NCBI GenBank assembly: GCA_963704735.1
Contig: OY969935.1
Coordinates: forward strand, 1,847,476-1,911,475
DNA: 64,000 bases
Origin: an uncultured Solirubrobacteraceae bacterium
Lineage (GTDB): Bacteria > Actinomycetota > Thermoleophilia > Solirubrobacterales > Solirubrobacteraceae
Direction of reading: 5' to 3'
The translations under genes were made by a program, and so were the position numbers. This document shows, piece after piece, positions 1 to 64,000 of this stretch (within the stretch, counting starts at the first letter, position 1; the number at the start of each line of letters is the position of its first letter). The notes under the pieces were generated by a model, which saw nothing but the letters and a program-made list of their open reading frames with translations, was not told the DNA's origin and did not search any database.

Positions 1-1
1 C

Positions 2-1357
2 GACAACCTGCGCCTCGTCGAGCACACTCCTGCGCGCGGCGCGCGGCCGCTGCTGGACATCCTGCAGGACCGCAGTCCCTCGGCGCGCGCCCTGCTGGAA
101 GGAGCGTCCATCCCGCAGGGCAATGCGCTGCGCAACGTCTCGCCGCGGCCCAACCAGGTGCGTGGCTACCAGCAGCTCGTCGACTCGAGCGGCAATGTCC
201 TGTTCAGATCCGGCGCGGCCAACGTGACGCTGCCCGTCGATCCGCGGACCCGCGCGCTGGCTGCGGGCATTGGCAAGAGCTTCTTTCGCGACGCCACGGT
301 CAACGGCATCGAGCTGCGCATTCTCGCGGAGCACCTCGCGCGCGAACGCGCAGTGCAGTTCGCCCAGCCGCTCACCGAAGTGAACGAACTGCTCAGCCAT
401 CTGCGCCTGATCCTCGTTCTGATCGGTCTCGGTGGCATCGCGCTCGCGGCCCTGCTCGGACGGCTGGTGGCCCGCACCGCGGTGCTGCCGGTCAGGCGGC
501 TGACCCAGGCAGCCGAGCATGTGGCCGAGACGATGGACCTATCCCAGCGCATCCGGTCCGCCGGCGAGGATGAGATCGGACGGCTCGCGGAGAGCTTCAA
601 CGCCATGCTCGATGCGCTCGAGCAATCGATGAGCGCGCTCGATGAGTCCGTGCACGCGCAGCGTCAACTTGTCGCCGACGCCTCGCACGAGCTGAGAACG
701 CCCGTGACCAGCCTGCGGACGAACGTCGAGATCCTGCAGCGGGCGGAGAGCATGGACGGAGAGGATCGCCGGCGGCTGCTCGACGACGTGGTCGAACAGA
801 TCGAGGAGCTCACGCTGCTGATGAACGATCTGATCGATCTCGCGCGCGGTGAGGAGCCGCATGCGAACGCCGAGGACACGCGCCTTGACCAGCTGGTGGG
901 CGAGGTTGTCGATCGCGCTCGAAAGCACGCCCCGGCCACCCCGTTGCATGCCGAGCTCGAGCCGACGATCGTCGCCGGCGTGCCCGCGAGGCTCGAGCGC
1001 GCCGTCAGCAACCTGATCGACAACGCGATCAAGTACAGCCCCCCCGGCGTGCCCGTCGAGATCCGGCTGCACGGCAAAGAGCTGACGGTGCGCGATCGCG
1101 GACCCGGGATCGCAGCCGAGGACCTTCCGCACGTGTTCGACCGCTTCTACCGCGGCGCCGAGGCGCGCGGCAGACCCGGTTCGGGACTCGGGCTTGCGAT
1201 CGTGCGCCAGGTGGTCGGCCAGCACGGCGGGCGCGTCGTGGCCGAAGCCGCGCCCGGCGGAGGAACGCTGATGCGGCTGCGCATGCCGGGTGCCGAGTCG
1301 CTGCCGGAGGAGTCACCCGGCGCCCCGACGGCCGGGGAGCACTACTCACGCGTGTGA
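2..1357 (+). CDS. Two-component sensor histidine kinase (HAMP-HisKA-HATPase), MprB-like; 5'-truncated by window edge
   Basis: Frame open from position 2; TM helix, HAMP (DEIGRLAESFNAM), H-box ADASHELRTP, N-box NLIDNAIKY, G-boxes DRGPGI and GSGLGLAI. Confidence 0.93.
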   Translation, partial: DNLRLVEHTPARGARPLLDILQDRSPSARALLEGASIPQGNALRNVSPRPNQVRGYQQLVDSSGNVLFRSGAANVTLPVDPRTRALAAGIGKSFFRDATVNGIELRILAEHLARERAVQFAQPLTEVNELLSHLRLILVLIGLGGIALAALLGRLVARTAVLPVRRLTQAAEHVAETMDLSQRIRSAGEDEIGRLAESFNAMLDALEQSMSALDESVHAQRQLVADASHELRTPVTSLRTNVEILQRAESMDGEDRRRLLDDVVEQIEELTLLMNDLIDLARGEEPHANAEDTRLDQLVGEVVDRARKHAPATPLHAELEPTIVAGVPARLERAVSNLIDNAIKYSPPGVPVEIRLHGKELTVRDRGPGIAAEDLPHVFDRFYRGAEARGRPGSGLGLAIVRQVVGQHGGRVVAEAAPGGGTLMRLRMPGAESLPEESPGAPTAGEHYSRV

Positions 1358-1701
1358 AGGGCCCGCGCCCGGAAGCGTGCCGGCGACAGTCCGTAATGGC
1401 GGCGGAACGCCTGCGCGAAGTGCGGCGCCTGCCGGTAGCCGACAAGGCGAGCCACGTCACGGACGGGGATCGCTCGCTGGGTCAGCAGAAGCTCGGCCGC
1501 CGCCGCCATCCGCCGCGCGAACAGATCCTCCTGGAAGGTGATCTCGCCGAATTGCGAGTACGCCCGTTGCAGCTGGCGGGGCGAGCTCGACAGGGCGCCC
1601 GCCACGACCGGGAGCGTCAGTCGCCGGCGGTAGTGGCGAGCGACGACCACCCGCGCCAGCAGGTACAGCCGGCGGCGAGCCGTGACGGTGTCCGGGCGCA
1701 C
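1342..1701 (-). CDS. Stand-alone AraC/XylS helix-turn-helix regulator with no effector domain
   Basis: 119 aa; S-x-RQLQR, RM-AA-LL and VRDVARLVGY-x4-F-x2-F-x3-YGLSP-x2-FR AraC signature. Confidence 0.85.
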   Translation of the reverse strand: MRPDTVTARRRLYLLARVVVARHYRRRLTLPVVAGALSSSPRQLQRAYSQFGEITFQEDLFARRMAAAAELLLTQRAIPVRDVARLVGYRQAPHFAQAFRRHYGLSPARFRARALHTRE

Positions 1702-1755
1702 ATCCCCTGCTCCGACCCCCGCCTGGCGAGCGGGACAGGCGCCCGCCGTGGGCGC

Positions 1756-2616
1756 TCAGCCCGCGTAGCGCAGAGCGACGCGCTCCGCCGCAGCTCGGTA
1801 GGAGCCGCCGAACAGCAGCGCGTGCACGAGCAGCGGAAGCAGCTGGTAGAGCTCCACTCGATCCTCCCAGCCGTCGGCCAGCGGGGCGACCTCCTGATAG
1901 GCCGAGAACACCCGGTCTGACGGCGCCCCGAACAGCCTCAGCATGGCGAGGTCCACCTCGCGGTGGCCGCCATACGCCGAGGGATCGATCAGCCAAGGAC
2001 GGCCGTCCCCGTCCGCCATCACGTTGCCGGCCCACAGATCGCCGTGCAGCCGCGCGGGGGGCTCGGCAGGACCGGTGAGCCCTGAGATCCGCTCGCACAC
2101 CCCCTCCAGCGCGCGGATCGCGGATGGCGGCAGCGCGCCTCTGCGGCGCGCGATCTCCGCCAGTGGATGCAGGCGCCGCTCGGCGTAGAACGTGGACCAG
2201 TCGGCGGCGGTCTCGTTCGACAGCCGCAGCGATCCGAAGCCGAACGCCGAGCCCGTGCCGGGCTCACCCAGCCCACCGAACCTCGGCGCACCCGCGAGGT
2301 GGGTCGTGGCGAGGCCATGGCCTAGCGCCTCCAGGCCGCGTGCGTCCAGGCGTCCGGGCGCGATCCACTCCAGGGCGAGGTAGCGATCACCGACGTCAAG
2401 CACACGCGGCGTGCGCACGGCCCCCGGCTCGGCGAGCCAGCGAAGCCCCGCAGCCTCGGCCTCGTACTCGCCCGCGGCAGCGTCGGCGCGGGTCTTCACG
2501 AACGCCTCGCTACCGTCGACGAGCACCACGTGGAACGCATCGTTGATGTCTCCCCCGCCGACCGCCCGGACATCGCTGACGCCGGCGGGGAGGCTGATGG
2601 AGGCCGGAAGGCTCAC
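1756..2616 (-). CDS. Fructosamine kinase family protein
   Basis: GGGDIN, FVK, EAAGL-WL, LHGDLWAGN, IDPS-YGGHREVDLAML. Confidence 0.93.
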   Translation of the reverse strand: MSLPASISLPAGVSDVRAVGGGDINDAFHVVLVDGSEAFVKTRADAAAGEYEAEAAGLRWLAEPGAVRTPRVLDVGDRYLALEWIAPGRLDARGLEALGHGLATTHLAGAPRFGGLGEPGTGSAFGFGSLRLSNETAADWSTFYAERRLHPLAEIARRRGALPPSAIRALEGVCERISGLTGPAEPPARLHGDLWAGNVMADGDGRPWLIDPSAYGGHREVDLAMLRLFGAPSDRVFSAYQEVAPLADGWEDRVELYQLLPLLVHALLFGGSYRAAAERVALRYAG

Positions 2617-3095
2617 GCGAGCTCACCGGCGCGAATGCGCGCGAGCAGCCCGGTGCAGGCCGCCTGCACGAGATCGAGCACTTCATCAAAGCCGTCCGGA
2701 CCCCCGTAATAGGGATCGGGCACCTCCGGGGCCACCTCGGCGGCGCTCAGCGGGTCGAACTCGCGTAGCAGCCTCACCTTCGCCCGCTGCTCCTCGCTGC
2801 GCGCCAGTTGCCGAAGCTCGCGCTCATTCGCACGGTCCATCGCAATCACGAGATCAAAATCATCGAGATCGTCTCGCGAGAGGAGACGGGCGGAGCCATC
2901 GAGCGCGATCCCGCGGGCCCGCGCGGCGGCACGGGCCCGTGCGTCGGGCTGGCTGCCGACGTGCCAGCCCCCCGTGCCAGCGGAGTCGACCTCGATCGAC
3001 TCCTCGAGGCCCGCCTCGCGCACGAGCGAGCGCATCACGCCCTCGGCGGTCGGCGATCTGCAGATGTTGCCCAGACAGACGAACAGCACGCGCAT
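2613..3095 (-). CDS. ptpA: Low-molecular-weight protein-tyrosine phosphatase
   Basis: VCLGNICRSP P-loop, DSAGT, DPYYG. Confidence 0.93.
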   Translation of the reverse strand: MRVLFVCLGNICRSPTAEGVMRSLVREAGLEESIEVDSAGTGGWHVGSQPDARARAAARARGIALDGSARLLSRDDLDDFDLVIAMDRANERELRQLARSEEQRAKVRLLREFDPLSAAEVAPEVPDPYYGGPDGFDEVLDLVQAACTGLLARIRAGELA

Positions 3096-3147
3096 GGCAC
3101 TACCCCCGCCCGCGGTGAGCGCCGGCCCGCGTCAGTGAGGGCCCCAT

Positions 3148-4977
<1,830 letters not shown>

Positions 4978-5011
4978 GGGCTGCTACAGCGTAGAAGGCG
5001 CGCCGACCCGC

Positions 5012-5017
5012 TAGCCT
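5012..5017 (+). promoter_or_regulatory. Putative -10 element (TAGCCT) for the candidate ncRNA, divergent from the lepA -10 (TACGCT, 4988-4993, minus)
   Basis: TANNNT hexamer just upstream of the 5' closing stem of the structured element. Confidence 0.45.
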
Positions 5018-5021
5018 TGAT

Positions 5022-5180
5022 GGTCCGGCGGATCGCCAACTCGACGTGGACCCTTCGGGGCCCAGCCGCGGCAACGCGCCGGCTCACGAGCCGGCGGCCT
5101 GTCCAGGTGTCGGGAGTGTCACGCCGCCCAGGCAAAGACACAAGTCCTGGGACGTTAGTAGTAAGCGGCGATCTCTGACC
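5022..5180 (+). ncRNA. Candidate structured ncRNA, family unassigned
   Basis: 5'/3' closing helix 5022-5037/5167-5180; second helix 5039-5047/5152-5159; cUUCGg and GCAA tetraloops; perfect 3-way junction; possible kissing loop GUGUC/GACAC; followed by a strong hairpin. Confidence 0.6.
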
Positions 5181-5182
5181 GG

Positions 5183-5217
5183 GCGGCATCGGGCGGGCTT
5201 ATGGCTCGCCCGGCCGC
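5183..5217. terminator. Strong GC hairpin between the candidate ncRNA and the murJ 3' end
   Basis: gcggc-at-cgggcgggc-ttatg-gctcgcccg-gccgc; no U-tract. Confidence 0.45.
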
Positions 5218-5286
5218 ATGCCCGGGCCGACGGGCCACCGGCGCGAGCCCGTTGCGGTCTCACACGGGCGCGCGCGGCGGAGGCGC

Positions 5287-7035
5287 TCACGCCCGCCCGA
5301 GCTGCGTGCGAATCAGACGGCTCACCTGGTGGGCCTCGGGCACGCGCATCGCCAGCACGGCCCGCATGTAGACCAGCACACCCGCCAGCCCGGCCGCTCC
5401 GACGCTGACGATCTGGGCGATGAGGGAACCACCCAGCAGGGCGTCGAGACCCCGCCAGACAAGCCACGAGACGCCGGCCAAGAGCGCCGAGGCGAGCAGG
5501 ATGCGCGCCGTGATCATGGTCGTCTGGGCGCCCTCGAGTCGCCCGTTGAAGCCGATCCTCAGACGATGGAACTGGAGCGCGGTCATCACCGCGTTGGCCG
5601 CGACGGTCCCGATGATCAGACCGGCGATCCCCAGCGGCTTGTACAGGCCGATCGACACGATGATGTCGACGATGATGTTCAGCGCCGCCAGCCGGGTGGG
5701 GATCCACGGGCGCTGCACCGAGAAGAACACGCGCGTGAGCAGCAGGTTCAGCCCGCCAAACGGAAGGCTGAGGGCAAACCAGAACAGCGCTTCAGAGACG
5801 AGGTCGGTTGACCGTGCGTTGAAGTTGCCGCGTTCGAATACCAGCCGCACGATCGGGGTCGTCAGCACGAGGATGAACACGGCCGACGGGATCAGCAGCA
5901 GGTTGATCTGGCGCATGCCGATCCCGATCGTGCGGCGCATGCCGCCGACCTCCCTGCGGGCGGCCATCCGGCTGAGCGTCGGAAAGAGCACGGTTGCCAC
6001 GGCGACACTGAACAGGCCCTGCGGCAGCATGTAGATGCGGAAGGCATTGTCGATCGCCCGCGGCGCTTCGTCGGAGACGAGCGTGCCGAACACCGAGTTG
6101 ATCAGCTGGTCCAGGTTGACGATGCCCAGGCCGATGGTCACCGGCAGCATCAGACCGAACACCTGCCGGATGCGCGGGTCGTGCCAGTCGATCGAGAACT
6201 GAAGGCGGAAGTCGATCCGCGCGAGCGCCCCGAAGACCATCAGCATCTGCACGAACGTCGCGATCAGGATCGCGATCGCGTACGCGTACAGCTGGTCGCC
6301 GTTTTCGTAGCCGCCCTGAAAGTGCGGGCGCAGCACGATGAGCAGCACGATGATCACGAGGTTCCACACGGCCGGGGAGATCGCCGGGATCGTGAAGTGT
6401 TCGTAGGACTGCAGCACCCCGACGAGCAGGCCGATCAGCCCGAGCAGCAGCACGACCGGGAACAGCACCTGCGAGAGCCCCACCGTGAGAGCGTCGAGCG
6501 GCGCATTGAAGGTCGGGCCCGTGAACAGCGGCATGATCACGCCGGCGGCGAGCACGAAGAACGCGGTCACCGCGCCGAGGGCGATCAACATGATCCAGAA
6601 GAGCGTCGACGCCAGCCGGAACGCCTCTTTGCGCTTGCCCTGCTGGAGCAGATCGGTGAACACCGGCACGAACGCCGCCGACAGTGCCGCGTTCGCGAAC
6701 AGGTTGCTCACCAGGTTCGGGATCTGGAACGCGAGCGTGAACGCCGACGCCGGACCGCCCGTGCCGAAGAAGCTCGCGGCGACGATCTCGCGCACCAGCC
6801 CCAGCAGCCTGGACAGACCGGTCGCCAGGGAGAAAATCGCGGTGTTGCGCGCCACCCGCCCTCCCCCACCGGCGCCCCGGCCTTCGCCGCCGCCGTCGCC
6901 GCGAGCCGGCTGCTCCGGCCTGGCGAGAACGCCGTATTCCTCCCCGAAGCTCCCATCCGGGACCCCAATGACCTCACCGGACGGATCCAACGGCGGCCCT
7001 CCGGGCGGTTCGTCGGCTCCCGAAATCGCGGACAA
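5287..7035 (-). CDS. murJ: Lipid II flippase MurJ/MviN
   Basis: SRLLGLVRE, AF-IPN, AAFVP, YMLPQGLF. Start placed at TTG 7035, 7 nt after -10 TACTAT; the ORF-track start at 7080 overlaps rpsT. Confidence 0.95.
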   Translation of the reverse strand: MSAISGADEPPGGPPLDPSGEVIGVPDGSFGEEYGVLARPEQPARGDGGGEGRGAGGGGRVARNTAIFSLATGLSRLLGLVREIVAASFFGTGGPASAFTLAFQIPNLVSNLFANAALSAAFVPVFTDLLQQGKRKEAFRLASTLFWIMLIALGAVTAFFVLAAGVIMPLFTGPTFNAPLDALTVGLSQVLFPVVLLLGLIGLLVGVLQSYEHFTIPAISPAVWNLVIIVLLIVLRPHFQGGYENGDQLYAYAIAILIATFVQMLMVFGALARIDFRLQFSIDWHDPRIRQVFGLMLPVTIGLGIVNLDQLINSVFGTLVSDEAPRAIDNAFRIYMLPQGLFSVAVATVLFPTLSRMAARREVGGMRRTIGIGMRQINLLLIPSAVFILVLTTPIVRLVFERGNFNARSTDLVSEALFWFALSLPFGGLNLLLTRVFFSVQRPWIPTRLAALNIIVDIIVSIGLYKPLGIAGLIIGTVAANAVMTALQFHRLRIGFNGRLEGAQTTMITARILLASALLAGVSWLVWRGLDALLGGSLIAQIVSVGAAGLAGVLVYMRAVLAMRVPEAHQVSRLIRTQLGRA

Positions 7036-7061
7036 GGCCGCTATAGTACGGCGCTCCAACG

Positions 7062-7328
7062 ATGGCCAACATCCACTCACAGAAGAAGCGCATCCTGCGC
7101 TCCGAGCGCGAGCGCATCGAGAATCGCAAGTACACCTCGGCGATCAAGACCTACTTCCGCCACCTCGAAGCCGCCGTGCGCAGCGGTGACGCGCCGGCCG
7201 CCGGCGCCGAGCACGTCCGCCTGCAGCGGACGATCGACAAGGCCGTCAAGCGCGGCGCCCTGCACCGCAACACCGGCGCGCACAAGAAGTCCCGCGCCGC
7301 CCGCCTGCTCGCCGGCGTCTCCGGCTAG
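7062..7328 (+). CDS. rpsT: 30S ribosomal protein S20
   Basis: MANIHSQKKR...IDKAVKRGALHRN...KKSR. Confidence 0.98.
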   Translation: MANIHSQKKRILRSERERIENRKYTSAIKTYFRHLEAAVRSGDAPAAGAEHVRLQRTIDKAVKRGALHRNTGAHKKSRAARLLAGVSG

Positions 7329-8413
7329 GAGGCGACCGTCTCGATCGCCCGCAGCGCGAGCGTGTCCTCCTGCAGCCCCGCGAGCATCGAGCGATTACAG
7401 GCGAGCACGGCCCCGCCACGCGAGTCGAGCTCGAGGTCGGCGAGCGAGCACAGCGCCCGGCGCAGCCGGTCGGGCTCGGTGCGGGCCACCTCGGCGAGGA
7501 ACCGCTCCGCCGCGCGTGCGGGCATCCGCAGCCCCCGCCGGACCTCGGCGAGCGACTCGCCGGCCTGCAGGCGCAGGGCGATCGCCAGCGCCTCGCGCAG
7601 CCGCTGAGCCATCCCGTAGGTCAATCCCGACAGCCGCTCGCCCTGCTGGCGAAGGCGCAGATAGGACAGCGTCGCCTCGCCTGCGTCGCCGGCCAGGAGC
7701 GCGTCGGCCAGCGCGAAGGCGCGCCACTGCGCCGAATGGGCGAGGACGCGGTCGATCTCCTCGACGCCAACCTCCCTGAGCCCAGCACCCGAGCCCTCGG
7801 GCGCCTCGCCGTCCGGGATGGGGCCGAGGGGGTCGGTGCTCAGCGCGAGCTTCTCGAGCTCTCGCAGCAGCCGCTGCTGGCGCCCTCCGACCTGCTCCAC
7901 GAGCGCCTTCGCCGCCATGCCGTCCAGCGAGATGCCCAAGCGCGCCGCCTGCTCGCGCACCCACCCGGCCAGCTCCCACGGCTTCACCGTCGCCTGGCAG
8001 ACGACCTGCCCGCCGGCCCGCCTCACGGCCTCGTGCACGGCCGCCGGCGCCTTGGCGCGAGCGTCCTCCCGCGCGAACAGCGCGAGCGTCGTATCCGGCG
8101 GCATATCTCGCATCGCTCCGGCCAGATGCGTCTCCACGTCGGACTGGCGCCAGCGCTCCACGCCTTCAACGAGGATGACCCGACCCAGCCCGGCGGGCGC
8201 CCCCGCCCCCATCTCCGCGCCGCCGGTCGCCAGCGTCATCGTCGCGAGCGCCCCCGCCACCGCCCGCGGACTGCCCGCCTCTCCCTCGAGCAACTCCACG
8301 CTGCCGGCGCCGCCGCCCTGCTGCTCTGCCAGCGCGCGCAGCCCCGCCCTGCGCTCGGCGATCGCCCCGTGGTCATCGCCGTGAATCAGGTAGACGGGCT
8401 TGAGCGTGGCCAT
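7325..8413 (-). CDS. holA: DNA polymerase III delta subunit
   Basis: KPVYLIHGDD, ELEKLAL, F-LADA; convergent with rpsT as usual. Confidence 0.88.
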   Translation of the reverse strand: MATLKPVYLIHGDDHGAIAERRAGLRALAEQQGGGAGSVELLEGEAGSPRAVAGALATMTLATGGAEMGAGAPAGLGRVILVEGVERWRQSDVETHLAGAMRDMPPDTTLALFAREDARAKAPAAVHEAVRRAGGQVVCQATVKPWELAGWVREQAARLGISLDGMAAKALVEQVGGRQQRLLRELEKLALSTDPLGPIPDGEAPEGSGAGLREVGVEEIDRVLAHSAQWRAFALADALLAGDAGEATLSYLRLRQQGERLSGLTYGMAQRLREALAIALRLQAGESLAEVRRGLRMPARAAERFLAEVARTEPDRLRRALCSLADLELDSRGGAVLACNRSMLAGLQEDTLALRAIETVAS

Positions 8414-8444
8414 CTGAGCGAGTCTATGCGCGAGCGCCGACGCG

Positions 8445-10973
8445 CTAGCGCACCACGAGGTTGACGAGCTTGCCCGGCACGACGACCTCCTTGACGATCT
8501 CCCTGCCCTCCACGTGGGCCTTCACGTTGGGGGCGTCCCTGCACAGGCCCGTGAGCTCATCCGCGGTCGCATCCGCGGCCGCCTGCACCCGGTCGCGCAC
8601 CTTGCCGTTCACCTGGCAGACGAGCTCATAGACGTCGCTCTCGAGCAGCGCCCGATCAGCCTGTGGCCAGGGACGCTCCCACACGCGCTCACCGGTCAGG
8701 CGCTCGTACATGTCAGAAGAGACGTGCGGCGCAAACGGAAACAGCAGCGAGGCGGCAGTGCCGAGCGCGAAGCGCAGGGTCTCGATCTCAGCCGAGTCGC
8801 GCAGCCGCGAGCAGTCGTTCAAGAGCTCCATCACGGCGGCGATCGCGGTGTTGAACGCGAACCGGCGCAGGTCGCCGCTCACCTTCTCGATCGCCCAGTG
8901 CGTCTTGCGCAGCAGCGCGAGATCGTCTCCCTGGGCGCTCGCCGGCCCCGTCAGCTCCCCGTCGGGCGCCTCGGCGCGCTCGGCGGTCTCGGCCGCCAGC
9001 CGCCACAGCCTGCCCAGGAAGCGGTGCACCCCCTCGACGCCGTCGTCGGACCAGTCGGCATCCTGGTCGGGGGGCCCGATGAACAGGATGTAACAGCGGG
9101 CCGTGTCGGCGCCGAGGCGCTCGACGATCGAGGCGGGCGACACCACATTGCCTCTCGACTTCGACATCTTGGCGCCGTCCTTGGTGACCATACCCTGGGT
9201 GAACAGCGCGCTGAAGGGCTCCTCGAAGTCGAGGTGGCCGAGGTCTGCGAGCGCCTTGGTGAAGAAGCGCGCATACATCAGGTGCAGGATCGCGTGCTCG
9301 ACCCCGCCTATGTACTGATCCACCGGCATCCACTCGCGCACCGCCGCCCGATCCCATGCCGCCTCGTCGTTGGTGGCGTCGCAGTAGCGCAGGAAGTACC
9401 ACGAGGAGTCAACAAACGTGTCCATCGTGTCCGTCTCCCTGCGCGCCTGCCCGGAACAGGAGGGACAGCTCGTGCGCACCCAGTCCCCGGCCGCTGCCAG
9501 AGGGGAGCGGCCCTTGGGCGTGTAGTCCTCGATGTCGGGCAGTTCCACCGGCAGCTGCTCGACCGGCACGGGCACCAACCCACAGCTCTCGCAATAGACG
9601 ATCGGAATCGGAGCGCCCCAGTAGCGCTGCCTGGAGATCAGCCAGTCGCGCAGGCGGTAGTTGACCGACGCGTGGCCCTTCCCCCTTCGGTCAAGCCACG
9701 CGACGATCGCGGTGAGCGCCTCGCGGTTGCCCAGTCCGTCGAACTCGGGGTGCGAGTTCATCAGCACGCCGTCACCGGTGTGGGGCAGGCCGTCGCCGTC
9801 GCCATCATCCCCGTTCTCCGTGCCGGCCCCGATCACGCGCCGTATGGGCAGATCGAAAGCCCGGGCGAACGCGTAATCGCGCTCGTCGTGCGCGGGCACC
9901 GCCATGATCGCGCCCGTTCCGTACTCCATCAGCACGTAGTCGGCGACGTACATCGGGATCTGCTCGCCGTTCACGGGGTTCGTGACGGTTCGCCCGAGCG
10001 GCACGCCCGTCTTGGGCTTCTCGGCGTTGCCGCGCTCCTCGTTCGTCTCGGTCAAGACGTGGTTGACGTACTCGCGCACCCCCCGCTCGTGCTCCGTGCC
10101 GGCCGCCAGGCGCATCACGTCCGGATGCTCGGGGGCCATCACGAAGAACGTGGCGCCGAACAGCGTGTCGGGACGAGTCGTGAACACGGGGTAGTCGATC
10201 TCGAGCTCCTCGCAGCGGAACGTCACCTCGGCACCCTCGCTGCGCCCGATCCAGTTGCGCTGCATCGTCTTTACGTGCTCGGGCCAGTCGATGCCATCCA
10301 GATCGCCGAGCAGCCGCTCCGCGTAGTCGGTGATCCGCAGGAACCACTGCTCCAGCTGCCTGACCTCGACCAGCGTGCCGCAGCGCTCGCAGCGACCGTC
10401 GGCATCGACCTGCTCGTTGGCGAGCACCGTCTGGTCGTGGGGGCACCACTTGACAGCCGCCTCCTTGCGATAGGCCAGCCCCGCGCGGAACAGCTCGAGG
10501 AAGATCCATTGCGTCCAGCGGTAGTAGCGCGGTTCGTGCGTGGCGAGCTCGCGGGACCAGTCGATCGAGATCCCCCACGAGCGGAACTGGCGCTGAAAGG
10601 CCGCAATCGACTCGGCGGTCGACTCGCGCGGGTGCACCCCCGTCTTGATCGCGTGGTTCTCGGCGGGCAGCCCGAAGGAGTCATAGCCCATCGGATGAAG
10701 GACCCGGTGGCCGAGCCGGCGGTGGAAGTGGGCGATCGCGTCACCGACCGAGTAGACCTTCAGATGACCGATGTGCGGCTCTCCGCTCGGATAGGGGAGC
10801 ATCTCAAGGACGTAGGACTTGCTCCTGTTGCCGGGCCCGCCGCTCGAGCCCGAGCGCTCCTGCGCCGGTGAGCCGGCTACCTCCTCGTTTGATACCTCCC
10901 AGGTGCGCTCCCTGGCCCATACCGACTGCCAGCGGGGCTCGATCTCATGAGGGTCATAACGATGCTCGGCCAC
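8445..10973 (-). CDS. leuS: Leucine--tRNA ligase
   Basis: MLPYPSG-HIGH, KMSKS, C-terminal [10 protein letters not shown]. Confidence 0.99.
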
Positions 10974-11036
10974 TGGAGATCGCAGGTTAGCGGGCCGGTT
11001 CCCTCCCTCGGACGGTGGACCCGCCGCGCGAGGACC

Positions 11037-11666
11037 TCAGGAGAAGCGCGAGCGCGCGCGCAGCGCTTCGACGATCGCGGCCGGGGCGGTCGCCGGCGAA
11101 CCGGCCTGGAACGGCGGCTGGGGGTCGTACTCGATGCCGAGCTGGATCGCCTGGGCCACGTCCTCGCCCGCCACCTTCGCGGCCAGCGCGAGTGCCATGT
11201 CGATGCCGGCCGACACCCCGGCCGCCGTCACGATCTTCCCGTCGAACACCACCCGCTCTGCGACCGGCTCGGCGCCCATCTCGCCCAGCGTCTGGAGCGC
11301 GAGCCAGTGGCTGGTCGCACGCCTGCCACCGAGCAGGCCCGCGGCGGCGAGGACGAGCGAGCCGGTGCAGACCGAGGTCGTCCAGGTGCTCGTCTGATGC
11401 ACGGTGCGCAGCCACTCGAGCGCCGGTCCACCGGCGCGGGTGGCGACCTCACCCGGCCCCCCCGGGACGAGCACGATGTCGGGCCGGGCGACCTCGTCGA
11501 TCGAGTGCTCCGCCACAAGCGTCAGCATTCCATTGTCGGTGCGCACCCTCCCCGGCTCGACCGCGACGAACGACAGGCTTGCGCCTGGCAGCCGACTGAG
11601 CACCTCGTAGGGACCGATCGCGTCGAGCGCGGTGAGCCGGTCGTAGAGGAGGATTGCGATGTGCAT
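11037..11666 (-). CDS. DJ-1/PfpI family protein (isonitrile hydratase-like)
   Basis: LDAIGPYEVL, VPGG, SVCTG, AGVSAGIDM, EYDPQPPF-AGSP; start set at MHIAILLY. Confidence 0.92.
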   Translation of the reverse strand: MHIAILLYDRLTALDAIGPYEVLSRLPGASLSFVAVEPGRVRTDNGMLTLVAEHSIDEVARPDIVLVPGGPGEVATRAGGPALEWLRTVHQTSTWTTSVCTGSLVLAAAGLLGGRRATSHWLALQTLGEMGAEPVAERVVFDGKIVTAAGVSAGIDMALALAAKVAGEDVAQAIQLGIEYDPQPPFQAGSPATAPAAIVEALRARSRFS

Positions 11667-11667
11667 G

Positions 11668-12681
11668 TCAGGCGACGACTCGCAGCCGTCGCGCGTGAGG
11701 TTGAAAGCGGCGGCGATACTCGGCGGGACCGACGTCGAGCGCTCGCAGGAAGACTCGGCGCATCGTCTCGGCGGTGCCGAAGCCACAGGCTGCCGCGATC
11801 TGCGCGACCGGATCGCAGCTGTCCTCGAGGCGCCTGCGGGCAGCCTCGAGGCGCACGGACTCGACGTACCTGGCCGGAGTGACGCCGGTCTCGGCGCGAA
11901 AGGCCCGCGCGAAGTGGCGTGTGCTCATGTGAGCGCGGGCGGCCATCGCCTCCACCGAATGGTCGCCCCCGATGTCCTCCAGCACCGAGCGCTGCACCTC
12001 GCGCAGCTGCTCGCGCGCCGGTTGCTGAGCGGCGAGCGTGGCGCTGAACTGCGACTGGTTGCCGGGGCGCCGCAGAAACAGCACCAGATGCCGCGCGATC
12101 GCCAGGGCAGCGTCGCGGTCCAGGTCCTCCTCGACGAGCGCCAGCCCAAGGTCCATTCCGGCGGTCACGCCCGCCGAGGTCCAGATCCGCCCGTCCCGCA
12201 CGAAAATCGGCTCGGGGTCGACGTGCACGCGGGGATGGAGCCGCGCGAGATGCTCGGCCGCCGACCAGTGGGTGGTAGCCCGGCGGCCGTCGAGCAGGCC
12301 GGCCCGGGCCAGCAGGAACGCGCCGGTGCACACGGACGCCGTGCGCCTGGCCGCTGCCGCCGCGTCGGACAGCCACTCGACGAGCACGCTGTCCTGCGAG
12401 GCGGTCATGCAGCCGTGACCGCCCGCGACGATCAGCGTGTCGATGCGATCGGTCTGCGCCGCAAGCGCGCCGTGAGGAGTCATGCTCATGCCGCTCGAGG
12501 TGCGAAGCGGCGCTCCATCACGGCTCAGGATCCGTATCTCATAACTCCGCTCACGACGACCGCTCGCCGCGATCAGCTGCCGGGCCCCCGCGAAGACCTC
12601 GAGCGGGCCGGTGACATCGAGGCTCTGCACCCCGGGATAGGCGAGGATGACGACCTGACGCGCGGCTGATGTGCGTCCCAT
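11668..12681 (-). CDS. GlxA family transcriptional regulator (DJ-1 + AraC)
   Basis: LDVTGPLEVF, SVCTGAF, TSAGVTAGMD, RPGNQSQFS, C-terminal AraC HTH. Confidence 0.94.
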   Translation of the reverse strand: MGRTSAARQVVILAYPGVQSLDVTGPLEVFAGARQLIAASGRRERSYEIRILSRDGAPLRTSSGMSMTPHGALAAQTDRIDTLIVAGGHGCMTASQDSVLVEWLSDAAAAARRTASVCTGAFLLARAGLLDGRRATTHWSAAEHLARLHPRVHVDPEPIFVRDGRIWTSAGVTAGMDLGLALVEEDLDRDAALAIARHLVLFLRRPGNQSQFSATLAAQQPAREQLREVQRSVLEDIGGDHSVEAMAARAHMSTRHFARAFRAETGVTPARYVESVRLEAARRRLEDSCDPVAQIAAACGFGTAETMRRVFLRALDVGPAEYRRRFQPHARRLRVVA

Positions 12682-12802
12682 CGCTCGATCATGACTCACC
12701 GAGCGTTTGGCCGCAAGGACAGATTTCCAACATTTTCTGCCATCCAACCGGGTCGGAACCCCCGCGCGTCGTCGGCGCGCGTCGGGGTCTACCATGACCG
12801 TC

Positions 12803-13624
12803 ATGGAGCCTCAGCCGAGGGCGTCTGATCGTCGAGCCGACACCGGCAGCGACCGCCTCGGCGCAGCTCCGGCCCGCGTGGCCGGAATCGTCGAGGCGGC
12901 CGAACGCGCCGCAGCCGAGCTGCGCGAGCAGGCGGAGGCGCGCGCCAGAGAGCGGATCGCCGAGGCCGACCGCGCTGCCGCCAACCGCGTCCAGGCGGCC
13001 GAGCAGGAGGCTCAGGAGATCCTTCAGGCATCCCGCTCGCATGCCGAGTCGGCACGAAATGAGGCCCTGTCGGCGGTGGCGCAGATTCATGCCGAGGCAG
13101 AGCGCGTGCGCGCGGAGGCGGGGCAGAAGGCCGAGCAGACGCTGACGGCCGCAGATCGAGCGGCCGAGCAGGCGCTCTCGGAGGCTCGCGCGCAGGCGCA
13201 GGAGCTGCTGGCGGGCGCCCGCGCCGAGGCCGCCCAGGTGTCGATCGAGGCGCAGCAGCGGGCCGGCCAGCTGGTGACCGACGGGCTCGAGGAGTCCGAA
13301 CGCAACCTCGCCGAGCTGGAGGGCAAGGCCGCCGAGCAGGCGCACGAGGTTCGCGCGCGGGCACGTGCCGACGCCCGTGAGATCGTCGGCGAGGCACACT
13401 CGGTGGCGCGCGAGGTTCTGCGCGACGGAACGGAGCTCTCGCGCGAGCTGCGTGAGCTGTCGGTTTCGCTGCGCAAGAACTCCGAGCGCATCCTCCGCGA
13501 CGTGCGCCTGGCCCACGGAGGCATGACCGCGCGCCTGGACCAGACCGGACCAGGCACGCACGAGCGCCGCTCCGGGGAGGCCGCCGAGGATCTCGATGTC
13601 CCGGAGTTCCTGCCGCCCGATTGA
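12803..13624 (+). CDS. Ala/Glu/Arg-rich coiled-coil protein (DivIVA/ATP synthase b-like repeats), function unknown
   Basis: Long heptad helical repeats (AERAAAELREQAEARA...); leaderless-type start 7 nt after TACCAT. Confidence 0.7.
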   Translation: MEPQPRASDRRADTGSDRLGAAPARVAGIVEAAERAAAELREQAEARARERIAEADRAAANRVQAAEQEAQEILQASRSHAESARNEALSAVAQIHAEAERVRAEAGQKAEQTLTAADRAAEQALSEARAQAQELLAGARAEAAQVSIEAQQRAGQLVTDGLEESERNLAELEGKAAEQAHEVRARARADAREIVGEAHSVAREVLRDGTELSRELRELSVSLRKNSERILRDVRLAHGGMTARLDQTGPGTHERRSGEAAEDLDVPEFLPPD

Positions 13625-13687
13625 GCCCCTGATCGGCCCGTCGAGCTCGGCTGGGGCTTCAGTAAACTGAGCTCCGAGCAGAACCCC

Positions 13688-13760
13688 GGGGCTATAGCTC
13701 AGCTGGGAGAGCGTCGCGCTGGCAGCGCGAAGGTCGTCGGTTCGAGCCCGACTAGCTCCA
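13688..13760 (+). tRNA. tRNA-Ala (anticodon GGC)
   Basis: GGGGCTA/TAGCTCC-A acceptor stem with G3:U70; D-arm AGCTCAGCTGGGAGAGC; anticodon arm TCGCG-CT-GGC-AG-CGCGA; GGTTCGAG T-loop; 3' CCA tail not encoded; upstream -10 TAAACT at 13663. Confidence 0.98.
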
Positions 13761-13823
13761 TCGAAGCATCGCTCGGCAGCTCCGGCGCGGCGCGCCGCAG
13801 GGTGGCGCCGCTACCGTAGACCG

Positions 13824-14687
13824 GTGCGGGTGGCGAGTTGGAACGTGAACTCGGTCAAGCAGCGGATGCCGCGCATGCTGCCCTGGCTGGATCAGCGACG
13901 GCCGGACGTCGTCTGCCTGCAGGAGACCAAGCTCGCCGACGGACCGTTCGAAGAGCTGCTCGGCCAGGAGCTCTCAAGCCGCGGCTATGAGCTCGCCCTC
14001 CACGGCGAGGTCCAGTGGAACGGGGTGGCCATCCTCTCCCGGATGGGGCTCGAGGACGTCGTGGTCGGAGTGGCCGGCGCGCCCGGCTTCCCGCATCCGG
14101 AGGCCCGGGCCGTGTCCGCGACCTGCGGCGGAATCCGGGTGCACTCGGTGTATGTGCCGAACGGACGCGTTCCGGACTCAGAGCACTACCACTACAAGCT
14201 CGCCTGGCTGGCGGCCTTGCGAGAGATGATCGGCGCCGGTCCACCGGCGGCGATCGTGTGCGGAGACATGAACATCGCGCCAACCGACGCCGACGTGTTC
14301 GACCCGGATGCCTACGTCGGCCAGACCCACGTCACACCGCGCGAGCGGGCCGCGCTAGCCGAGCTCTCCTCGCTCGGCCTGCGCGACGTCGTGCGCGATC
14401 GCTGGCCGACCGAGCGGGTGTTCACGTACTGGGACTACCGCGCCGGAATGTTCCACAAGGACCTCGGGATGCGGATCGACCTGGTGCTGGCCAGCGCCCC
14501 CGTAGCCGACAGGGTGCGGGCGGCATGGGTGGACAGGCAGGCCCGCAAGGGCACGGGGCCAAGCGATCACGCCCCGGTGATCGTCGACCTGGACGAGGCG
14601 CCGGACGGGGATATCGGGCCGGTCGTGCCGCCGCCGTCCGCGCCGGCCACGACGCGACGCTCGGTCAAGCTTCCCCAGCAGTCGTGA
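13824..14687 (+). CDS. xth: Exodeoxyribonuclease III
   Basis: SWNVNS, CLQETK, SVYVPNG, GDMN, RID, SDHAP. Confidence 0.96.
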   Translation: MRVASWNVNSVKQRMPRMLPWLDQRRPDVVCLQETKLADGPFEELLGQELSSRGYELALHGEVQWNGVAILSRMGLEDVVVGVAGAPGFPHPEARAVSATCGGIRVHSVYVPNGRVPDSEHYHYKLAWLAALREMIGAGPPAAIVCGDMNIAPTDADVFDPDAYVGQTHVTPRERAALAELSSLGLRDVVRDRWPTERVFTYWDYRAGMFHKDLGMRIDLVLASAPVADRVRAAWVDRQARKGTGPSDHAPVIVDLDEAPDGDIGPVVPPPSAPATTRRSVKLPQQS

Positions 14688-14696
14688 GCGGGCGGC

Positions 14697-15620
14697 TCAC
14701 AGGGGTCCCGGCAGGTGGTCGATCTCGGGCGAGCGAAGGGCGATGCCGAGACCGCGCAGCGACACCCGCCCGGACTGCGGGTAGAAGCACATGTCATTGG
14801 GCTCGCGGGTGCCGAAGGCCAGATACGTGAGGCCCTGCTCGCCGGCGCGGAGCGCGTGCGCGACGCCCGTCCCCGCCGGGCGTGAGATCACGTCGCCGCG
14901 CTTGAGCGCATGCTCCTCGGGGCTCCCCTCGCCGCGAGGCCACAGCTCGAGCACGCCGCCGCCGTCGAGCACGACGAACAGCTCCTCCTCCTGTGAATGG
15001 CAGTGGGCTGCGGCACCCTGGCCCGCCGCGGCGAGCACGACGTGGTTGAGGCCAGTGGCCGTCGCACCCGCGGCCTGGCCACCGCGGCGGGCCCGGCCAT
15101 CGAAAACGGCGGGCACGTCCGCCAGCGCGACCAGGTTGGGCGGACGCTTCACCGACGGCGACGGGCACTCCGGAGCGCCAGCCGCGGCCTCGCGGGCGAA
15201 GGGCGAGTCTCCGTCCGCGAGCTCCACCCAGCGGGGAAACGACCACGCCACGCCTGCTCGCGGAAGTGCCGTGAGCGACGGGTCGAGCCGCTGGCCGAAG
15301 ACCAGCACGTCCAGCCCTCGGTCTCCCGCACGCAGCGTGTGGGGGCCACGTTTGGGCCGGTGCACGATGAAGTCGCCGGCCCCGACCGCGTAGGTCTCGC
15401 CGTCCTGCCACAGCAGCCCGTCGCCGTCGAGGACGAAGAAGATCTCCTCGTCGGCGCCGTGCTCGTGCGCGGGCGTTGAAAAATGCCCCGCCTGGATCTC
15501 GATCCGACGCAGGCCGACCGTGCGCGTCCCTGCTTCGCGTCCGAGATCGCGCCATACGCCTTTGATGTGGCCCACGGCCAGCTCTCCGGAGCGAGCCGTG
15601 TCCAGATTGGCGATCTTCAC
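14697..15620 (-). CDS. Tandem cupin-domain protein
   Basis: Two cupin motifs: HEHGADEEIFFVL...H and HCHSQEEELFVVL...H. Confidence 0.88.
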   Translation of the reverse strand: MKIANLDTARSGELAVGHIKGVWRDLGREAGTRTVGLRRIEIQAGHFSTPAHEHGADEEIFFVLDGDGLLWQDGETYAVGAGDFIVHRPKRGPHTLRAGDRGLDVLVFGQRLDPSLTALPRAGVAWSFPRWVELADGDSPFAREAAAGAPECPSPSVKRPPNLVALADVPAVFDGRARRGGQAAGATATGLNHVVLAAAGQGAAAHCHSQEEELFVVLDGGGVLELWPRGEGSPEEHALKRGDVISRPAGTGVAHALRAGEQGLTYLAFGTREPNDMCFYPQSGRVSLRGLGIALRSPEIDHLPGPL

Positions 15621-15633
15621 CGGCGTGACGCTA

Positions 15634-16866
15634 TCAGCGGGGAGCTACCTCAACGCCCGCCACTTCGGCCACGGCCTCGGGCAGCGGCTCCCGCGCCAGC
15701 TGGTGGCGCACCCGATCGCGCACGTCGGCGTAGCGCAGGACCTCATACGCGATCAGGGCGCACAGCACCGCCGCGAGGACGCTCAGCGTCAGCAACGCCG
15801 GCAGCACCGCGCCCGCCGGCAGCAGCGCGAGCAGGACGATCGCGCATATCAGGCGGCGCGTGCTGAGACTGTGCATGTTGCGCAGCCGAAACGCCACGTG
15901 CGCCAGCAGGTACATCGCGCCACCGCCGAGCAGCGCCGTCGCCGGAACCAGTTTCAGCGGGTCGTCGACCGCGATCAGGGTGTGCTTGATCCCAACGGCG
16001 ATCAGCGCCACCCCGGCGACCATTGGGAAATGCAGGTAGGAGTACGAATCGCGGGCGATCTCGTTGCGCTCCCGTCCCGGCGCCGCTTTCGCCAGACGCC
16101 GCGCGGCCACGATCGCCGCGACGTCGAAGTACGCCCACCACATCGCCGCGGCGACCACGACCCCGAGCACCGCTGCCGCGACGATGCCCGCGTCGAGCGT
16201 CGCCTTCGCACCCACGCCGATCGCCACGATCGACTCACCGAGGGCGATAATCACGATCGCCCCGTGTCGCTCGGCGAAGTGACCGGGCACAAGCCTCCAG
16301 CCCTCGGCTCCGAACAGGTAGGGCCCGCCCGCGTCGAGTACCAGCGCGAGCCCCCACAGCCCGAGCTGCAGGGCGCCCGACGTCAATGCCGCGACGAACA
16401 GCAGGCCGACGCCGACCGCGGTGCTGGCCGCGAGCCCGAGGACGGAGTGGCGCAGCGCCGTATCCCCGCGACTGGCGAGCATGAACAGCACGATGTGAGC
16501 CCCGCGCACGGCCGCGTAGGCGCACGCGAACAGCAGCGCCTCCGACCCGAACGCGCCCGGAACGCAGAGCGCGGCGACGAGGAAGGCCGCCATCGCGGCG
16601 AACATAGCCAGCCGCACCGCGCCCTCCTCGGGGTCCACGACGCTCGTGAGCCAGGCGTAGCCGACCCACGACCACCACAGCATGCCCAGCACCAACAGGC
16701 CCTTCAGCAGGCCTTCCCAGGTCGGCGTCCTGGCCATCAAAGTCGTGCACTGGGTCAGCGCGAGCACGAACACGAGATCGAAGAACAGCTCGAGCGGCGT
16801 CACCCGCTCGCCCTCCCGCATCACGGCGCTCACGCGCGGGGCACGACTTGAGAGGGCTGTGCTCAC
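15634..16866 (-). CDS. ltrA: Low temperature requirement protein A family membrane protein
   Basis: VTPLELFFDLVFV, HFAERHG-IVIIALGESI, YSYLHFPMVAG. Confidence 0.92.
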   Translation of the reverse strand: MSTALSSRAPRVSAVMREGERVTPLELFFDLVFVLALTQCTTLMARTPTWEGLLKGLLVLGMLWWSWVGYAWLTSVVDPEEGAVRLAMFAAMAAFLVAALCVPGAFGSEALLFACAYAAVRGAHIVLFMLASRGDTALRHSVLGLAASTAVGVGLLFVAALTSGALQLGLWGLALVLDAGGPYLFGAEGWRLVPGHFAERHGAIVIIALGESIVAIGVGAKATLDAGIVAAAVLGVVVAAAMWWAYFDVAAIVAARRLAKAAPGRERNEIARDSYSYLHFPMVAGVALIAVGIKHTLIAVDDPLKLVPATALLGGGAMYLLAHVAFRLRNMHSLSTRRLICAIVLLALLPAGAVLPALLTLSVLAAVLCALIAYEVLRYADVRDRVRHQLAREPLPEAVAEVAGVEVAPR

Positions 16867-16927
16867 CTGCCCATCTTCGCACCTCGGAATTGCCCCTCGG
16901 GAGGCGAGGGGCGGCGGCCACGGCGCC

Positions 16928-17281
16928 TCAGGCGCCCTCTGTCGCGGCCCGGGCCGGCGCCTCTCCCCACAGCTTCTCCAGGCGATAGAACTCGCGCGTT
17001 TCGGGCGTGAAGATGTGAACGACGACGTCCAGGTAGTCCATCAGGATCCAGCCCGTTTGCCCCGACCCCTCGACGCGGCGGGGCAGCGTGTCGTGTTCGC
17101 GCTTGAGCCCCTCGAGGATCGCGTCGTGAATCGCCTTGGCCTGACGGCCGGTGTTGCCCGAGCAGATCAGGAAGAAGTCCGTGTAGCTGAGCACCCCGCG
17201 CAGGTCGAGCTCGACGACATCGCTCGCCTTCTTGTCGGCCGCATAGCGCGACACCTCCCTGAGAAGCTCCTGGGAGCGCAT
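16928..17281 (-). CDS. rsfS: Ribosome silencing factor
   Basis: DKKA-DV, W-LMDY-DVVVH-F, REFYRLEKLW. Confidence 0.97.
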   Translation of the reverse strand: MRSQELLREVSRYAADKKASDVVELDLRGVLSYTDFFLICSGNTGRQAKAIHDAILEGLKREHDTLPRRVEGSGQTGWILMDYLDVVVHIFTPETREFYRLEKLWGEAPARAATEGA

Positions 17282-18000
17282 CAGCTCTGCGCCCGCCGGC
17301 CGTCACGGTACAGGCCGTGCTCGACGATATACCCGGCCACCGCCTGCCCCACCAGATCCTCGATCGGCTCGTCTCGTGTGACGCGCTGGCGCACCATCGA
17401 CGAGGAGACCTCGATCATGGGCATATCCAGAAACGTCAGCCCAGGGCCGTGAGCGCCGGCAGCCCCCCGGGCGGCGATCAGCGGAGCGACGCTGTCAAGC
17501 ACCCCCTGACGCCCTGAGCCATCGCGAGCCGCGACCGCGAGATCCGCCAGCTCCAGCAACTTCGCCGGCTCCCGCCATGCGGGGAGCGTGCACGCCGTGT
17601 CCGCGCCGGCGATGAAGGTCAGCTGGTCGGTCGGATGGCGGGCATGTATGGCGTCCAGCGTATCCACCGTGTAAGACGGGCCGGCGCGGTCGATCTCGAG
17701 CGGGCAGGCAGACAAGCCATCGACACCGTCGATCGCCAGCAGGCACATCCGCAGGCGATGCTCGGGGCCGGGATCCTCTCCGGTGGGCTTGTGCGGAGGG
17801 ATCCGAGCGGGCATCAGCACCACCCGCTGGAGACGAAGAGTGTCGCGCGCATTGCACGCGACGGCGAGATGCCCGAGATGAGGGGGGTTGAATGTCCCGC
17901 CGAGGATGCCCACCGACCGTCCTTCGGCCCCTTCTGTCCGGTGAGGACCCTCGATGCGGGTGTCGGGATTGAGAGGATCCTCAACCGCGGACGTGCCCAT
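17281..18000 (-). CDS. nadD: Nicotinate-nucleotide adenylyltransferase
   Basis: GILGGTFNPPHLGH, SYTVDTL, VSSSMVR. Confidence 0.96.
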   Translation of the reverse strand: MGTSAVEDPLNPDTRIEGPHRTEGAEGRSVGILGGTFNPPHLGHLAVACNARDTLRLQRVVLMPARIPPHKPTGEDPGPEHRLRMCLLAIDGVDGLSACPLEIDRAGPSYTVDTLDAIHARHPTDQLTFIAGADTACTLPAWREPAKLLELADLAVAARDGSGRQGVLDSVAPLIAARGAAGAHGPGLTFLDMPMIEVSSSMVRQRVTRDEPIEDLVGQAVAGYIVEHGLYRDGRRAQS

Positions 18001-19297
18001 CCCCCTCGATGAGGTACTTGAACGTGCACAGCTCCCGCAGTCCTATCGGCCCGCGCGCATGGAGCTTCTGCGTGGAGTTGCCGATCTCCGCGCCCATCCC
18101 GAACTCGCCTCCGTCGGTGAAGCGGGTGGATGCGTTCACGTACACACAGGCTGCGTCCACGCCGAGCTGGAAGGAGCGCGCCGCTCGAGTGTCGCGGGTG
18201 ACGATCGCCTCGGAGTGTCCGCTGCCATAGCGGCCGATGTGCTCGACCGCCTCCCCCAGCGAATCGACGACGCGAACTGCGAGCGTGAGGTCGAGGTACT
18301 CGCTCGCCCAGTCCTCCTCCCCGGCGGCCTGCACGACCACCTCGGGCGCCGGCGCAACTCCGCTGCCGGTGAGCGCCGGCGAGTCCCCGAGGGCCGCCGC
18401 CACGCGCATCGTGCGCTCGTCCGCGCGAACCGTCACACCGGCTTTACCGAGCGCGCCCAGCACGCGCGGGATGAACTCCTCGGCGACGCCCTCGTGGATG
18501 AGCAGCGTCTCTGCCGCGTTGCACACGCCGGGCCGCTGGGTCTTGGCGTTGACCACGATCGCCTCCGCGTCGTCGAGGTCGGCGTGGGCGTCGACATACA
18601 CATGACAGTTGCCCGAGGCCGCGTAGATCACCGGCACCGTCGCCACCTCGGCCAGCGCGGCCTTCAAACCATCGCCGCCGCGCGGAATGATCAGGTCCAC
18701 CGTGTCCGTCTGCGTGGCGAGCTCGGACAGCTCCTCGCGCCCCCCGCCCGCCACCAGGCTCACGCAGCCGTGCGGCAGACCCGCCGCGACGACCGCCTCG
18801 GAGGCGAGCTGTGCGAGCGCGGCGTTGGAGTGCACGGCCGAGGAGGAGCCACGCAGAACGATCGCATTGCCCGACTTCAAGCACAGCGCGGCCGCGTCGA
18901 TCGTCACGTTCGGCCGCGCCTCGTAGACGACCGCGATGACGCCCAGCGGCACCCGCACCTTGCGCACGTCAAGGCCGTTCGCCAGACGGTGGCCGTCGAT
19001 CAGCTCGCCGACCGGATCCGTGAGCGCCGCGATCTGACGGACGGCGTGCGCGATCGCCGCGATGCGTGCCCCGTCGAGGCGCAGACGGTCGAGCAGCGCA
19101 TCGCCGATCTCGGCGTCGCGACCCGCCTGCATGTCGCGCTCGTTGGCCTCGAGAACCTCCTGCGCGCGTGCCTCGAGCGCCTGGGCGATCGCCTCGAGCG
19201 TGGCGTCCTTGACCGACGTGTCGGCGAGCGCGAGCTGACGTGCCGCACGCCTGGCTGAGCGGCAGATGTCTGCGACCGGTGAGGTGACGGTGGCCAT
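17981..19297 (-). CDS. proA: Gamma-glutamyl phosphate reductase
   Basis: YEARPNVT, CNAAETLL, NASTRFTDG, STQKLHARGP. Confidence 0.98.
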   Translation of the reverse strand: MATVTSPVADICRSARRAARQLALADTSVKDATLEAIAQALEARAQEVLEANERDMQAGRDAEIGDALLDRLRLDGARIAAIAHAVRQIAALTDPVGELIDGHRLANGLDVRKVRVPLGVIAVVYEARPNVTIDAAALCLKSGNAIVLRGSSSAVHSNAALAQLASEAVVAAGLPHGCVSLVAGGGREELSELATQTDTVDLIIPRGGDGLKAALAEVATVPVIYAASGNCHVYVDAHADLDDAEAIVVNAKTQRPGVCNAAETLLIHEGVAEEFIPRVLGALGKAGVTVRADERTMRVAAALGDSPALTGSGVAPAPEVVVQAAGEEDWASEYLDLTLAVRVVDSLGEAVEHIGRYGSGHSEAIVTRDTRAARSFQLGVDAACVYVNASTRFTDGGEFGMGAEIGNSTQKLHARGPIGLRELCTFKYLIEGDGHVRG

Positions 19298-19349
19298 GGG
19301 CCCTAAAGGGTACGACGAACCTTCGCGCGCGCCCGCCGAGAGGACGCCC

Positions 19350-20462
19350 TCAGTCGACGACCAGATAGTCGCGATGCACCGCCTCCTCGGTGGCACGCGG
19401 AAGAATCTCCCGCACCGCGGCGGACTTCATTCCGAGCACCTGCCGCAGCTCAACTGCGGAGTAGTTGCAGATCCCCTTCCCCAGCGTCTGGCCCGGCTCC
19501 GGAGAGCGGCCCACCGCCTCGGCGATCTCCACGGCATCCCCCGCATCGAAGTCGCCGAGCGCCTCCACCACGCCCACCGGCAGCAGGCTGGCACTGCCCT
19601 CGCGCACCGCCCTGACCGCACCCTCATCGATCAGCAGCGTGCCCCGTGCGGGCTTGGCGTACTTGAGCCACAGCTTGAAGCTCGAATAGCGTGCCTCCCG
19701 CGCCGGAAAGCGCGTGCCCTCGCGCTCGCCGGCGAGCACCGCCGCCAGCGCGTCCGCTCGCAGCCCGTTGCATATCACCGTCGCGATTCCGGCCGCGGTG
19801 GCCATGTCGGCGGCGACCACCTTCGAGCGCATGCCGCCGGACCCCAGCGGGGAGGTGGTGTGGCCGATCTCGAGATCCCGCAGGGAGGCGAAGTCGCTGA
19901 CCTCTCGCACGATCCGCGCGTCGGAGTGCAGCCGGGGGTCGGCGGTGAACAGCCCGTCGATGTCGGTCATCAGCACGAGCTCATCGGCGGCGACGAGCAC
20001 GGCGACCTGGGCGGCCAGGAAGTCGTTGTCGCCGAAGGAGATCTCGTCGGTCGCGGTCGTGTCGTTCTCGTTGATCACCGGCAGCACCTGCCACTCGAGC
20101 AGCGTGGCCAGTGTCTGGCGCGCGTTCAGGTAATGGGTGCGGGCGCTCATGTCGAAGAAGGTCAACAGCACCTGCGCGCTCGTCACGTCGCGCTCGCGAA
20201 GAAGCTCGTCGTAGACCCGATACAGCTTGCCCTGACCGACGGCGCTGGCCGCCTGCAGCTCTCCGATCGTGCTCGGGCGCTGGGGCAACCCCATCACGCG
20301 CATCCCACGAGCGATCGCGCCGCTGGTGACGAGGATCACCTCACCGCCCTCCCGGTGAAAGTCGGCCAGAACGTCGCACAGGCGCGCAAGCGTCTGCATG
20401 CGCAGCTCGCCGGCGCCGTCGGCGACGACGCTCGAGCCGAGCTTGACCACGACGCGTCTCAT
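19350..20462 (-). CDS. proB: Glutamate 5-kinase with PUA domain
   Basis: VVKLGSS, NEND, FGDND, GGMRSK, HRD. Confidence 0.98.
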   Translation of the reverse strand: MRRVVVKLGSSVVADGAGELRMQTLARLCDVLADFHREGGEVILVTSGAIARGMRVMGLPQRPSTIGELQAASAVGQGKLYRVYDELLRERDVTSAQVLLTFFDMSARTHYLNARQTLATLLEWQVLPVINENDTTATDEISFGDNDFLAAQVAVLVAADELVLMTDIDGLFTADPRLHSDARIVREVSDFASLRDLEIGHTTSPLGSGGMRSKVVAADMATAAGIATVICNGLRADALAAVLAGEREGTRFPAREARYSSFKLWLKYAKPARGTLLIDEGAVRAVREGSASLLPVGVVEALGDFDAGDAVEIAEAVGRSPEPGQTLGKGICNYSAVELRQVLGMKSAAVREILPRATEEAVHRDYLVVD

Positions 20463-20504
20463 GGGGCTGAGCTTATTTGCACGGGCCCGCTCAGCAGTGC
20501 GCGG

Positions 20505-21863
20505 CTACGTCGCGGCGCCTGGATCCAGCTCGAAGCTCACGCCCCCGATCTCGATCTCATCGCCGGGCTGAAACCCCTCATCCTCGAGCGCCCTCAGCAC
20601 GCCGATCCTCCGCAGCCGGCCCTCGACATAGGCCATCGCATCCTGATTGTCGATGTCATACCGCGCGAGCAGCCGCTCGATGCCCTTTCCGCGCACGGCG
20701 AATGACCCGGGACCCACTCGCTCGACCTGAAAGCCCGTTCCGGCGGCCGGCCGGAACACCATGTGCTCGGCCAGCTCCTCCCCGCCGGGCTCAGCCGACG
20801 CGTGCGGCGCCGCCGGCCCCCCTCCCGCCGACCCGTCACCGCGATCGATGCGCAGGAGCAGCTCGCTGGCCAGCTCGCTGAGCCCAGCGCCGGTCGCGCT
20901 CGACGTCGCGATCACGGGCACTTCAGAGCCCAGCCTGCGCTCCCATTCGGCGACCATGAGGCGCGCGCGCTCGTCGGTCACGAGGTCGGCCTTCGTCAGA
21001 GCCAGCACCCGCGGCAGCCCGGCCAGACGCTCGTCGTGGGCAAGCAGCTCGCGCTCGATCGCCTCGTGGTTCACGGCCGAGTCTGCGCCCTCCCCGAGTG
21101 ACAGCTCCGGAACCATGTCGAGCACGTGCACCAGCAGCTGCGTTCGCTCCACGTGTGCCAGGAACTCGTGCCCCAGCCCCGCGCCGCCGCTGGCACCCTC
21201 GATCAGGCCCGGGATGTCCGCCAGCACCAGCTGACGTTCCTCGCCCTCCAACACCCCCAGCACCGGCGACAGCGTCGTGAAGGGATAGGCGGCGACCTTC
21301 GGCGCGGCGCGCGTCAGCCGTGAGAGCAGCGAGGACTTACCGGCGTTTGGCATGCCCACTAGGCCGACGTCCGCCAGCAGCTTGAGCCTCAGCTCGAGCC
21401 AGCCGGCCTCACCCTCGAGGCCGCGCGCGGCGAAGCGCGGCGCCTGGCGGGTCGGCGTGGCAAAGCGCTTGTTGCCCTTGCCGCCCTGACCGCCATGGGC
21501 CAGCACCGCTCTCTGACCCGCCGCGAGCAGCTCCCAGCGCCGTCCCGCAAGGTCCCCCCCCTCGGCCTCCTGACCGCTGATCTGCGTTCCCGGCGGCACC
21601 CTGATGAGCAGGGTCTCTCCGTCGGCTCCGTGCCGAAGCGCTCCCTCACCGTGCCCACCCCGCCCCGCTCGATAGTGGCTCCTGCGCTTGAAGTGCTGCA
21701 GGTCGCGCAGCGAGTCGTCACACACCACGACCACCTCGCCCCCATGCCCGCCGTCTCCGCCGTCCGGGCCGCCGCGCGGCACGTGCGCTTCACGGCGGAA
21801 GCTCGCACAGCCATCGCCGCCTGCACCGCCCTGAACATGGACCCTCGCGCGATCGTGAAGCAT
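20505..21863 (-). CDS. obgE: GTPase ObgE/CgtA
   Basis: Gly-rich Obg fold, GMPNAGKSS, YPFTT, DIPGLIEGA, C-terminal OCT domain. Confidence 0.98.
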   Translation of the reverse strand: MLHDRARVHVQGGAGGDGCASFRREAHVPRGGPDGGDGGHGGEVVVVCDDSLRDLQHFKRRSHYRAGRGGHGEGALRHGADGETLLIRVPPGTQISGQEAEGGDLAGRRWELLAAGQRAVLAHGGQGGKGNKRFATPTRQAPRFAARGLEGEAGWLELRLKLLADVGLVGMPNAGKSSLLSRLTRAAPKVAAYPFTTLSPVLGVLEGEERQLVLADIPGLIEGASGGAGLGHEFLAHVERTQLLVHVLDMVPELSLGEGADSAVNHEAIERELLAHDERLAGLPRVLALTKADLVTDERARLMVAEWERRLGSEVPVIATSSATGAGLSELASELLLRIDRGDGSAGGGPAAPHASAEPGGEELAEHMVFRPAAGTGFQVERVGPGSFAVRGKGIERLLARYDIDNQDAMAYVEGRLRRIGVLRALEDEGFQPGDEIEIGGVSFELDPGAAT

Positions 21864-22002
21864 GTGACCCATCGTGACAGCAGCACCCGCCGCGGGCGGG
21901 CCTCCGATCGTCGGTCCGCCGGCCATCCGTGACGCACGTCGGGTCCGGATATGGCTAGATGGCGGTGAGACATCCACGCCCAAGCAAGGAGCAGACAGCC
22001 CG

Positions 22003-22710
22003 ATGAGCAATCAGACCGACGCACCCGCCGACCGCGTGTTCCTCATCACGGGAGCCTCCTCAGGAATCGGCGCGGCAACCGCCCGCCGGGCTCGCGCCGC
22101 CGGATGGCGGGTCGTGCTCGCCGCCCGCTCGCGCGAGCGGCTGACCGCCCTCGCCGATGAGCTGGGTGGGCCCGAGCGCGCCCTCCCGGTCGTCTGCGAC
22201 GTGACCGAGTGGGAGGATCAGCAGCGCATGGTCGACGCCGCCGGGTCCGCATTCGGGAGGATCGACGTGGCGTTCGCGAACGCCGGCTTCGGCGGTCCTC
22301 GCGGCTTTTTGAACGACACCGTCGAGCATTGGCGGGAGATGGTGTTGACCAACGTCTACGGAGCGGCGCTCACGCTGCGCGCGACGATTCCCGCGCTCAC
22401 CGAGTCGCGCGGGCATCTGCTGCTGACATCGAGCGTCGCCGGGCGGCGGCCGCTGCCCGGCTCGATGTACTCGTGCACCAAGCACGCGGTGACGGCGATG
22501 GGAGAGGCCGCGCGTCAGGACCTGCACGGCACCGGCGTCCGCGTGACGTTGATCGAGCCCGGAATGACTGACACGCCGTTCTTCGAGAACCGTCCCACCG
22601 ACGCGCTCGAGGACAACGACATCGCTCGCGCGGTGATGTACGCGGTCTCAGAGCCTCCGCACGTGAACGTCAACGAGATGCTCGTGCGCCCAACGGCACA
22701 GCAGGGCTAG
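22003..22710 (+). CDS. Short-chain dehydrogenase/reductase (YdfG-like)
   Basis: ITGASSGIG, NAG, YSCTK; SD AAGGAG upstream. Confidence 0.93.
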   Translation: MSNQTDAPADRVFLITGASSGIGAATARRARAAGWRVVLAARSRERLTALADELGGPERALPVVCDVTEWEDQQRMVDAAGSAFGRIDVAFANAGFGGPRGFLNDTVEHWREMVLTNVYGAALTLRATIPALTESRGHLLLTSSVAGRRPLPGSMYSCTKHAVTAMGEAARQDLHGTGVRVTLIEPGMTDTPFFENRPTDALEDNDIARAVMYAVSEPPHVNVNEMLVRPTAQQG

Positions 22711-22770
22711 ACACACGCGAGGCCGCGGGGCCTCGGCGCGCCCGTGCGCCCGGCCGCGGTGCGCCGGCGC

Positions 22771-23034
22771 TCAGCCCTCCTTGGAGGCGGGCAGCACGCT
22801 GACCGTGCGCCCGCTCCGGCCGGTTGTGAACCGCACCGTCCCCGCGGCCCGCGCGTAGAGCGTGTCGTCCTTGCCTATGCCCACGCCGGCGCCCGGCTTG
22901 AAGCGGGTGCCGCGCTGGCGCACGATGATCTCCCCGCCCGTCACCAGCTGCCCGGCGAACGTCTTCACGCCCAGGCGCTGGGCGTTCGAGTCCCGTCCGT
23001 TTCGGCTCGAGCCGAGTCCCTTCTTATGAGCCAT
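22771..23034 (-). CDS. rpmA: 50S ribosomal protein L27
   Basis: [16 protein letters not shown]...RQRGT. Confidence 0.99.
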
Positions 23035-23605
23035 CGTCGGTCTTCTCCTTCTTCTTGGCGCTCGCCGGCCTGGCCGGCCGCTTCGCCTTGGGGGCCTCGC
23101 CGGGAGTCTCCGTGCGCTCGGGGCCGTCCGCCTGAGCGGCTGTGGGCTTGGCGCGAGCGGCCGCCGGTTTGGCGCGGGCCGCAGGTTTGGCGCCGGCCGC
23201 AGGTTTGGCGCCGGCCGCCGGTTTGGCTCCGGCGGCAGGTTTGGCTCCGGCTGCCGCTTTGGCTCCGGCTGCCGCTTTGGCGCCGGCCGCCGGTTTGGCG
23301 CCGAGCGTGATCGCGGTGACCTCGATCTCGGTGAGCTCCTGACGGTGGCCGGTCCGCCGCTTGTACCCGCGCTTGGGCTTGAACTTGAACACCCGCAGCT
23401 TCTCGCCGCGCACGTGGGAGAGCACCTTCGCGGTGACCTTCACCCGCTTGAGCCCGGCCTTGTCGAACACGGCCTCCTCCGAGCGATAGAGAATCGGCTC
23501 GAGCGCGACGTCGGCGCCCTCCTGAGCGGGCAGGCGCTCGATGAGCAGCCGCTGGCCCCGCTCGACGCGGTACTGCTTGCCGCCGGTCTTCACGATCGCG
23601 TACAT
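23024..23605 (-). CDS. rplU: 50S ribosomal protein L21 with a C-terminal Ala/Lys/Pro repeat extension
   Basis: [14 protein letters not shown]...GHRQ core plus a tail of about 90 aa. Confidence 0.98.
23141..23303 (-). repeat. 18-nt tandem repeat encoding about 9 (G/R)AK(P/A)AA units in the L21 tail
   Basis: Repeated ggtttggcgccggccgc(a/c)-type units on the plus strand. Confidence 0.9.
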
Positions 23606-23671
23606 GTCTTCTCGGTCTCGATCTCTCAGTTTGCAAGGCGCATGACGCCCGTCCCCTTCAGACGAGGTCGG

Positions 23672-25715
23672 CTACTCAGTCGTCGCCTGCGCCTTGGCAG
23701 CCGAACGGCGCCGCCCGCCTCTGCGGCCACGACGCCGAGGTTTGGATTGTAGGTCATCCTCGCCACCCTCGCCCTGCTGAGGCGCCTGGGACTCGTGCGC
23801 CGTGGCGCCGTCCGACTCCGAGCCCTCGAGCTTCGGAGCGTCGAGTTTCGAGTCCGGCCTCCTTGGGGCTCTGCGGCCGCGCCGCGGAGCCGGACTGCGC
23901 GGAGCGGGGCGGACCACCTCGCCGGACTCGTCGAGCAGCTGCGCGCTCGCCGCCGTCCGTCCCACCTGGTCGATTCGCACCATTCGCTTCTCACCCACGT
24001 GCGGCGCGGCGCCGGCGATCGAGATGATGTAGCCGTCGATTTTGGCGACGGCGTCGTCCACGTCATACATGTGCGGCTCGACTATCTCCACCAGCACCTC
24101 GTCGCCCTGGCGGAATGGCAGCGCGCGCTCCTCGACCTCCTCGCGGGTTCCCATGAAGGTGATCGCGAAGTGGTCGAGCGCGAGCCCTTCGGAGCCCTCG
24201 AACAGGAACGACTTGCCAGTCTGCGCCTCGAGCGCATGCAGAACCCGCGAGCCGTGCCCCGTGAACTGGGTGCTCACGCGGGGGTTGATCTGCACGAGGA
24301 ACGCGTCGGCGTCGGGATGCTCGGCGGCCTCGTCGCGAAGCCTGCGCTCGAACTCGATCGCGATCGTCTCCTCCGAGAGGATGACCCCCTCGCCCTCACA
24401 GGTCGGGCAGGGCCTCGACATGATCTCGCGGACGCCCTCGGTGACGTTCTGGCGGGTCATCTCGACCAGTCCGAGCTTCGATATCTCGGCGGTGAACGTC
24501 TTCGTGCGGTCCTCGTCCAGCGTCTTCCTGAGCGTCTTCATGACCGCGTCGCGGTTTCGCGCGCGCGCCATGTCGATGAAGTCGATCACGATGATCCCGC
24601 CGATGTCACGCAGGCGCAGCTGATTGACGACCTCCTCGGCCGCCTCGAGGTTCGTCTTGGTGATCGTGTCCTCGAGCCCGGCGCCCTTCCCGCGGCTGAT
24701 GAAGCTGCCCGAGTTGACGTCGATCACCGTGAGCGCCTCGGCGTAGTCGATCATCAGATAGCCGCCGCTGGGCAGGTCCACCCGGCGCGACATCACGCCC
24801 TCGATCGCCTTGTCCACGCCGTAGGCCTCGAACAGCGGCTCCGGCTGATCCCACAGCTCGACCCGCTCGACCAGCTCCGGGGCAGTGCGCGAGAAGAACG
24901 ACACCAGGCGGTGATACTGCTTCTCGTCGTCCACGATCGCCCGCTCGAAGTGCGCAGAGAAGATGTCGCGGACAACCCGCACGGACAGGTCGGCCTCCTG
25001 GAAGACGAGGTCCGGGGCGGTCGTCTCCTGCACGCGCTTGACGAGCACCTCGTGGAGCTTGTGCAGGTACTTGAGCTCACGCTCGAAATCCTCGCGCTTG
25101 GCGCCGTGGGCGGCCGTGCGCACGATGACCCCGCCTCCGTCGAGCACGAGTTTGGCCGTCTGTCGGCGCAGGCGTTCGCGCTCGCGGTCCTCCAGGCGAC
25201 GGGACACGCCGACCCCCTCGCCCGTGGGCGCATACACCATGTAGCGCCCTGCGATCGTCAACTCCATCGACAGTCGCGCGCCCTTCGTCTTCAAGGGATC
25301 CTTGACCACCTGCACGACGATCTCCTGGCCCGGGGAGAGCAGGTCGGAGATCTTGCGCCCGCCACCGCTTCCCCGCCCGCGCCTTGGGCGCCTCGACCCC
25401 CGGCAGGACGATCTCATCGACGTGCAAGAAGCCGTTCTTCTCGAGGCCTATGTCGACGAAGGCGGCCTCCAGGCCGGGCAGTACGTTGTCGACCTTGCCC
25501 TTATAGATGTTGCCGACGATCGAACGGCCGCCGCGCCGCTCCAGGTAGAGCTCGGCGATGCGGTATCCGGCGTCTGGTCCCCCGCGACGCTTGCGCGGGC
25601 TGGACGATCTGCTGTCGGCCGACGAGGACCGTAGGGCGGCGGGGGCACCGCTCGCCTCCAGTAGCGCTACGCGCGTCTCCGCGCGATCGACGCTGACAAG
25701 CACTTGCTTTTTCAA
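23672..25715 (-). CDS. rne: Rne/Rng family ribonuclease (RNase E/G) with C-terminal TRAM-like domain; apparent 1-nt insertion frameshift near 25385
   Basis: N-part in ORF 25077..25802 (TTG start, KKQVLV, GNIYKGKV, AAFVDIG, GFLH) continues in ORF 23672..25417 (KGARLS, IDVNSG, LRDIGGIIVIDFIDM, CPTC). Confidence 0.92.
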
Positions 25716-25932
25716 TTTGATCCAGTCTTTCGGTAATGGAGCGGGCCGAGCACCGCGCGTCGGGGCGGCGGATGGCTGAGGGCGAGGCCCACGGCTTCGC
25801 ACGCCAACCTGTCGGCGGCGCCTGCGCGGCGCGCCGATGCTCGCCCGTGCACGCTGGAAGCGGGCCGTGCGGCGCGCTCTGCGAGAAGGGGGCGGGCTGA
25901 TCTGGCGGGGGGTGCTCGGCGAACATTGGTGT

Positions 25933-27168
25933 CTAGTAGCGCAGTACGCGGCCCTTCAGCGCTTGAGAGGCGCGCGCCTGGACATAGATCGATTGCAACA
26001 GGCCGATCGCCAAAAGCGTGGTGATCACCGACGAGCCGCCATAGCTCATGAGCGGCAGCGTGACGCCGGTAATTGGCATGATCCCAATTGTCATCCCCAC
26101 GTTGACGAAGACCTGGAACATCAGCATAGCCGCTACGCCGGCCGCGACCAGCGACCCGAACAGATCCTTCGCCATCACCAGGATCCGCAGCGTGCGCCAT
26201 ATCAGCAGGGCGTACAAGGACAACACCAGCGCCGCCCCGACGAAGCCATATTGCTCGCCGACGGCGGCGAAAACGAAGTCCGTGTGGTCCTCGGGCACAT
26301 AGTTCAAGCGAGTCAGGGTGGCATTCGCGCCGCGGCCGGTCTTCTGACCAGAGCCGATGGCTATCTTCGACTCCTGCTGCTGATAGCCCTGCTTCTGGGT
26401 GTTGTTCGTCGGGTGAAGGAACGCAGTCAGCCGTTCGGTCTCATAGGGCTTCAGAACGTGCACCCCGACCGCCGGCGCCGCGACGAGCACGAACGTCAGC
26501 GATACGGCGACCAGTGCGAGGAGGGCGCCCAGGTGCTTGAACGGCGTGCCCGCCACGAACAGCAGCGTGAACGCGATCACCATGTAGACCATGCCCGAGC
26601 CGAGGTCCGGCTGGGCGATCACGAACATCGCCGGCACGAGCGCGGCGAGCATCACGCGAATCGTGGTATCCCGCTCGCGCAGCCGTCGCGCTCGGTCCAC
26701 CACGTACGCGGACAGGGCGAGTATCAGCAGGACCTTGCCGAGCTCTGAGGCCTGGAAGGAGAAGCCGGGCAGAGCAATCGCGCGCTGGGCTCCCTGGGCG
26801 GTGTGACCCAGGCCCAGAACCGCCAGGATGCCCAGTATCAGCGCGGCGTAGATGCCGTTTTTCAGCTGCCGCGCACGTGCGTAGTCAAGGCGCGAGACGA
26901 CGAGCATGAGCACCGCGCCGACGATCAGGTAGACCAGCTGACGATGCACGAAGTAGCCGGGTTGGCCGCTGACGACGTTCTGGGTGGCGGGGCCAAGCGT
27001 CACGATCGAAGCGATCGCGAGCCCGATCACGGCTAGTGTCAGCAGCGGATCCAAGGGCAGTGTGAACGCACGTGCCCTCCCCGACGCGGCCTGATCGTCG
27101 GGCGTCTGGATGGGAGAGGAACGGACGGACGATGCGCCGGCCGACGCGGGGCTCGATGACGGGCTCAT
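25933..27168 (-). CDS. rodA: SEDS family rod shape-determining protein
   Basis: FQASELGK, QPDLG, PEDHTDF, GVTLPLMSYGGSS; follows mrdA. Confidence 0.95.
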   Translation of the reverse strand: MSPSSSPASAGASSVRSSPIQTPDDQAASGRARAFTLPLDPLLTLAVIGLAIASIVTLGPATQNVVSGQPGYFVHRQLVYLIVGAVLMLVVSRLDYARARQLKNGIYAALILGILAVLGLGHTAQGAQRAIALPGFSFQASELGKVLLILALSAYVVDRARRLRERDTTIRVMLAALVPAMFVIAQPDLGSGMVYMVIAFTLLFVAGTPFKHLGALLALVAVSLTFVLVAAPAVGVHVLKPYETERLTAFLHPTNNTQKQGYQQQESKIAIGSGQKTGRGANATLTRLNYVPEDHTDFVFAAVGEQYGFVGAALVLSLYALLIWRTLRILVMAKDLFGSLVAAGVAAMLMFQVFVNVGMTIGIMPITGVTLPLMSYGGSSVITTLLAIGLLQSIYVQARASQALKGRVLRY

Positions 27169-27172
27169 GGTC

Positions 27173-29155
27173 TCATAGCGTCTTTGATGATCCGGCCACG
27201 AACCGCTCGGGCGCACCGAACCACTTGGAGGCGATCAGGCGTGCGACCGGCGCGGCCGTTTCAGCGCCGAAGCCACCCTGCTCGACCGTGACCGCGATCA
27301 CGATCGGGCGCTGGGGGTCGCCGATGTAGCACATGTACCAGGACTGGTCTTCCTTGCCCTGATGCTGTGCGGTGCCCGTCTTTCCGTACACCGGGTGCTG
27401 CGCCTGATCCCAGCCCGTCCAAACGTCCGCCGAGGTGCCTCCCGGCTGGCTGGCGGCCTCGTGGATGCCTTCCATCACGAGGCTCAGGTCGGAGAAGTCC
27501 AGGTGCACGTGGCGCTGCGGCGGGGAGCTGAGCGCCTGCACGAGCCTTCCCTGGGAGTCGTCTATCTCCATCCCCAGGTGCGGCGTCACGACGGTCCCCT
27601 CGCCGCCGTTGGAGTAGGCGTTTGCGAGCGTCGAATAGGCAACCGCCATCTGCAGCGGGTCGGTCAGCAGATCCCCCTGGCCAACCGCCAGATCCATGTT
27701 GTCGCCGACGCTCCACGGCCTGACTTCGGCCACGTAGCCGCACGTGGATCGGTGCGTGCGGTGCTCGCATTCGATCTCCGCCCTGTTCTCGCGCGCACGC
27801 CAGGCGGGGTCGGGGACGACGCCTCCGAACTCGCTCGGCAGGTCGATCCCGGTCGCCTGGCCGATGCCGAGCTCCTTCGCCATTCGCTGAATCACGCTTC
27901 CGTGGCTGTTTGCGAGCTCGCCGACTTCGAAGAAGTAGGTGTCCGAGGAGACCTTCAGCGCTTCGACCAGCCCCACGGCGCCGTAGTCGGCCCTGCCGGC
28001 ATTGCAGAACTGCTCGGTGGACACCGAGATGCACTGGCCGGCGCCGAGGCCCTCCGAGGGCGTGATGACACCTGCTTCCAGAGCGCCCATCGCGGTGATC
28101 GGCTTGAACGTCGAGCCGGTTGGATACGTGCCGTTGACCGCGCGATCGGTGAGCGGCCCGCCGGCGGTGCTCGAGCCCTCGAGCGCCGCGTATTCGGCCT
28201 TCGTCAGCGGTTTGGCGAACTTGTTCGGGTCAAAGCTCGGATAGGAGCCGATCGCGAGGATCTGCCCGTTGCGGGGATCGATCGCCGTGAACGCGCCCGC
28301 GACGGCCGGTTTGCCCCCCGCCCTCGCCCGTTCGATGCCTTCGAGCAGCCCCTTTTCCGCCTCCCGCTGCAGGCCCAGATCGAGGCTCACCTTGAGGCTG
28401 TAGCCCGCGAGCGGCTGCACGGGAGCGAGGTTGCTCGGAACCGGGTAGCCGAAGGCATTGACCTCGACGCGCTGCGTGCCCACGCGACCTCGCAGGTATC
28501 GGTCGTAGTAGTACTCGAGCCCTTCCTGGCCGACCACGGTTCCAGCCTGGACCCCGCGAAAGGGGCGCAGCTTGAGCTCTCCTTCGGAGACCTGGCCGAC
28601 GTAGCCCAGCACCTGCGCGGCCATTTCGCCATACGGATAGGCGCGGATCGAAACCGGCTGCTGGACGACGCCCGGAAACTCGCTCTGGCGCTCGGCGAGA
28701 ACGGTCAGCGCGCCCCGGCCGGCGTCCGTCTTGATCGTCACCGGCGCGTAGGGCACGGCGCTTCGCCCATGCACCACCAGCGCCTCTATGTGCTGCCCGC
28801 TCATCCCCAGCAACCCACCCAGCCGCCGATACAGCGCCAGCCTCGGCGCACCCGCGGGCGGTAGCGCGGAGGGAACGATCTGGACGGCGTTGGTGACCCT
28901 GCTGGTCACGATCGGCTGGCCTTCACGATCGAGGACCTGCCCGCGAGGAGCGGGAATCGGCAAGTTCCGAACCTGGTTGGCGTTCGCCTGCTGAACGTAC
29001 TGTTCGCCGGTCAGCACCTGCAGGTACCACAGGCGAAAGAAGATGATCGCGAACATCGCCATCGCCACCCCCCCGAGGATCGCCACCCGCAGTGCGAGCT
29101 GCGGCGATACCGGGATCCGCGGATCGCTCGGCCGAGCGCGCTCCAGCGCGCTCAT
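27173..29155 (-). CDS. mrdA: Penicillin-binding protein 2
   Basis: APRG dimerisation domain, GSTFK (SxxK), SSD, GKTGTAQ. Confidence 0.95.
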   Translation of the reverse strand: MSALERARPSDPRIPVSPQLALRVAILGGVAMAMFAIIFFRLWYLQVLTGEQYVQQANANQVRNLPIPAPRGQVLDREGQPIVTSRVTNAVQIVPSALPPAGAPRLALYRRLGGLLGMSGQHIEALVVHGRSAVPYAPVTIKTDAGRGALTVLAERQSEFPGVVQQPVSIRAYPYGEMAAQVLGYVGQVSEGELKLRPFRGVQAGTVVGQEGLEYYYDRYLRGRVGTQRVEVNAFGYPVPSNLAPVQPLAGYSLKVSLDLGLQREAEKGLLEGIERARAGGKPAVAGAFTAIDPRNGQILAIGSYPSFDPNKFAKPLTKAEYAALEGSSTAGGPLTDRAVNGTYPTGSTFKPITAMGALEAGVITPSEGLGAGQCISVSTEQFCNAGRADYGAVGLVEALKVSSDTYFFEVGELANSHGSVIQRMAKELGIGQATGIDLPSEFGGVVPDPAWRARENRAEIECEHRTHRSTCGYVAEVRPWSVGDNMDLAVGQGDLLTDPLQMAVAYSTLANAYSNGGEGTVVTPHLGMEIDDSQGRLVQALSSPPQRHVHLDFSDLSLVMEGIHEAASQPGGTSADVWTGWDQAQHPVYGKTGTAQHQGKEDQSWYMCYIGDPQRPIVIAVTVEQGGFGAETAAPVARLIASKWFGAPERFVAGSSKTL

Positions 29156-29727
29156 GTGCGGGAAAGCGGGCTGAGCCCGCCGGTCGTGTAGGCGCGCCGG
29201 CGACGGCGGCGGGGGTCATCGGGCAGACCGCCCTCCAGGCTGCGGCGCACGATCGCCCACATCGGCAGCGCCAAGGCCGTATCGAGCACCACGCCCAGCA
29301 TGATCTGGCGCAGCAGCTCGAGGCTCACGGGGGCGTCGACCCCCAGCAGGAACTCCATCAGCGAATAGCCCACCAGCGACGCGGCCGAGCCGGCGGCGCC
29401 CACCAGCAGGGGCGTCAGCGCCGCTTGCGGATCGCGCAGCTCGCGCAGGCGCCCGGACCAGTAGCCGATCAGGGTGAAGATCAGCGAGGTCACGCCGAGC
29501 GTCTGTACCAGCATCAGGTCGACGAGCAGTCCGACCGCGAACCCGGTCACCGCGCCAAGCGTAGAGCCGCACAGCAGCCCGACGAACACCACCAGCAGCG
29601 GCGAGAGGTCGACGTTGACACCCGCCACGGGGACCTCCGAGACGACTCCGATCTGGAAGAAGACGACCACCAGCGCGAGCAGGGCGATTCGCAGCAGAAG
29701 CCCGCCCGACGGTCGTGAACCCGTCAT
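29152..29727 (-). CDS. mreD: Rod shape-determining protein MreD
   Basis: Hydrophobic, GFAVGLLVD; lies between mreC and mrdA. Confidence 0.9.
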   Translation of the reverse strand: MTGSRPSGGLLLRIALLALVVVFFQIGVVSEVPVAGVNVDLSPLLVVFVGLLCGSTLGAVTGFAVGLLVDLMLVQTLGVTSLIFTLIGYWSGRLRELRDPQAALTPLLVGAAGSAASLVGYSLMEFLLGVDAPVSLELLRQIMLGVVLDTALALPMWAIVRRSLEGGLPDDPRRRRRRAYTTGGLSPLSRT

Positions 29728-29800
29728 CGGCTCACCTTTAGTGGCCGCGCCCGGGCCGCCGAGGACCCGCGAGCGCCCGTTAGGGCGGAACGCCAAGCGA

Positions 29801-30757
29801 TCATCCGCCGGCTCCCGTGGAGGCGAGCTGTTCACTCGAGGCGCCGCCCGCGCCCGTGCCCTGGCCCACCGGCAGGCTGGCCGCGACGCGGCTGAGGTTC
29901 GCCGGCAGAGACCCCTGCGCCGCCGTCAGGACCTGAACGACGTCGAGATTGTGCAGGTTCGCCGTCGGGCGAACGTTGACCGACTTGTAGGCGCTTTCTT
30001 CGTTCACGGAGGCGACCTGGCCGATCAGTATCCCCGGCGGGTACAGCGAGTCGTCGGGGCTGGCGACGGTGCCGGAGGTTACGACGTATTCGCCCGGATT
30101 CGCCTGGGTGTTCGCCGGCAGGTACTGGAGCAGCAGATCGTTGGGATCGCCGACCTTGGGTTGGACGATTCCGGTCGCGTTGGTCGTGCCGATGCGGGCG
30201 GAGACGCCCATCGTGCTATCGGTGATCAGGCTCACCTGGGCGCCGTCGGAGGCGACCTGCGCGACCTTGCCGACGAGGCCTTCGCCGTTCACCACCGGAT
30301 CGTTCACGCGCACGCCGTCCGATTCGCCTTTGTCGATCACCACCGTCGCGTACCAGATGTTCGGTGATTTGCCCACGACCGTCGCGGTCACCGGGTGGTA
30401 GTTCTTGACGCTCAGCTGGTTGTCCAGGTGGTAGATCCCCTGCAGCTCGTGGTAGGAGCGCTTTTCGGCCTGGCTCGAGATCAGTTCGCCGCGCAGTTTG
30501 TCGACCTGCTTGAGAAGTTCATCGCGCTGGCTTTTCGCGTGCACCGTGTTGTCGACCCAGCCGAACAGGTCGCGGACGGGCTTCAGCGCCTTGTTGGCGC
30601 CGTCCTGGATCGGTGAGACGACCGTCAGGAAGTCGCGCTGCACCGCATGCAGGCGACCGTTCGGGGCCTCGCCGAAGTAGGCGGTCAGGAGCAGCAGGGA
30701 GAGCACGACGAGCAGCACGAGCACTGCACGTCGACGCCGGACCGTCTTGTCGTACAC
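29801..30757 (-). CDS. mreC: Rod shape-determining protein MreC
   Basis: TM + coiled coil, IDKG-DGV, GLVGKV, VTSG, YPPGILIG. Confidence 0.95.
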   Translation of the reverse strand: MYDKTVRRRRAVLVLLVVLSLLLLTAYFGEAPNGRLHAVQRDFLTVVSPIQDGANKALKPVRDLFGWVDNTVHAKSQRDELLKQVDKLRGELISSQAEKRSYHELQGIYHLDNQLSVKNYHPVTATVVGKSPNIWYATVVIDKGESDGVRVNDPVVNGEGLVGKVAQVASDGAQVSLITDSTMGVSARIGTTNATGIVQPKVGDPNDLLLQYLPANTQANPGEYVVTSGTVASPDDSLYPPGILIGQVASVNEESAYKSVNVRPTANLHNLDVVQVLTAAQGSLPANLSRVAASLPVGQGTGAGGASSEQLASTGAGG

Positions 30758-30894
30758 GGGTAGCTACCTTCCGAAGCGTTCCACGGAAGGGTACCTGGGC
30801 GACCACACCGCAGCGGAGCCGGCAGGCCTGTCGCGATGGACCTCGATGGCGGAGGAGGTCGGCGCGCGCCTCACGAAGGGCCTCGGAGCGGCGC

Positions 30895-32160
<1,266 letters not shown>

Positions 32161-32163
32161 TCA

Positions 32164-32712
32164 TCATCGGCTCAACAGCTCTGGATAGATGTCGAGCAGC
32201 GTCGCGAGCGGCAGCCCGACGACGTTCTCATAGTCTCCCTCCACGCTCCGCACGAGCGCGGCCCCCGCACCCTGGATGGCGTACCCGCCGGCCCGCCCGC
32301 GCCACTCCTCGGTGGCGAGATACCAGTCCAGGAGACCCCCTGAGAGCGCACGGAAGGTGACCGCGGTGCGCGCCACCGCGGTGCGCGCGTCGTCTCCCAC
32401 CAGCAGCGCGACGCCGCTGAGCACTTCGTGGCGAGCGCCGCTCAGGGCTCGCAGGGTCTCACGGGCCGCGCTCGCGTCGGGCGGCTTGCCGTAGATGACG
32501 CTCCCGAGCACGACCAGCGTGTCGCAGCCGAGCAGGACCTCCCGCACGCCGGGCCTTTTCACCGCGCGCGCCTTGCGCAAGGCGTTCTCCCGGGCGACAG
32601 CCTCGGGCTCGCCGCGATCGAGCTCGGCGATCTCCGCGGGCCGGACCGCGAACGGCACACCCAGGCGTTCGAGCGTCGCTCGGCGTTGCGGCGAGCCGGA
32701 GGCGAGCACCAA
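32164..32712 (-). CDS. maf: Maf family nucleoside triphosphate pyrophosphatase
   Basis: LASGSPQR, CDT, GKP, AGGYAIQG, NVVGLP. Confidence 0.95.
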   Translation of the reverse strand: MVLASGSPQRRATLERLGVPFAVRPAEIAELDRGEPEAVARENALRKARAVKRPGVREVLLGCDTLVVLGSVIYGKPPDASAARETLRALSGARHEVLSGVALLVGDDARTAVARTAVTFRALSGGLLDWYLATEEWRGRAGGYAIQGAGAALVRSVEGDYENVVGLPLATLLDIYPELLSR

Positions 32713-32773
32713 TGGCGGATGCCCGGCCTCGGCGCGCCGGTGGCGCGCGTCCTCCCGGACCTGACCCCGAGGG

Positions 32774-33178
32774 CTAGAGCTCTCCGAAGAACAATGCCGA
32801 CTCGCGCGCGGCGGACTCCGGCGAGTCCGAGCCGTGGACCATGTTCTGCCCCATCTCCAACGCGAAGTCGCCCCGGATCGAGCCCGTGGCGGCCTCCAGC
32901 GGGTCGGTCGCGCCGATCACCTGCCGCGCCGCCTTGACCGCGTTCGTGCCCTCCAGCACCATCGCGACGATCGGTCCGGAGGTGATGAAGTCGACCAGCT
33001 CGCCGAAGAACGGGCGCTCGGCGTGCTCGGCGTAGTGGCGTTCGGCCAGCTCGGTGCTCACCGTCATGTGGCGCAGCGCCACGATCCTCAGGCCCTTGCG
33101 CTCGAAGCGGGCGACGATCTCGCCGGTCAAGCCGCGCGCGAAGGCATCGGGCTTGACGAGGATCAGCGTGCGGTCCAT
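32774..33178 (-). CDS. ndk: Nucleoside diphosphate kinase
   Basis: [25 protein letters not shown]. Confidence 0.98.
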
Positions 33179-33188
33179 GAGCGCGGCC

Positions 33189-33899
33189 TCAGGAGGTCGG
33201 GCGCGGTCGGCCGCCGGGACGGCCGCTGCGACCCGGCCGCGGCCCCGCGGCTGGGTCGGACGCCGCCACGGGCGCGATCCGGAAGTCATCGTCCTGCTCG
33301 TCCGCGGGCTGCCTGCCGACGTCGGCCCGGTCGGCTCCCTTGAGCGGGACGTCGGCCAGCGTTTCCCCAGCCGCGGTGGCCGCCCCGATCTCGGCCCGGT
33401 CCCCTTCAGCGACCCCGGTACGGCGACGGCGCGCCCGCCGCGCGGGAGCGGCGCCGGGGACCTCGGTCTCGCAGTAGGGGCAGATCGTCCAACTCTGATC
33501 CAGCGGGCGCGAGCAGCTCACGCAGCGCTCCTTCAGCTTGCGCAGGCAGCTGGGGCAGCGGATGAAGTCGCGCTCGATCCGATAGTCGCAGTGGGGGCAC
33601 AGGCTGCTGTCGAGTTCGTGCAGACGCGCCTCCGCCGCCTGCATCTCGAGCTCGCGCTCGCGCGCGTCCTCCAGGTACTCCGGCGGGCGCAGGATCACGT
33701 AGATGATCGTGCCCACGAACGGGAACAGCGACGCCGCGGTCGCGCAGCCCACGAGCATCGGATCGAGGATCCGGCGACGAGCGTCGCAGTAGGTCCAGTA
33801 GATCAGCGAGAGGTACAGGACGACGACGAACAGGATCAGCAGGTCGATGACCAGGTTCAGGCCGCTGCTTTCGATTCCGAAATAAGCCATGGGAAGCAT
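33189..33899 (-). CDS. Membrane protein with double zinc-ribbon domain
   Basis: Two N-terminal TM helices (DARRR...IYVILRPPE), then four CxxC motifs (CPHC, CPSC, CVSC, CPYC). Confidence 0.85.
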
Positions 33900-34025
33900 C
33901 GGCCGGCTGAGTTTAGAGAAACAACCGGCCGAATCCGTAACCAGCGGCAAAGAACACGAGGATCACAAGCGCCACGATCAGCGCCACGGCGCCGATCATC
34001 GTGGGCACGGATGGCCCGTCGTCGT

Positions 34026-35465
34026 TCATTTGCCGAGGCGCCGCGGGAGAGCCTGCGGCTCGCGCAGGCCGGGAGCGTCATCGAGCCTGCCGTCGCGGAA
34101 GGCAACGCCCTCGACGGCGTCGCCGTCGAGGGCCCCGTCGTCGTTGACTGCGCGCATCAGCTCGCCGACGAGATACACCGAGCCCGTCACGAGAACCGCG
34201 CCCCCGCGCCGGCCCGCCCACAGTCGGGCCTGCGCCAGCGCCTGCAACGGGGCCGGCTCGCAGGCGACCGCCTCGAAGCCGAGCTGACGTGCGAGCGACT
34301 GAAGGGCGGCGGGCGAGAGCGCGCGCTCGCTTGGCGGGGCCGTGAACCACGCGCGCTCGCACAGACCCAAGAGCGAGGAGAGCATGGTTGCGGCGTCCTT
34401 GTCCTCGAGCACGCCGAGCACGAGCGCCGTCGGTCGCTCGAGCAGGATCCCCGGGAGCGACTCCACCAGCGCCGCGACGGCATCGGGGTTGTGCGCGCCG
34501 TCGAACACGGTCAGCGGGTCGCGGTCGACCAGCTGCAGACGCCCCGGCACGGCGGTCGACGCCGCCGCGTCGCGCAGCGCACGCTCGTGGGCCTCGCCAT
34601 GCGCCGGGACGTCTTCGATCTGCGAGCGCTCACCGTCGGCCGCGATCAGCTCCAGGTAAGCCTCCGCGGCCGCGCGCGCGAGCGCGAAGTTGCGTTGCTG
34701 AAACGTCCCCCGTGCCAGCAGCGGCGGCACCGGGGGGTCGCTCGAGACCCGCACCACACACGCGCCCTGCTCGGCCGCCACGTTCTCCGCCACGCTGAGC
34801 GCCGGCGCCGCCAGATCGGCCCCGAGCACGAGCGTCGTGCCGGGCTCGAGGACCGCGAGCTTCTCGCCCGCGATATCCGTCAAGGTCGGCCCCAGCCAGC
34901 GCGTGTGCTCGAGCCCCACGTTCGTCAGCGCGGTCAGCCGCGAGCAGACCACGTTCGTCGCGTCATAGCGGCCGCCGAGCCCGGCCTCGACGACGGCCAC
35001 CTCAACTTCCTGCCGGGCCATCTCCCAGAGCGCCGCGGCCGTGAGCAGTTCGAACTGGGTCACGTGATCGTCGTCGGTGAGCGTCCGGTTGACCCGCTCG
35101 GCCGCCCAGGCCGCTCGCGAGATCGCCGCGGCAAAAGCGTCGCTGTCGAGGTCGCCCTCGCCGACCTGCACGCGCTCGGTGTAGGACTTCAGATGAGGTG
35201 AGGTGTAGGCGCCGGTGCGCAGTCCGTGGCGCTCGAGGATCGCCGCGATCATGCGCGTGGTCGAAGACTTCCCGTTGGTGCCGACGACGTGGATCGTGTC
35301 GAAGCGCTGCTGAGGAGAGCCCAGCGCGGTCATCATCCGCCGCATCCGGTCGAGACCGAACCGCATCCCGAACAGCTCGAGCGAGCGCAGCTGGCGTTCG
35401 GCCTGCGCCTCGTTCGACAGGCTGTCCGTCTTCTCGCCGGGACGGGCTGGCGCCGATCGCCTCAG
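34026..35465 (-). CDS. folC: Folylpolyglutamate/dihydrofolate synthase; start uncertain (CTG 35465 or ATG 35366)
   Basis: [39 protein letters not shown]. Confidence 0.95.
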
Positions 35466-36742
35466 GCCGACTCCTCACGCAGCGACGAGTCGTCGGCGTC
35501 TTCGGGCGCGGCTTCGGTGACGAGCGTCGGCGTGAGGCCCTTTTCGACCGTCTCCTTGGTCACCACGCACTTCTTCACGTCGCGGCGCGAGGGCAGCTCG
35601 AACTGCACCTCCAGGAGGATCTCCTCGATGATCGAGCGCAGCCCGCGCGCCCCGGTTTCCCTCGCGAGACCCTTCTCGGCGACCGCCGTGAGCGAGTCCT
35701 CGGAGAACACCAGCTCGATGCCGTCGAAGGAGAAGAAGCGCTGGAACTGCTTCACGAGCGCGTTGCGGGGCTCGACGAGGATCGAGACGAGGTCGTCGCG
35801 CGTGAGCTGGTGCACCGCGGACATCACCGGGAGACGGCCGATGAACTCGGGGATCAGGCCGTACTCGATCAGATCCTCGGGCAGGCAATGCTCGAACACC
35901 TCGCCCGTGTCGCGCTCGGCCTTGGCCTCGATCGCCGCCGCGAAGCCCACCCCCTTGTGCCCGATGCGGCGCTCGATGACCTTGTCCAGGTTGGCGAATG
36001 CGCCCCCGCAGATGAACAGGACGTTGGTGGTGTCGATCGTCAGGAACTCCTGGTGGGGGTGCTTGCGACCCCCCTGCGGCGGCACCGACGCCTGCGTGCC
36101 CTCGAGGATCTTCAGGAGCGCCTGCTGCACCCCCTCGCCGGAGACGTCGCGAGTGATCGACGGGTTGTCGGCCTTGCGCGCGATCTTGTCGACCTCGTCG
36201 ATGTAGATGATTCCCGTCTCCGCCTTCTTCACGTCGTAATCGGCGGCCTGGATCAGCTTGAGCAGGATGTTCTCGACGTCCTCGCCGACGTATCCCGCCT
36301 CGGTGAGCGCGGTCGCGTCGGCGATCGCAAACGGCACGTTCAGGATCCGCGCGAGCGTCTGGGCGAGCAGCGTCTTGCCGCACCCGGTGGGTCCGAGCAG
36401 CAGGATGTTGGACTTCTGAAGCTCGATGTCCGACTCGCCGGACATCATCATCTGGACGCGCTTGTAATGGTTGTAGACGGCCACCGACAGCGTGCGCTTG
36501 GACGGGTCCTGTCCGACCACGTAGTCGTCCAGGACGTCGTAGATTTCGCGAGGCTTGGGCAGGTTCTCGAGGTCGAACGCCGGCGGCGCGGACAGCTCCT
36601 CGTCGATGATCTCGTTGCACAGGTCGATGCACTCGTCGCAGATGTACACGCCCGGACCCGCGATCAGCTTCTTGACCTGTCGCTGGGACTTGCCGCAGAA
36701 GCTGCACAGCAGCTGCTCGTTGGAATCTGTGGGTCTGGCCAT
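35462..36742 (-). CDS. clpX: ATP-dependent Clp protease ATP-binding subunit
   Basis: CSFCGK zinc domain, [21 protein letters not shown] loop. Confidence 0.99.
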
Positions 36743-36786
36743 TTCCTGTCTCTCGCTAGCGAGTCTCGGTCCGTTCGATCTCCACG

Positions 36787-37371
36787 CTAGTGCTCGGAGA
36801 TCACGCGGTCGATGATTCCGTACTCCTTCGCCTCCTCGGAGCTCATGAAGTAGTCGCGATCGGTGTCTTTGCGCACGTCCTCGAGCTGCTTGTGGGTGTG
36901 CTTGGCGATGATCTCGTCGAGCCGTCGGCGCACGTCGATGATCTCTTTGGCGTGGATCTCGATGTCGGTGGCCTGCCCTTCAAAGCTCGAGGAGACCTGG
37001 TGGATCAGGATCTTGGCGTTGGGCAACGCCATCCGCTTGCCCTCCGCGCCCCCCGCCAGCAGAAGCGCGCCCATCGACATCGCGATGCCCACGCATATCG
37101 TCTGCACGTCGGGCTTGACGAACTGCATCGTGTCGTAGATCGCCAGTCCCGCGTACACCGACCCCCCCGGGGAGTTGATGTAGACGGAGATGTCCTTCTC
37201 CGGGTCCTCGGACTCCAGATGGAGCAGCTGAGCCACGATCAGGTTCGCGATCTGATCGTCGACGGGCGTGCCGAGGAAGATGATCCGCTCGTTCAGCAGG
37301 CGGCTGTAGATGTCGAATGCACGCTCGCCGCGCGAGGTCTGCTCGACGACCATTGGGACAAGTGGGCTCAT
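36787..37371 (-). CDS. clpP: Clp protease proteolytic subunit
   Basis: [37 protein letters not shown]. Confidence 0.98.
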
Positions 37372-37418
37372 AGTCCTCGCTTTGGTTTCACTTCGTCGGC
37401 CAGATTCCTCTAGGAAGG

Positions 37419-38882
37419 CTAGCTGGCCGGTCGCTGATCGGTCGGTGTCCACAGCCGTCCGGGCGCAGCCGAGGGATCCCGTTCGCCCTGAACCTTCTCC
37501 GGCGTCCACAGCTGCTCGCGCGCCTGCGCCTGGGCCACGCTGACGGGCGTGGCCCTGTCCCCGATCAGCTTGATCGCCTCCCGTGCGGCGAGCTCCTCGC
37601 GCACCTCCTCCAGACGCCCGCGTCCCCGCAGGTCCTCGAGCAGCTTCTCCGGCTCGACGCCCTCCCGCTCGGCGGTCGGCGCGATTGCCTCGATCAACTC
37701 CTGCTCGGATGGGCTGATGCCCTCGGCGGCAACGACCGCCGTCAGCACCGCCTCGCGGCGCAGGGCCCGCTCGGCTTCGGGCTCCATCTCGGCGAGGATC
37801 TCCTGCTGCTCGCGACCGACGATCTGCAGATAGGCCTCGCGCGAGATCCCGCGGTGGGAGAGCGAGTGGAGCATCCGCTCCCACATCTCATGCGCGCGCG
37901 CCTTGATCAGCTCGGGCGTGAGCCCCACGCGCGCTCTCGCGACGGCCGCGTCAAGCGCGGCCTCGCGAAACTCGGCCTCTACGCGTTCTTCCTCGAGCGA
38001 GACCAGGCGGCGAAGGACGTCCTCGCGCAGCTCCTGCATGCTGTCGAAGCCGGCGTCGATCGCGAAGTCGTCGTCCTCGGCGGGAAGCTCCTTCAGCTTG
38101 ACCTCCTTGACCGTGACCTGGAAGGACGCTCCCCGTCCGGCGAGATCCCCATTGCCGTAGTCGGCGGGGAAGGTCACCTCCACGGCGCGCGTCTCCCCGG
38201 CCGCGGCTCCTAGCAGGCCCTCCTCGAAGCCGGGGATCAGGTTCCCGGCGCCCAGCTCGAGGAGCTGATCACGGCCCTCGCCGCCGGGCAGCGGCGCGGG
38301 CGGCCCGCCGGCGGTCGACCCCTCCGCGGCGGGTGCATCGGGCGCGGCGAGCGTGCCGACGTAGTCGACGACGACGAAGTCGCCCTCCGCCGCCGGTCGC
38401 TCGGCCGTCTGAAGGCGTGCGAGGCGCTCGCGCATCGCGTCGATCTCCTGCTGGATCTGCTGCTCCCCCACGGCGGGCTCGCGGCGCGCGACCTCAAGAC
38501 CCTCGTAGGCGCCCAGCTCGGCCTTGGGAAGAACCCCGATCTCGATCGAGAACTCGAGCGCCTCGCCCTGCGGCGGCAGGTCGCCAAGGGCGACCTGCGG
38601 GTCGCCCACCGGGACGATGCCGGCGGTCTCGATCGCGTCGGAGTACCAGCTCGAGAGCGTGTCCCGCACCGCTCCCTCGAGAACGGTCTCCCGGCCGATC
38701 CGCTGAATCACCAGGGGCGCCGGCACCTTGCCGCGGCGGAAGCCGGGAAGCTTCAGCTCGCGGCCCAGCTCGTGCGCCTTGTGCTCGAGCCGGCCCTCGA
38801 CCTCGCTCGAGGGCACCCGGACCTGCAAACGCACGCGCGAGTCCGGAAGCTCCGTCACGGTGGTCTTCACGGCAACCGGCAT
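37419..38882 (-). CDS. tig: Trigger factor
   Basis: PGFRRGKVP ribosome-binding motif, FKBP domain ([13 protein letters not shown]); upstream of clpPX. Confidence 0.96.
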
Positions 38883-38907
38883 CCCCGCCACGATACCGTG
38901 CCGATCC

Positions 38908-39063
38908 GTGAGCCCGGAGCGACACTCCCCCACGCGCCGCAGGCGTGTGGAGACGTGGCTCTGGACGGGCCCAGCGGGCCACCTGGTGGGTGGCACACTG
39001 GACTTCGTCGCTGCTCTGGCGCGCCATCTGCTCGCGCGAGCGCGCCGGCGATCAGCTCCCTGA
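38908..39063 (+). CDS. Putative 51-aa small protein, leaderless
   Basis: GTG 8 nt after TACCGT; MSPERHSPTRRRRVETWLWTGPAGHLVGGTLDFVAALARHLLARARRRSAP; fills the tig-usp gap. Confidence 0.55.
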   Translation: MSPERHSPTRRRRVETWLWTGPAGHLVGGTLDFVAALARHLLARARRRSAP

Positions 39064-39115
39064 GAGAGCCCTCGACGGAGCGCTCAGGCGGCCGGCGGCG
39101 GCGCGTCCGACGCGG

Positions 39116-39811
39116 CTAAGCGATGGCCCGGGCCGTGGTCCCGCCGAACTGGAGAACCACGCCGCGAGGAACGACGAGCACCGGGCAGGTGGCGATCTCG
39201 ATCAGGTGCATCGCCGAGGCGTGGAGCAGCACCCGGCCCGGGGCCGCCTCGGGGCGCGAGTCGATGACGAGCATGTCGGCCTCCTCGTTGGCGACGGGTG
39301 CGAGCGTCGCTCCGAGCGCCTGCGCGAGCGACTGGGCGGTCTCCTCGGCCCCACCGCCGCCGTCCCCGACGGCGACCACCTTCTGCAAGCGGAAGTCCCG
39401 CTCGTCGCCGAGATCGGCCGGCGCGATCGCGATCGCCTCCTGACCACCGTCGAGCAGCCGTGTGGAGGAGTTGCCGGGGCCGATGTGGCCTTTCGCGGTG
39501 TGCGAGTCCGAGCAGAACACGATCACGTCAGCGCCGATTTCCTCGGCGAGCCTGCTCAACGCCTCTGGAGTCGAGCGGCCCGTGACGACGTGTGTGCCGG
39601 CCGCAGGAATCCCGAGCAGCTCGACGCCGCGCTGGACCAGCGTCTCGGCATCCTTCCTGGCGCGTTCCTCGGCCTCGGGGTCCGGCTCCTCGGTGTGACG
39701 TACGTAGGCGAGCGACACCTCGGCGCCGGCTTGGCCGAACAGCCGCCCGAGGGCTACTGCGTCGTCCTCGTTGGCGGTCCCGTCGTAGGAAACGATGATC
39801 TTGGTGGACAT
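39116..39811 (-). CDS. Universal stress protein family
   Basis: KIIVSYDGT, ADVIVF, C-terminal ATCPVLVVP. Confidence 0.85.
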   Translation of the reverse strand: MSTKIIVSYDGTANEDDAVALGRLFGQAGAEVSLAYVRHTEEPDPEAEERARKDAETLVQRGVELLGIPAAGTHVVTGRSTPEALSRLAEEIGADVIVFCSDSHTAKGHIGPGNSSTRLLDGGQEAIAIAPADLGDERDFRLQKVVAVGDGGGGAEETAQSLAQALGATLAPVANEEADMLVIDSRPEAAPGRVLLHASAMHLIEIATCPVLVVPRGVVLQFGGTTARAIA

Positions 39812-39889
39812 GGCTCTTCTCCTATCGCGTTTCAGTGCTTTGTGGTTCCGAAGATCGGCTTGCTCATATTGCCATTTCCGCACCCATCA

Positions 39890-39930
39890 GTATCAATGAA
39901 CTTCATGATGGTAGATATAATCTCTACTAA
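39890..39930. promoter_or_regulatory. AT-rich divergent control region with a LysR-type dyad
   Basis: ATCA-N10-TGAT enclosing ATGAA-C-TTCAT, plus GTAGA-N7-TCTAC, between usp and the LysR gene. Confidence 0.5.
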
Positions 39931-39958
39931 TGGTTTGCCCAGAGGGCGACGATCCCCG

Positions 39959-40882
39959 ATGCTGAACGTAGGCCGGCTGCGGGTCCTCAAGGAGGTGGCC
40001 TACAGGGGCTCGCTCTCCGGCGCGGCCGAGGCTCTCTCCTACAGCCAGTCGGCGATCTCCCAGCAGATCGCGGCGCTCGAGGCCGAAGCCGGGATGACGC
40101 TCCTCGAGCGCCACGCGCGGGGCGTCAGCCTGACGGCCGCGGGCCAGACCCTCGTAGGGCACGCCGAGGGGATCCTCGCGCGCCTCGAGGCGGCCGAGTC
40201 GGCGCTGTCGGCGATCTCCGGCATGCGCGGTGGCCGGCTGCGGGTCGCGTCGTTCCCAAGCGCCGGCGCCACGCTGATGCCGCTGGCGATCGCCACGTTC
40301 CGCGCCGCCTACCCGGATGTCGAGCTGACCCTCACCGAGGGCGAGCCCGAGGCGATCGTGCCGCGCCTGCGCGCGGGCGAGCTCGATCTGGCGCTCCTGT
40401 TCGAGTTCGCCGGCGAGGATGCGCTGGACGAGGGCATGACCAGGGTCGAGCTGCTCGAGGACCCGATGTACCTGGCGCTCCCCCGCGATCACGCCCTCGC
40501 TCAGAGAGAGCGCCTGCGGCTGCGCGACCTCAAGGCCGAAGCATGGGTGCAGACCTCGCTGTCGAGCCCCTGCGCGCGCCACGTCGTTCGCTGCTGCCAC
40601 GAGGCCGGTTTCGAGCCCGACGTGTCGTTCGAGAGCGACGACTACCAGACGATCCAGGGCCTGGTGGCCACCGGCGTAGGGGTCGCCCTGATCCCCGAGC
40701 TCGCCCTGTCGGCGGTACGCGAGGACATCACGATCCGCACCCTCTCCCCCGCCCCCCCGGTCCGTCAGGTGATCGCCGCCGCCCCGGTCGGCGGCCGCCT
40801 CGTCCCGGCCACTCCGGCGATGCTGGGAATCCTCGAACAGGCCGCCACCGCCTATGAGGCGCTGAAAGAGTCAGCCGCGTAG
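39959..40882 (+). CDS. LysR family transcriptional regulator
   Basis: GSLSGAAEALSYSQSAISQQIAALE, LTAAG, substrate-binding domain. Confidence 0.96.
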   Translation: MLNVGRLRVLKEVAYRGSLSGAAEALSYSQSAISQQIAALEAEAGMTLLERHARGVSLTAAGQTLVGHAEGILARLEAAESALSAISGMRGGRLRVASFPSAGATLMPLAIATFRAAYPDVELTLTEGEPEAIVPRLRAGELDLALLFEFAGEDALDEGMTRVELLEDPMYLALPRDHALAQRERLRLRDLKAEAWVQTSLSSPCARHVVRCCHEAGFEPDVSFESDDYQTIQGLVATGVGVALIPELALSAVREDITIRTLSPAPPVRQVIAAAPVGGRLVPATPAMLGILEQAATAYEALKESAA

Positions 40883-40919
40883 GCCTCACGTCCGCGACGG
40901 ATGTCACTCTGATGGATCC

Positions 40920-42242
40920 ATGTCCGCCCTGCCATTGATCCTCGGCGTGCTCCTCGGCGGCGCCTGCGCTGTTCTGCTCGTGCGCGCCAGACCCGACCGC
41001 CAGCGGATGCACGACGAGCTGAAGGCGATCTCCGTCGATGTGCTCGCGCAGACCGGCGAGTCGCTGGCCCAGCGGCTCGCCGACCAGCGCCGCCTGGAGG
41101 AGGAGCGCGCCGCAGGCGAGATGGCCCGGCGCGCGGAGGAGATCAAGGGGCTCGTGACGCCGGTCAACGAGAAGCTCGGCAGGATGGAGAGCGAGATCGG
41201 ACGCCTCGAGCGCGAGCGCAGGCAGGCGCAGGGCGAGCTCGCGCAGATGGTTCGCCAGCTCAACGACGGCGTCGGGACGCTCAGGGAGGAGACCGGGAAC
41301 CTGGTCTCGGCGCTGAGGCGGCCCGCGACACGTGGCTCCTGGGGAGAGATCCAGCTGCGCAACGTGGTCGAGATGGCCGGCATGGTCTCCCACTGCGACT
41401 TCGTCGAGCAGACCACGATCCACACCGAAGACGGTCAGCTGCGACCCGACATGCTGGTGCGCCTCCCGGGCGGGAAGCTGATCGTGGTCGACTCGAAGGT
41501 CCCGCTCGACGCCTACCTGTCGGCGCTCGAGGCCTCGACCGAGGACGAGCGCGAGCTGCACGTCACGCGTCACGCGGCGCAGACCCACGAGCACATCACC
41601 CGACTGGCCTCGAAGGGCTACCAGCACCAATTCGATTCGACGCCCGAGTTCGTCGTGATGTTCGTGCCCTCGGACGGCATCTATCAGGCGGCCCTCGCCG
41701 CGGACCCGGCGCTGATCGAGTACGGGGTCCAGCAGCAGGTGCTGATGGCGACCCCCACCACACTGATCGGCCTGCTGTGGGCGGTTCACTACGGCTGGCG
41801 CCAGGAGCTGATCGCCGAGTCCGCTCGCGAGATCGCCGAGTCCGCGCGAGAGCTTCACCGCCGGCTCGGCCGCTTCGTCGAGCCGCTGGCCAAGATCGGA
41901 CGGCAGCTCGACTCGGCCGTCGGCGCCTACAACGAGGCGGTCGGCTCGTTCGACCACCGCGTCGTGCCTCAGGTGCGACGCATCGAGCAGGCAGGTGCGG
42001 CCTCCGAGCGCGAGATGCTGACCCCGGCCGCGATCGAGACCGGCGCGCGCGCGGTCACCGCGCGGCTGGATGCCCAGCCCGAGAAGTCGGCACTCGATCG
42101 GCCGGCCCCGCCGGCTGAGCGGGAGCCGTGGGGCCCCATCCAGGTGGGCCGCGGTCGCTCGTCTCTGAGCGCGACGGCGCTCGACCCGGCGCGCTCAGAG
42201 ACGGTCTCCAACGGCGCGAAGCCAGGAGAATCAGCAGCGTGA
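40920..42242 (+). CDS. rmuC: DNA recombination protein RmuC
   Basis: RGSWGEIQL, RPDMLVRLP, VDSKVP, FVVMFVP, TPTTL. Confidence 0.94.
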   Translation: MSALPLILGVLLGGACAVLLVRARPDRQRMHDELKAISVDVLAQTGESLAQRLADQRRLEEERAAGEMARRAEEIKGLVTPVNEKLGRMESEIGRLERERRQAQGELAQMVRQLNDGVGTLREETGNLVSALRRPATRGSWGEIQLRNVVEMAGMVSHCDFVEQTTIHTEDGQLRPDMLVRLPGGKLIVVDSKVPLDAYLSALEASTEDERELHVTRHAAQTHEHITRLASKGYQHQFDSTPEFVVMFVPSDGIYQAALAADPALIEYGVQQQVLMATPTTLIGLLWAVHYGWRQELIAESAREIAESARELHRRLGRFVEPLAKIGRQLDSAVGAYNEAVGSFDHRVVPQVRRIEQAGAASEREMLTPAAIETGARAVTARLDAQPEKSALDRPAPPAEREPWGPIQVGRGRSSLSATALDPARSETVSNGAKPGESAA

Positions 42243-42972
42243 GGGCGACCGGCACGGTCGCCGGGAGCTCGTTCACGAAGAAGAACAGCAGATCGAACGC
42301 CAGCGCCAGCGCCGCCGTGAGGATCGCCGCACGCAGCTGGAGCGACCTTCCCGCGGTGACGGCGAGCAGGCCCCCCAGCGCTCCGGCGACGAACAGGTCG
42401 CCGAACCCCATCGTCGCGGAGCCGAGAACCGCGCTCTGCAGCCTCGGCAGGCCCGCCGCGGGGTGGGCGGCGTTCAGGGCGTTGTTGGGGCGCTGCAGGA
42501 GGTCCGACACAACGAGCGCCGCATCGGCGGCGGCCATCGCCACGATGCCCGCCGCCAGCCACCGCGGCGGCGTTACGGCCGCGAGCAGCACACCCAGCGT
42601 CACACAGCTGAGCGCGGAGAGGATGAGCGCCGCCGCATCCCCCGCGATGCCGCCGCGGTCGATCCACGCCAGCGCGAACAGGGGCAGGACGAGCAGCGCG
42701 ATCGCCGGTCGCGCGCCGTGTGCGAGCCAGCCGAGGGCGATCGCCGCGAGCACCGGTACGGCGCACAGCGCGAGATACGTGAGCCCCTGGGCGCTCTGGC
42801 GTTCGGCCGCGCGGACGACGAACACGAAGACGATGACCGACGCCGGCGGTATCGCGGCCCAACGGCGGCCGGACAGTCGAGCAAGCCACCGAGCGTCAAG
42901 CGTCCCGGCAACCCCGACGAGAGCTCCCTGGGCCAGCGAGAGCAGCGCGATCGACAGCCAGAAGGGCAGCAT
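42055..42972 (-). CDS. Multi-pass membrane protein, putative GxGD (presenilin/SPP-like) aspartyl protease
   Basis: About 9 hydrophobic segments; intramembrane Asp (AAADAAL), MGFGD, LPAT before the last helix. Confidence 0.65.
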   Translation of the reverse strand: MLPFWLSIALLSLAQGALVGVAGTLDARWLARLSGRRWAAIPPASVIVFVFVVRAAERQSAQGLTYLALCAVPVLAAIALGWLAHGARPAIALLVLPLFALAWIDRGGIAGDAAALILSALSCVTLGVLLAAVTPPRWLAAGIVAMAAADAALVVSDLLQRPNNALNAAHPAAGLPRLQSAVLGSATMGFGDLFVAGALGGLLAVTAGRSLQLRAAILTAALALAFDLLFFFVNELPATVPVALTLLILLASRRWRPSLSAPGRAPSRSETSDRGPPGWGPTAPAQPAGPADRVPTSRAGHPAAR

Positions 42973-43046
42973 TACCGCTCAACATAGATAGTCGCGTCCG
43001 TGTCCGAGCGGATTGCGCACTTGGAGGTTGCGATACAAGACAGCTC

Positions 43047-44036
43047 ATGAAACGCTGGGACTGGACATGGGAGGAGCCTCGCTCCAAGGCGCTGCCCCGG
43101 CGAGAGCCGAGCCCGGACAGCGCCGCAGAGGGCTCCGGCGGCTCCTGGCCGGCCCCGGCCGGGATCGTTCACCGCCGCCGCCGCGTGGCGGCGGTCGTGG
43201 CCGTCCTCGCGATTCTCGCCGTGCTGTCGCTCGCGCTCGCCCCCCACGGCAAGGGCAGAGCCGACCGCTCGGCGACCGGCACGAGCCCCGCCGGCCGCCA
43301 CCTCGCCGCTGCGCCGCTGAGCCCCGCCCAGCAAAAGGCGCGTGCCTATGCAGCCGAGGAACGAGCAGTCAACGCGGTGCTCTCCTACACGCCCGCGGTC
43401 ACGGCAGGGGGATCGAGCGGACACGAGCTCGCGCTCACGTTCGACGACGGGCCCGGCCCCTACACCGCGCGCCTGGTGGACACGCTGAACGCGCTCCATG
43501 TGCAGGCGACCTTCTTTGCGATCGGAGAGGAGGAGCGATACTTCTCGCAGGGAACGCTCCTCGAGCTGCGCTCCGGCGACACCGTCGGCGACCACACCGA
43601 GACTCACCCGATGATGGCGTCGCTCTCCGCGCACAACCAGTACGAAGAGCTGTTCGAACAGATCGCTCGCATCGAACTGCTCGACGGGCCACGGCCGCGC
43701 CTGTTCCGGCCCCCGTACGGCTCATTCGACAAGACCACCTTCAAGCTGCTGCACAAGCTGCACCTGCTGATGGTCCTGTGGTCGACCGACACGAAGGACT
43801 ACACGCTGCCGGGAGTCCAGGCGATCGTGCAGAGCGCGCTCGCCGGCGCCCACCCCGGAGCGATCATCCTGATGCACGACGCCGGCGGAGACCGCTCGGA
43901 GACGATCGCGGCGCTCCCGGCGATCGTCTCCGGTCTGCGCCGGCGGGGCCTTGAGCCCGTGACGGTCCCCCGCCTGCTGCTCGACGATCCGCCGCCACCC
44001 GGACAGCCGATCCCCACGAGCCTCGCCGGAGATTGA
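43047..44036 (+). CDS. Polysaccharide deacetylase (CE4/NodB), membrane-anchored
   Basis: LTFDDGP, HTETH, FRPPYG, DTKDY, IILMHD. Confidence 0.94.
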   Translation: MKRWDWTWEEPRSKALPRREPSPDSAAEGSGGSWPAPAGIVHRRRRVAAVVAVLAILAVLSLALAPHGKGRADRSATGTSPAGRHLAAAPLSPAQQKARAYAAEERAVNAVLSYTPAVTAGGSSGHELALTFDDGPGPYTARLVDTLNALHVQATFFAIGEEERYFSQGTLLELRSGDTVGDHTETHPMMASLSAHNQYEELFEQIARIELLDGPRPRLFRPPYGSFDKTTFKLLHKLHLLMVLWSTDTKDYTLPGVQAIVQSALAGAHPGAIILMHDAGGDRSETIAALPAIVSGLRRRGLEPVTVPRLLLDDPPPPGQPIPTSLAGD

Positions 44037-44093
44037 GAGACGCGCGCCGCGCGCTCACGAATCGGCCGGTCCCGCCCCGACGACGACCCGGTG

Positions 44094-45752
44094 TCAATGC
44101 CCGAGCTGCACCGTCTTCACGATCAGCAGCAGCACGGCCACGACCAGATAGCCCCGCAGCACGAGCATGCCGGTCTTTCGTCCGGGAGACCACACCGGTC
44201 GCTCGAGCAGGGCCAGCGGGGGCATCGTCCAAGTGCTGCGCCTCTCCTTGGGAGCCGGCTCGAGCTTGGCTGCGGCCGGGGAGCGGTTGCGAACCGCATA
44301 GATCGCCATCCCGGCGAAGCCCGCGAGCAGGGCGAGTGACAGGTAGGTGAAGAGATCGGTCACGTCGAGACGCGGGAACAGCGTGCTCGCCATGAGGATC
44401 AGCGAAAGCTCGACCAGCACCCCGATGATCACGCTCGCGACCACGTTGAGCCACCGGGGGTTCGACCACGGGCCGAGCACCTCGTGGTCGTTGCACAGCA
44501 GCAACAGGAACACGGTCGCGCTCGGCAGCAGCACGCCCGCCAACGCCTGCACCGAGGTAGTGATCAACCCGAGCGGAGCGCCCGGGATGAGTACTATCCC
44601 GGCCGCCGCCGCCACCATCAGAGCGAAGCTCCCGTAGAACAACTTGGCGTCAAGCGGCCCTCTGTTGAGCGAGTGCTTGGCGCCGAATACGTCGCCGAAA
44701 GCGTAGGAGGTGGCGAGCGTCACCGCCGCCGCGCCGATCAGCGACGCGTTGAGCAGCACGATCGCAAAGAACGTTCCGGCGCTTGACCCGAGGTAGCGGG
44801 CCAGTTCGGTGGCGACCGTGCCGGCGTCGGAGAACTGACCGAACGCGGGGGTGCCCGTGAACGCGAAGGCGGTGACGGCGATCAGCGCGCCGGCGCCGAT
44901 GACGACCACGAACGCCCCGATCACGGTGTCCGCGCGCTCGTAGTTGATCCAGCGCGGGGTGATTCGCTTGTCGATGATGTTCGACTGCTGAAAGAACAGT
45001 TGCCACGGCGCGACGGTCGTCCCCACGATCGCGATGATCAGCAGCACGGCCGTGGAGTTGGCGCCGCCCAGGACGCCCGGCACGAGCGCGTGGTGCGCGA
45101 TCTCACGGACGCTCGGGTGAGCCAGGATCAGCAGCGGGATCACGAGGAAGTTGGCGAGCACGAACACGTACATGAACCGCTCCCAGCTGCGGAAGCTCCC
45201 GGTGGAGGTGATCGCCACCAGAGCCACCGCCGAGATCGGCACGGCCACGTACTTGCTCACTCCGAAGTAACCGAGCGCAAGGCTGACCCCGATGAACTCC
45301 GTGACGATTGTGAGGAAGTTCAACAGGAACAAATCGCCGACCGAGAATGCGCCCCAGAACCTGCCGAACCGCTCGAAGATCAGGCGGGCATGACCCACGC
45401 CGGTCACCGCGCCCAGGCGGATGACCATCTCCTGGTTGACGATCAGCACTGGAATCAGCAGCAACAGCACCCACAGAAGGCTCGTGCCGTAGTTCTGCCC
45501 GGCCTGCGCATACGTGGACACGCCGCCCGCGTCGTTGTCGCCGACCATCACGATCAGGCCGGGGCCCATGATCGCCAGCAGGGCCATGGTCCGCGAGCGC
45601 CAGCCGTGCCGCTCGCCGGTGTCGTGCATGGCGATCGTCCCAAGCGCCCCGCGGATGTCGCCCACATGGGCCTCGTCCAGGACGGGTGGCACGCCCTCCA
45701 TGCGCACGGGTGGAGCGTCCGTCGGGGGCAGCGTGGTCGGCTCGTCGGTCAT
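44094..45752 (-). CDS. NRAMP-related divalent metal transporter, Mg2+-type (NRMT-like)
   Basis: MGPG, GDNDAGG instead of DPGN, GTTVAPW instead of GA-IMPH; SD GAAGGAGGTGA. Confidence 0.9.
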   Translation of the reverse strand: MTDEPTTLPPTDAPPVRMEGVPPVLDEAHVGDIRGALGTIAMHDTGERHGWRSRTMALLAIMGPGLIVMVGDNDAGGVSTYAQAGQNYGTSLLWVLLLLIPVLIVNQEMVIRLGAVTGVGHARLIFERFGRFWGAFSVGDLFLLNFLTIVTEFIGVSLALGYFGVSKYVAVPISAVALVAITSTGSFRSWERFMYVFVLANFLVIPLLILAHPSVREIAHHALVPGVLGGANSTAVLLIIAIVGTTVAPWQLFFQQSNIIDKRITPRWINYERADTVIGAFVVVIGAGALIAVTAFAFTGTPAFGQFSDAGTVATELARYLGSSAGTFFAIVLLNASLIGAAAVTLATSYAFGDVFGAKHSLNRGPLDAKLFYGSFALMVAAAAGIVLIPGAPLGLITTSVQALAGVLLPSATVFLLLLCNDHEVLGPWSNPRWLNVVASVIIGVLVELSLILMASTLFPRLDVTDLFTYLSLALLAGFAGMAIYAVRNRSPAAAKLEPAPKERRSTWTMPPLALLERPVWSPGRKTGMLVLRGYLVVAVLLLIVKTVQLGH

Positions 45753-45844
45753 CTTCGTTCACCTCCTTCGTCATCGCTCGCGGGATCGCGCGTGGTCTGA
45801 TCACGTCTCGGCGCACGCCGACGCGACGGTCCCGGTGAAGATGC

Positions 45845-45919
45845 TCAGGCCAGGAGGGACAGATCGTCGCCCGACAGACGTGCGGCCGGCTGGGTACTTC
45901 GTGGCTCTTCGCCGTCCAT
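45845..45919 (-). CDS. Putative leader peptide (uORF), 24 aa, MDGEEPRSTQPAARLSGDDLSLLA
   Basis: SD AAAGGAGG 5 nt before ATG; downstream of an extended -10; ends 92 nt before the transporter ATG. Confidence 0.6.
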   Translation of the reverse strand: MDGEEPRSTQPAARLSGDDLSLLA

Positions 45920-45968
45920 GCCGGCCTCCTTTCTACGTGCCTGTTCGGGCAGATCAGTGCTCGTGCGC

Positions 45969-45977
45969 AGCCTAGCA
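45969..45977 (-). promoter_or_regulatory. Extended -10 promoter (TG-c-TAGGCT) for the leader and NRAMP transcript
   Basis: Minus-strand TGCTAGGCT; a GC hairpin at about 46010-46070 separates it from the upstream gene. Confidence 0.5.
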
Positions 45978-46071
45978 ACGGTCGCGGATCGGCGCTCCCG
46001 CGCGCCGGCCCACGCAACCCCGCGGGCTCTGGCCTTCCGCCGCAGATCGCCGCTCGCGCGGGGCCTGCGCC

Positions 46072-47331
46072 TCAGTCGCTGGCGACGCCGAAGCGCCGTC
46101 GCCAGCCGGTGGGCAACGTCAGCTCGAGCACATCGTCGACGGTCACCACGCCGATGATCCGCGCGTCCTCGTCCACGACCGCGAGCATCAGGAGGTTGTA
46201 GTCGGTCATCGTGCGCGCGACCTCGGGAAGATCGGCGTCGGCGCGGACGGACACCGGCTCGTGTTCGGCGACCTCGTGCAGACCCGCCCCGGGGTCCGCG
46301 CGCAGGAGCGTGACCACCGGCACCGAGCCCGACAGCCGGCCCTCGGCGTCGCGCAGGTAGATCGTCGTCAGCGTTCCGGGAGCCAGGTCGCTCGACCGGA
46401 TCAGATCGATCGCGCCGGCCGCCGAGTCGGTCTCCCCGAGGAGGATGAAATCGGGGCTCATCAGACCGCCCGCGGTCGAGGGGTTGTAACCGAGCAGCCG
46501 TTCGATCTGGTGTCGATGGGTGGCCGGCAGCAGGGCAAGAATGCGCCCGCGGCGCTCCTGCTCGATCTCCACGATCAGGTCGGCCGCGTCGTCGGCGGCC
46601 ATGCGCGAGATGACAGCCGCGACCTGCGCATCGGGGCGCTCACGAATGAACTCCAGCTGATGATGCTCGTCGAGCTCCTCGAAGACATCGGCCTCGAGCT
46701 CGCGATCCTGACCCACGGCCTCGATGATCTCCTCGCCCTCGTCGTGCGAAGCCGCCTCCACCAGGTCGGCGATCTCGGCCGGGTGCAGGTTGGCGAGCTT
46801 GCGATGGGAGAAGCGCAGCCGCGCGCTGGGCACGTGGCCGACGAAGGGCTCCATGTCGGTCCAGTCGAGGAACGGCCTGTCGCCGATCACCCGTCGCAGC
46901 CGGCGCGGAAGCAGGCGCCGCAGCTGCGCGCGCGTGCTCGCGTCGACGCCGACCACACGCCACCATCCATCGATGCACGCGAGCTCGATCTCATGAGCGG
47001 TGATCAGGCGCGGTGGGTCGGCTTCGACGTTGACGAGCTTGCGCCCGAGCACATCGCCCCCGAGCAGCACCTCGCCGACGCGCCGCTCGAAGCGTTTCAG
47101 GCTGAGCCTCTCGCCGGCCAGCCGCACGGCGCCCGGCGCCAGCTCCGCGATGCGGTCGACGGGCACGAACAGCTCTCGTCCCCCGATCCGCGCCTTCAGG
47201 CCCGTCACGGGCGGGTAGCCGCCGTCGGCGAGACGCACGATCAGATCCTCGACGCGGCCGAGCCGCTCGCCCGCTCGATCGAGCAACGGGCTGCGCAGGA
47301 TCGACGAGAGGTGCACCACGGGCTGTGCCAC
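46072..47331 (-). CDS. Soluble MgtE-like protein (PRC-barrel-like + MgtE N-domain + CBS pair), no membrane domain
   Basis: LHPAEIADLVE, M-ADDAADL, TAGGLMSPDF, GVVTVDDVL; ends immediately after the CBS domains. Confidence 0.88.
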   Translation of the reverse strand: MAQPVVHLSSILRSPLLDRAGERLGRVEDLIVRLADGGYPPVTGLKARIGGRELFVPVDRIAELAPGAVRLAGERLSLKRFERRVGEVLLGGDVLGRKLVNVEADPPRLITAHEIELACIDGWWRVVGVDASTRAQLRRLLPRRLRRVIGDRPFLDWTDMEPFVGHVPSARLRFSHRKLANLHPAEIADLVEAASHDEGEEIIEAVGQDRELEADVFEELDEHHQLEFIRERPDAQVAAVISRMAADDAADLIVEIEQERRGRILALLPATHRHQIERLLGYNPSTAGGLMSPDFILLGETDSAAGAIDLIRSSDLAPGTLTTIYLRDAEGRLSGSVPVVTLLRADPGAGLHEVAEHEPVSVRADADLPEVARTMTDYNLLMLAVVDEDARIIGVVTVDDVLELTLPTGWRRRFGVASD

Positions 47332-47364
47332 GACAGCCCGAACGTTACGCCTTCGCGCGGACCG

Positions 47365-48318
47365 TCACTGCTCGGCGGTGAGGAGCAGCGCAGCGCCGAT
47401 CGCGCCGCCGAGATCGCCGAGCGCCGCCACGTGGACGTGCGGAGGTCGGGAATCGACGAACACGTGCGGCAGCATCTCGTCGGCGATCCGCTTGGCGTAC
47501 GGATGACCGAGCCTGACGCCAAGCCCGCCACCGATGATCACGCCCTCGACGTCGAGCAGGTTCACGGCCGAGGCGATGCCGGCCCCGAGCGCGCGGATCG
47601 CACGGTCGATCATGTGGATCGCCAGCTTGTCGCCGTTATCCAGCGCCCGCGCCCAGATCCCGCTCGTCAACCGCGTGCGATCGCGCTCGTGCATCAGCTT
47701 GAACAGATCCGTCTTGCGCCCTTTCTCGAACAGCCTCGAGACGTGATCTTCCATCGCCGCCCGGCCGGCATAGGCCTCCATGCAGCCGCGCCGTCCGCAC
47801 GTGCACCGTGCCCCGTCGATCTCCACGACCATGTGTCCGACCTCGCCGGCGGCGCCTCGTCCCGTCCATGGCCTGCCGTCGAGTATCAGCCCGCCACCGA
47901 CGCCCGTGCCCCAGAACACCCCGAGCAGGGAGCGGTAGAGCCGGCCGGCGCCCAGCTTGAACTCGGCGTCTGTCGCGACCTGCACGTCGTTTCCGATCCT
48001 GACCTGGCAGCCGAGTGCCCGTTCGAGCGTGTCGCGGAGCGGGAAACTGCCCTGCCAACCGGGCAGATTGCGAGCGCTCGACACGTTGCCGGCCCCGTCG
48101 ACGGTGCCGGGGGACCCGACCCCGACCCCGGCCAGCGCCGCCGGCTCGACCTCGGCGGCCTTGGCCGCGTCGCCCAGCGCCGCCGCCATCGCGGCCGCGA
48201 CCTCCGGCGGTCCACCGGTCGTCGGCGTGGACGCACGCGCGGACCCGAGCACGCTGTGGTCCCGATCTACGATCGCCGCCTGGATCTTGGTGCCGCCAAG
48301 GTCAATGCCGCCGTACAT
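47365..48318 (-). CDS. ROK family sugar kinase (glucokinase-like)
   Basis: GIDLGGTK, ND, GTGVGGG, GEVGH, CTCGRRGCME. Confidence 0.94.
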   Translation of the reverse strand: MYGGIDLGGTKIQAAIVDRDHSVLGSARASTPTTGGPPEVAAAMAAALGDAAKAAEVEPAALAGVGVGSPGTVDGAGNVSSARNLPGWQGSFPLRDTLERALGCQVRIGNDVQVATDAEFKLGAGRLYRSLLGVFWGTGVGGGLILDGRPWTGRGAAGEVGHMVVEIDGARCTCGRRGCMEAYAGRAAMEDHVSRLFEKGRKTDLFKLMHERDRTRLTSGIWARALDNGDKLAIHMIDRAIRALGAGIASAVNLLDVEGVIIGGGLGVRLGHPYAKRIADEMLPHVFVDSRPPHVHVAALGDLGGAIGAALLLTAEQ

Positions 48319-48465
48319 GGATCGCGCGGATCATCGCAGCGGTCGCGGCGGCCAATCGGCGCTCCGATAAAGAGCGCCGGGCGTGGGCTTTAGGAGAATT
48401 TATGCGCGCTTGCAGGCTTTCTTCGCAGGTTCTTACGGCATGGGCACAGTATCGATGTCAGTGAG

Positions 48466-50116
48466 ATGACCGAACGCACCAGAGCATCCTGGCTCGTCTA
48501 CGTACTGGGAGCTCTCTGCGCCGGTGCGATCGCGGCCGCCGTCCTCGTGGTTGGACCCGCCTCCGGCACCCAGGGCAGTCAGAGCCGCATCGTCACGGTC
48601 GCGAGCGGAGTCGTGCAGTCGACCGTGTCGGGCAGCGGCAACCTTGCGGCTGCCAGCCAGCTCAACCTCGGCTTCAAGACGAGCGGAACGGTCACGCACA
48701 TCAACGTGACCCAGGGCGAGCAGGTCGTTCAGGGGCAGCTGCTGGCCACGCTCGACCCGCAGAGCGCCGAAGTGACCCTCGAACAGTCGAAGGCCACCCT
48801 GCAGTCCGCCGAAGCCAACCTCGCCAAGGAGGAAGAAACGAACGGCGAAACCTCCACCGGGCAGGCGTCGAGCGGCTCGACTGCGGGCGGCAGCGGCGCC
48901 GCCTCGACGGCGTCGGTGTCCAACCAGCCGGCCTCGCAGATCGCGAGCGCGGCCGCCGCGCCAGCCCGAACCGGCCCGGGCGCTCCCCCCACCACAACCA
49001 CCCCGACGACCACCTCCCCGGCGACGACCTCTCCCACAGCCAGCACGCCGAGCACCACACCCGCCAAGACCCCGCCGCCACGCCGCCCGGCAAGATGAGG
49101 ACGACGACGACGCCAACGACCACCACGCCGAGCAAGAGCACGAAAAGTGCGCCGGAAAGCGAAAGCAAGACAACGAGCTCCTCACCGTCGTCGAAGACCA
49201 CCATCAGCACGGCCACGCGCGAAGCCAACCTCGCGTCGGCGAGAGCCGCAGTCAAGAGCGACAAGCTGACGGTGCAGAGCGATGAACAGGCGGTCGAGGA
49301 CACCAAGCTCTACGCGCCCGAGGACGGCACGATCGTCTCGCTCTCCGGTCAGGTCGGGGAAACCGTGTCCGGAAGCGGAACGACCAGGGCTTCGAGCACG
49401 AGCAGCTCCTCGAGCGGATCGGGGTCGAGCGCGACCGGGGCGGGCGCCTCCTCCTCCGGGAGTGGCGGCCGCTCGGCCGCTGGCTCCTCGAGCTCCTCCG
49501 GCGCCTCATCGAGCGGCTCGGCCGGCTCCTCGAGCTCAGCGTTCGCGGTCCTGAGCGACCTCACCGCCGATGCAGCTCGTGGCGCCGCTGAGCGAGTCCG
49601 AAGTCGGCAACGTGAAGGCCGGTCAGATCGCCACGGTGACCGTCGAAGCGCTCGAAGGCCGCAAGCTCGCGGCCCACGTCAGCGAAGTCGCCATCCTCTC
49701 CACGAGCAACAGCGGCGTGGTGAGCTACGACGTCACGTTCCAGCTCGACCAGATGGAATCCGGCTTGAAACCCGGCATGAGCGCCACCGCCGAAGTCGTC
49801 GTCAAGCAGGCCGAAGGCGTCAACGTCCCGACCAGCGCGATCACGGGCGGAGCGGTGACTGTCGTGCAGAACGGCAAGCAGGTGCGCCGGCGGGTCGTCA
49901 CGGGCCTGGCGGGCAACAGCTCGACGATCATCCTCAGCGGCCTGAAGGCGGGCGAAAAGGTCGCCCTGCCGGTTGCGACGAGCACCAGCAGCACGCCCTC
50001 GAGCAGCCGCACCGGCGGCAGGCCTGGGCCGCGCCGGCGGCCTGGGCGGCGCGCTGGGCGGAGCGGGAGGTCTCGGCGGCGGCGGCGCCGCCCTCTTCAG
50101 AGGCGGTGGCGGCTGA
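48466..50116 (+). CDS. MacA-like efflux membrane-fusion protein; three apparent frameshifts (about 49070, 49568, 50020)
   Basis: Three consecutive ORFs give lipoyl half (SGTVTHINV-GEQV-GQLLA), LYAPEDGTI, LKPGMSATAEV, GLKAGEKV; Gly-rich tail ends at TGA 50114-50116. Confidence 0.8.
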
Positions 50117-50992
50117 TGAGGCGCCCCCTGCGCTCGCGCATCGAGTTCCGCGTGCGCGCCCCTCGTCGCCGGCCCGTGGTGGAGCGTGTGGTGAGTGGCT
50201 CGCGCGACGCCGATCGCTCGAAGCACCCCGTCATACAGGTGCACAGAGGTCACGAAGATCTTCGAGCTGGGACAGATCCGCGTGCGTGCCCTGCGCGACG
50301 TCTCGCTGCGCATCGACGCCGGTGACCTCGTGGCGATCATGGGCAGCTCGGGCAGCGGCAAGAGCACGCTGATGAACATCCTCGGCTGCCTGGACATACC
50401 CACGAGCGGGCGCTACGAGATCGACGGCGTGGACGTCAGCCAGATGGACGAGGACGACCTCGCCGACCTGCGCAACCGCAAGATCGGCTTCGTCTTTCAG
50501 AGCTTCAACCTCGTCCCGCGCACCAGCGCGCTCGTCAACGTCGAGCTGCCGCTCGCCTACGCCGGACTGAGGGGCGCCGAGCGCAGGCGGCGCGCCGAAC
50601 GCGCGCTGCGCTCGGTGGGGATGGCCAACCGCATGCACCATATGCCGGCGGAGCTGTCGGGCGGCCAGCAGCAGCGGGCCGCGGTCGCGCGGGCGATCGT
50701 CACCAACCCCTCGCTGATCCTCGCCGACGAGCCGACCGGCAACCTGGACTCGCGCTCCACCGAGGACGTTCTGCGGATCTTCGCCCGCCTGAACGAAGAA
50801 GGGCGCACCGTGGTCCTGATCACCCACGAGCCCGACGTCGCCGAGCAGACCAAGCGGGTGATCCGCCTGAGCGACGGCGAGGTCGTCGAGGACCGCCGTT
50901 CGCACGGCGTCCGCGATGCGCCGCCGGTGGTCCGCCGCCAGAAGTCCTCGCACCGCCCGATCGACGCCGGCGTCGCAGAGGCGCAGCCGTGA
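50116..50992 (+). CDS. ABC transporter ATP-binding protein (MacB/LolD type); apparent frameshift near 50243
   Basis: GSSGSGKST, LSGGQQQR, ILADEPTGNLD; ATG overlaps the upstream stop (TGATG). Confidence 0.92.
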
Positions 50993-52208
50993 TCGGTCCC
51001 GAGACCCTGCGCATCGCATGGAGCGGGATCACCGCGAACAAGCTCCGCTCCGGACTGACGATCCTCGGCATGACGATCGGCGTCGCCTCGGTGATCGTCC
51101 TGATAGCCGTCGGCAATGGCTCCTCCAAGGCCGTCCAGTCGCGCATCCAGAGCCTCGGCACGAACGTGCTGATCGTGATGGGCGCCGGAGGCTTTCGCGG
51201 CGGCGCACGGGCGAGCACCACGGCGAGCGTCTCGCTGACCAAGCAGGACGCCGAAGCGCTCCAGGAACCGGCCAAGGCGCCGGACGTCAAGAGCGCCTCC
51301 CCCGTGGTCAACGCCAGCGGCGTGAAACTCGTCTTCGGCAGCTCGAGCTATGAACCGTCTTCGTTCGTGGGCACGACCCCCCCTACCTCACCGCCCACAG
51401 CTACAAACTCCAGGAAGGCGCCTCATTCACAGCCGCTGACGTCAGCCAGCACAAGCGCGTGGTGGTGATCGGGCAGACCGTTCTCAAGGAACTGTTCGGC
51501 GGGCAGAGCGCAGTCGGTCAGAACATGAAGGTCAACGGCAGCAACTACGAAGTGGTCGGCGTGCTGGCCTCGAAGGGGTCCAACGGCGCCACCAACGAGG
51601 ACGACGTCGTGATGGCCCCGATCACGACCGTGCAGAACTCGCTCACCGGCACCGGGCCGATCGACTCGATCACCGTCGAGGCAAAGTCCGAATCGGCGCT
51701 CGACGCGGCAGAATCAGAGGTCACGCAGATCCTCGAGGAACGCCACAAAATCAAGAACACCTCCGAACCGGGCTTCAACGTTCTCAACCAGGGCTCGCTG
51801 CTTGAAACCTCGAGCTCCACGAGCAGCGTGTTCACGACGCTGCTCGGCGAGGTGGCGGCGATCTCGCTGCTGGTCGGCGGTATCGGCGTGATGAACATCA
51901 TGCTCGTGAGCGTCACCGAGCGCACGCGCGAGATCGGCATCCGCAAGGCGATCGGGGCCAGGCGCAGCGACATCCTCACCCAGTTCCTGACCGAGGCCGT
52001 GCTGGTTTCCCTGTTCGGCGGCGTCACCGGGGTGCTCGTCGGCGTCGTTGGAAGCCAGTTCAAGATCGCCGGCGTGCAACCGGAAATCGCCACGTACTCG
52101 ATCTTCCTCGCCTTCGGCGCCGCGCTGCTCTCGGGCCTGTTCTTCGGTACCTACCCCGCCGCCCGCGCCGCCCGTCTCCGACCGATCGAAGCGCTGCGCT
52201 TTGAGTGA
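50989..52208 (+). CDS. MacB-family ABC permease; apparent frameshift in the C7 run 51377-51383
   Basis: NKLRSGLTILG-TIGVASVI in the first ORF; GGIGVMNIMLVSVTERTREIGIRKAIGA and PIEALRFE in the second. Confidence 0.92.
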
Positions 52209-52239
52209 GCCATCTTCCCCCCGCCAGGAGCCCATCATC

Positions 52240-52281
52240 ATGCCCGACCAAGAGCCCGTCATGCCCGACCAAGAGCCCCCA
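52240..52281 (+). repeat. 21-nt tandem duplication (MPDQEP twice)
   Basis: atgcccgaccaagagccc at 52240 and 52261. Confidence 0.85.
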
Positions 52282-52977
52282 ATGTCCCCCGCGGAGCCGG
52301 CCGTCCCGCGCCCCTCCGCCGAGGACACTGCCGCTGCCCAACGACAGATAGCCGCGCATGAGACGATGGAAGAGCAGGACGAATGGCTCGAGGAGCCCGT
52401 CGATCTGCCCCCCCGGCCACGCCGGCGCCTGCTCAGCCCGGTTCCGCTCGCGCTGCTCGGCGTGCTGCTCTGTGCCGCCGGATTCATCGGCGGCGTGCTC
52501 ATCGAGAAGGGACAGACCTCCTCGAGCGCCCCGGCCGGCGCGACTTCGGGCCTCGCCTCGCGCTTCGCGGCCCTGCGCGCAGGCGCATCAGGCGGCGCCT
52601 CAGGCGGCTCTGGAGCGTCGGGCGCGGGTGGGTTCGGCGGGGGCGGCGCAGGCGCGACCGCCGGCAGCGTGGCGTACATCTCCGGGAACACGCTGTACGT
52701 GACCAGCGCCGAAGGTGACACCATCAAGGTCAACACCTCGCCGGGTACGACGGTGACGAAGACGGTCAAAGGGAGCGTCACCGGCATCCACCCCGGGGAA
52801 ACCGTGACCGTGACGGGTGCAAGCGGTGCGAACGGTGCGATCACCGCCGAATCGATCCGTGTGGGCGCAGGCGCAGGCGGCGGCCTCGGAGCGCTGTTCA
52901 GCGGCTCCGGCGCGGGTGCGGGCAAATCTTCCAGCAGCCGAGGCGGCGGCGAACCCGCCCTGTTCGGGGGCGGCTAG
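52240..52977 (+). CDS. Single-TM Gly-rich protein with a C-terminal beta (OB/DUF5666-like) domain
   Basis: TM helix AAGFIGGVLIEK; G-V-YISGNTLYV...G-TVTV-G...GAITAESI. Confidence 0.65.
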   Translation: MPDQEPVMPDQEPPMSPAEPAVPRPSAEDTAAAQRQIAAHETMEEQDEWLEEPVDLPPRPRRRLLSPVPLALLGVLLCAAGFIGGVLIEKGQTSSSAPAGATSGLASRFAALRAGASGGASGGSGASGAGGFGGGGAGATAGSVAYISGNTLYVTSAEGDTIKVNTSPGTTVTKTVKGSVTGIHPGETVTVTGASGANGAITAESIRVGAGAGGGLGALFSGSGAGAGKSSSSRGGGEPALFGGG

Positions 52978-53032
52978 CATCGGCACGAGCGGGTGTGCGT
53001 CCGAAAAACACAATCAGCGACAAAGGAGCTTC

Positions 53033-53695
53033 ATGCCTCACATCAACGGAAACAGACGCAACCCCACAGCTGGGGCGAAACCCGCGGCCGTGGCCGCCCT
53101 TGCCCTGCTGCTCGCCTGTCTCGGGCTGGTGGCCTGCGGCGGCTCCTCGAGCACGTCGTCCACGAGCGCAAGCGCGTCCGCCGCGAGCGCGACGACTGGG
53201 GGCGCCGCCACAGGCGCCTCGGGGCCGCGCGCCGGACGCTTCAGCGCGCTGCGCGAATGCCTGCAGAAGAACGGCATCACGCTGCCGAAACGCACCCCCG
53301 GCCAGCGTCCGCCCGGCGGCGCGGGCGGGTTTCTCGGCGGCGGCGCAAGCGGCCCGCAGCTGCCGGCGGGCGTGACGCGCGCGCAGTACGAAGCGGCCGT
53401 CAAGAAGTGCGGCGGCGCGGCCTTCGTGGGCGCCGGGGGTCGCATCAAAAGCCCCGCGTTCAAACAGGCGCTTGCCAAGTTCGCGGCGTGCATGCGTGAA
53501 AACGGCGTCAACGTGCCGGAACCCAACACGTCCGGCAACGGTCCGATCTTCAACAGCAAGGGCCTGGACACGACGAGCCCGCAGTTCAAGGCGGCCCAGG
53601 CCAAGTGCAGCGCGGATCTGCGTGGCACGTTTCGGCGTGGACCGAGCGCGGGCGCTCCGCCCGGTGCGCCCGGCGGGGAATCTCCGACCGGGTAG
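53033..53695 (+). CDS. Lipoprotein with two Cys-paired helical repeats
   Basis: Lipobox LVAC; repeats C-L/M-xxNG...AxxKC; SD AAAGGAG. Confidence 0.8.
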   Translation: MPHINGNRRNPTAGAKPAAVAALALLLACLGLVACGGSSSTSSTSASASAASATTGGAATGASGPRAGRFSALRECLQKNGITLPKRTPGQRPPGGAGGFLGGGASGPQLPAGVTRAQYEAAVKKCGGAAFVGAGGRIKSPAFKQALAKFAACMRENGVNVPEPNTSGNGPIFNSKGLDTTSPQFKAAQAKCSADLRGTFRRGPSAGAPPGAPGGESPTG

Positions 53696-53728
53696 CCGCG
53701 CCCGTCCAGGCGCAGCGAGACGGTGGGC

Positions 53729-53757
53729 CCGGGTCGCCGCCAGCGGTGGCGGCCCGG
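53729..53757. terminator. Hairpin between convergent genes
   Basis: 13-bp stem ccgggtcgccgcc/ggtggcggcccgg (with G-U pairs), 3-nt loop. Confidence 0.5.
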
Positions 53758-53777
53758 CACCGAGCGGCCGGGTCGGT

Positions 53778-56405
53778 CTAGCGGGCTTTGGGGTCGGGAA
53801 TGGCCGAGGAGCTCGGCTTCGCCGACACCTTCGGCGCCGGCAGCGCGTCGATGCGGGAGATCAGCTTGTCCCACTCGGCGGTGCTCAGTTCGCCGCTCAC
53901 GGCGAGCGGCGGCGGGGCGGTCTGCCCGGCGCCGGCCGAGTGGGCGGCCTTTTCGCTCGCCGCCAAAGACTTGGCCGCGAGCACGGGCTTTGACGTCGGC
54001 GGGGAGAAGGTGAGCTCGATGTAGGTGGCGTGGTCGGGTCGGGCGAGTGTCGTCGGGGCGCCCGGGTACTGCATCAGGCTGACGATCTGACGCGGGACGA
54101 ACTGTCCGCGCAGCGCAAGCAGCGTCCGGATCGTGGTGTCCGCGATCGAACCGGTGCCCTGGTGGTGAGCGATCGGAATGCCGTTGACGCCTGCGATGGC
54201 CACGCCCTCGCCCAGGTGGTGGACAGGCACGTAGCCGGAGACGGCATAGGCGCCGTCACTGCAGCGCAGCGTGCCGACCGTCGGCTTCAGACCGCTGCGC
54301 GAGAGGTACTCGAGCGCCGCCAGCACGCGCTTGTCGATCGAGCCCGCGGCAACTTCACGGGCCGAGCAGGCGGACATGACGATGCCGGGATCTGACCCGA
54401 CCGCGTTCTCGAGCTGGCTCTTTGACATGAGCAGCACCTCGCCCGAGGTCGCTCCGATGAGGGGCGATTCCGCCGTTGCCCCGCGCGGGTGCAGCGCGAC
54501 GTCGAGCTGCACCCAGTTCGACAGAATCGGACGAGGGTCGATCGTGGTGGCGTCTCCAGCCGGTCGGATCGCGAAGCGCATATGTCCGTCCGTTGCCCCG
54601 GGCGGCAGGGTCACGCGACCGAGCACCGTGCCCTGTGCGACGACCGATCCGCGCGTCAGGGGCAGACGGCCGCGGCCGACCGATCGACGGGTGCCCCCCT
54701 GCGTCCCTCTCGCCGCGCTCGCGACCGCGGCGCGCGCATCGGGGTTGCCCGGGTGGGCGAACAGGCGCACCTTGCCCATGCCCGCCGGCGCTGATTCGGT
54801 CGATTCCGCCCGGGCGGAGCTGTGCCCGGCGCGCGTGCCGGAGACGTGGCCGGCGCCCTGCACGACCGGCGTGTCGACCTGCAGGGTGAGCGGAGGCCGA
54901 GGCTGTTCGCCGGCGGGCTGGGAGGGCGTTGCTTCGCCGGTGCTCGCGGCGTTTGCGAGCGACGTCGTGGCGGGCGTCCGGGGGACCTTCGCCGGGCGGT
55001 AGCTGGGGGCGATGGAGCCGAGGCCGGCGTAGGTGAACACGTCACCGTAGACATCACGCAGCACCACGTACTTGCCGAGCTTGTGAGAGCTTCCAAGCCC
55101 TACGATCTGACCGTCCTGCACCGCCACGACCTCGGCGTTCGCGGCGCTCAGCAGTTCGACCAGCTGCGCGTTGTCGCCCGTGCCGGCCTTTCCCATCGCG
55201 ATCGCCGCGGCGGCGGCCGGCGCTGGAGTGGCCGGCGCCGCGCGCGATCCGGGTCCGCTCGGGGCGGACGGGGCGACGGGCGCGACCGGCACGGCGTTCG
55301 CCGTGGCCGTCGAGGGCGACGGGAGGTGCGCGGCCAGTGGCGCGCCCCACGCGATCCGCTTGCCGGTCACCGGAGGGCGATCGTCGACGAGGCCCGTGAG
55401 CGTCGCGATCACGGGCTTTGGATAGGTGGAGATCAGCTTCGCCCGCAACAGCACCGAGTTGGCGTATTCTTCGGAGTGGTTGTAGGCGAGGATCGCGCCG
55501 CGCAGGTCCTTCTGGGCGCCCGCTGCGCGCAGATAGCGCGCAGCGGCGAAGACGGCGTCCACGGGGTTGTAGGGGTCCGCGTAGCCGGAGTTCAGCGCGT
55601 CTACCCCGTACTGAAGCCATGTCGCGGGCATGAACTGCATCCATCCCACCGCACCGGCGGTCGAGACCGACTGGTCACTGCCGTAGTTGGTCTCGATTTC
55701 GTTGATCCCGGCCAGAATCTGCCAGGGCACGCCGTACTGGGCGGCGGCGGCCTGGTAGATCGGAAGCAGGAACAGGGGGATGCGGTAGAAGGCGAGCGCC
55801 TGCGCGGACGCGGCCGAGGACGCGAGCGCTGCCGCAAGCGCCCCGGCCTCGCCCGCAGCCAGCTGCGGCGAGAGGGCCACGTTGTTGGGGCCGGACGCGG
55901 TGGCGCCCGGCTTGGCCGCGCCCTTTGAGCTCTGCGGGGCCTTCGGCTTCGGCGGCGTGGTCGTGAGGTTGCTCGAGGCGTTCTTGCTGGCCGTCGTTTT
56001 CTGCCGGCGCTGCAACACCACGGTGGGCACTTCGGCCACCGGACCCGAGGGAGCCCCGGCCGACGGCTGCGAGCCCACGTGCGACCCGCTCGAGGTGGAT
56101 GTGCTCGAAGGCGAGGTCGTGCTCGTGCTCGACGGCGCTCCCGCGGCGGCTTCCTGAGAGCTCCCGCCCGAGTTGGGCGTGGTCACCGGGGTCGACGAGC
56201 CTTCCGGAGGGCTGGTCGCGCCGGATGGCACGACAGAACCGAGCGCCCCGCCGGTGAGCGGTCCGCCGAGGCTGGCGGCGGTCAGGCCGCCTCCGGCGAG
56301 GGCCGACAGCATTGCGCGCCACGCCCGGCGGCGGGGGCTCCTCATCGGCGGCGTACGCCAGAAGTGATCGTCGTGTGGTCGTCCCATATTCGTCGTGGTC
56401 GGCAC
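53778..56405 (-). CDS. Secreted lytic transglycosylase (SLT) fused to degenerate M23-like and C-terminal peptidase-like domains; start uncertain
   Basis: YGVPWQILAGINEIETNYG, GAVGWMQFMPATW, AARYL, AYNH; M23-like VVAVQDG, GKYVVL, GTVLGRV. Confidence 0.85.
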   Translation of the reverse strand: MPTTTNMGRPHDDHFWRTPPMRSPRRRAWRAMLSALAGGGLTAASLGGPLTGGALGSVVPSGATSPPEGSSTPVTTPNSGGSSQEAAAGAPSSTSTTSPSSTSTSSGSHVGSQPSAGAPSGPVAEVPTVVLQRRQKTTASKNASSNLTTTPPKPKAPQSSKGAAKPGATASGPNNVALSPQLAAGEAGALAAALASSAASAQALAFYRIPLFLLPIYQAAAAQYGVPWQILAGINEIETNYGSDQSVSTAGAVGWMQFMPATWLQYGVDALNSGYADPYNPVDAVFAAARYLRAAGAQKDLRGAILAYNHSEEYANSVLLRAKLISTYPKPVIATLTGLVDDRPPVTGKRIAWGAPLAAHLPSPSTATANAVPVAPVAPSAPSGPGSRAAPATPAPAAAAAIAMGKAGTGDNAQLVELLSAANAEVVAVQDGQIVGLGSSHKLGKYVVLRDVYGDVFTYAGLGSIAPSYRPAKVPRTPATTSLANAASTGEATPSQPAGEQPRPPLTLQVDTPVVQGAGHVSGTRAGHSSARAESTESAPAGMGKVRLFAHPGNPDARAAVASAARGTQGGTRRSVGRGRLPLTRGSVVAQGTVLGRVTLPPGATDGHMRFAIRPAGDATTIDPRPILSNWVQLDVALHPRGATAESPLIGATSGEVLLMSKSQLENAVGSDPGIVMSACSAREVAAGSIDKRVLAALEYLSRSGLKPTVGTLRCSDGAYAVSGYVPVHHLGEGVAIAGVNGIPIAHHQGTGSIADTTIRTLLALRGQFVPRQIVSLMQYPGAPTTLARPDHATYIELTFSPPTSKPVLAAKSLAASEKAAHSAGAGQTAPPPLAVSGELSTAEWDKLISRIDALPAPKVSAKPSSSAIPDPKAR

Positions 56406-56450
56406 TGCGGCGCAACAAGGCCACGCTCGCTGGTACGCCCACCAGGGTCG

Positions 56451-56477
56451 TTATCGGCACGGAACCAGAAAGCCGTA
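56451..56477 (-). promoter_or_regulatory. Putative sigma28 (FliA/WhiG/SigD) promoter
   Basis: TACGGCTT-N11-GCCGATAA; perfect -10 and correct spacing. Confidence 0.55.
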
Positions 56478-56601
56478 AAGGGTTCATAACCCCTCGGGAA
56501 GAGCCGGCACCGAGTCGCCTTTCGCCGGGCCGGCAGATCCTCCTGCCCGTGCCCCTCCCAGCAGACGCCCCCGACGCCACGACGCGATAACCTGAACGGC
56601 C

Positions 56602-56835
56602 GTGGAAACGATCCTGTCGGTGATTCAGGTCGCGATCTCGGTGACCGTCGTCTTCCTGGTGCTGATGCACTCGGGCAAGGACTCCGGTCTTTCGGGCGCC
56701 TTCGGCGTCGGCACGGGCACGGGCCCGCTGGGCGGCGGGTCGATGGTCGAGCGCAACCTAAACCGCTGGACGGTCTTCTTCGCGATCCTGTTCTTCATGA
56801 ACGCGGGCGTGCTGCTCACGAAGCCCTGGGCCTGA
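56602..56835 (+). CDS. secG: Preprotein translocase subunit SecG
   Basis: VLMHSGKDSGLSGAFG, ERNLNRWT; two TM helices. Confidence 0.95.
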   Translation: METILSVIQVAISVTVVFLVLMHSGKDSGLSGAFGVGTGTGPLGGGSMVERNLNRWTVFFAILFFMNAGVLLTKPWA

Positions 56836-57114
56836 GCCTCGCGCGGGCTCCTCGAGCCGGTTCAGGATCTCGACGGCCTCGGCTCGCAGCGCCCCATCCA
56901 CCGCTTCGTAGTCCTCACGCGAGAGCTTTCCCGTGCGGTAGTCGAGCTCGGCGTCGCGGATCTCGCGGTACTTGGCCTCGCGCTTGACCTCGAGCTCCTC
57001 CCCCTCCGCCGACCCGGACGCCGCGGGCCGCCGCGCCGCACGCAGTGGAGCGCTGACCACGAGCACGACAACCACGAGCAGCGCGAACGCGATGATCAGC
57101 ACCCCGAGCCCCAT
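56758..57114 (-). CDS. CcmI/CycH N-terminal-like cytochrome c biogenesis protein
   Basis: N-terminal TM then Y-EIRDAELDYRTGKLSREDY; directly downstream of ccmF. Confidence 0.6.
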   Translation of the reverse strand: MGLGVLIIAFALLVVVVLVVSAPLRAARRPAASGSAEGEELEVKREAKYREIRDAELDYRTGKLSREDYEAVDGALRAEAVEILNRLEEPARGSGPGLREQHARVHEEQDREEDRPAV

Positions 57115-57165
57115 CTAGGCGCCGCGGTCAGGACAGGGCGGGCACGATCTCGCCATGATCGTGGC

Positions 57166-59328
57166 TCAAGCGCGCGCCAGGCCATGCGCGGCACGAGCGC
57201 GCGAGCGCATGCTGACGCGGCGGCGCACGGCGCTCGGCGCGGGCCAGATCGCGATCAGGCCGCCGCCGAGCACGATCAGGCCGCCCACCCAGATCCACAT
57301 CACTAGCGGTGAGACGATGAAGTGGAACTGCGCGGGGGGCGGATTCTTGAGATAGGCGCGCGCCAGATAACCGATCGCCACGACGGCGTCTTCGGGCGGC
57401 AGCGTCCGATTGCCGACCTGAACGATCCTCCGCAGCGCGGGGGTTTCGATGTCCGGCTCGACCGCGGTCCAGACGTCGCGCGAGACGCCGGCGTCCATGC
57501 TCACATGGCTGACGGGCTGTCCCGCGATCAGGCTCCCCACCGACCCCTGGCCTGATTCCGGCGAGGCGTAGTAGCCCTCGCTGGGCTGCAGGGTGGCGAC
57601 ATGACGACCGTGCTTGCTCACATCGAGCAGGGCGCCCAGACTGAGGGTCGAGCCCGTATGGGCCGCGTCATACCTCGGCGTGATCGTCGCCGTCGGGCGC
57701 AGGTAGCGGATCGTGTAGGCGCCCACGTGCGTGGACTGGCCCGGCGAGAGGCCCAGCTCGGAGGCGTGCTGGAACGACGAGGAGGCGGCGACCCCGATGA
57801 ACAGGACGGCCATCCCGATGTGCACTATGTAGCCGCCGTAGCGCCGGCGGTTGCGCCGCACGAGCGCCAGCAGCGCGGCGGGGGCCGGCTCGTCGGCCAT
57901 CGCACGTCGGGCGCGCACGCCGCGGGCGAACTCCTGTCCCACGCAGCCGAACACGAACGCGCCGCAGCAGAACATCGCGAGCGCGAAGGGCTTCTCGGGC
58001 ACGCCCGCGACCAGCAGCGCGGCGAGTGCCAGCACGGCGAGTGCCACCGGCGCCACGAGGTTTCGCCGCGCGTTGGCGAGGGTGGCGCGCCGCCACGAGA
58101 TCACCGGTCCGATGCCGCTGAGCAGCACGAGGACGAGCGCCAGGGGAACCGTGTAGCGGTCGAACCACGGCGGTCCGACCGACGCTTCGCTACCCGTGAG
58201 CGCCTCGGAGATCAGCGGGAAGTAGGTGCCCCAGAAGATCACGAAGCACAGCGCCACGAGCACGATGTTGTTGGCCAGGAAGATCGACTCGCGCGACAGC
58301 AGCGAATCGATCCGGTGCTCCGAGCGGAGCATGTCGCGGCGCGACGCGACCAGGTAGATCGAGCCGGCGATCAGCACGCCGATCAGCACGACGAACGGCA
58401 CGCCCAACGTGGAGCCGCCGAAGGCGTGGATCGAGTTGAGGACCCCGCTGCGCACCAGGAACGTCCCCATGATCGCGAGCGTGCCCGTGGCGAGCACGAG
58501 CGACGCGTTCCAGACCTTCAGCATCCCGCGCTTCTCCTGGATCATCAGCGAGTGCAGGAACGCGGTGCCCACGAGCCACGGCATCAGCGACGCGTTCTCG
58601 ACCGCATCCCAGCCCCAGTATCCGCCCCAGCCGAGCTCGGAGTAGGACCAGCGGGCGCCCAGCAGGATGCCGATGCCCAGGAACAGCCAGGCCGCGAACG
58701 CAAAGCGGCGCGTGGCCCTGATCCACTCGGCGTCCACGCGTCGGGCGAGCAGGGCGCCCATGCCGAAGGCAAGCGGGATCGTGCAGAGCGTGTAGCCCGA
58801 GTAGAGCATCGGCGGATGGATCATCATCGTGGGAAAGCGCAGCAGTGGATCGAGTCCCACGCCTTCGGCGGGGGCCGGGCGGGTCGTGGCGAATGGCGTC
58901 GCGTAGAAGACCATCAGCGAGACGAAGAACCCTCCGAAGCCGAGCATGATGGCCGTCGCGTAGGCGGTCACCTCCCGCATGCGCCCACGGGTGAGAAACA
59001 GCGCGAGGCTGGCCCACAGCGACATGAGCCAGGCCCACAGGAGCAGCGAGCCTTCCTGCGAGGACCACACGGCCGCGGCCCGGTAGAACGCCGGCGTCGT
59101 GCGGCTGGAGGTGTCGGCGACCGTGTTGAAGGAGAAGTCGTTGCGCAGGAACGCGATCTCGAGCACGAGGAACGCAACCGTCAGGATTCCCGCAAGCGCA
59201 TACACGCAGCGGCGGCCGGATTCTGAGAACTCCTCACGCCCGCTGCGCACGCCGTACACCGAGGCGGCGATGCCGTAGACGCACACCGCGAGCGCCAGCA
59301 GCAGGCAGACTCCTCCGAGGCCGGCCAT
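57166..59328 (-). CDS. ccmF: Cytochrome c heme lyase CcmF
   Basis: WSSQEGSLLLW, IHPP, WGGYWGWDAVENAS, SIHAF, YGGYIVHIG. Confidence 0.97.
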   Translation of the reverse strand: MAGLGGVCLLLALAVCVYGIAASVYGVRSGREEFSESGRRCVYALAGILTVAFLVLEIAFLRNDFSFNTVADTSSRTTPAFYRAAAVWSSQEGSLLLWAWLMSLWASLALFLTRGRMREVTAYATAIMLGFGGFFVSLMVFYATPFATTRPAPAEGVGLDPLLRFPTMMIHPPMLYSGYTLCTIPLAFGMGALLARRVDAEWIRATRRFAFAAWLFLGIGILLGARWSYSELGWGGYWGWDAVENASLMPWLVGTAFLHSLMIQEKRGMLKVWNASLVLATGTLAIMGTFLVRSGVLNSIHAFGGSTLGVPFVVLIGVLIAGSIYLVASRRDMLRSEHRIDSLLSRESIFLANNIVLVALCFVIFWGTYFPLISEALTGSEASVGPPWFDRYTVPLALVLVLLSGIGPVISWRRATLANARRNLVAPVALAVLALAALLVAGVPEKPFALAMFCCGAFVFGCVGQEFARGVRARRAMADEPAPAALLALVRRNRRRYGGYIVHIGMAVLFIGVAASSSFQHASELGLSPGQSTHVGAYTIRYLRPTATITPRYDAAHTGSTLSLGALLDVSKHGRHVATLQPSEGYYASPESGQGSVGSLIAGQPVSHVSMDAGVSRDVWTAVEPDIETPALRRIVQVGNRTLPPEDAVVAIGYLARAYLKNPPPAQFHFIVSPLVMWIWVGGLIVLGGGLIAIWPAPSAVRRRVSMRSRARAAHGLARA

Positions 59329-59375
59329 CAGCGCTTACGGCGAGAGGGGGTGGTGGGGACGGCGGCGAAGGGCAC

Positions 59376-59792
59376 TCAGTAGTTCTGCTTCTCGCTGGCC
59401 GGAGCGGTCTTGTACTTCGATGGGCACTTGGTGATCAGCGAGTCGCGTTCGCCGACGAACGCGCCGCCTCGCTTCTGGACCGTGACGATCACCTCGCGCC
59501 CTTCACGAAACGGGTCCGGCACCGTCCCCGTGTAGGCCACCGGGATGGCGGTGCCCCCGACGCGGTCCTGCACGTCGAAATTCAAAACGGCGCCTTCGCG
59601 GCGAACGGACCCGCCCACAACCGTGCCGGTCACCACGTAGCTTTGGCCGGGCTGCGCTCGGCGGAGCAGCTGGCTGGGGCTGAGAGCCGGGCTCGCGGCG
59701 CTGAAGCTCGTATAGATCAGTGCGCTCGCCAGCACCACCGCGGTGCTCAACGCCACAATCAGGCGCACCGTTCGCTTGCGCGCTGGGCTCAT
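59376..59792 (-). CDS. ccmE: Heme chaperone CcmE, Cys (CxxxY) type
   Basis: YTGTVPDPFREG, KCPSKY. Confidence 0.93.
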   Translation of the reverse strand: MSPARKRTVRLIVALSTAVVLASALIYTSFSAASPALSPSQLLRRAQPGQSYVVTGTVVGGSVRREGAVLNFDVQDRVGGTAIPVAYTGTVPDPFREGREVIVTVQKRGGAFVGERDSLITKCPSKYKTAPASEKQNY

Positions 59793-59937
59793 CGCCACCC
59801 AGTATCTCAAACCCCCGTTTTCGCCGTACCGGCCTCGCGACGGCCCCCGTCGTCGAGGTCGGGTCTAGATGTCACGAGGAAATTGGGCTTGCAGGGCGAA
59901 ACATTCGTGCGTGAGAGGGGTCCTTAGGAGTGGAGCC

Positions 59938-60204
59938 ATGAGAGCGAGCATCCCGCACCCCCTTCGCGAACTCCCGCACCCCCTTCGCGAACGGAGCCCC
60001 TCCCCCAGACGCCGCGGCAGGCGAGCGCGCCGTAAGGCCGGCACGCCCGCCGCAGGACCGTCCGACGTCGCAGTTGAACGCGCGCGCGACGCCGGCGGCC
60101 CGGTGGATCGGGCCTCATACGCCTGCGAATGCGGCTACGTGTTCCTCGCGCCGGTCTCCACGACCGTGAGGTGTCCCCATTGCGACACCGGACAGGCGTG
60201 GTAG
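59938..60204 (+). CDS. Small putative zinc-ribbon protein
   Basis: SD AGGAG/GGAG; YACECGYVF...CPHC...QAW; 21-nt internal duplication (PHPLRE twice). Confidence 0.65.
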   Translation: MRASIPHPLRELPHPLRERSPSPRRRGRRARRKAGTPAAGPSDVAVERARDAGGPVDRASYACECGYVFLAPVSTTVRCPHCDTGQAW

Positions 60205-61512
60205 CTAGTTGATGTGCATGCCCGAGATCGCCCGCGCGATCACGAGCTGCTGGATCTCCGCGGTGCCCTCGAAGATGTCGTAGATCTTCGCGTCGCGGTG
60301 CCAGCGCTCGACGGGAAACTCGCGCGTGTAGCCGTTGCCACCGAGGATCTGGATCGCTCGCTCGGTCACCCAGACCGACACCTCGCCCGCCTTCAGCTTG
60401 CTCATCGAGCCCTCGGCGTTCTCGAACGGCACCTGGCTGCGTCCCATCCAGGAGGCACGCCAGACGAGCAGGCGGGCCGCGTCGATCTCGGTCTTCATGC
60501 GCGCGAGCGTGAAGGCGATCGCCTGGTTCTCGACGATCTTCCGGCCGAACTGCTCTCGCTCCTTGGCGTACTGAAGCGAATACTCGTAGGCGGCACGGGC
60601 GATGCCCAGCGCCTGGGCGGCGACGGTGGGCCTGGACGCCTCGAAGGTCTGCATGGCGGCCTGGGACTTGCTCTTCTTGCCCTCTCTGGCCCTGGCCAGG
60701 CGTTCGTCGAGCCTGTCCTTGCCGCCGAGCACGTAGCCGGCGGGCACGCGACAGTCGTCCAGGAACACATCCGCCGTGTGGGAGGCGCGCAGCCCGTGCT
60801 TTGACACCTTGGAGCCCTGGGCGATCCCCTTGGCTTCGCTCATCGGCACCACGAACGCGGCGTGGCCACGCGCGCCCAGCTCGCGGTCGATGGACGCGAT
60901 CACCACGTGCACGTCGGCGATGCCCCCGTTCGTGGCCCACGCCTTCTGGCCGTTGATCACCCACTCGCCGGTCGCCTCGTCGAACCTGGCGGTCGTGCGC
61001 ACGCCGGAGATGTCCGAGCCCGCGTTGGGCTCGGACGCGCAGAACGCCGCGACCTTGACGTCATCCTGCGTGCCGAAGCAGCGGGGGATCCACTCGCCGA
61101 CCTGCTCCCCGCTGCCCTGCCCGAAGATGGCCGCCACCGCCAGCGTCGTGCCCATGATCGACATCCCGATGCCGGCGTCGCCCCAGAACAGCTCCTCGTT
61201 GACGATCGGCAGCGTCAGGCCGGTGGGATCGGCGAAGAACTGCGCCACGCCTTCGAACCCGTACAGGCCGATCTTCGCCGCCTCCTGAATGATCGGCCAG
61301 GGCGTCTCCTCGCGCTCGTCCCACTCATGGGCGGCCGGGCGAACCACGTCGGCGGCGAAGCCGTGCACCCAGTCGCGGATGTCCTTCTGGTCCTGGCTCA
61401 GCTGGAGCGAGAATGTCACCTCCTGGCGCGCCGAGTCGGTGATCGTCTCCGCAGCAGCGTGCGCAGGCTCGGCTGCGTTGTGGCTTGCGGCGGACGTTGC
61501 TGGTGCTGTCAT
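60205..61512 (-). CDS. Acyl-CoA dehydrogenase
   Basis: SEPNAGSD, NGQKAWATNG, REQFGRKI, GGNGY, IFEGTAEIQ. Confidence 0.96.
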   Translation of the reverse strand: MTAPATSAASHNAAEPAHAAAETITDSARQEVTFSLQLSQDQKDIRDWVHGFAADVVRPAAHEWDEREETPWPIIQEAAKIGLYGFEGVAQFFADPTGLTLPIVNEELFWGDAGIGMSIMGTTLAVAAIFGQGSGEQVGEWIPRCFGTQDDVKVAAFCASEPNAGSDISGVRTTARFDEATGEWVINGQKAWATNGGIADVHVVIASIDRELGARGHAAFVVPMSEAKGIAQGSKVSKHGLRASHTADVFLDDCRVPAGYVLGGKDRLDERLARAREGKKSKSQAAMQTFEASRPTVAAQALGIARAAYEYSLQYAKEREQFGRKIVENQAIAFTLARMKTEIDAARLLVWRASWMGRSQVPFENAEGSMSKLKAGEVSVWVTERAIQILGGNGYTREFPVERWHRDAKIYDIFEGTAEIQQLVIARAISGMHIN

Positions 61513-61640
61513 GGGCTGGTTTCTCCTCGGGTTGCGGGCGTCTCGTCAGTGTGGAGAAGGTTCCCCGGCAGGTGGACGGTAAACCACCTGAAGCGTAGTT
61601 CACGCGCCGCTGCGGCGCGGTTGAGGCATGAGAAAGTCGC

Positions 61641-61667
61641 CATTTCCTGTAATCACGATCGGATTCC
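61641..61667. promoter_or_regulatory. Possible Rrf2/CymR-like operator upstream of the sulfate ABC operon
   Basis: Imperfect dyad TCCTGT-N7-ATCGGA in an AT-rich patch. Confidence 0.35.
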
Positions 61668-61715
61668 TGCTAATAATTGGGCACTCTTGCCACCTTATCG
61701 ATGCAGAAAGTGACT

Positions 61716-62708
61716 ATGCGAACACCTACCCTCGCAGCCGCCACATCCATTGCCGCCGCATCCATCGCGCTCGCCGCGTGCGGCTCCTCGGGCGAAAGCA
61801 AGCAGCTGGCCCTGGTCGCCTACTCGACTCCGCAGGGGGCCTACGAAGAGCTGATTCCGGCGTTCCAGGCGACGGCGGAAGGCAAGGGTGTGAGCTTCAG
61901 CCAGTCCTATGGGCCGTCCGGCGAACAGAGCAGGGCGGTGGCCAACGGGCTGCACGCCAACGTCGTCAACTTCTCGCTCGAACCGGACGTGACGAAGCTC
62001 GTGAGCGCGGGCCTCGTGTCCTCGAGCTGGAACCAGAACGCCACCCACGGCTTCGTCACCCAGTCGGTCGCCGTGATCATCGTGCGCAAGGGCAATCCCA
62101 AGCACATCAGGGGCTGGTCGGATCTGACCAAGCCTGGCGTGCAGGTGCTGACGCCCAACCCGTTCACGTCGGGCAGCGCGCGCTGGAACGTGATGGCGGC
62201 GTATGGCGCGCAGCTGAAGGAAGGCAAGACACCGGCGCAGGCGCAGGCGTACCTGTCATCGCTGTTCCACAACGTCGTCAGCCAGGACAGCTCGGCGCGG
62301 AACGCCCTGCAGACGTTCCTCGCGGGCAGGGGCGACGCGCTGATCGACTACGAGGACGAGGCGATCGCCGATCAGAAGAAGGGTTCGCCGATCGAATACG
62401 TGATCCCGACCGCGACGATCCTGATCCAGAACCCGATCGCGGTGGTGGGCAAGGGCGCTAGCGCCGGCCAGGCGCAGAATTTCGTCAACTACCTGCTGTC
62501 GCCGGCCGGACAGAGGATCTGGGCGTCCAAGGGCTACCGGCCGGTGATAGAAGGCGTGGCCGCCCCCGGACAGTTCCCGACTCCCGCGAAGCTGTTCACG
62601 ATCCAGGAGCTCGGCGGCTGGAAAGCCGTGACCAAGCAGTTCTTCGCCCCGGAAAGCGGCGTCGTGACGAAGATCGAGCAGTCGCTGGGGGTGTCCACTG
62701 CCAAGTAG
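61716..62708 (+). CDS. sbp: Sulfate ABC transporter substrate-binding lipoprotein
   Basis: Lipobox LAAC, SYGPSGEQSRAV, GNPKHI-W-DL, PNPFTSGSARWN. Confidence 0.94.
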   Translation: MRTPTLAAATSIAAASIALAACGSSGESKQLALVAYSTPQGAYEELIPAFQATAEGKGVSFSQSYGPSGEQSRAVANGLHANVVNFSLEPDVTKLVSAGLVSSSWNQNATHGFVTQSVAVIIVRKGNPKHIRGWSDLTKPGVQVLTPNPFTSGSARWNVMAAYGAQLKEGKTPAQAQAYLSSLFHNVVSQDSSARNALQTFLAGRGDALIDYEDEAIADQKKGSPIEYVIPTATILIQNPIAVVGKGASAGQAQNFVNYLLSPAGQRIWASKGYRPVIEGVAAPGQFPTPAKLFTIQELGGWKAVTKQFFAPESGVVTKIEQSLGVSTAK

Positions 62709-63615
62709 CGCCCCCGCACCGGCGCCGGCGGGCGCGAGCGGAGCCGGCGGCACGGGCGTCGGCGGGCGCTTCGCGCTGCGCCTGGGGCCGGCAGGGCGCC
62801 GGCGAGCCGGCGGGCCACGTGCGGGAGGCGGCCTGCGTGGAGCGGGAGCGCTCGGCAAGGGTCTGATCGGGATCTATCTCTCGGTGCTGGTTCTGCTGCC
62901 CGTGGCGGCCCTGCTGGCGAAGTCCGGCAGCGGCGGCGTGGGCGCGTTCTGGAGCGAGGTCACCGGGCCGGAGGCGCGGGCCGCGATCAAGCTGACGCTG
63001 GCGATGTCGGCGATCGTGGTCGCGGTGAACGCGTTCTTCGGGACGCTGATCGCGTGGGTGCTCGTGCGTGACGAGTTCCCGGGCAAGCGCATCGTCAACG
63101 CGCTGATCGACCTCCCGTTCGCGCTACCCACGATCGTCGCGGGGCTCGTGCTGCTGACGCTCTACGGGAAGAACAGCCCGGTGGGCATCGACGTGGCGTT
63201 CACGCGCGCATCGATCGTGCTGGCGCTGCTGTTCGTCACGCTGCCGTTCGTCGTCAGATCGGTGCAGCCGGTGCTCATCGATCTCGACCGCTCGATGGAG
63301 GAGGCCGCCGCGTCGCTGGGCGCCGGCTCGCTGACGGTGCTGCGACGGATCGTCCTGCCAACGCTGACACCGGCGATCGTGTCGGGGGTCGCGCTCAGCT
63401 TCGCACGGGCGATCGGCGAGTACGGGTCGCTGGTCTTGATCACCGGCAACCTGCCGTTCAAGACCGAGGTCGGCTCGGTGTACGTGTTCGGGCAGATCCA
63501 GAACGAAAACCTCGCGGGAGCGGCGGCTGTGTCGGTCGTGCTCCTGCTCGCGGCGCTCGTGGTGCTCGGCGGCCTCACGGCCGTTTCGCGATGGAGGTCC
63601 AAGCATGTGCTCTAG
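62698..63615 (+). CDS. cysT: Sulfate ABC permease CysT; start uncertain (CTG 62698 or GTG 62884)
   Basis: AWVLVRD-FPGK, DLPFALPTIVAG, EEAAASLGA, GEYGS. Confidence 0.93.
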   Translation: MPSSAPAPAPAGASGAGGTGVGGRFALRLGPAGRRRAGGPRAGGGLRGAGALGKGLIGIYLSVLVLLPVAALLAKSGSGGVGAFWSEVTGPEARAAIKLTLAMSAIVVAVNAFFGTLIAWVLVRDEFPGKRIVNALIDLPFALPTIVAGLVLLTLYGKNSPVGIDVAFTRASIVLALLFVTLPFVVRSVQPVLIDLDRSMEEAAASLGAGSLTVLRRIVLPTLTPAIVSGVALSFARAIGEYGSLVLITGNLPFKTEVGSVYVFGQIQNENLAGAAAVSVVLLLAALVVLGGLTAVSRWRSKHVL

Positions 63616-63644
63616 GGCGCAGCTTCCGCAGCCGGGGTACGGGC

Positions 63645-64000
63645 ATGCCTGAGTCGGTCGCCGTGAGCGCGCATCCTGGCGGGTATGGGCTTCCTCGCGG
63701 CGTCGGCCCCGCGGGGCATCCGGCCCCGCGCACGGGCGTGCGGAGGACCCGTGCCAAGCGCCTGGGAGTGCGGACCGTGGCGCTCGGGTATCTCGCGCTG
63801 CTGCTGATGGCGCCTGTGGCGATGATCTTCTACCGGACCTTCGAACATGGTCTCGCGCCCGTGTGGAACGCGCTCAGCGCACCGAACGCCGTGCACGCGT
63901 TCTGGCTTTCGATCGAGATCACCGCGATCGCCGTGCCGTTGAACACGGTGTTCGGGATCGGCATGGCCCTGCTGCTGGAGCGCGGCCGGTTCAGGGGCAA
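63645..64000 (+). CDS. cysW: Sulfate ABC permease CysW, 3'-truncated by window edge
   Basis: Open frame from ATG 63645: ALGYLALLLMAPV...IAVPLNTVFGI...RGRFRG. Confidence 0.88.
   Translation, partial: MPESVAVSAHPGGYGLPRGVGPAGHPAPRTGVRRTRAKRLGVRTVALGYLALLLMAPVAMIFYRTFEHGLAPVWNALSAPNAVHAFWLSIEITAIAVPLNTVFGIGMALLLERGRFRG

Follow-up and report, generated by a model that had tools for sequence, protein, structure and literature searches.

Evidence for a stand-alone gene encoding a pseudoknotted non-coding RNA in the family Solirubrobacteraceae

The lepA-murJ gap and its transcription signals

The window analysed here, a stretch of 64,000 nt of DNA from an uncultured member of the Solirubrobacteraceae, carries lepA and murJ on the minus strand on either side of a 309-nt gap, as a preliminary description of this DNA had noticed (Table 1). 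A BLASTN comparison of the gap with relatives returned matches in 21 of 24 genomes of the same genus, at 77-88% identity, across positions 5000-5217, with flanks that are unalignable. A wider draw from the genus contained the element in 352 of 401 genomes (152 of the 165 that are of good quality), and the order lepA, element, murJ is retained within the genus, with a spacer between the element and the lepA ATG that ranges from approximately 25 to 450 nt. The window's own genome has one copy. The second copy seen in L125 is without the -10 box, its S2 helix is broken, and it is regarded as a decayed duplicate. Helix lengths differ among homologues by amounts that are not multiples of three, which we counted in favor of a non-coding reading. 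Considered together with the structural and comparative data below, the sequence gives good support for the view that positions 5012-5217 of the plus strand are a gene that stands alone, occurs as a single copy and encodes a structured non-coding RNA, with a core of ~160 nt and a 35-nt terminator hairpin. What the sequence analysis shows is the gene itself, together with its strand, fold, modular core and independence of the neighbouring genes.

Table 1. Coordinates of the gap, its flanking genes, and the parts of the RNA gene (positions within the window).
Feature	Position	Strand	Remarks
lepA	3148..4977	-	flanking gene
lepA-murJ gap	4978..5286		309 nt
RNA gene	5012..5217	+	core and terminator hairpin
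-10 hexamer TAGCCT	5012..5017	+	TANNNT type, GC before it; TANNNT carried by 103/104 homologues
P1, 5' strand	5025..5037	+	closing stem; partner 5167-5182; compensatory changes in 8 of 13 pairs; 98.5% paired
P2, 5' strand CUCGAC	5040..5045	+	pairs with 5109-5114; 6 pairs, 5 double-changed; 98.8% paired; from RNAalifold
P3, variable hairpin	5048..5063	+	UUCG loop; all 6 pairs double-changed
P4, 5' strand CCGCGG	5066..5071	+	one bulged C; pairs with 5103-5107; all 5 pairs double-changed
P4/P5 internal loop CAACG	5072..5076	+	opposite GCCUGU 5097-5102; nearly invariant
P5, hairpin CGCCGGCU-CACG-AGCCGGCG	5077..5096	+	all 8 pairs with compensatory changes; 96.1% paired
P4, 3' strand CCAGG	5103..5107	+	partner of 5066-5071
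P2, 3' strand GUCGGG	5109..5114	+	partner of 5040-5045
S1, 5' strand GUGUC	5116..5120	+	pseudoknot stem; pairs with GACAC 5137-5141
S2, 5' strand CCCAGG	5127..5132	+	pseudoknot stem; pairs with CCUGGG 5146-5151
S1, 3' strand GACAC	5137..5141	+	within the S2 loop
S2, 3' strand CCUGGG	5146..5151	+	partner of 5127-5132
Linker, pseudoknot to P1 (ACGU..AGUAGU..AGC)	5152..5166	+	single-stranded, 15 nt; ends conserved (GGGAC-GU ... CAG), middle differs among genera
P1, 3' strand	5167..5182	+	partner of 5025-5037
Terminator-like hairpin	5183..5217	+	GC-rich, directly after P1; probably common to convergent murJ
murJ	5287..7080	-	flanking gene

The -10 box that had been proposed at 5012 is borne out by the homologues. 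The TANNNT hexamer starts 8-12 nt upstream of the first position of the covariance model in 103 of 104 sequences, and exactly 10 nt upstream in 84; the sole exception is the decayed duplicate. This spacing holds in every genus, with the remaining upstream DNA unalignable. A simple scan called no sigma-70 -35/-10 pair. The spacing to the -10 box puts the predicted start of transcription at the base of P1, near 5023-5025. At the opposite end of the element the strong hairpin that had been described at 5183-5217 is indeed present, and all 34 genus representatives that were folded have a GC-rich hairpin of 9-14 bp directly 3' of P1, variable in sequence. T-rich tails stand behind it in some genera; in the window's genome there is no U tract, and for want of a T run a simple terminator scan called nothing at 5183-5217. 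In many unrelated contexts the convergent neighbour often ends 35-50 nt past P1, so the hairpin is probably common to both units. On the strength of these signals the element is predicted to be a transcription unit of its own, its expression, RNA ends and abundance likewise being predictions from sequence.

A covarying fold with an H-type pseudoknot

The preliminary description had drawn attention to a segment that folds almost completely by eye, an argument that does not hold: the folding energy of the single sequence is not significant relative to shuffles on the plus strand (z = -1.68) and reaches z = -2.98 on the minus strand, which means that folding by eye is not evidence in DNA of 70% GC. 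As judged from the alignments, the case for a structured RNA rests on covariation and not on folding energy. The fold was derived from alignments of 20 and 48 sequences by RNAalifold and inspection. Among the 48 sequences, all from the same genus, 92.7% of cells in the proposed helices are paired, versus 25-53% when the partners are slid, and 14 pairs are double-changed versus 7.3 in shuffles (0 of 500 shuffles reach 14). Conservation and covariation in relatives, which had been put forward as the check on the element, extend well past the genus: when 100 distinct sequences from many genera were fitted to the covariance model, 95.7% of the cells at proposed pairs held standard pairs and 34 of 49 pairs were double-changed, versus 19.0 in shuffles (0/500). 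Every pair of P3, P4 and P5 covaries in this alignment, and a model-free mutual-information scan recovers P1 to P5 independently. Within the helices, G-U cells outnumber A-C cells by 311:46 and 140:20, or approximately 7:1, and therefore the RNA is read on the plus strand, as had been supposed.

Several helices that had been drawn by eye reappear in the covariation-based fold. The closing helix had been placed at 5022-5037/5167-5180 with 14 bp; it is real, with its position and its number of pairs now revised (P1 in Table 1). The cUUCGg hairpin is P3, which covaries and varies in length from 3 bp up to a branched 35-nt insert, and the gccggcu-cacg-agccggc hairpin is P5, double-changed at each of its pairs and the source of the top pairs in the mutual-information scan. 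The central G.A of P4 in the window's genome is G-C, G-U or U-A in other genomes, and the P4/P5 internal loop displays a non-Watson-Crick covariation in the same scan, C5072.U5102 changing to U.C (79 versus 13 sequences).

Other parts of the drawing were replaced. The helix ACU-C-GACGU/ACGUUAGU is paired in only 49.7% of cells in relatives, its 5' strand pairing instead with the GUCGGG of P2. The gcg-GCAA-cgc mini-hairpin and its gcc/ggc closure, which had been described as a 'perfect 3-way junction', are 77-79% paired and are broken in whole lineages. A hairpin at 5106-5125 is 83.5% paired and is impossible in the minimal variants described below; its bases belong to P4 and P2, and therefore GUGUC is a junction strand and not a hairpin loop. 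Jointly the rejected helices are paired in 66.3% of cells, compared with 86-99% for the adopted ones; P2, P4 and the conserved internal loop between P4 and P5 now occupy their places.

The complementarity of GUGUC and GACAC had been recognized in the preliminary description and interpreted as a possible kissing loop. The pairing itself stands, as stem S1, and so does the hairpin at 5127-5151, which is S2; the arrangement is that of an H-type pseudoknot in place of a kissing loop, with S1 and S2 as two crossing helices that each have several independent compensatory events. In S1 a C-G pair becomes U-A in part of the genus and again in the minimal variants, with U.G and G.U variants in other genera. 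In S2 an A-U pair becomes C-G in three homologues (L060, L062 and L063) and a G-C pair becomes C-G in another (L070), and a seventh pair (C-G) has been added in L233. The loops flanking the 3' strand of S1 vary in length, with an insert of ~70 nt in L070. Because 80 of the 100 sequences were obtained through a pattern that fixes the sequence of S1 and S2, the pseudoknot was judged only on copies found by the search model, from which S2 had been left out. A nested alternative offered by RNAalifold, consisting of a GCC/GGC hairpin inside S1 and a small GUC-CUGG-GAC hairpin, was rejected in favor of the pseudoknot because the A-U to C-G and G-C to C-G changes fall exactly at S2 positions. For the linker that leads from the pseudoknot back to P1, the mutual-information scan detected no Watson-Crick partner.

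Minimal variants of ~110 nt occur in several genera. These keep P1, P2, the pseudoknot and the linker, are without P3-P5, and have P2 capped by a short hairpin; the core of the RNA thus consists of P1, P2, the pseudoknot and the linker. The junctions and the pseudoknot hold most of the invariant bases (GAGUGU, CCAGG, ACAC and CCUGGGRC), and the hairpin tips, loop L1 and the middle of the linker are variable.

Distribution and genomic context

Two covariance models were used for searches, R1 built from the window's genus and R2 from 46 diverse copies. In an order-level draw these detected the RNA in 27 of 39 Solirubrobacteraceae genomes versus 0 of 111 genomes in the order's five other families, and they detected none in 139 genomes from other families of the class. 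An even draw across the family had the RNA in 27 of 40 genomes and in 26 of 39 genera, figures that include a weak match in an unpublished genome (G815). The remaining 13 of 39 genera had no copy, and five of these stayed negative when searched again at E<=10; either the RNA is not indispensable to the family or it has diverged there beyond the reach of the model. An exact core pattern was run over 185,579 species, each represented by one genome, and matched at least 118 stretches; among the 80 matches listed all belong to Solirubrobacteraceae, Solirubrobacterales, Conexibacter, Patulibacter, Paraconexibacter or unclassified actinobacterial MAGs. The preliminary description had thus guessed the taxon, Solirubrobacterales, correctly. 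Four matches to a looser core pattern in viral contigs were not upheld by the model. The RNA is also present in cultured strains, namely Conexibacter arvalis DSM 23288 and Patulibacter medicamentivorans I11.

The lepA and murJ neighbours are a feature of the window's genus and never occur beside the RNA in other genera. Some 125 loci fall into 61 distinct contexts, and the downstream genes, grouped into 44 distinct clusters, are convergent in 30 and co-directional in 14. In C. arvalis the RNA lies between an aldo/keto reductase gene and a convergent alpha/beta hydrolase gene, and in P. medicamentivorans between the end of a BRCT-domain gene and an aminotransferase gene. No recurrent gene family was found beside the RNA across genera, nor does the RNA stand upstream of a recurrent co-directional gene as a riboswitch or leader would, and nothing in the gene neighbourhoods indicates a protein or ligand partner. 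Outside the window's genus the RNA turns up in dozens of unrelated contexts, mostly tail-to-tail with its neighbour, which suggests that it acts in trans. The turnover of neighbours outside the genus also rules out a lepA leader and counts against a riboswitch; with the strand evidence, the loss of synteny led us to reject both a lepA leader and a murJ terminator as the identity of the element. The proposal of an independent plus-strand RNA with its own promoter, distinct from any lepA leader, is thus upheld by covariation, the -10 box, the terminator hairpin and relocation in other genera.

Relationship to known RNAs and candidate functions

We compared the element with Rfam 15, which comprises 4,227 covariance models. 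At gathering thresholds a scan of the whole window returned only a tRNA at 13688, and a permissive search of the gap (E<=10) returned only noise at E>1 (mir-H2, gammaretrovirus signal, P13, Hammerhead_II and sul1); Ms1 was matched neither in the gathering scan of the window nor in the gap at E<=10. SRP RNA, RNase P RNA and tmRNA were rejected as identities, each of them being found at another locus of the window's genome. In the literature that we searched on non-coding RNA in Solirubrobacterales, Conexibacter and Thermoleophilia we found no description of such an RNA. The element probably represents a new class of RNA, matched by no Rfam 15 family in these scans, which was one of the possibilities originally raised.

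What such an RNA might do is suggested by where its conservation lies. Transcription would begin at the housekeeping-type TANNNT -10 promoter, a few bases upstream of P1, and would end at the GC-rich hairpin directly past P1. The transcript would fold into P1, then P2 with its optional P3 and P4-P5 arm, then the H-type pseudoknot formed by S1 and S2, and would return through the 15-nt linker to P1; with both ends sealed by P1 and the terminator hairpin, it may be a stable RNA. Since the invariant bases lie at the junctions and in the pseudoknot, in contrast to the variable hairpin tips, L1 and mid-linker, action through the three-dimensional core is the most likely mode. We hypothesize, with a confidence somewhat better than even, that this stand-alone structured non-coding RNA binds a conserved cellular partner and acts in trans by way of its folded core. 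Partner binding would be the default reading of such a conservation pattern; the partner may be a protein or possibly a small ligand, and RNA polymerase is one candidate. On this model the RNA would neither base-pair with mRNA nor regulate a downstream gene.

A more specific proposal, which we consider unlikely on present evidence, is that the RNA has replaced 6S RNA, binding RNA polymerase and controlling growth-phase transcription in a lineage from which canonical 6S has been lost. There is a parallel in mycobacteria, which are without 6S and carry Ms1. The Rfam 6S model matches 80 of 91 class genomes outside the family, including all six from a sister family in the same order, and has no match in 9 or in 41 Solirubrobacteraceae genomes (the latter from 40 genera); a 6S model tuned on 11 sequences from the class likewise detected nothing significant in 40 family genomes. 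The 6S model (RF00013) is unmatched in the gap and in the window's genome as a whole. The new RNA has the reverse pattern, being found in 27 of 40 genomes of the family versus none of 111 genomes from the order's other families and none of 139 from other families of the class. It also resembles 6S and Ms1: its size is comparable (~160-200 nt), there is one copy, the promoter is of constitutive type, and a closing stem seals the ends.

The structural evidence runs against this proposal. A 6S RNA is rod-like: its long closing stem leads to a large central bubble on both sides and to an internal stem capped by a terminal loop, whereas the covarying fold described here is a branched junction with a 5' junction of 2 nt and a pseudoknotted 3' side of 52 nt. 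The 5' side of the would-be bubble, at only 2 nt, could therefore not template a product RNA. Membership of a 6S- or Ms1-like class, which had been suggested, is thus favored by neither a model match nor a rod-with-bubble fold. The 6S RNAs of the sister family are ordinary ones to which the new RNA has no sequence similarity, the 6S loci and the new loci have no common flanking genes, and 13 of 39 genera carry neither RNA. A divergent 6S, whether recognized by position or by sequence, was rejected on these same grounds, the flanks being different and the sequences unalignable. One loss and one gain on one branch make a single coincidence and not a statistic, so we treat the complementary distribution of 6S and the new RNA as a lead toward a 6S-replacing role rather than as evidence for one.

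Somewhat less probable still is that the RNA is a base-pairing sRNA, with the linker or loop L1 serving as a seed on target mRNAs in trans. The gene stands alone, has predicted promoter and terminator signals to itself and lies at varying genomic positions, all of which would fit such a role, as would an unpaired stretch of 15 nt adjoining the 3' end; yet it is precisely the middle of the linker and L1 that vary, the invariant bases being at helix junctions and in the pseudoknot, and five covarying helices together with a pseudoknot far exceed the structure that seed-type sRNAs keep.

We think it quite improbable, more so than seed pairing, that the element is a cis-acting riboswitch or attenuator in which the fold is an aptamer and the next hairpin an expression platform governing read-through into downstream or antisense DNA. 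The terminator-type hairpin immediately after P1, the junction-centred conservation and the pseudoknot are all aptamer-like, and riboswitches with an H-type pseudoknot beside P1 (SAM-II/SAM-V, preQ1 and guanidine-III) have the same conservation centred on junction and pseudoknot and a hairpin after P1. However, the new RNA is much larger than these and lacks a regulated gene running downstream in its own direction: murJ in the window's genus, the alpha/beta hydrolase gene in Conexibacter and the downstream genes of 30 of 44 clusters are all convergent with it. Neither a recurrent downstream family nor an Rfam riboswitch match was found in the searches described above.

It is doubtful in the extreme that the element belongs to the raiA motif family as a minimal or highly diverged form, a resemblance that had been proposed on the basis of core segments and that turns out to be at chance level. 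The raiA RNA is ~200 nt long, an independent transcript from a single locus, occurring in Actinomycetota, with a closing P1, pseudoknots, an asymmetric internal loop and rare minimal forms (PMC10861870, PMC12968392). The new RNA is alike in its size, closing P1, pseudoknotting, asymmetric internal loop, rare minimal forms and occurrence in Actinomycetota; in lifestyle, too, it is single-copy and, as predicted from sequence signals, independent, trans-acting and non-cis-regulatory. Canonical raiA was also found in none of the ten genomes of this class within a set of 151 from the phylum, in which the model scored 112-172 bits in 56 genomes (one of them unpublished, G756; the gathering score of RF03072 is 101.3 bits). 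Against this, a search with RF03072 over the 371 nt from 4950 to 5320 returned nothing at E<=10, and one over the window's genome returned nothing at E<=0.001. The architecture is also different: raiA comprises P1, P3a/P3b, P4, P5 and P6, and a loop inside P4, located between P5 and P6, pairs with the P3b apical loop in PK1 and with the 3' linker in PK2 (PMC12968392). Set against this architecture and the Rfam consensus line, the new RNA is arranged differently, as P1, P2 enclosing P3 and P4 with P5, the S1 strand, the S2 hairpin whose loop pairs with S1, and the linker; its pseudoknot thus joins a 5' junction strand to the loop of the hairpin that comes after it. From the ~51 highly conserved positions of the raiA consensus it has only AAGUCCUG, GAGUGU and GGCAAA-type words, in another order. 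By our estimate, two RNAs of 165 and 209 nt would have ~0.5 8-mers in common by chance, which puts this sharing of words at about chance level. The raiA/comFC neighbourhood is absent at the new RNA, and raiA, known from more than 2,500 species, is not restricted to one family as the new RNA is.

Finally, we give almost no credence to a reading without a plus-strand RNA gene (a lepA leader or murJ terminator on the minus strand, or promoter or operator sites acting at the DNA level), for which the slightly better single-sequence fold of the minus strand, the minus orientation of both neighbours and a -10-like box belonging to lepA beside the element might speak, and against which stand the ~7:1 excess of G-U cells that would be A-C mismatches on the minus strand, the departure of the element from lepA and murJ in all other genera with its -10 box and hairpin kept, and the variable spacer to the lepA ATG.

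Returning to the reading of a trans-acting RNA with a conserved partner, the large, intricate RNAs of bacteria in which many bases are invariant have to our knowledge proved to date to be ribozymes, riboswitches or ribonucleoprotein cores, a precedent that makes each new class a candidate for new biochemistry. The compact core of ~110 nt suits structural work, and the presence of the RNA in cultured strains means that the class can be tested at once. It is tempting, though at present rather improbable, to see in it a structurally unprecedented RNA-polymerase-binding regulator that replaced 6S at the root of the Solirubrobacteraceae; were this so, it would be, after Ms1, the second independent substitution of 6S in the Actinomycetota, and one built on a pseudoknotted junction in place of an open-promoter mimic. 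As far as we know, almost no RNA biology has been recorded for the Solirubrobacteraceae, which are abundant soil actinobacteria. The apparent lack of canonical 6S in this family raises the question of how its members control transcription on entry into stationary phase, and the RNA described here may be part of the answer.

Natural variants and internal structure of the RNA

At six loci in relatives the new RNA occurs in minimal forms of only 105-113 nt, which dispense with helices P3-P5 and instead cap P2 with a short hairpin. A co-directional gene ends 6-33 nt upstream of the RNA at four of these six loci, and the -10 box therefore overlaps the 3' end of that gene. The RNA has also been enlarged, in one genus, by a hairpin inserted in its H-type pseudoknot (locus L070), accompanied there by a G-C to C-G swap in S2, one of the two crossing stems. 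Locus L125 carries, besides an intact copy, a second that scores 52 bits against the model (versus 126 for the intact one), is without a TANNNT box, has a broken S2 (CCGAGG) and has lost GGACGUA by deletion; this copy resembles a pseudogene.

Covariation of a non-Watson-Crick kind was found in the P4/P5 internal loop at window positions 5072/5102, where C.U (79 sequences) gives way to U.C (13 sequences), and A5074/U5102 switch jointly alongside it. This pattern hints that the loop forms a structured internal-loop motif.

Features of the window and of homologous loci
Feature	Location	Strand	Remark
Second TANNNT (-10 type) box, TACGCT	window 4988-4993	-	10 nt upstream of lepA ATG at 4977
Second GC-rich inverted repeat	window 5221-5275		between terminator hairpin of new RNA and murJ stop codon
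Low-molecular-weight phosphotyrosine phosphatase and fructosamine-kinase-family gene	window 1756-3095	-	downstream of lepA
holA-like gene (DNA polymerase III delta, C-terminal domain)	window 7325-8413	-	upstream of murJ
tRNA	window 13688-13760	+	
Minimal forms	L074:1501-1612, L075:1501-1613, L076:1501-1611, L077:1501-1608, L079:1501-1611, L238:1501-1612		
Second copy, decayed	L125:3418-3568		1.1 kb downstream of intact copy
Hairpin insert, ~70 nt	L070:1501-1716		between S1 3' strand and S2 3' strand

Flanking genes and the lepA start

The gene neighbourhood of the new RNA in the window is ordinary. On the murJ side, several relatives differ from the window in that murJ ends only 4-10 nt from the shared terminator hairpin. 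The lepA-side TANNNT box sits within ACAGCGTAGA, a conserved word with the form of an inverted repeat (CTAC..GTAG), and is retained there beside the lepA start across many genomes of the window's genus. Its retention suggests that the leader of the lepA mRNA is very short or absent, and that the promoters of lepA and of the new RNA are divergent and back-to-back, separated by ~20 bp.

6S RNA in the Solirubrobacteraceae

Neither 6S nor the new RNA was detected in 13 of 39 Solirubrobacteraceae genera. Canonical 6S RNA was undetectable in whole genomes of 40 genera of the family, searched with Rfam RF00013 and a class-tuned model, and is present in nearly all remaining families of the class.
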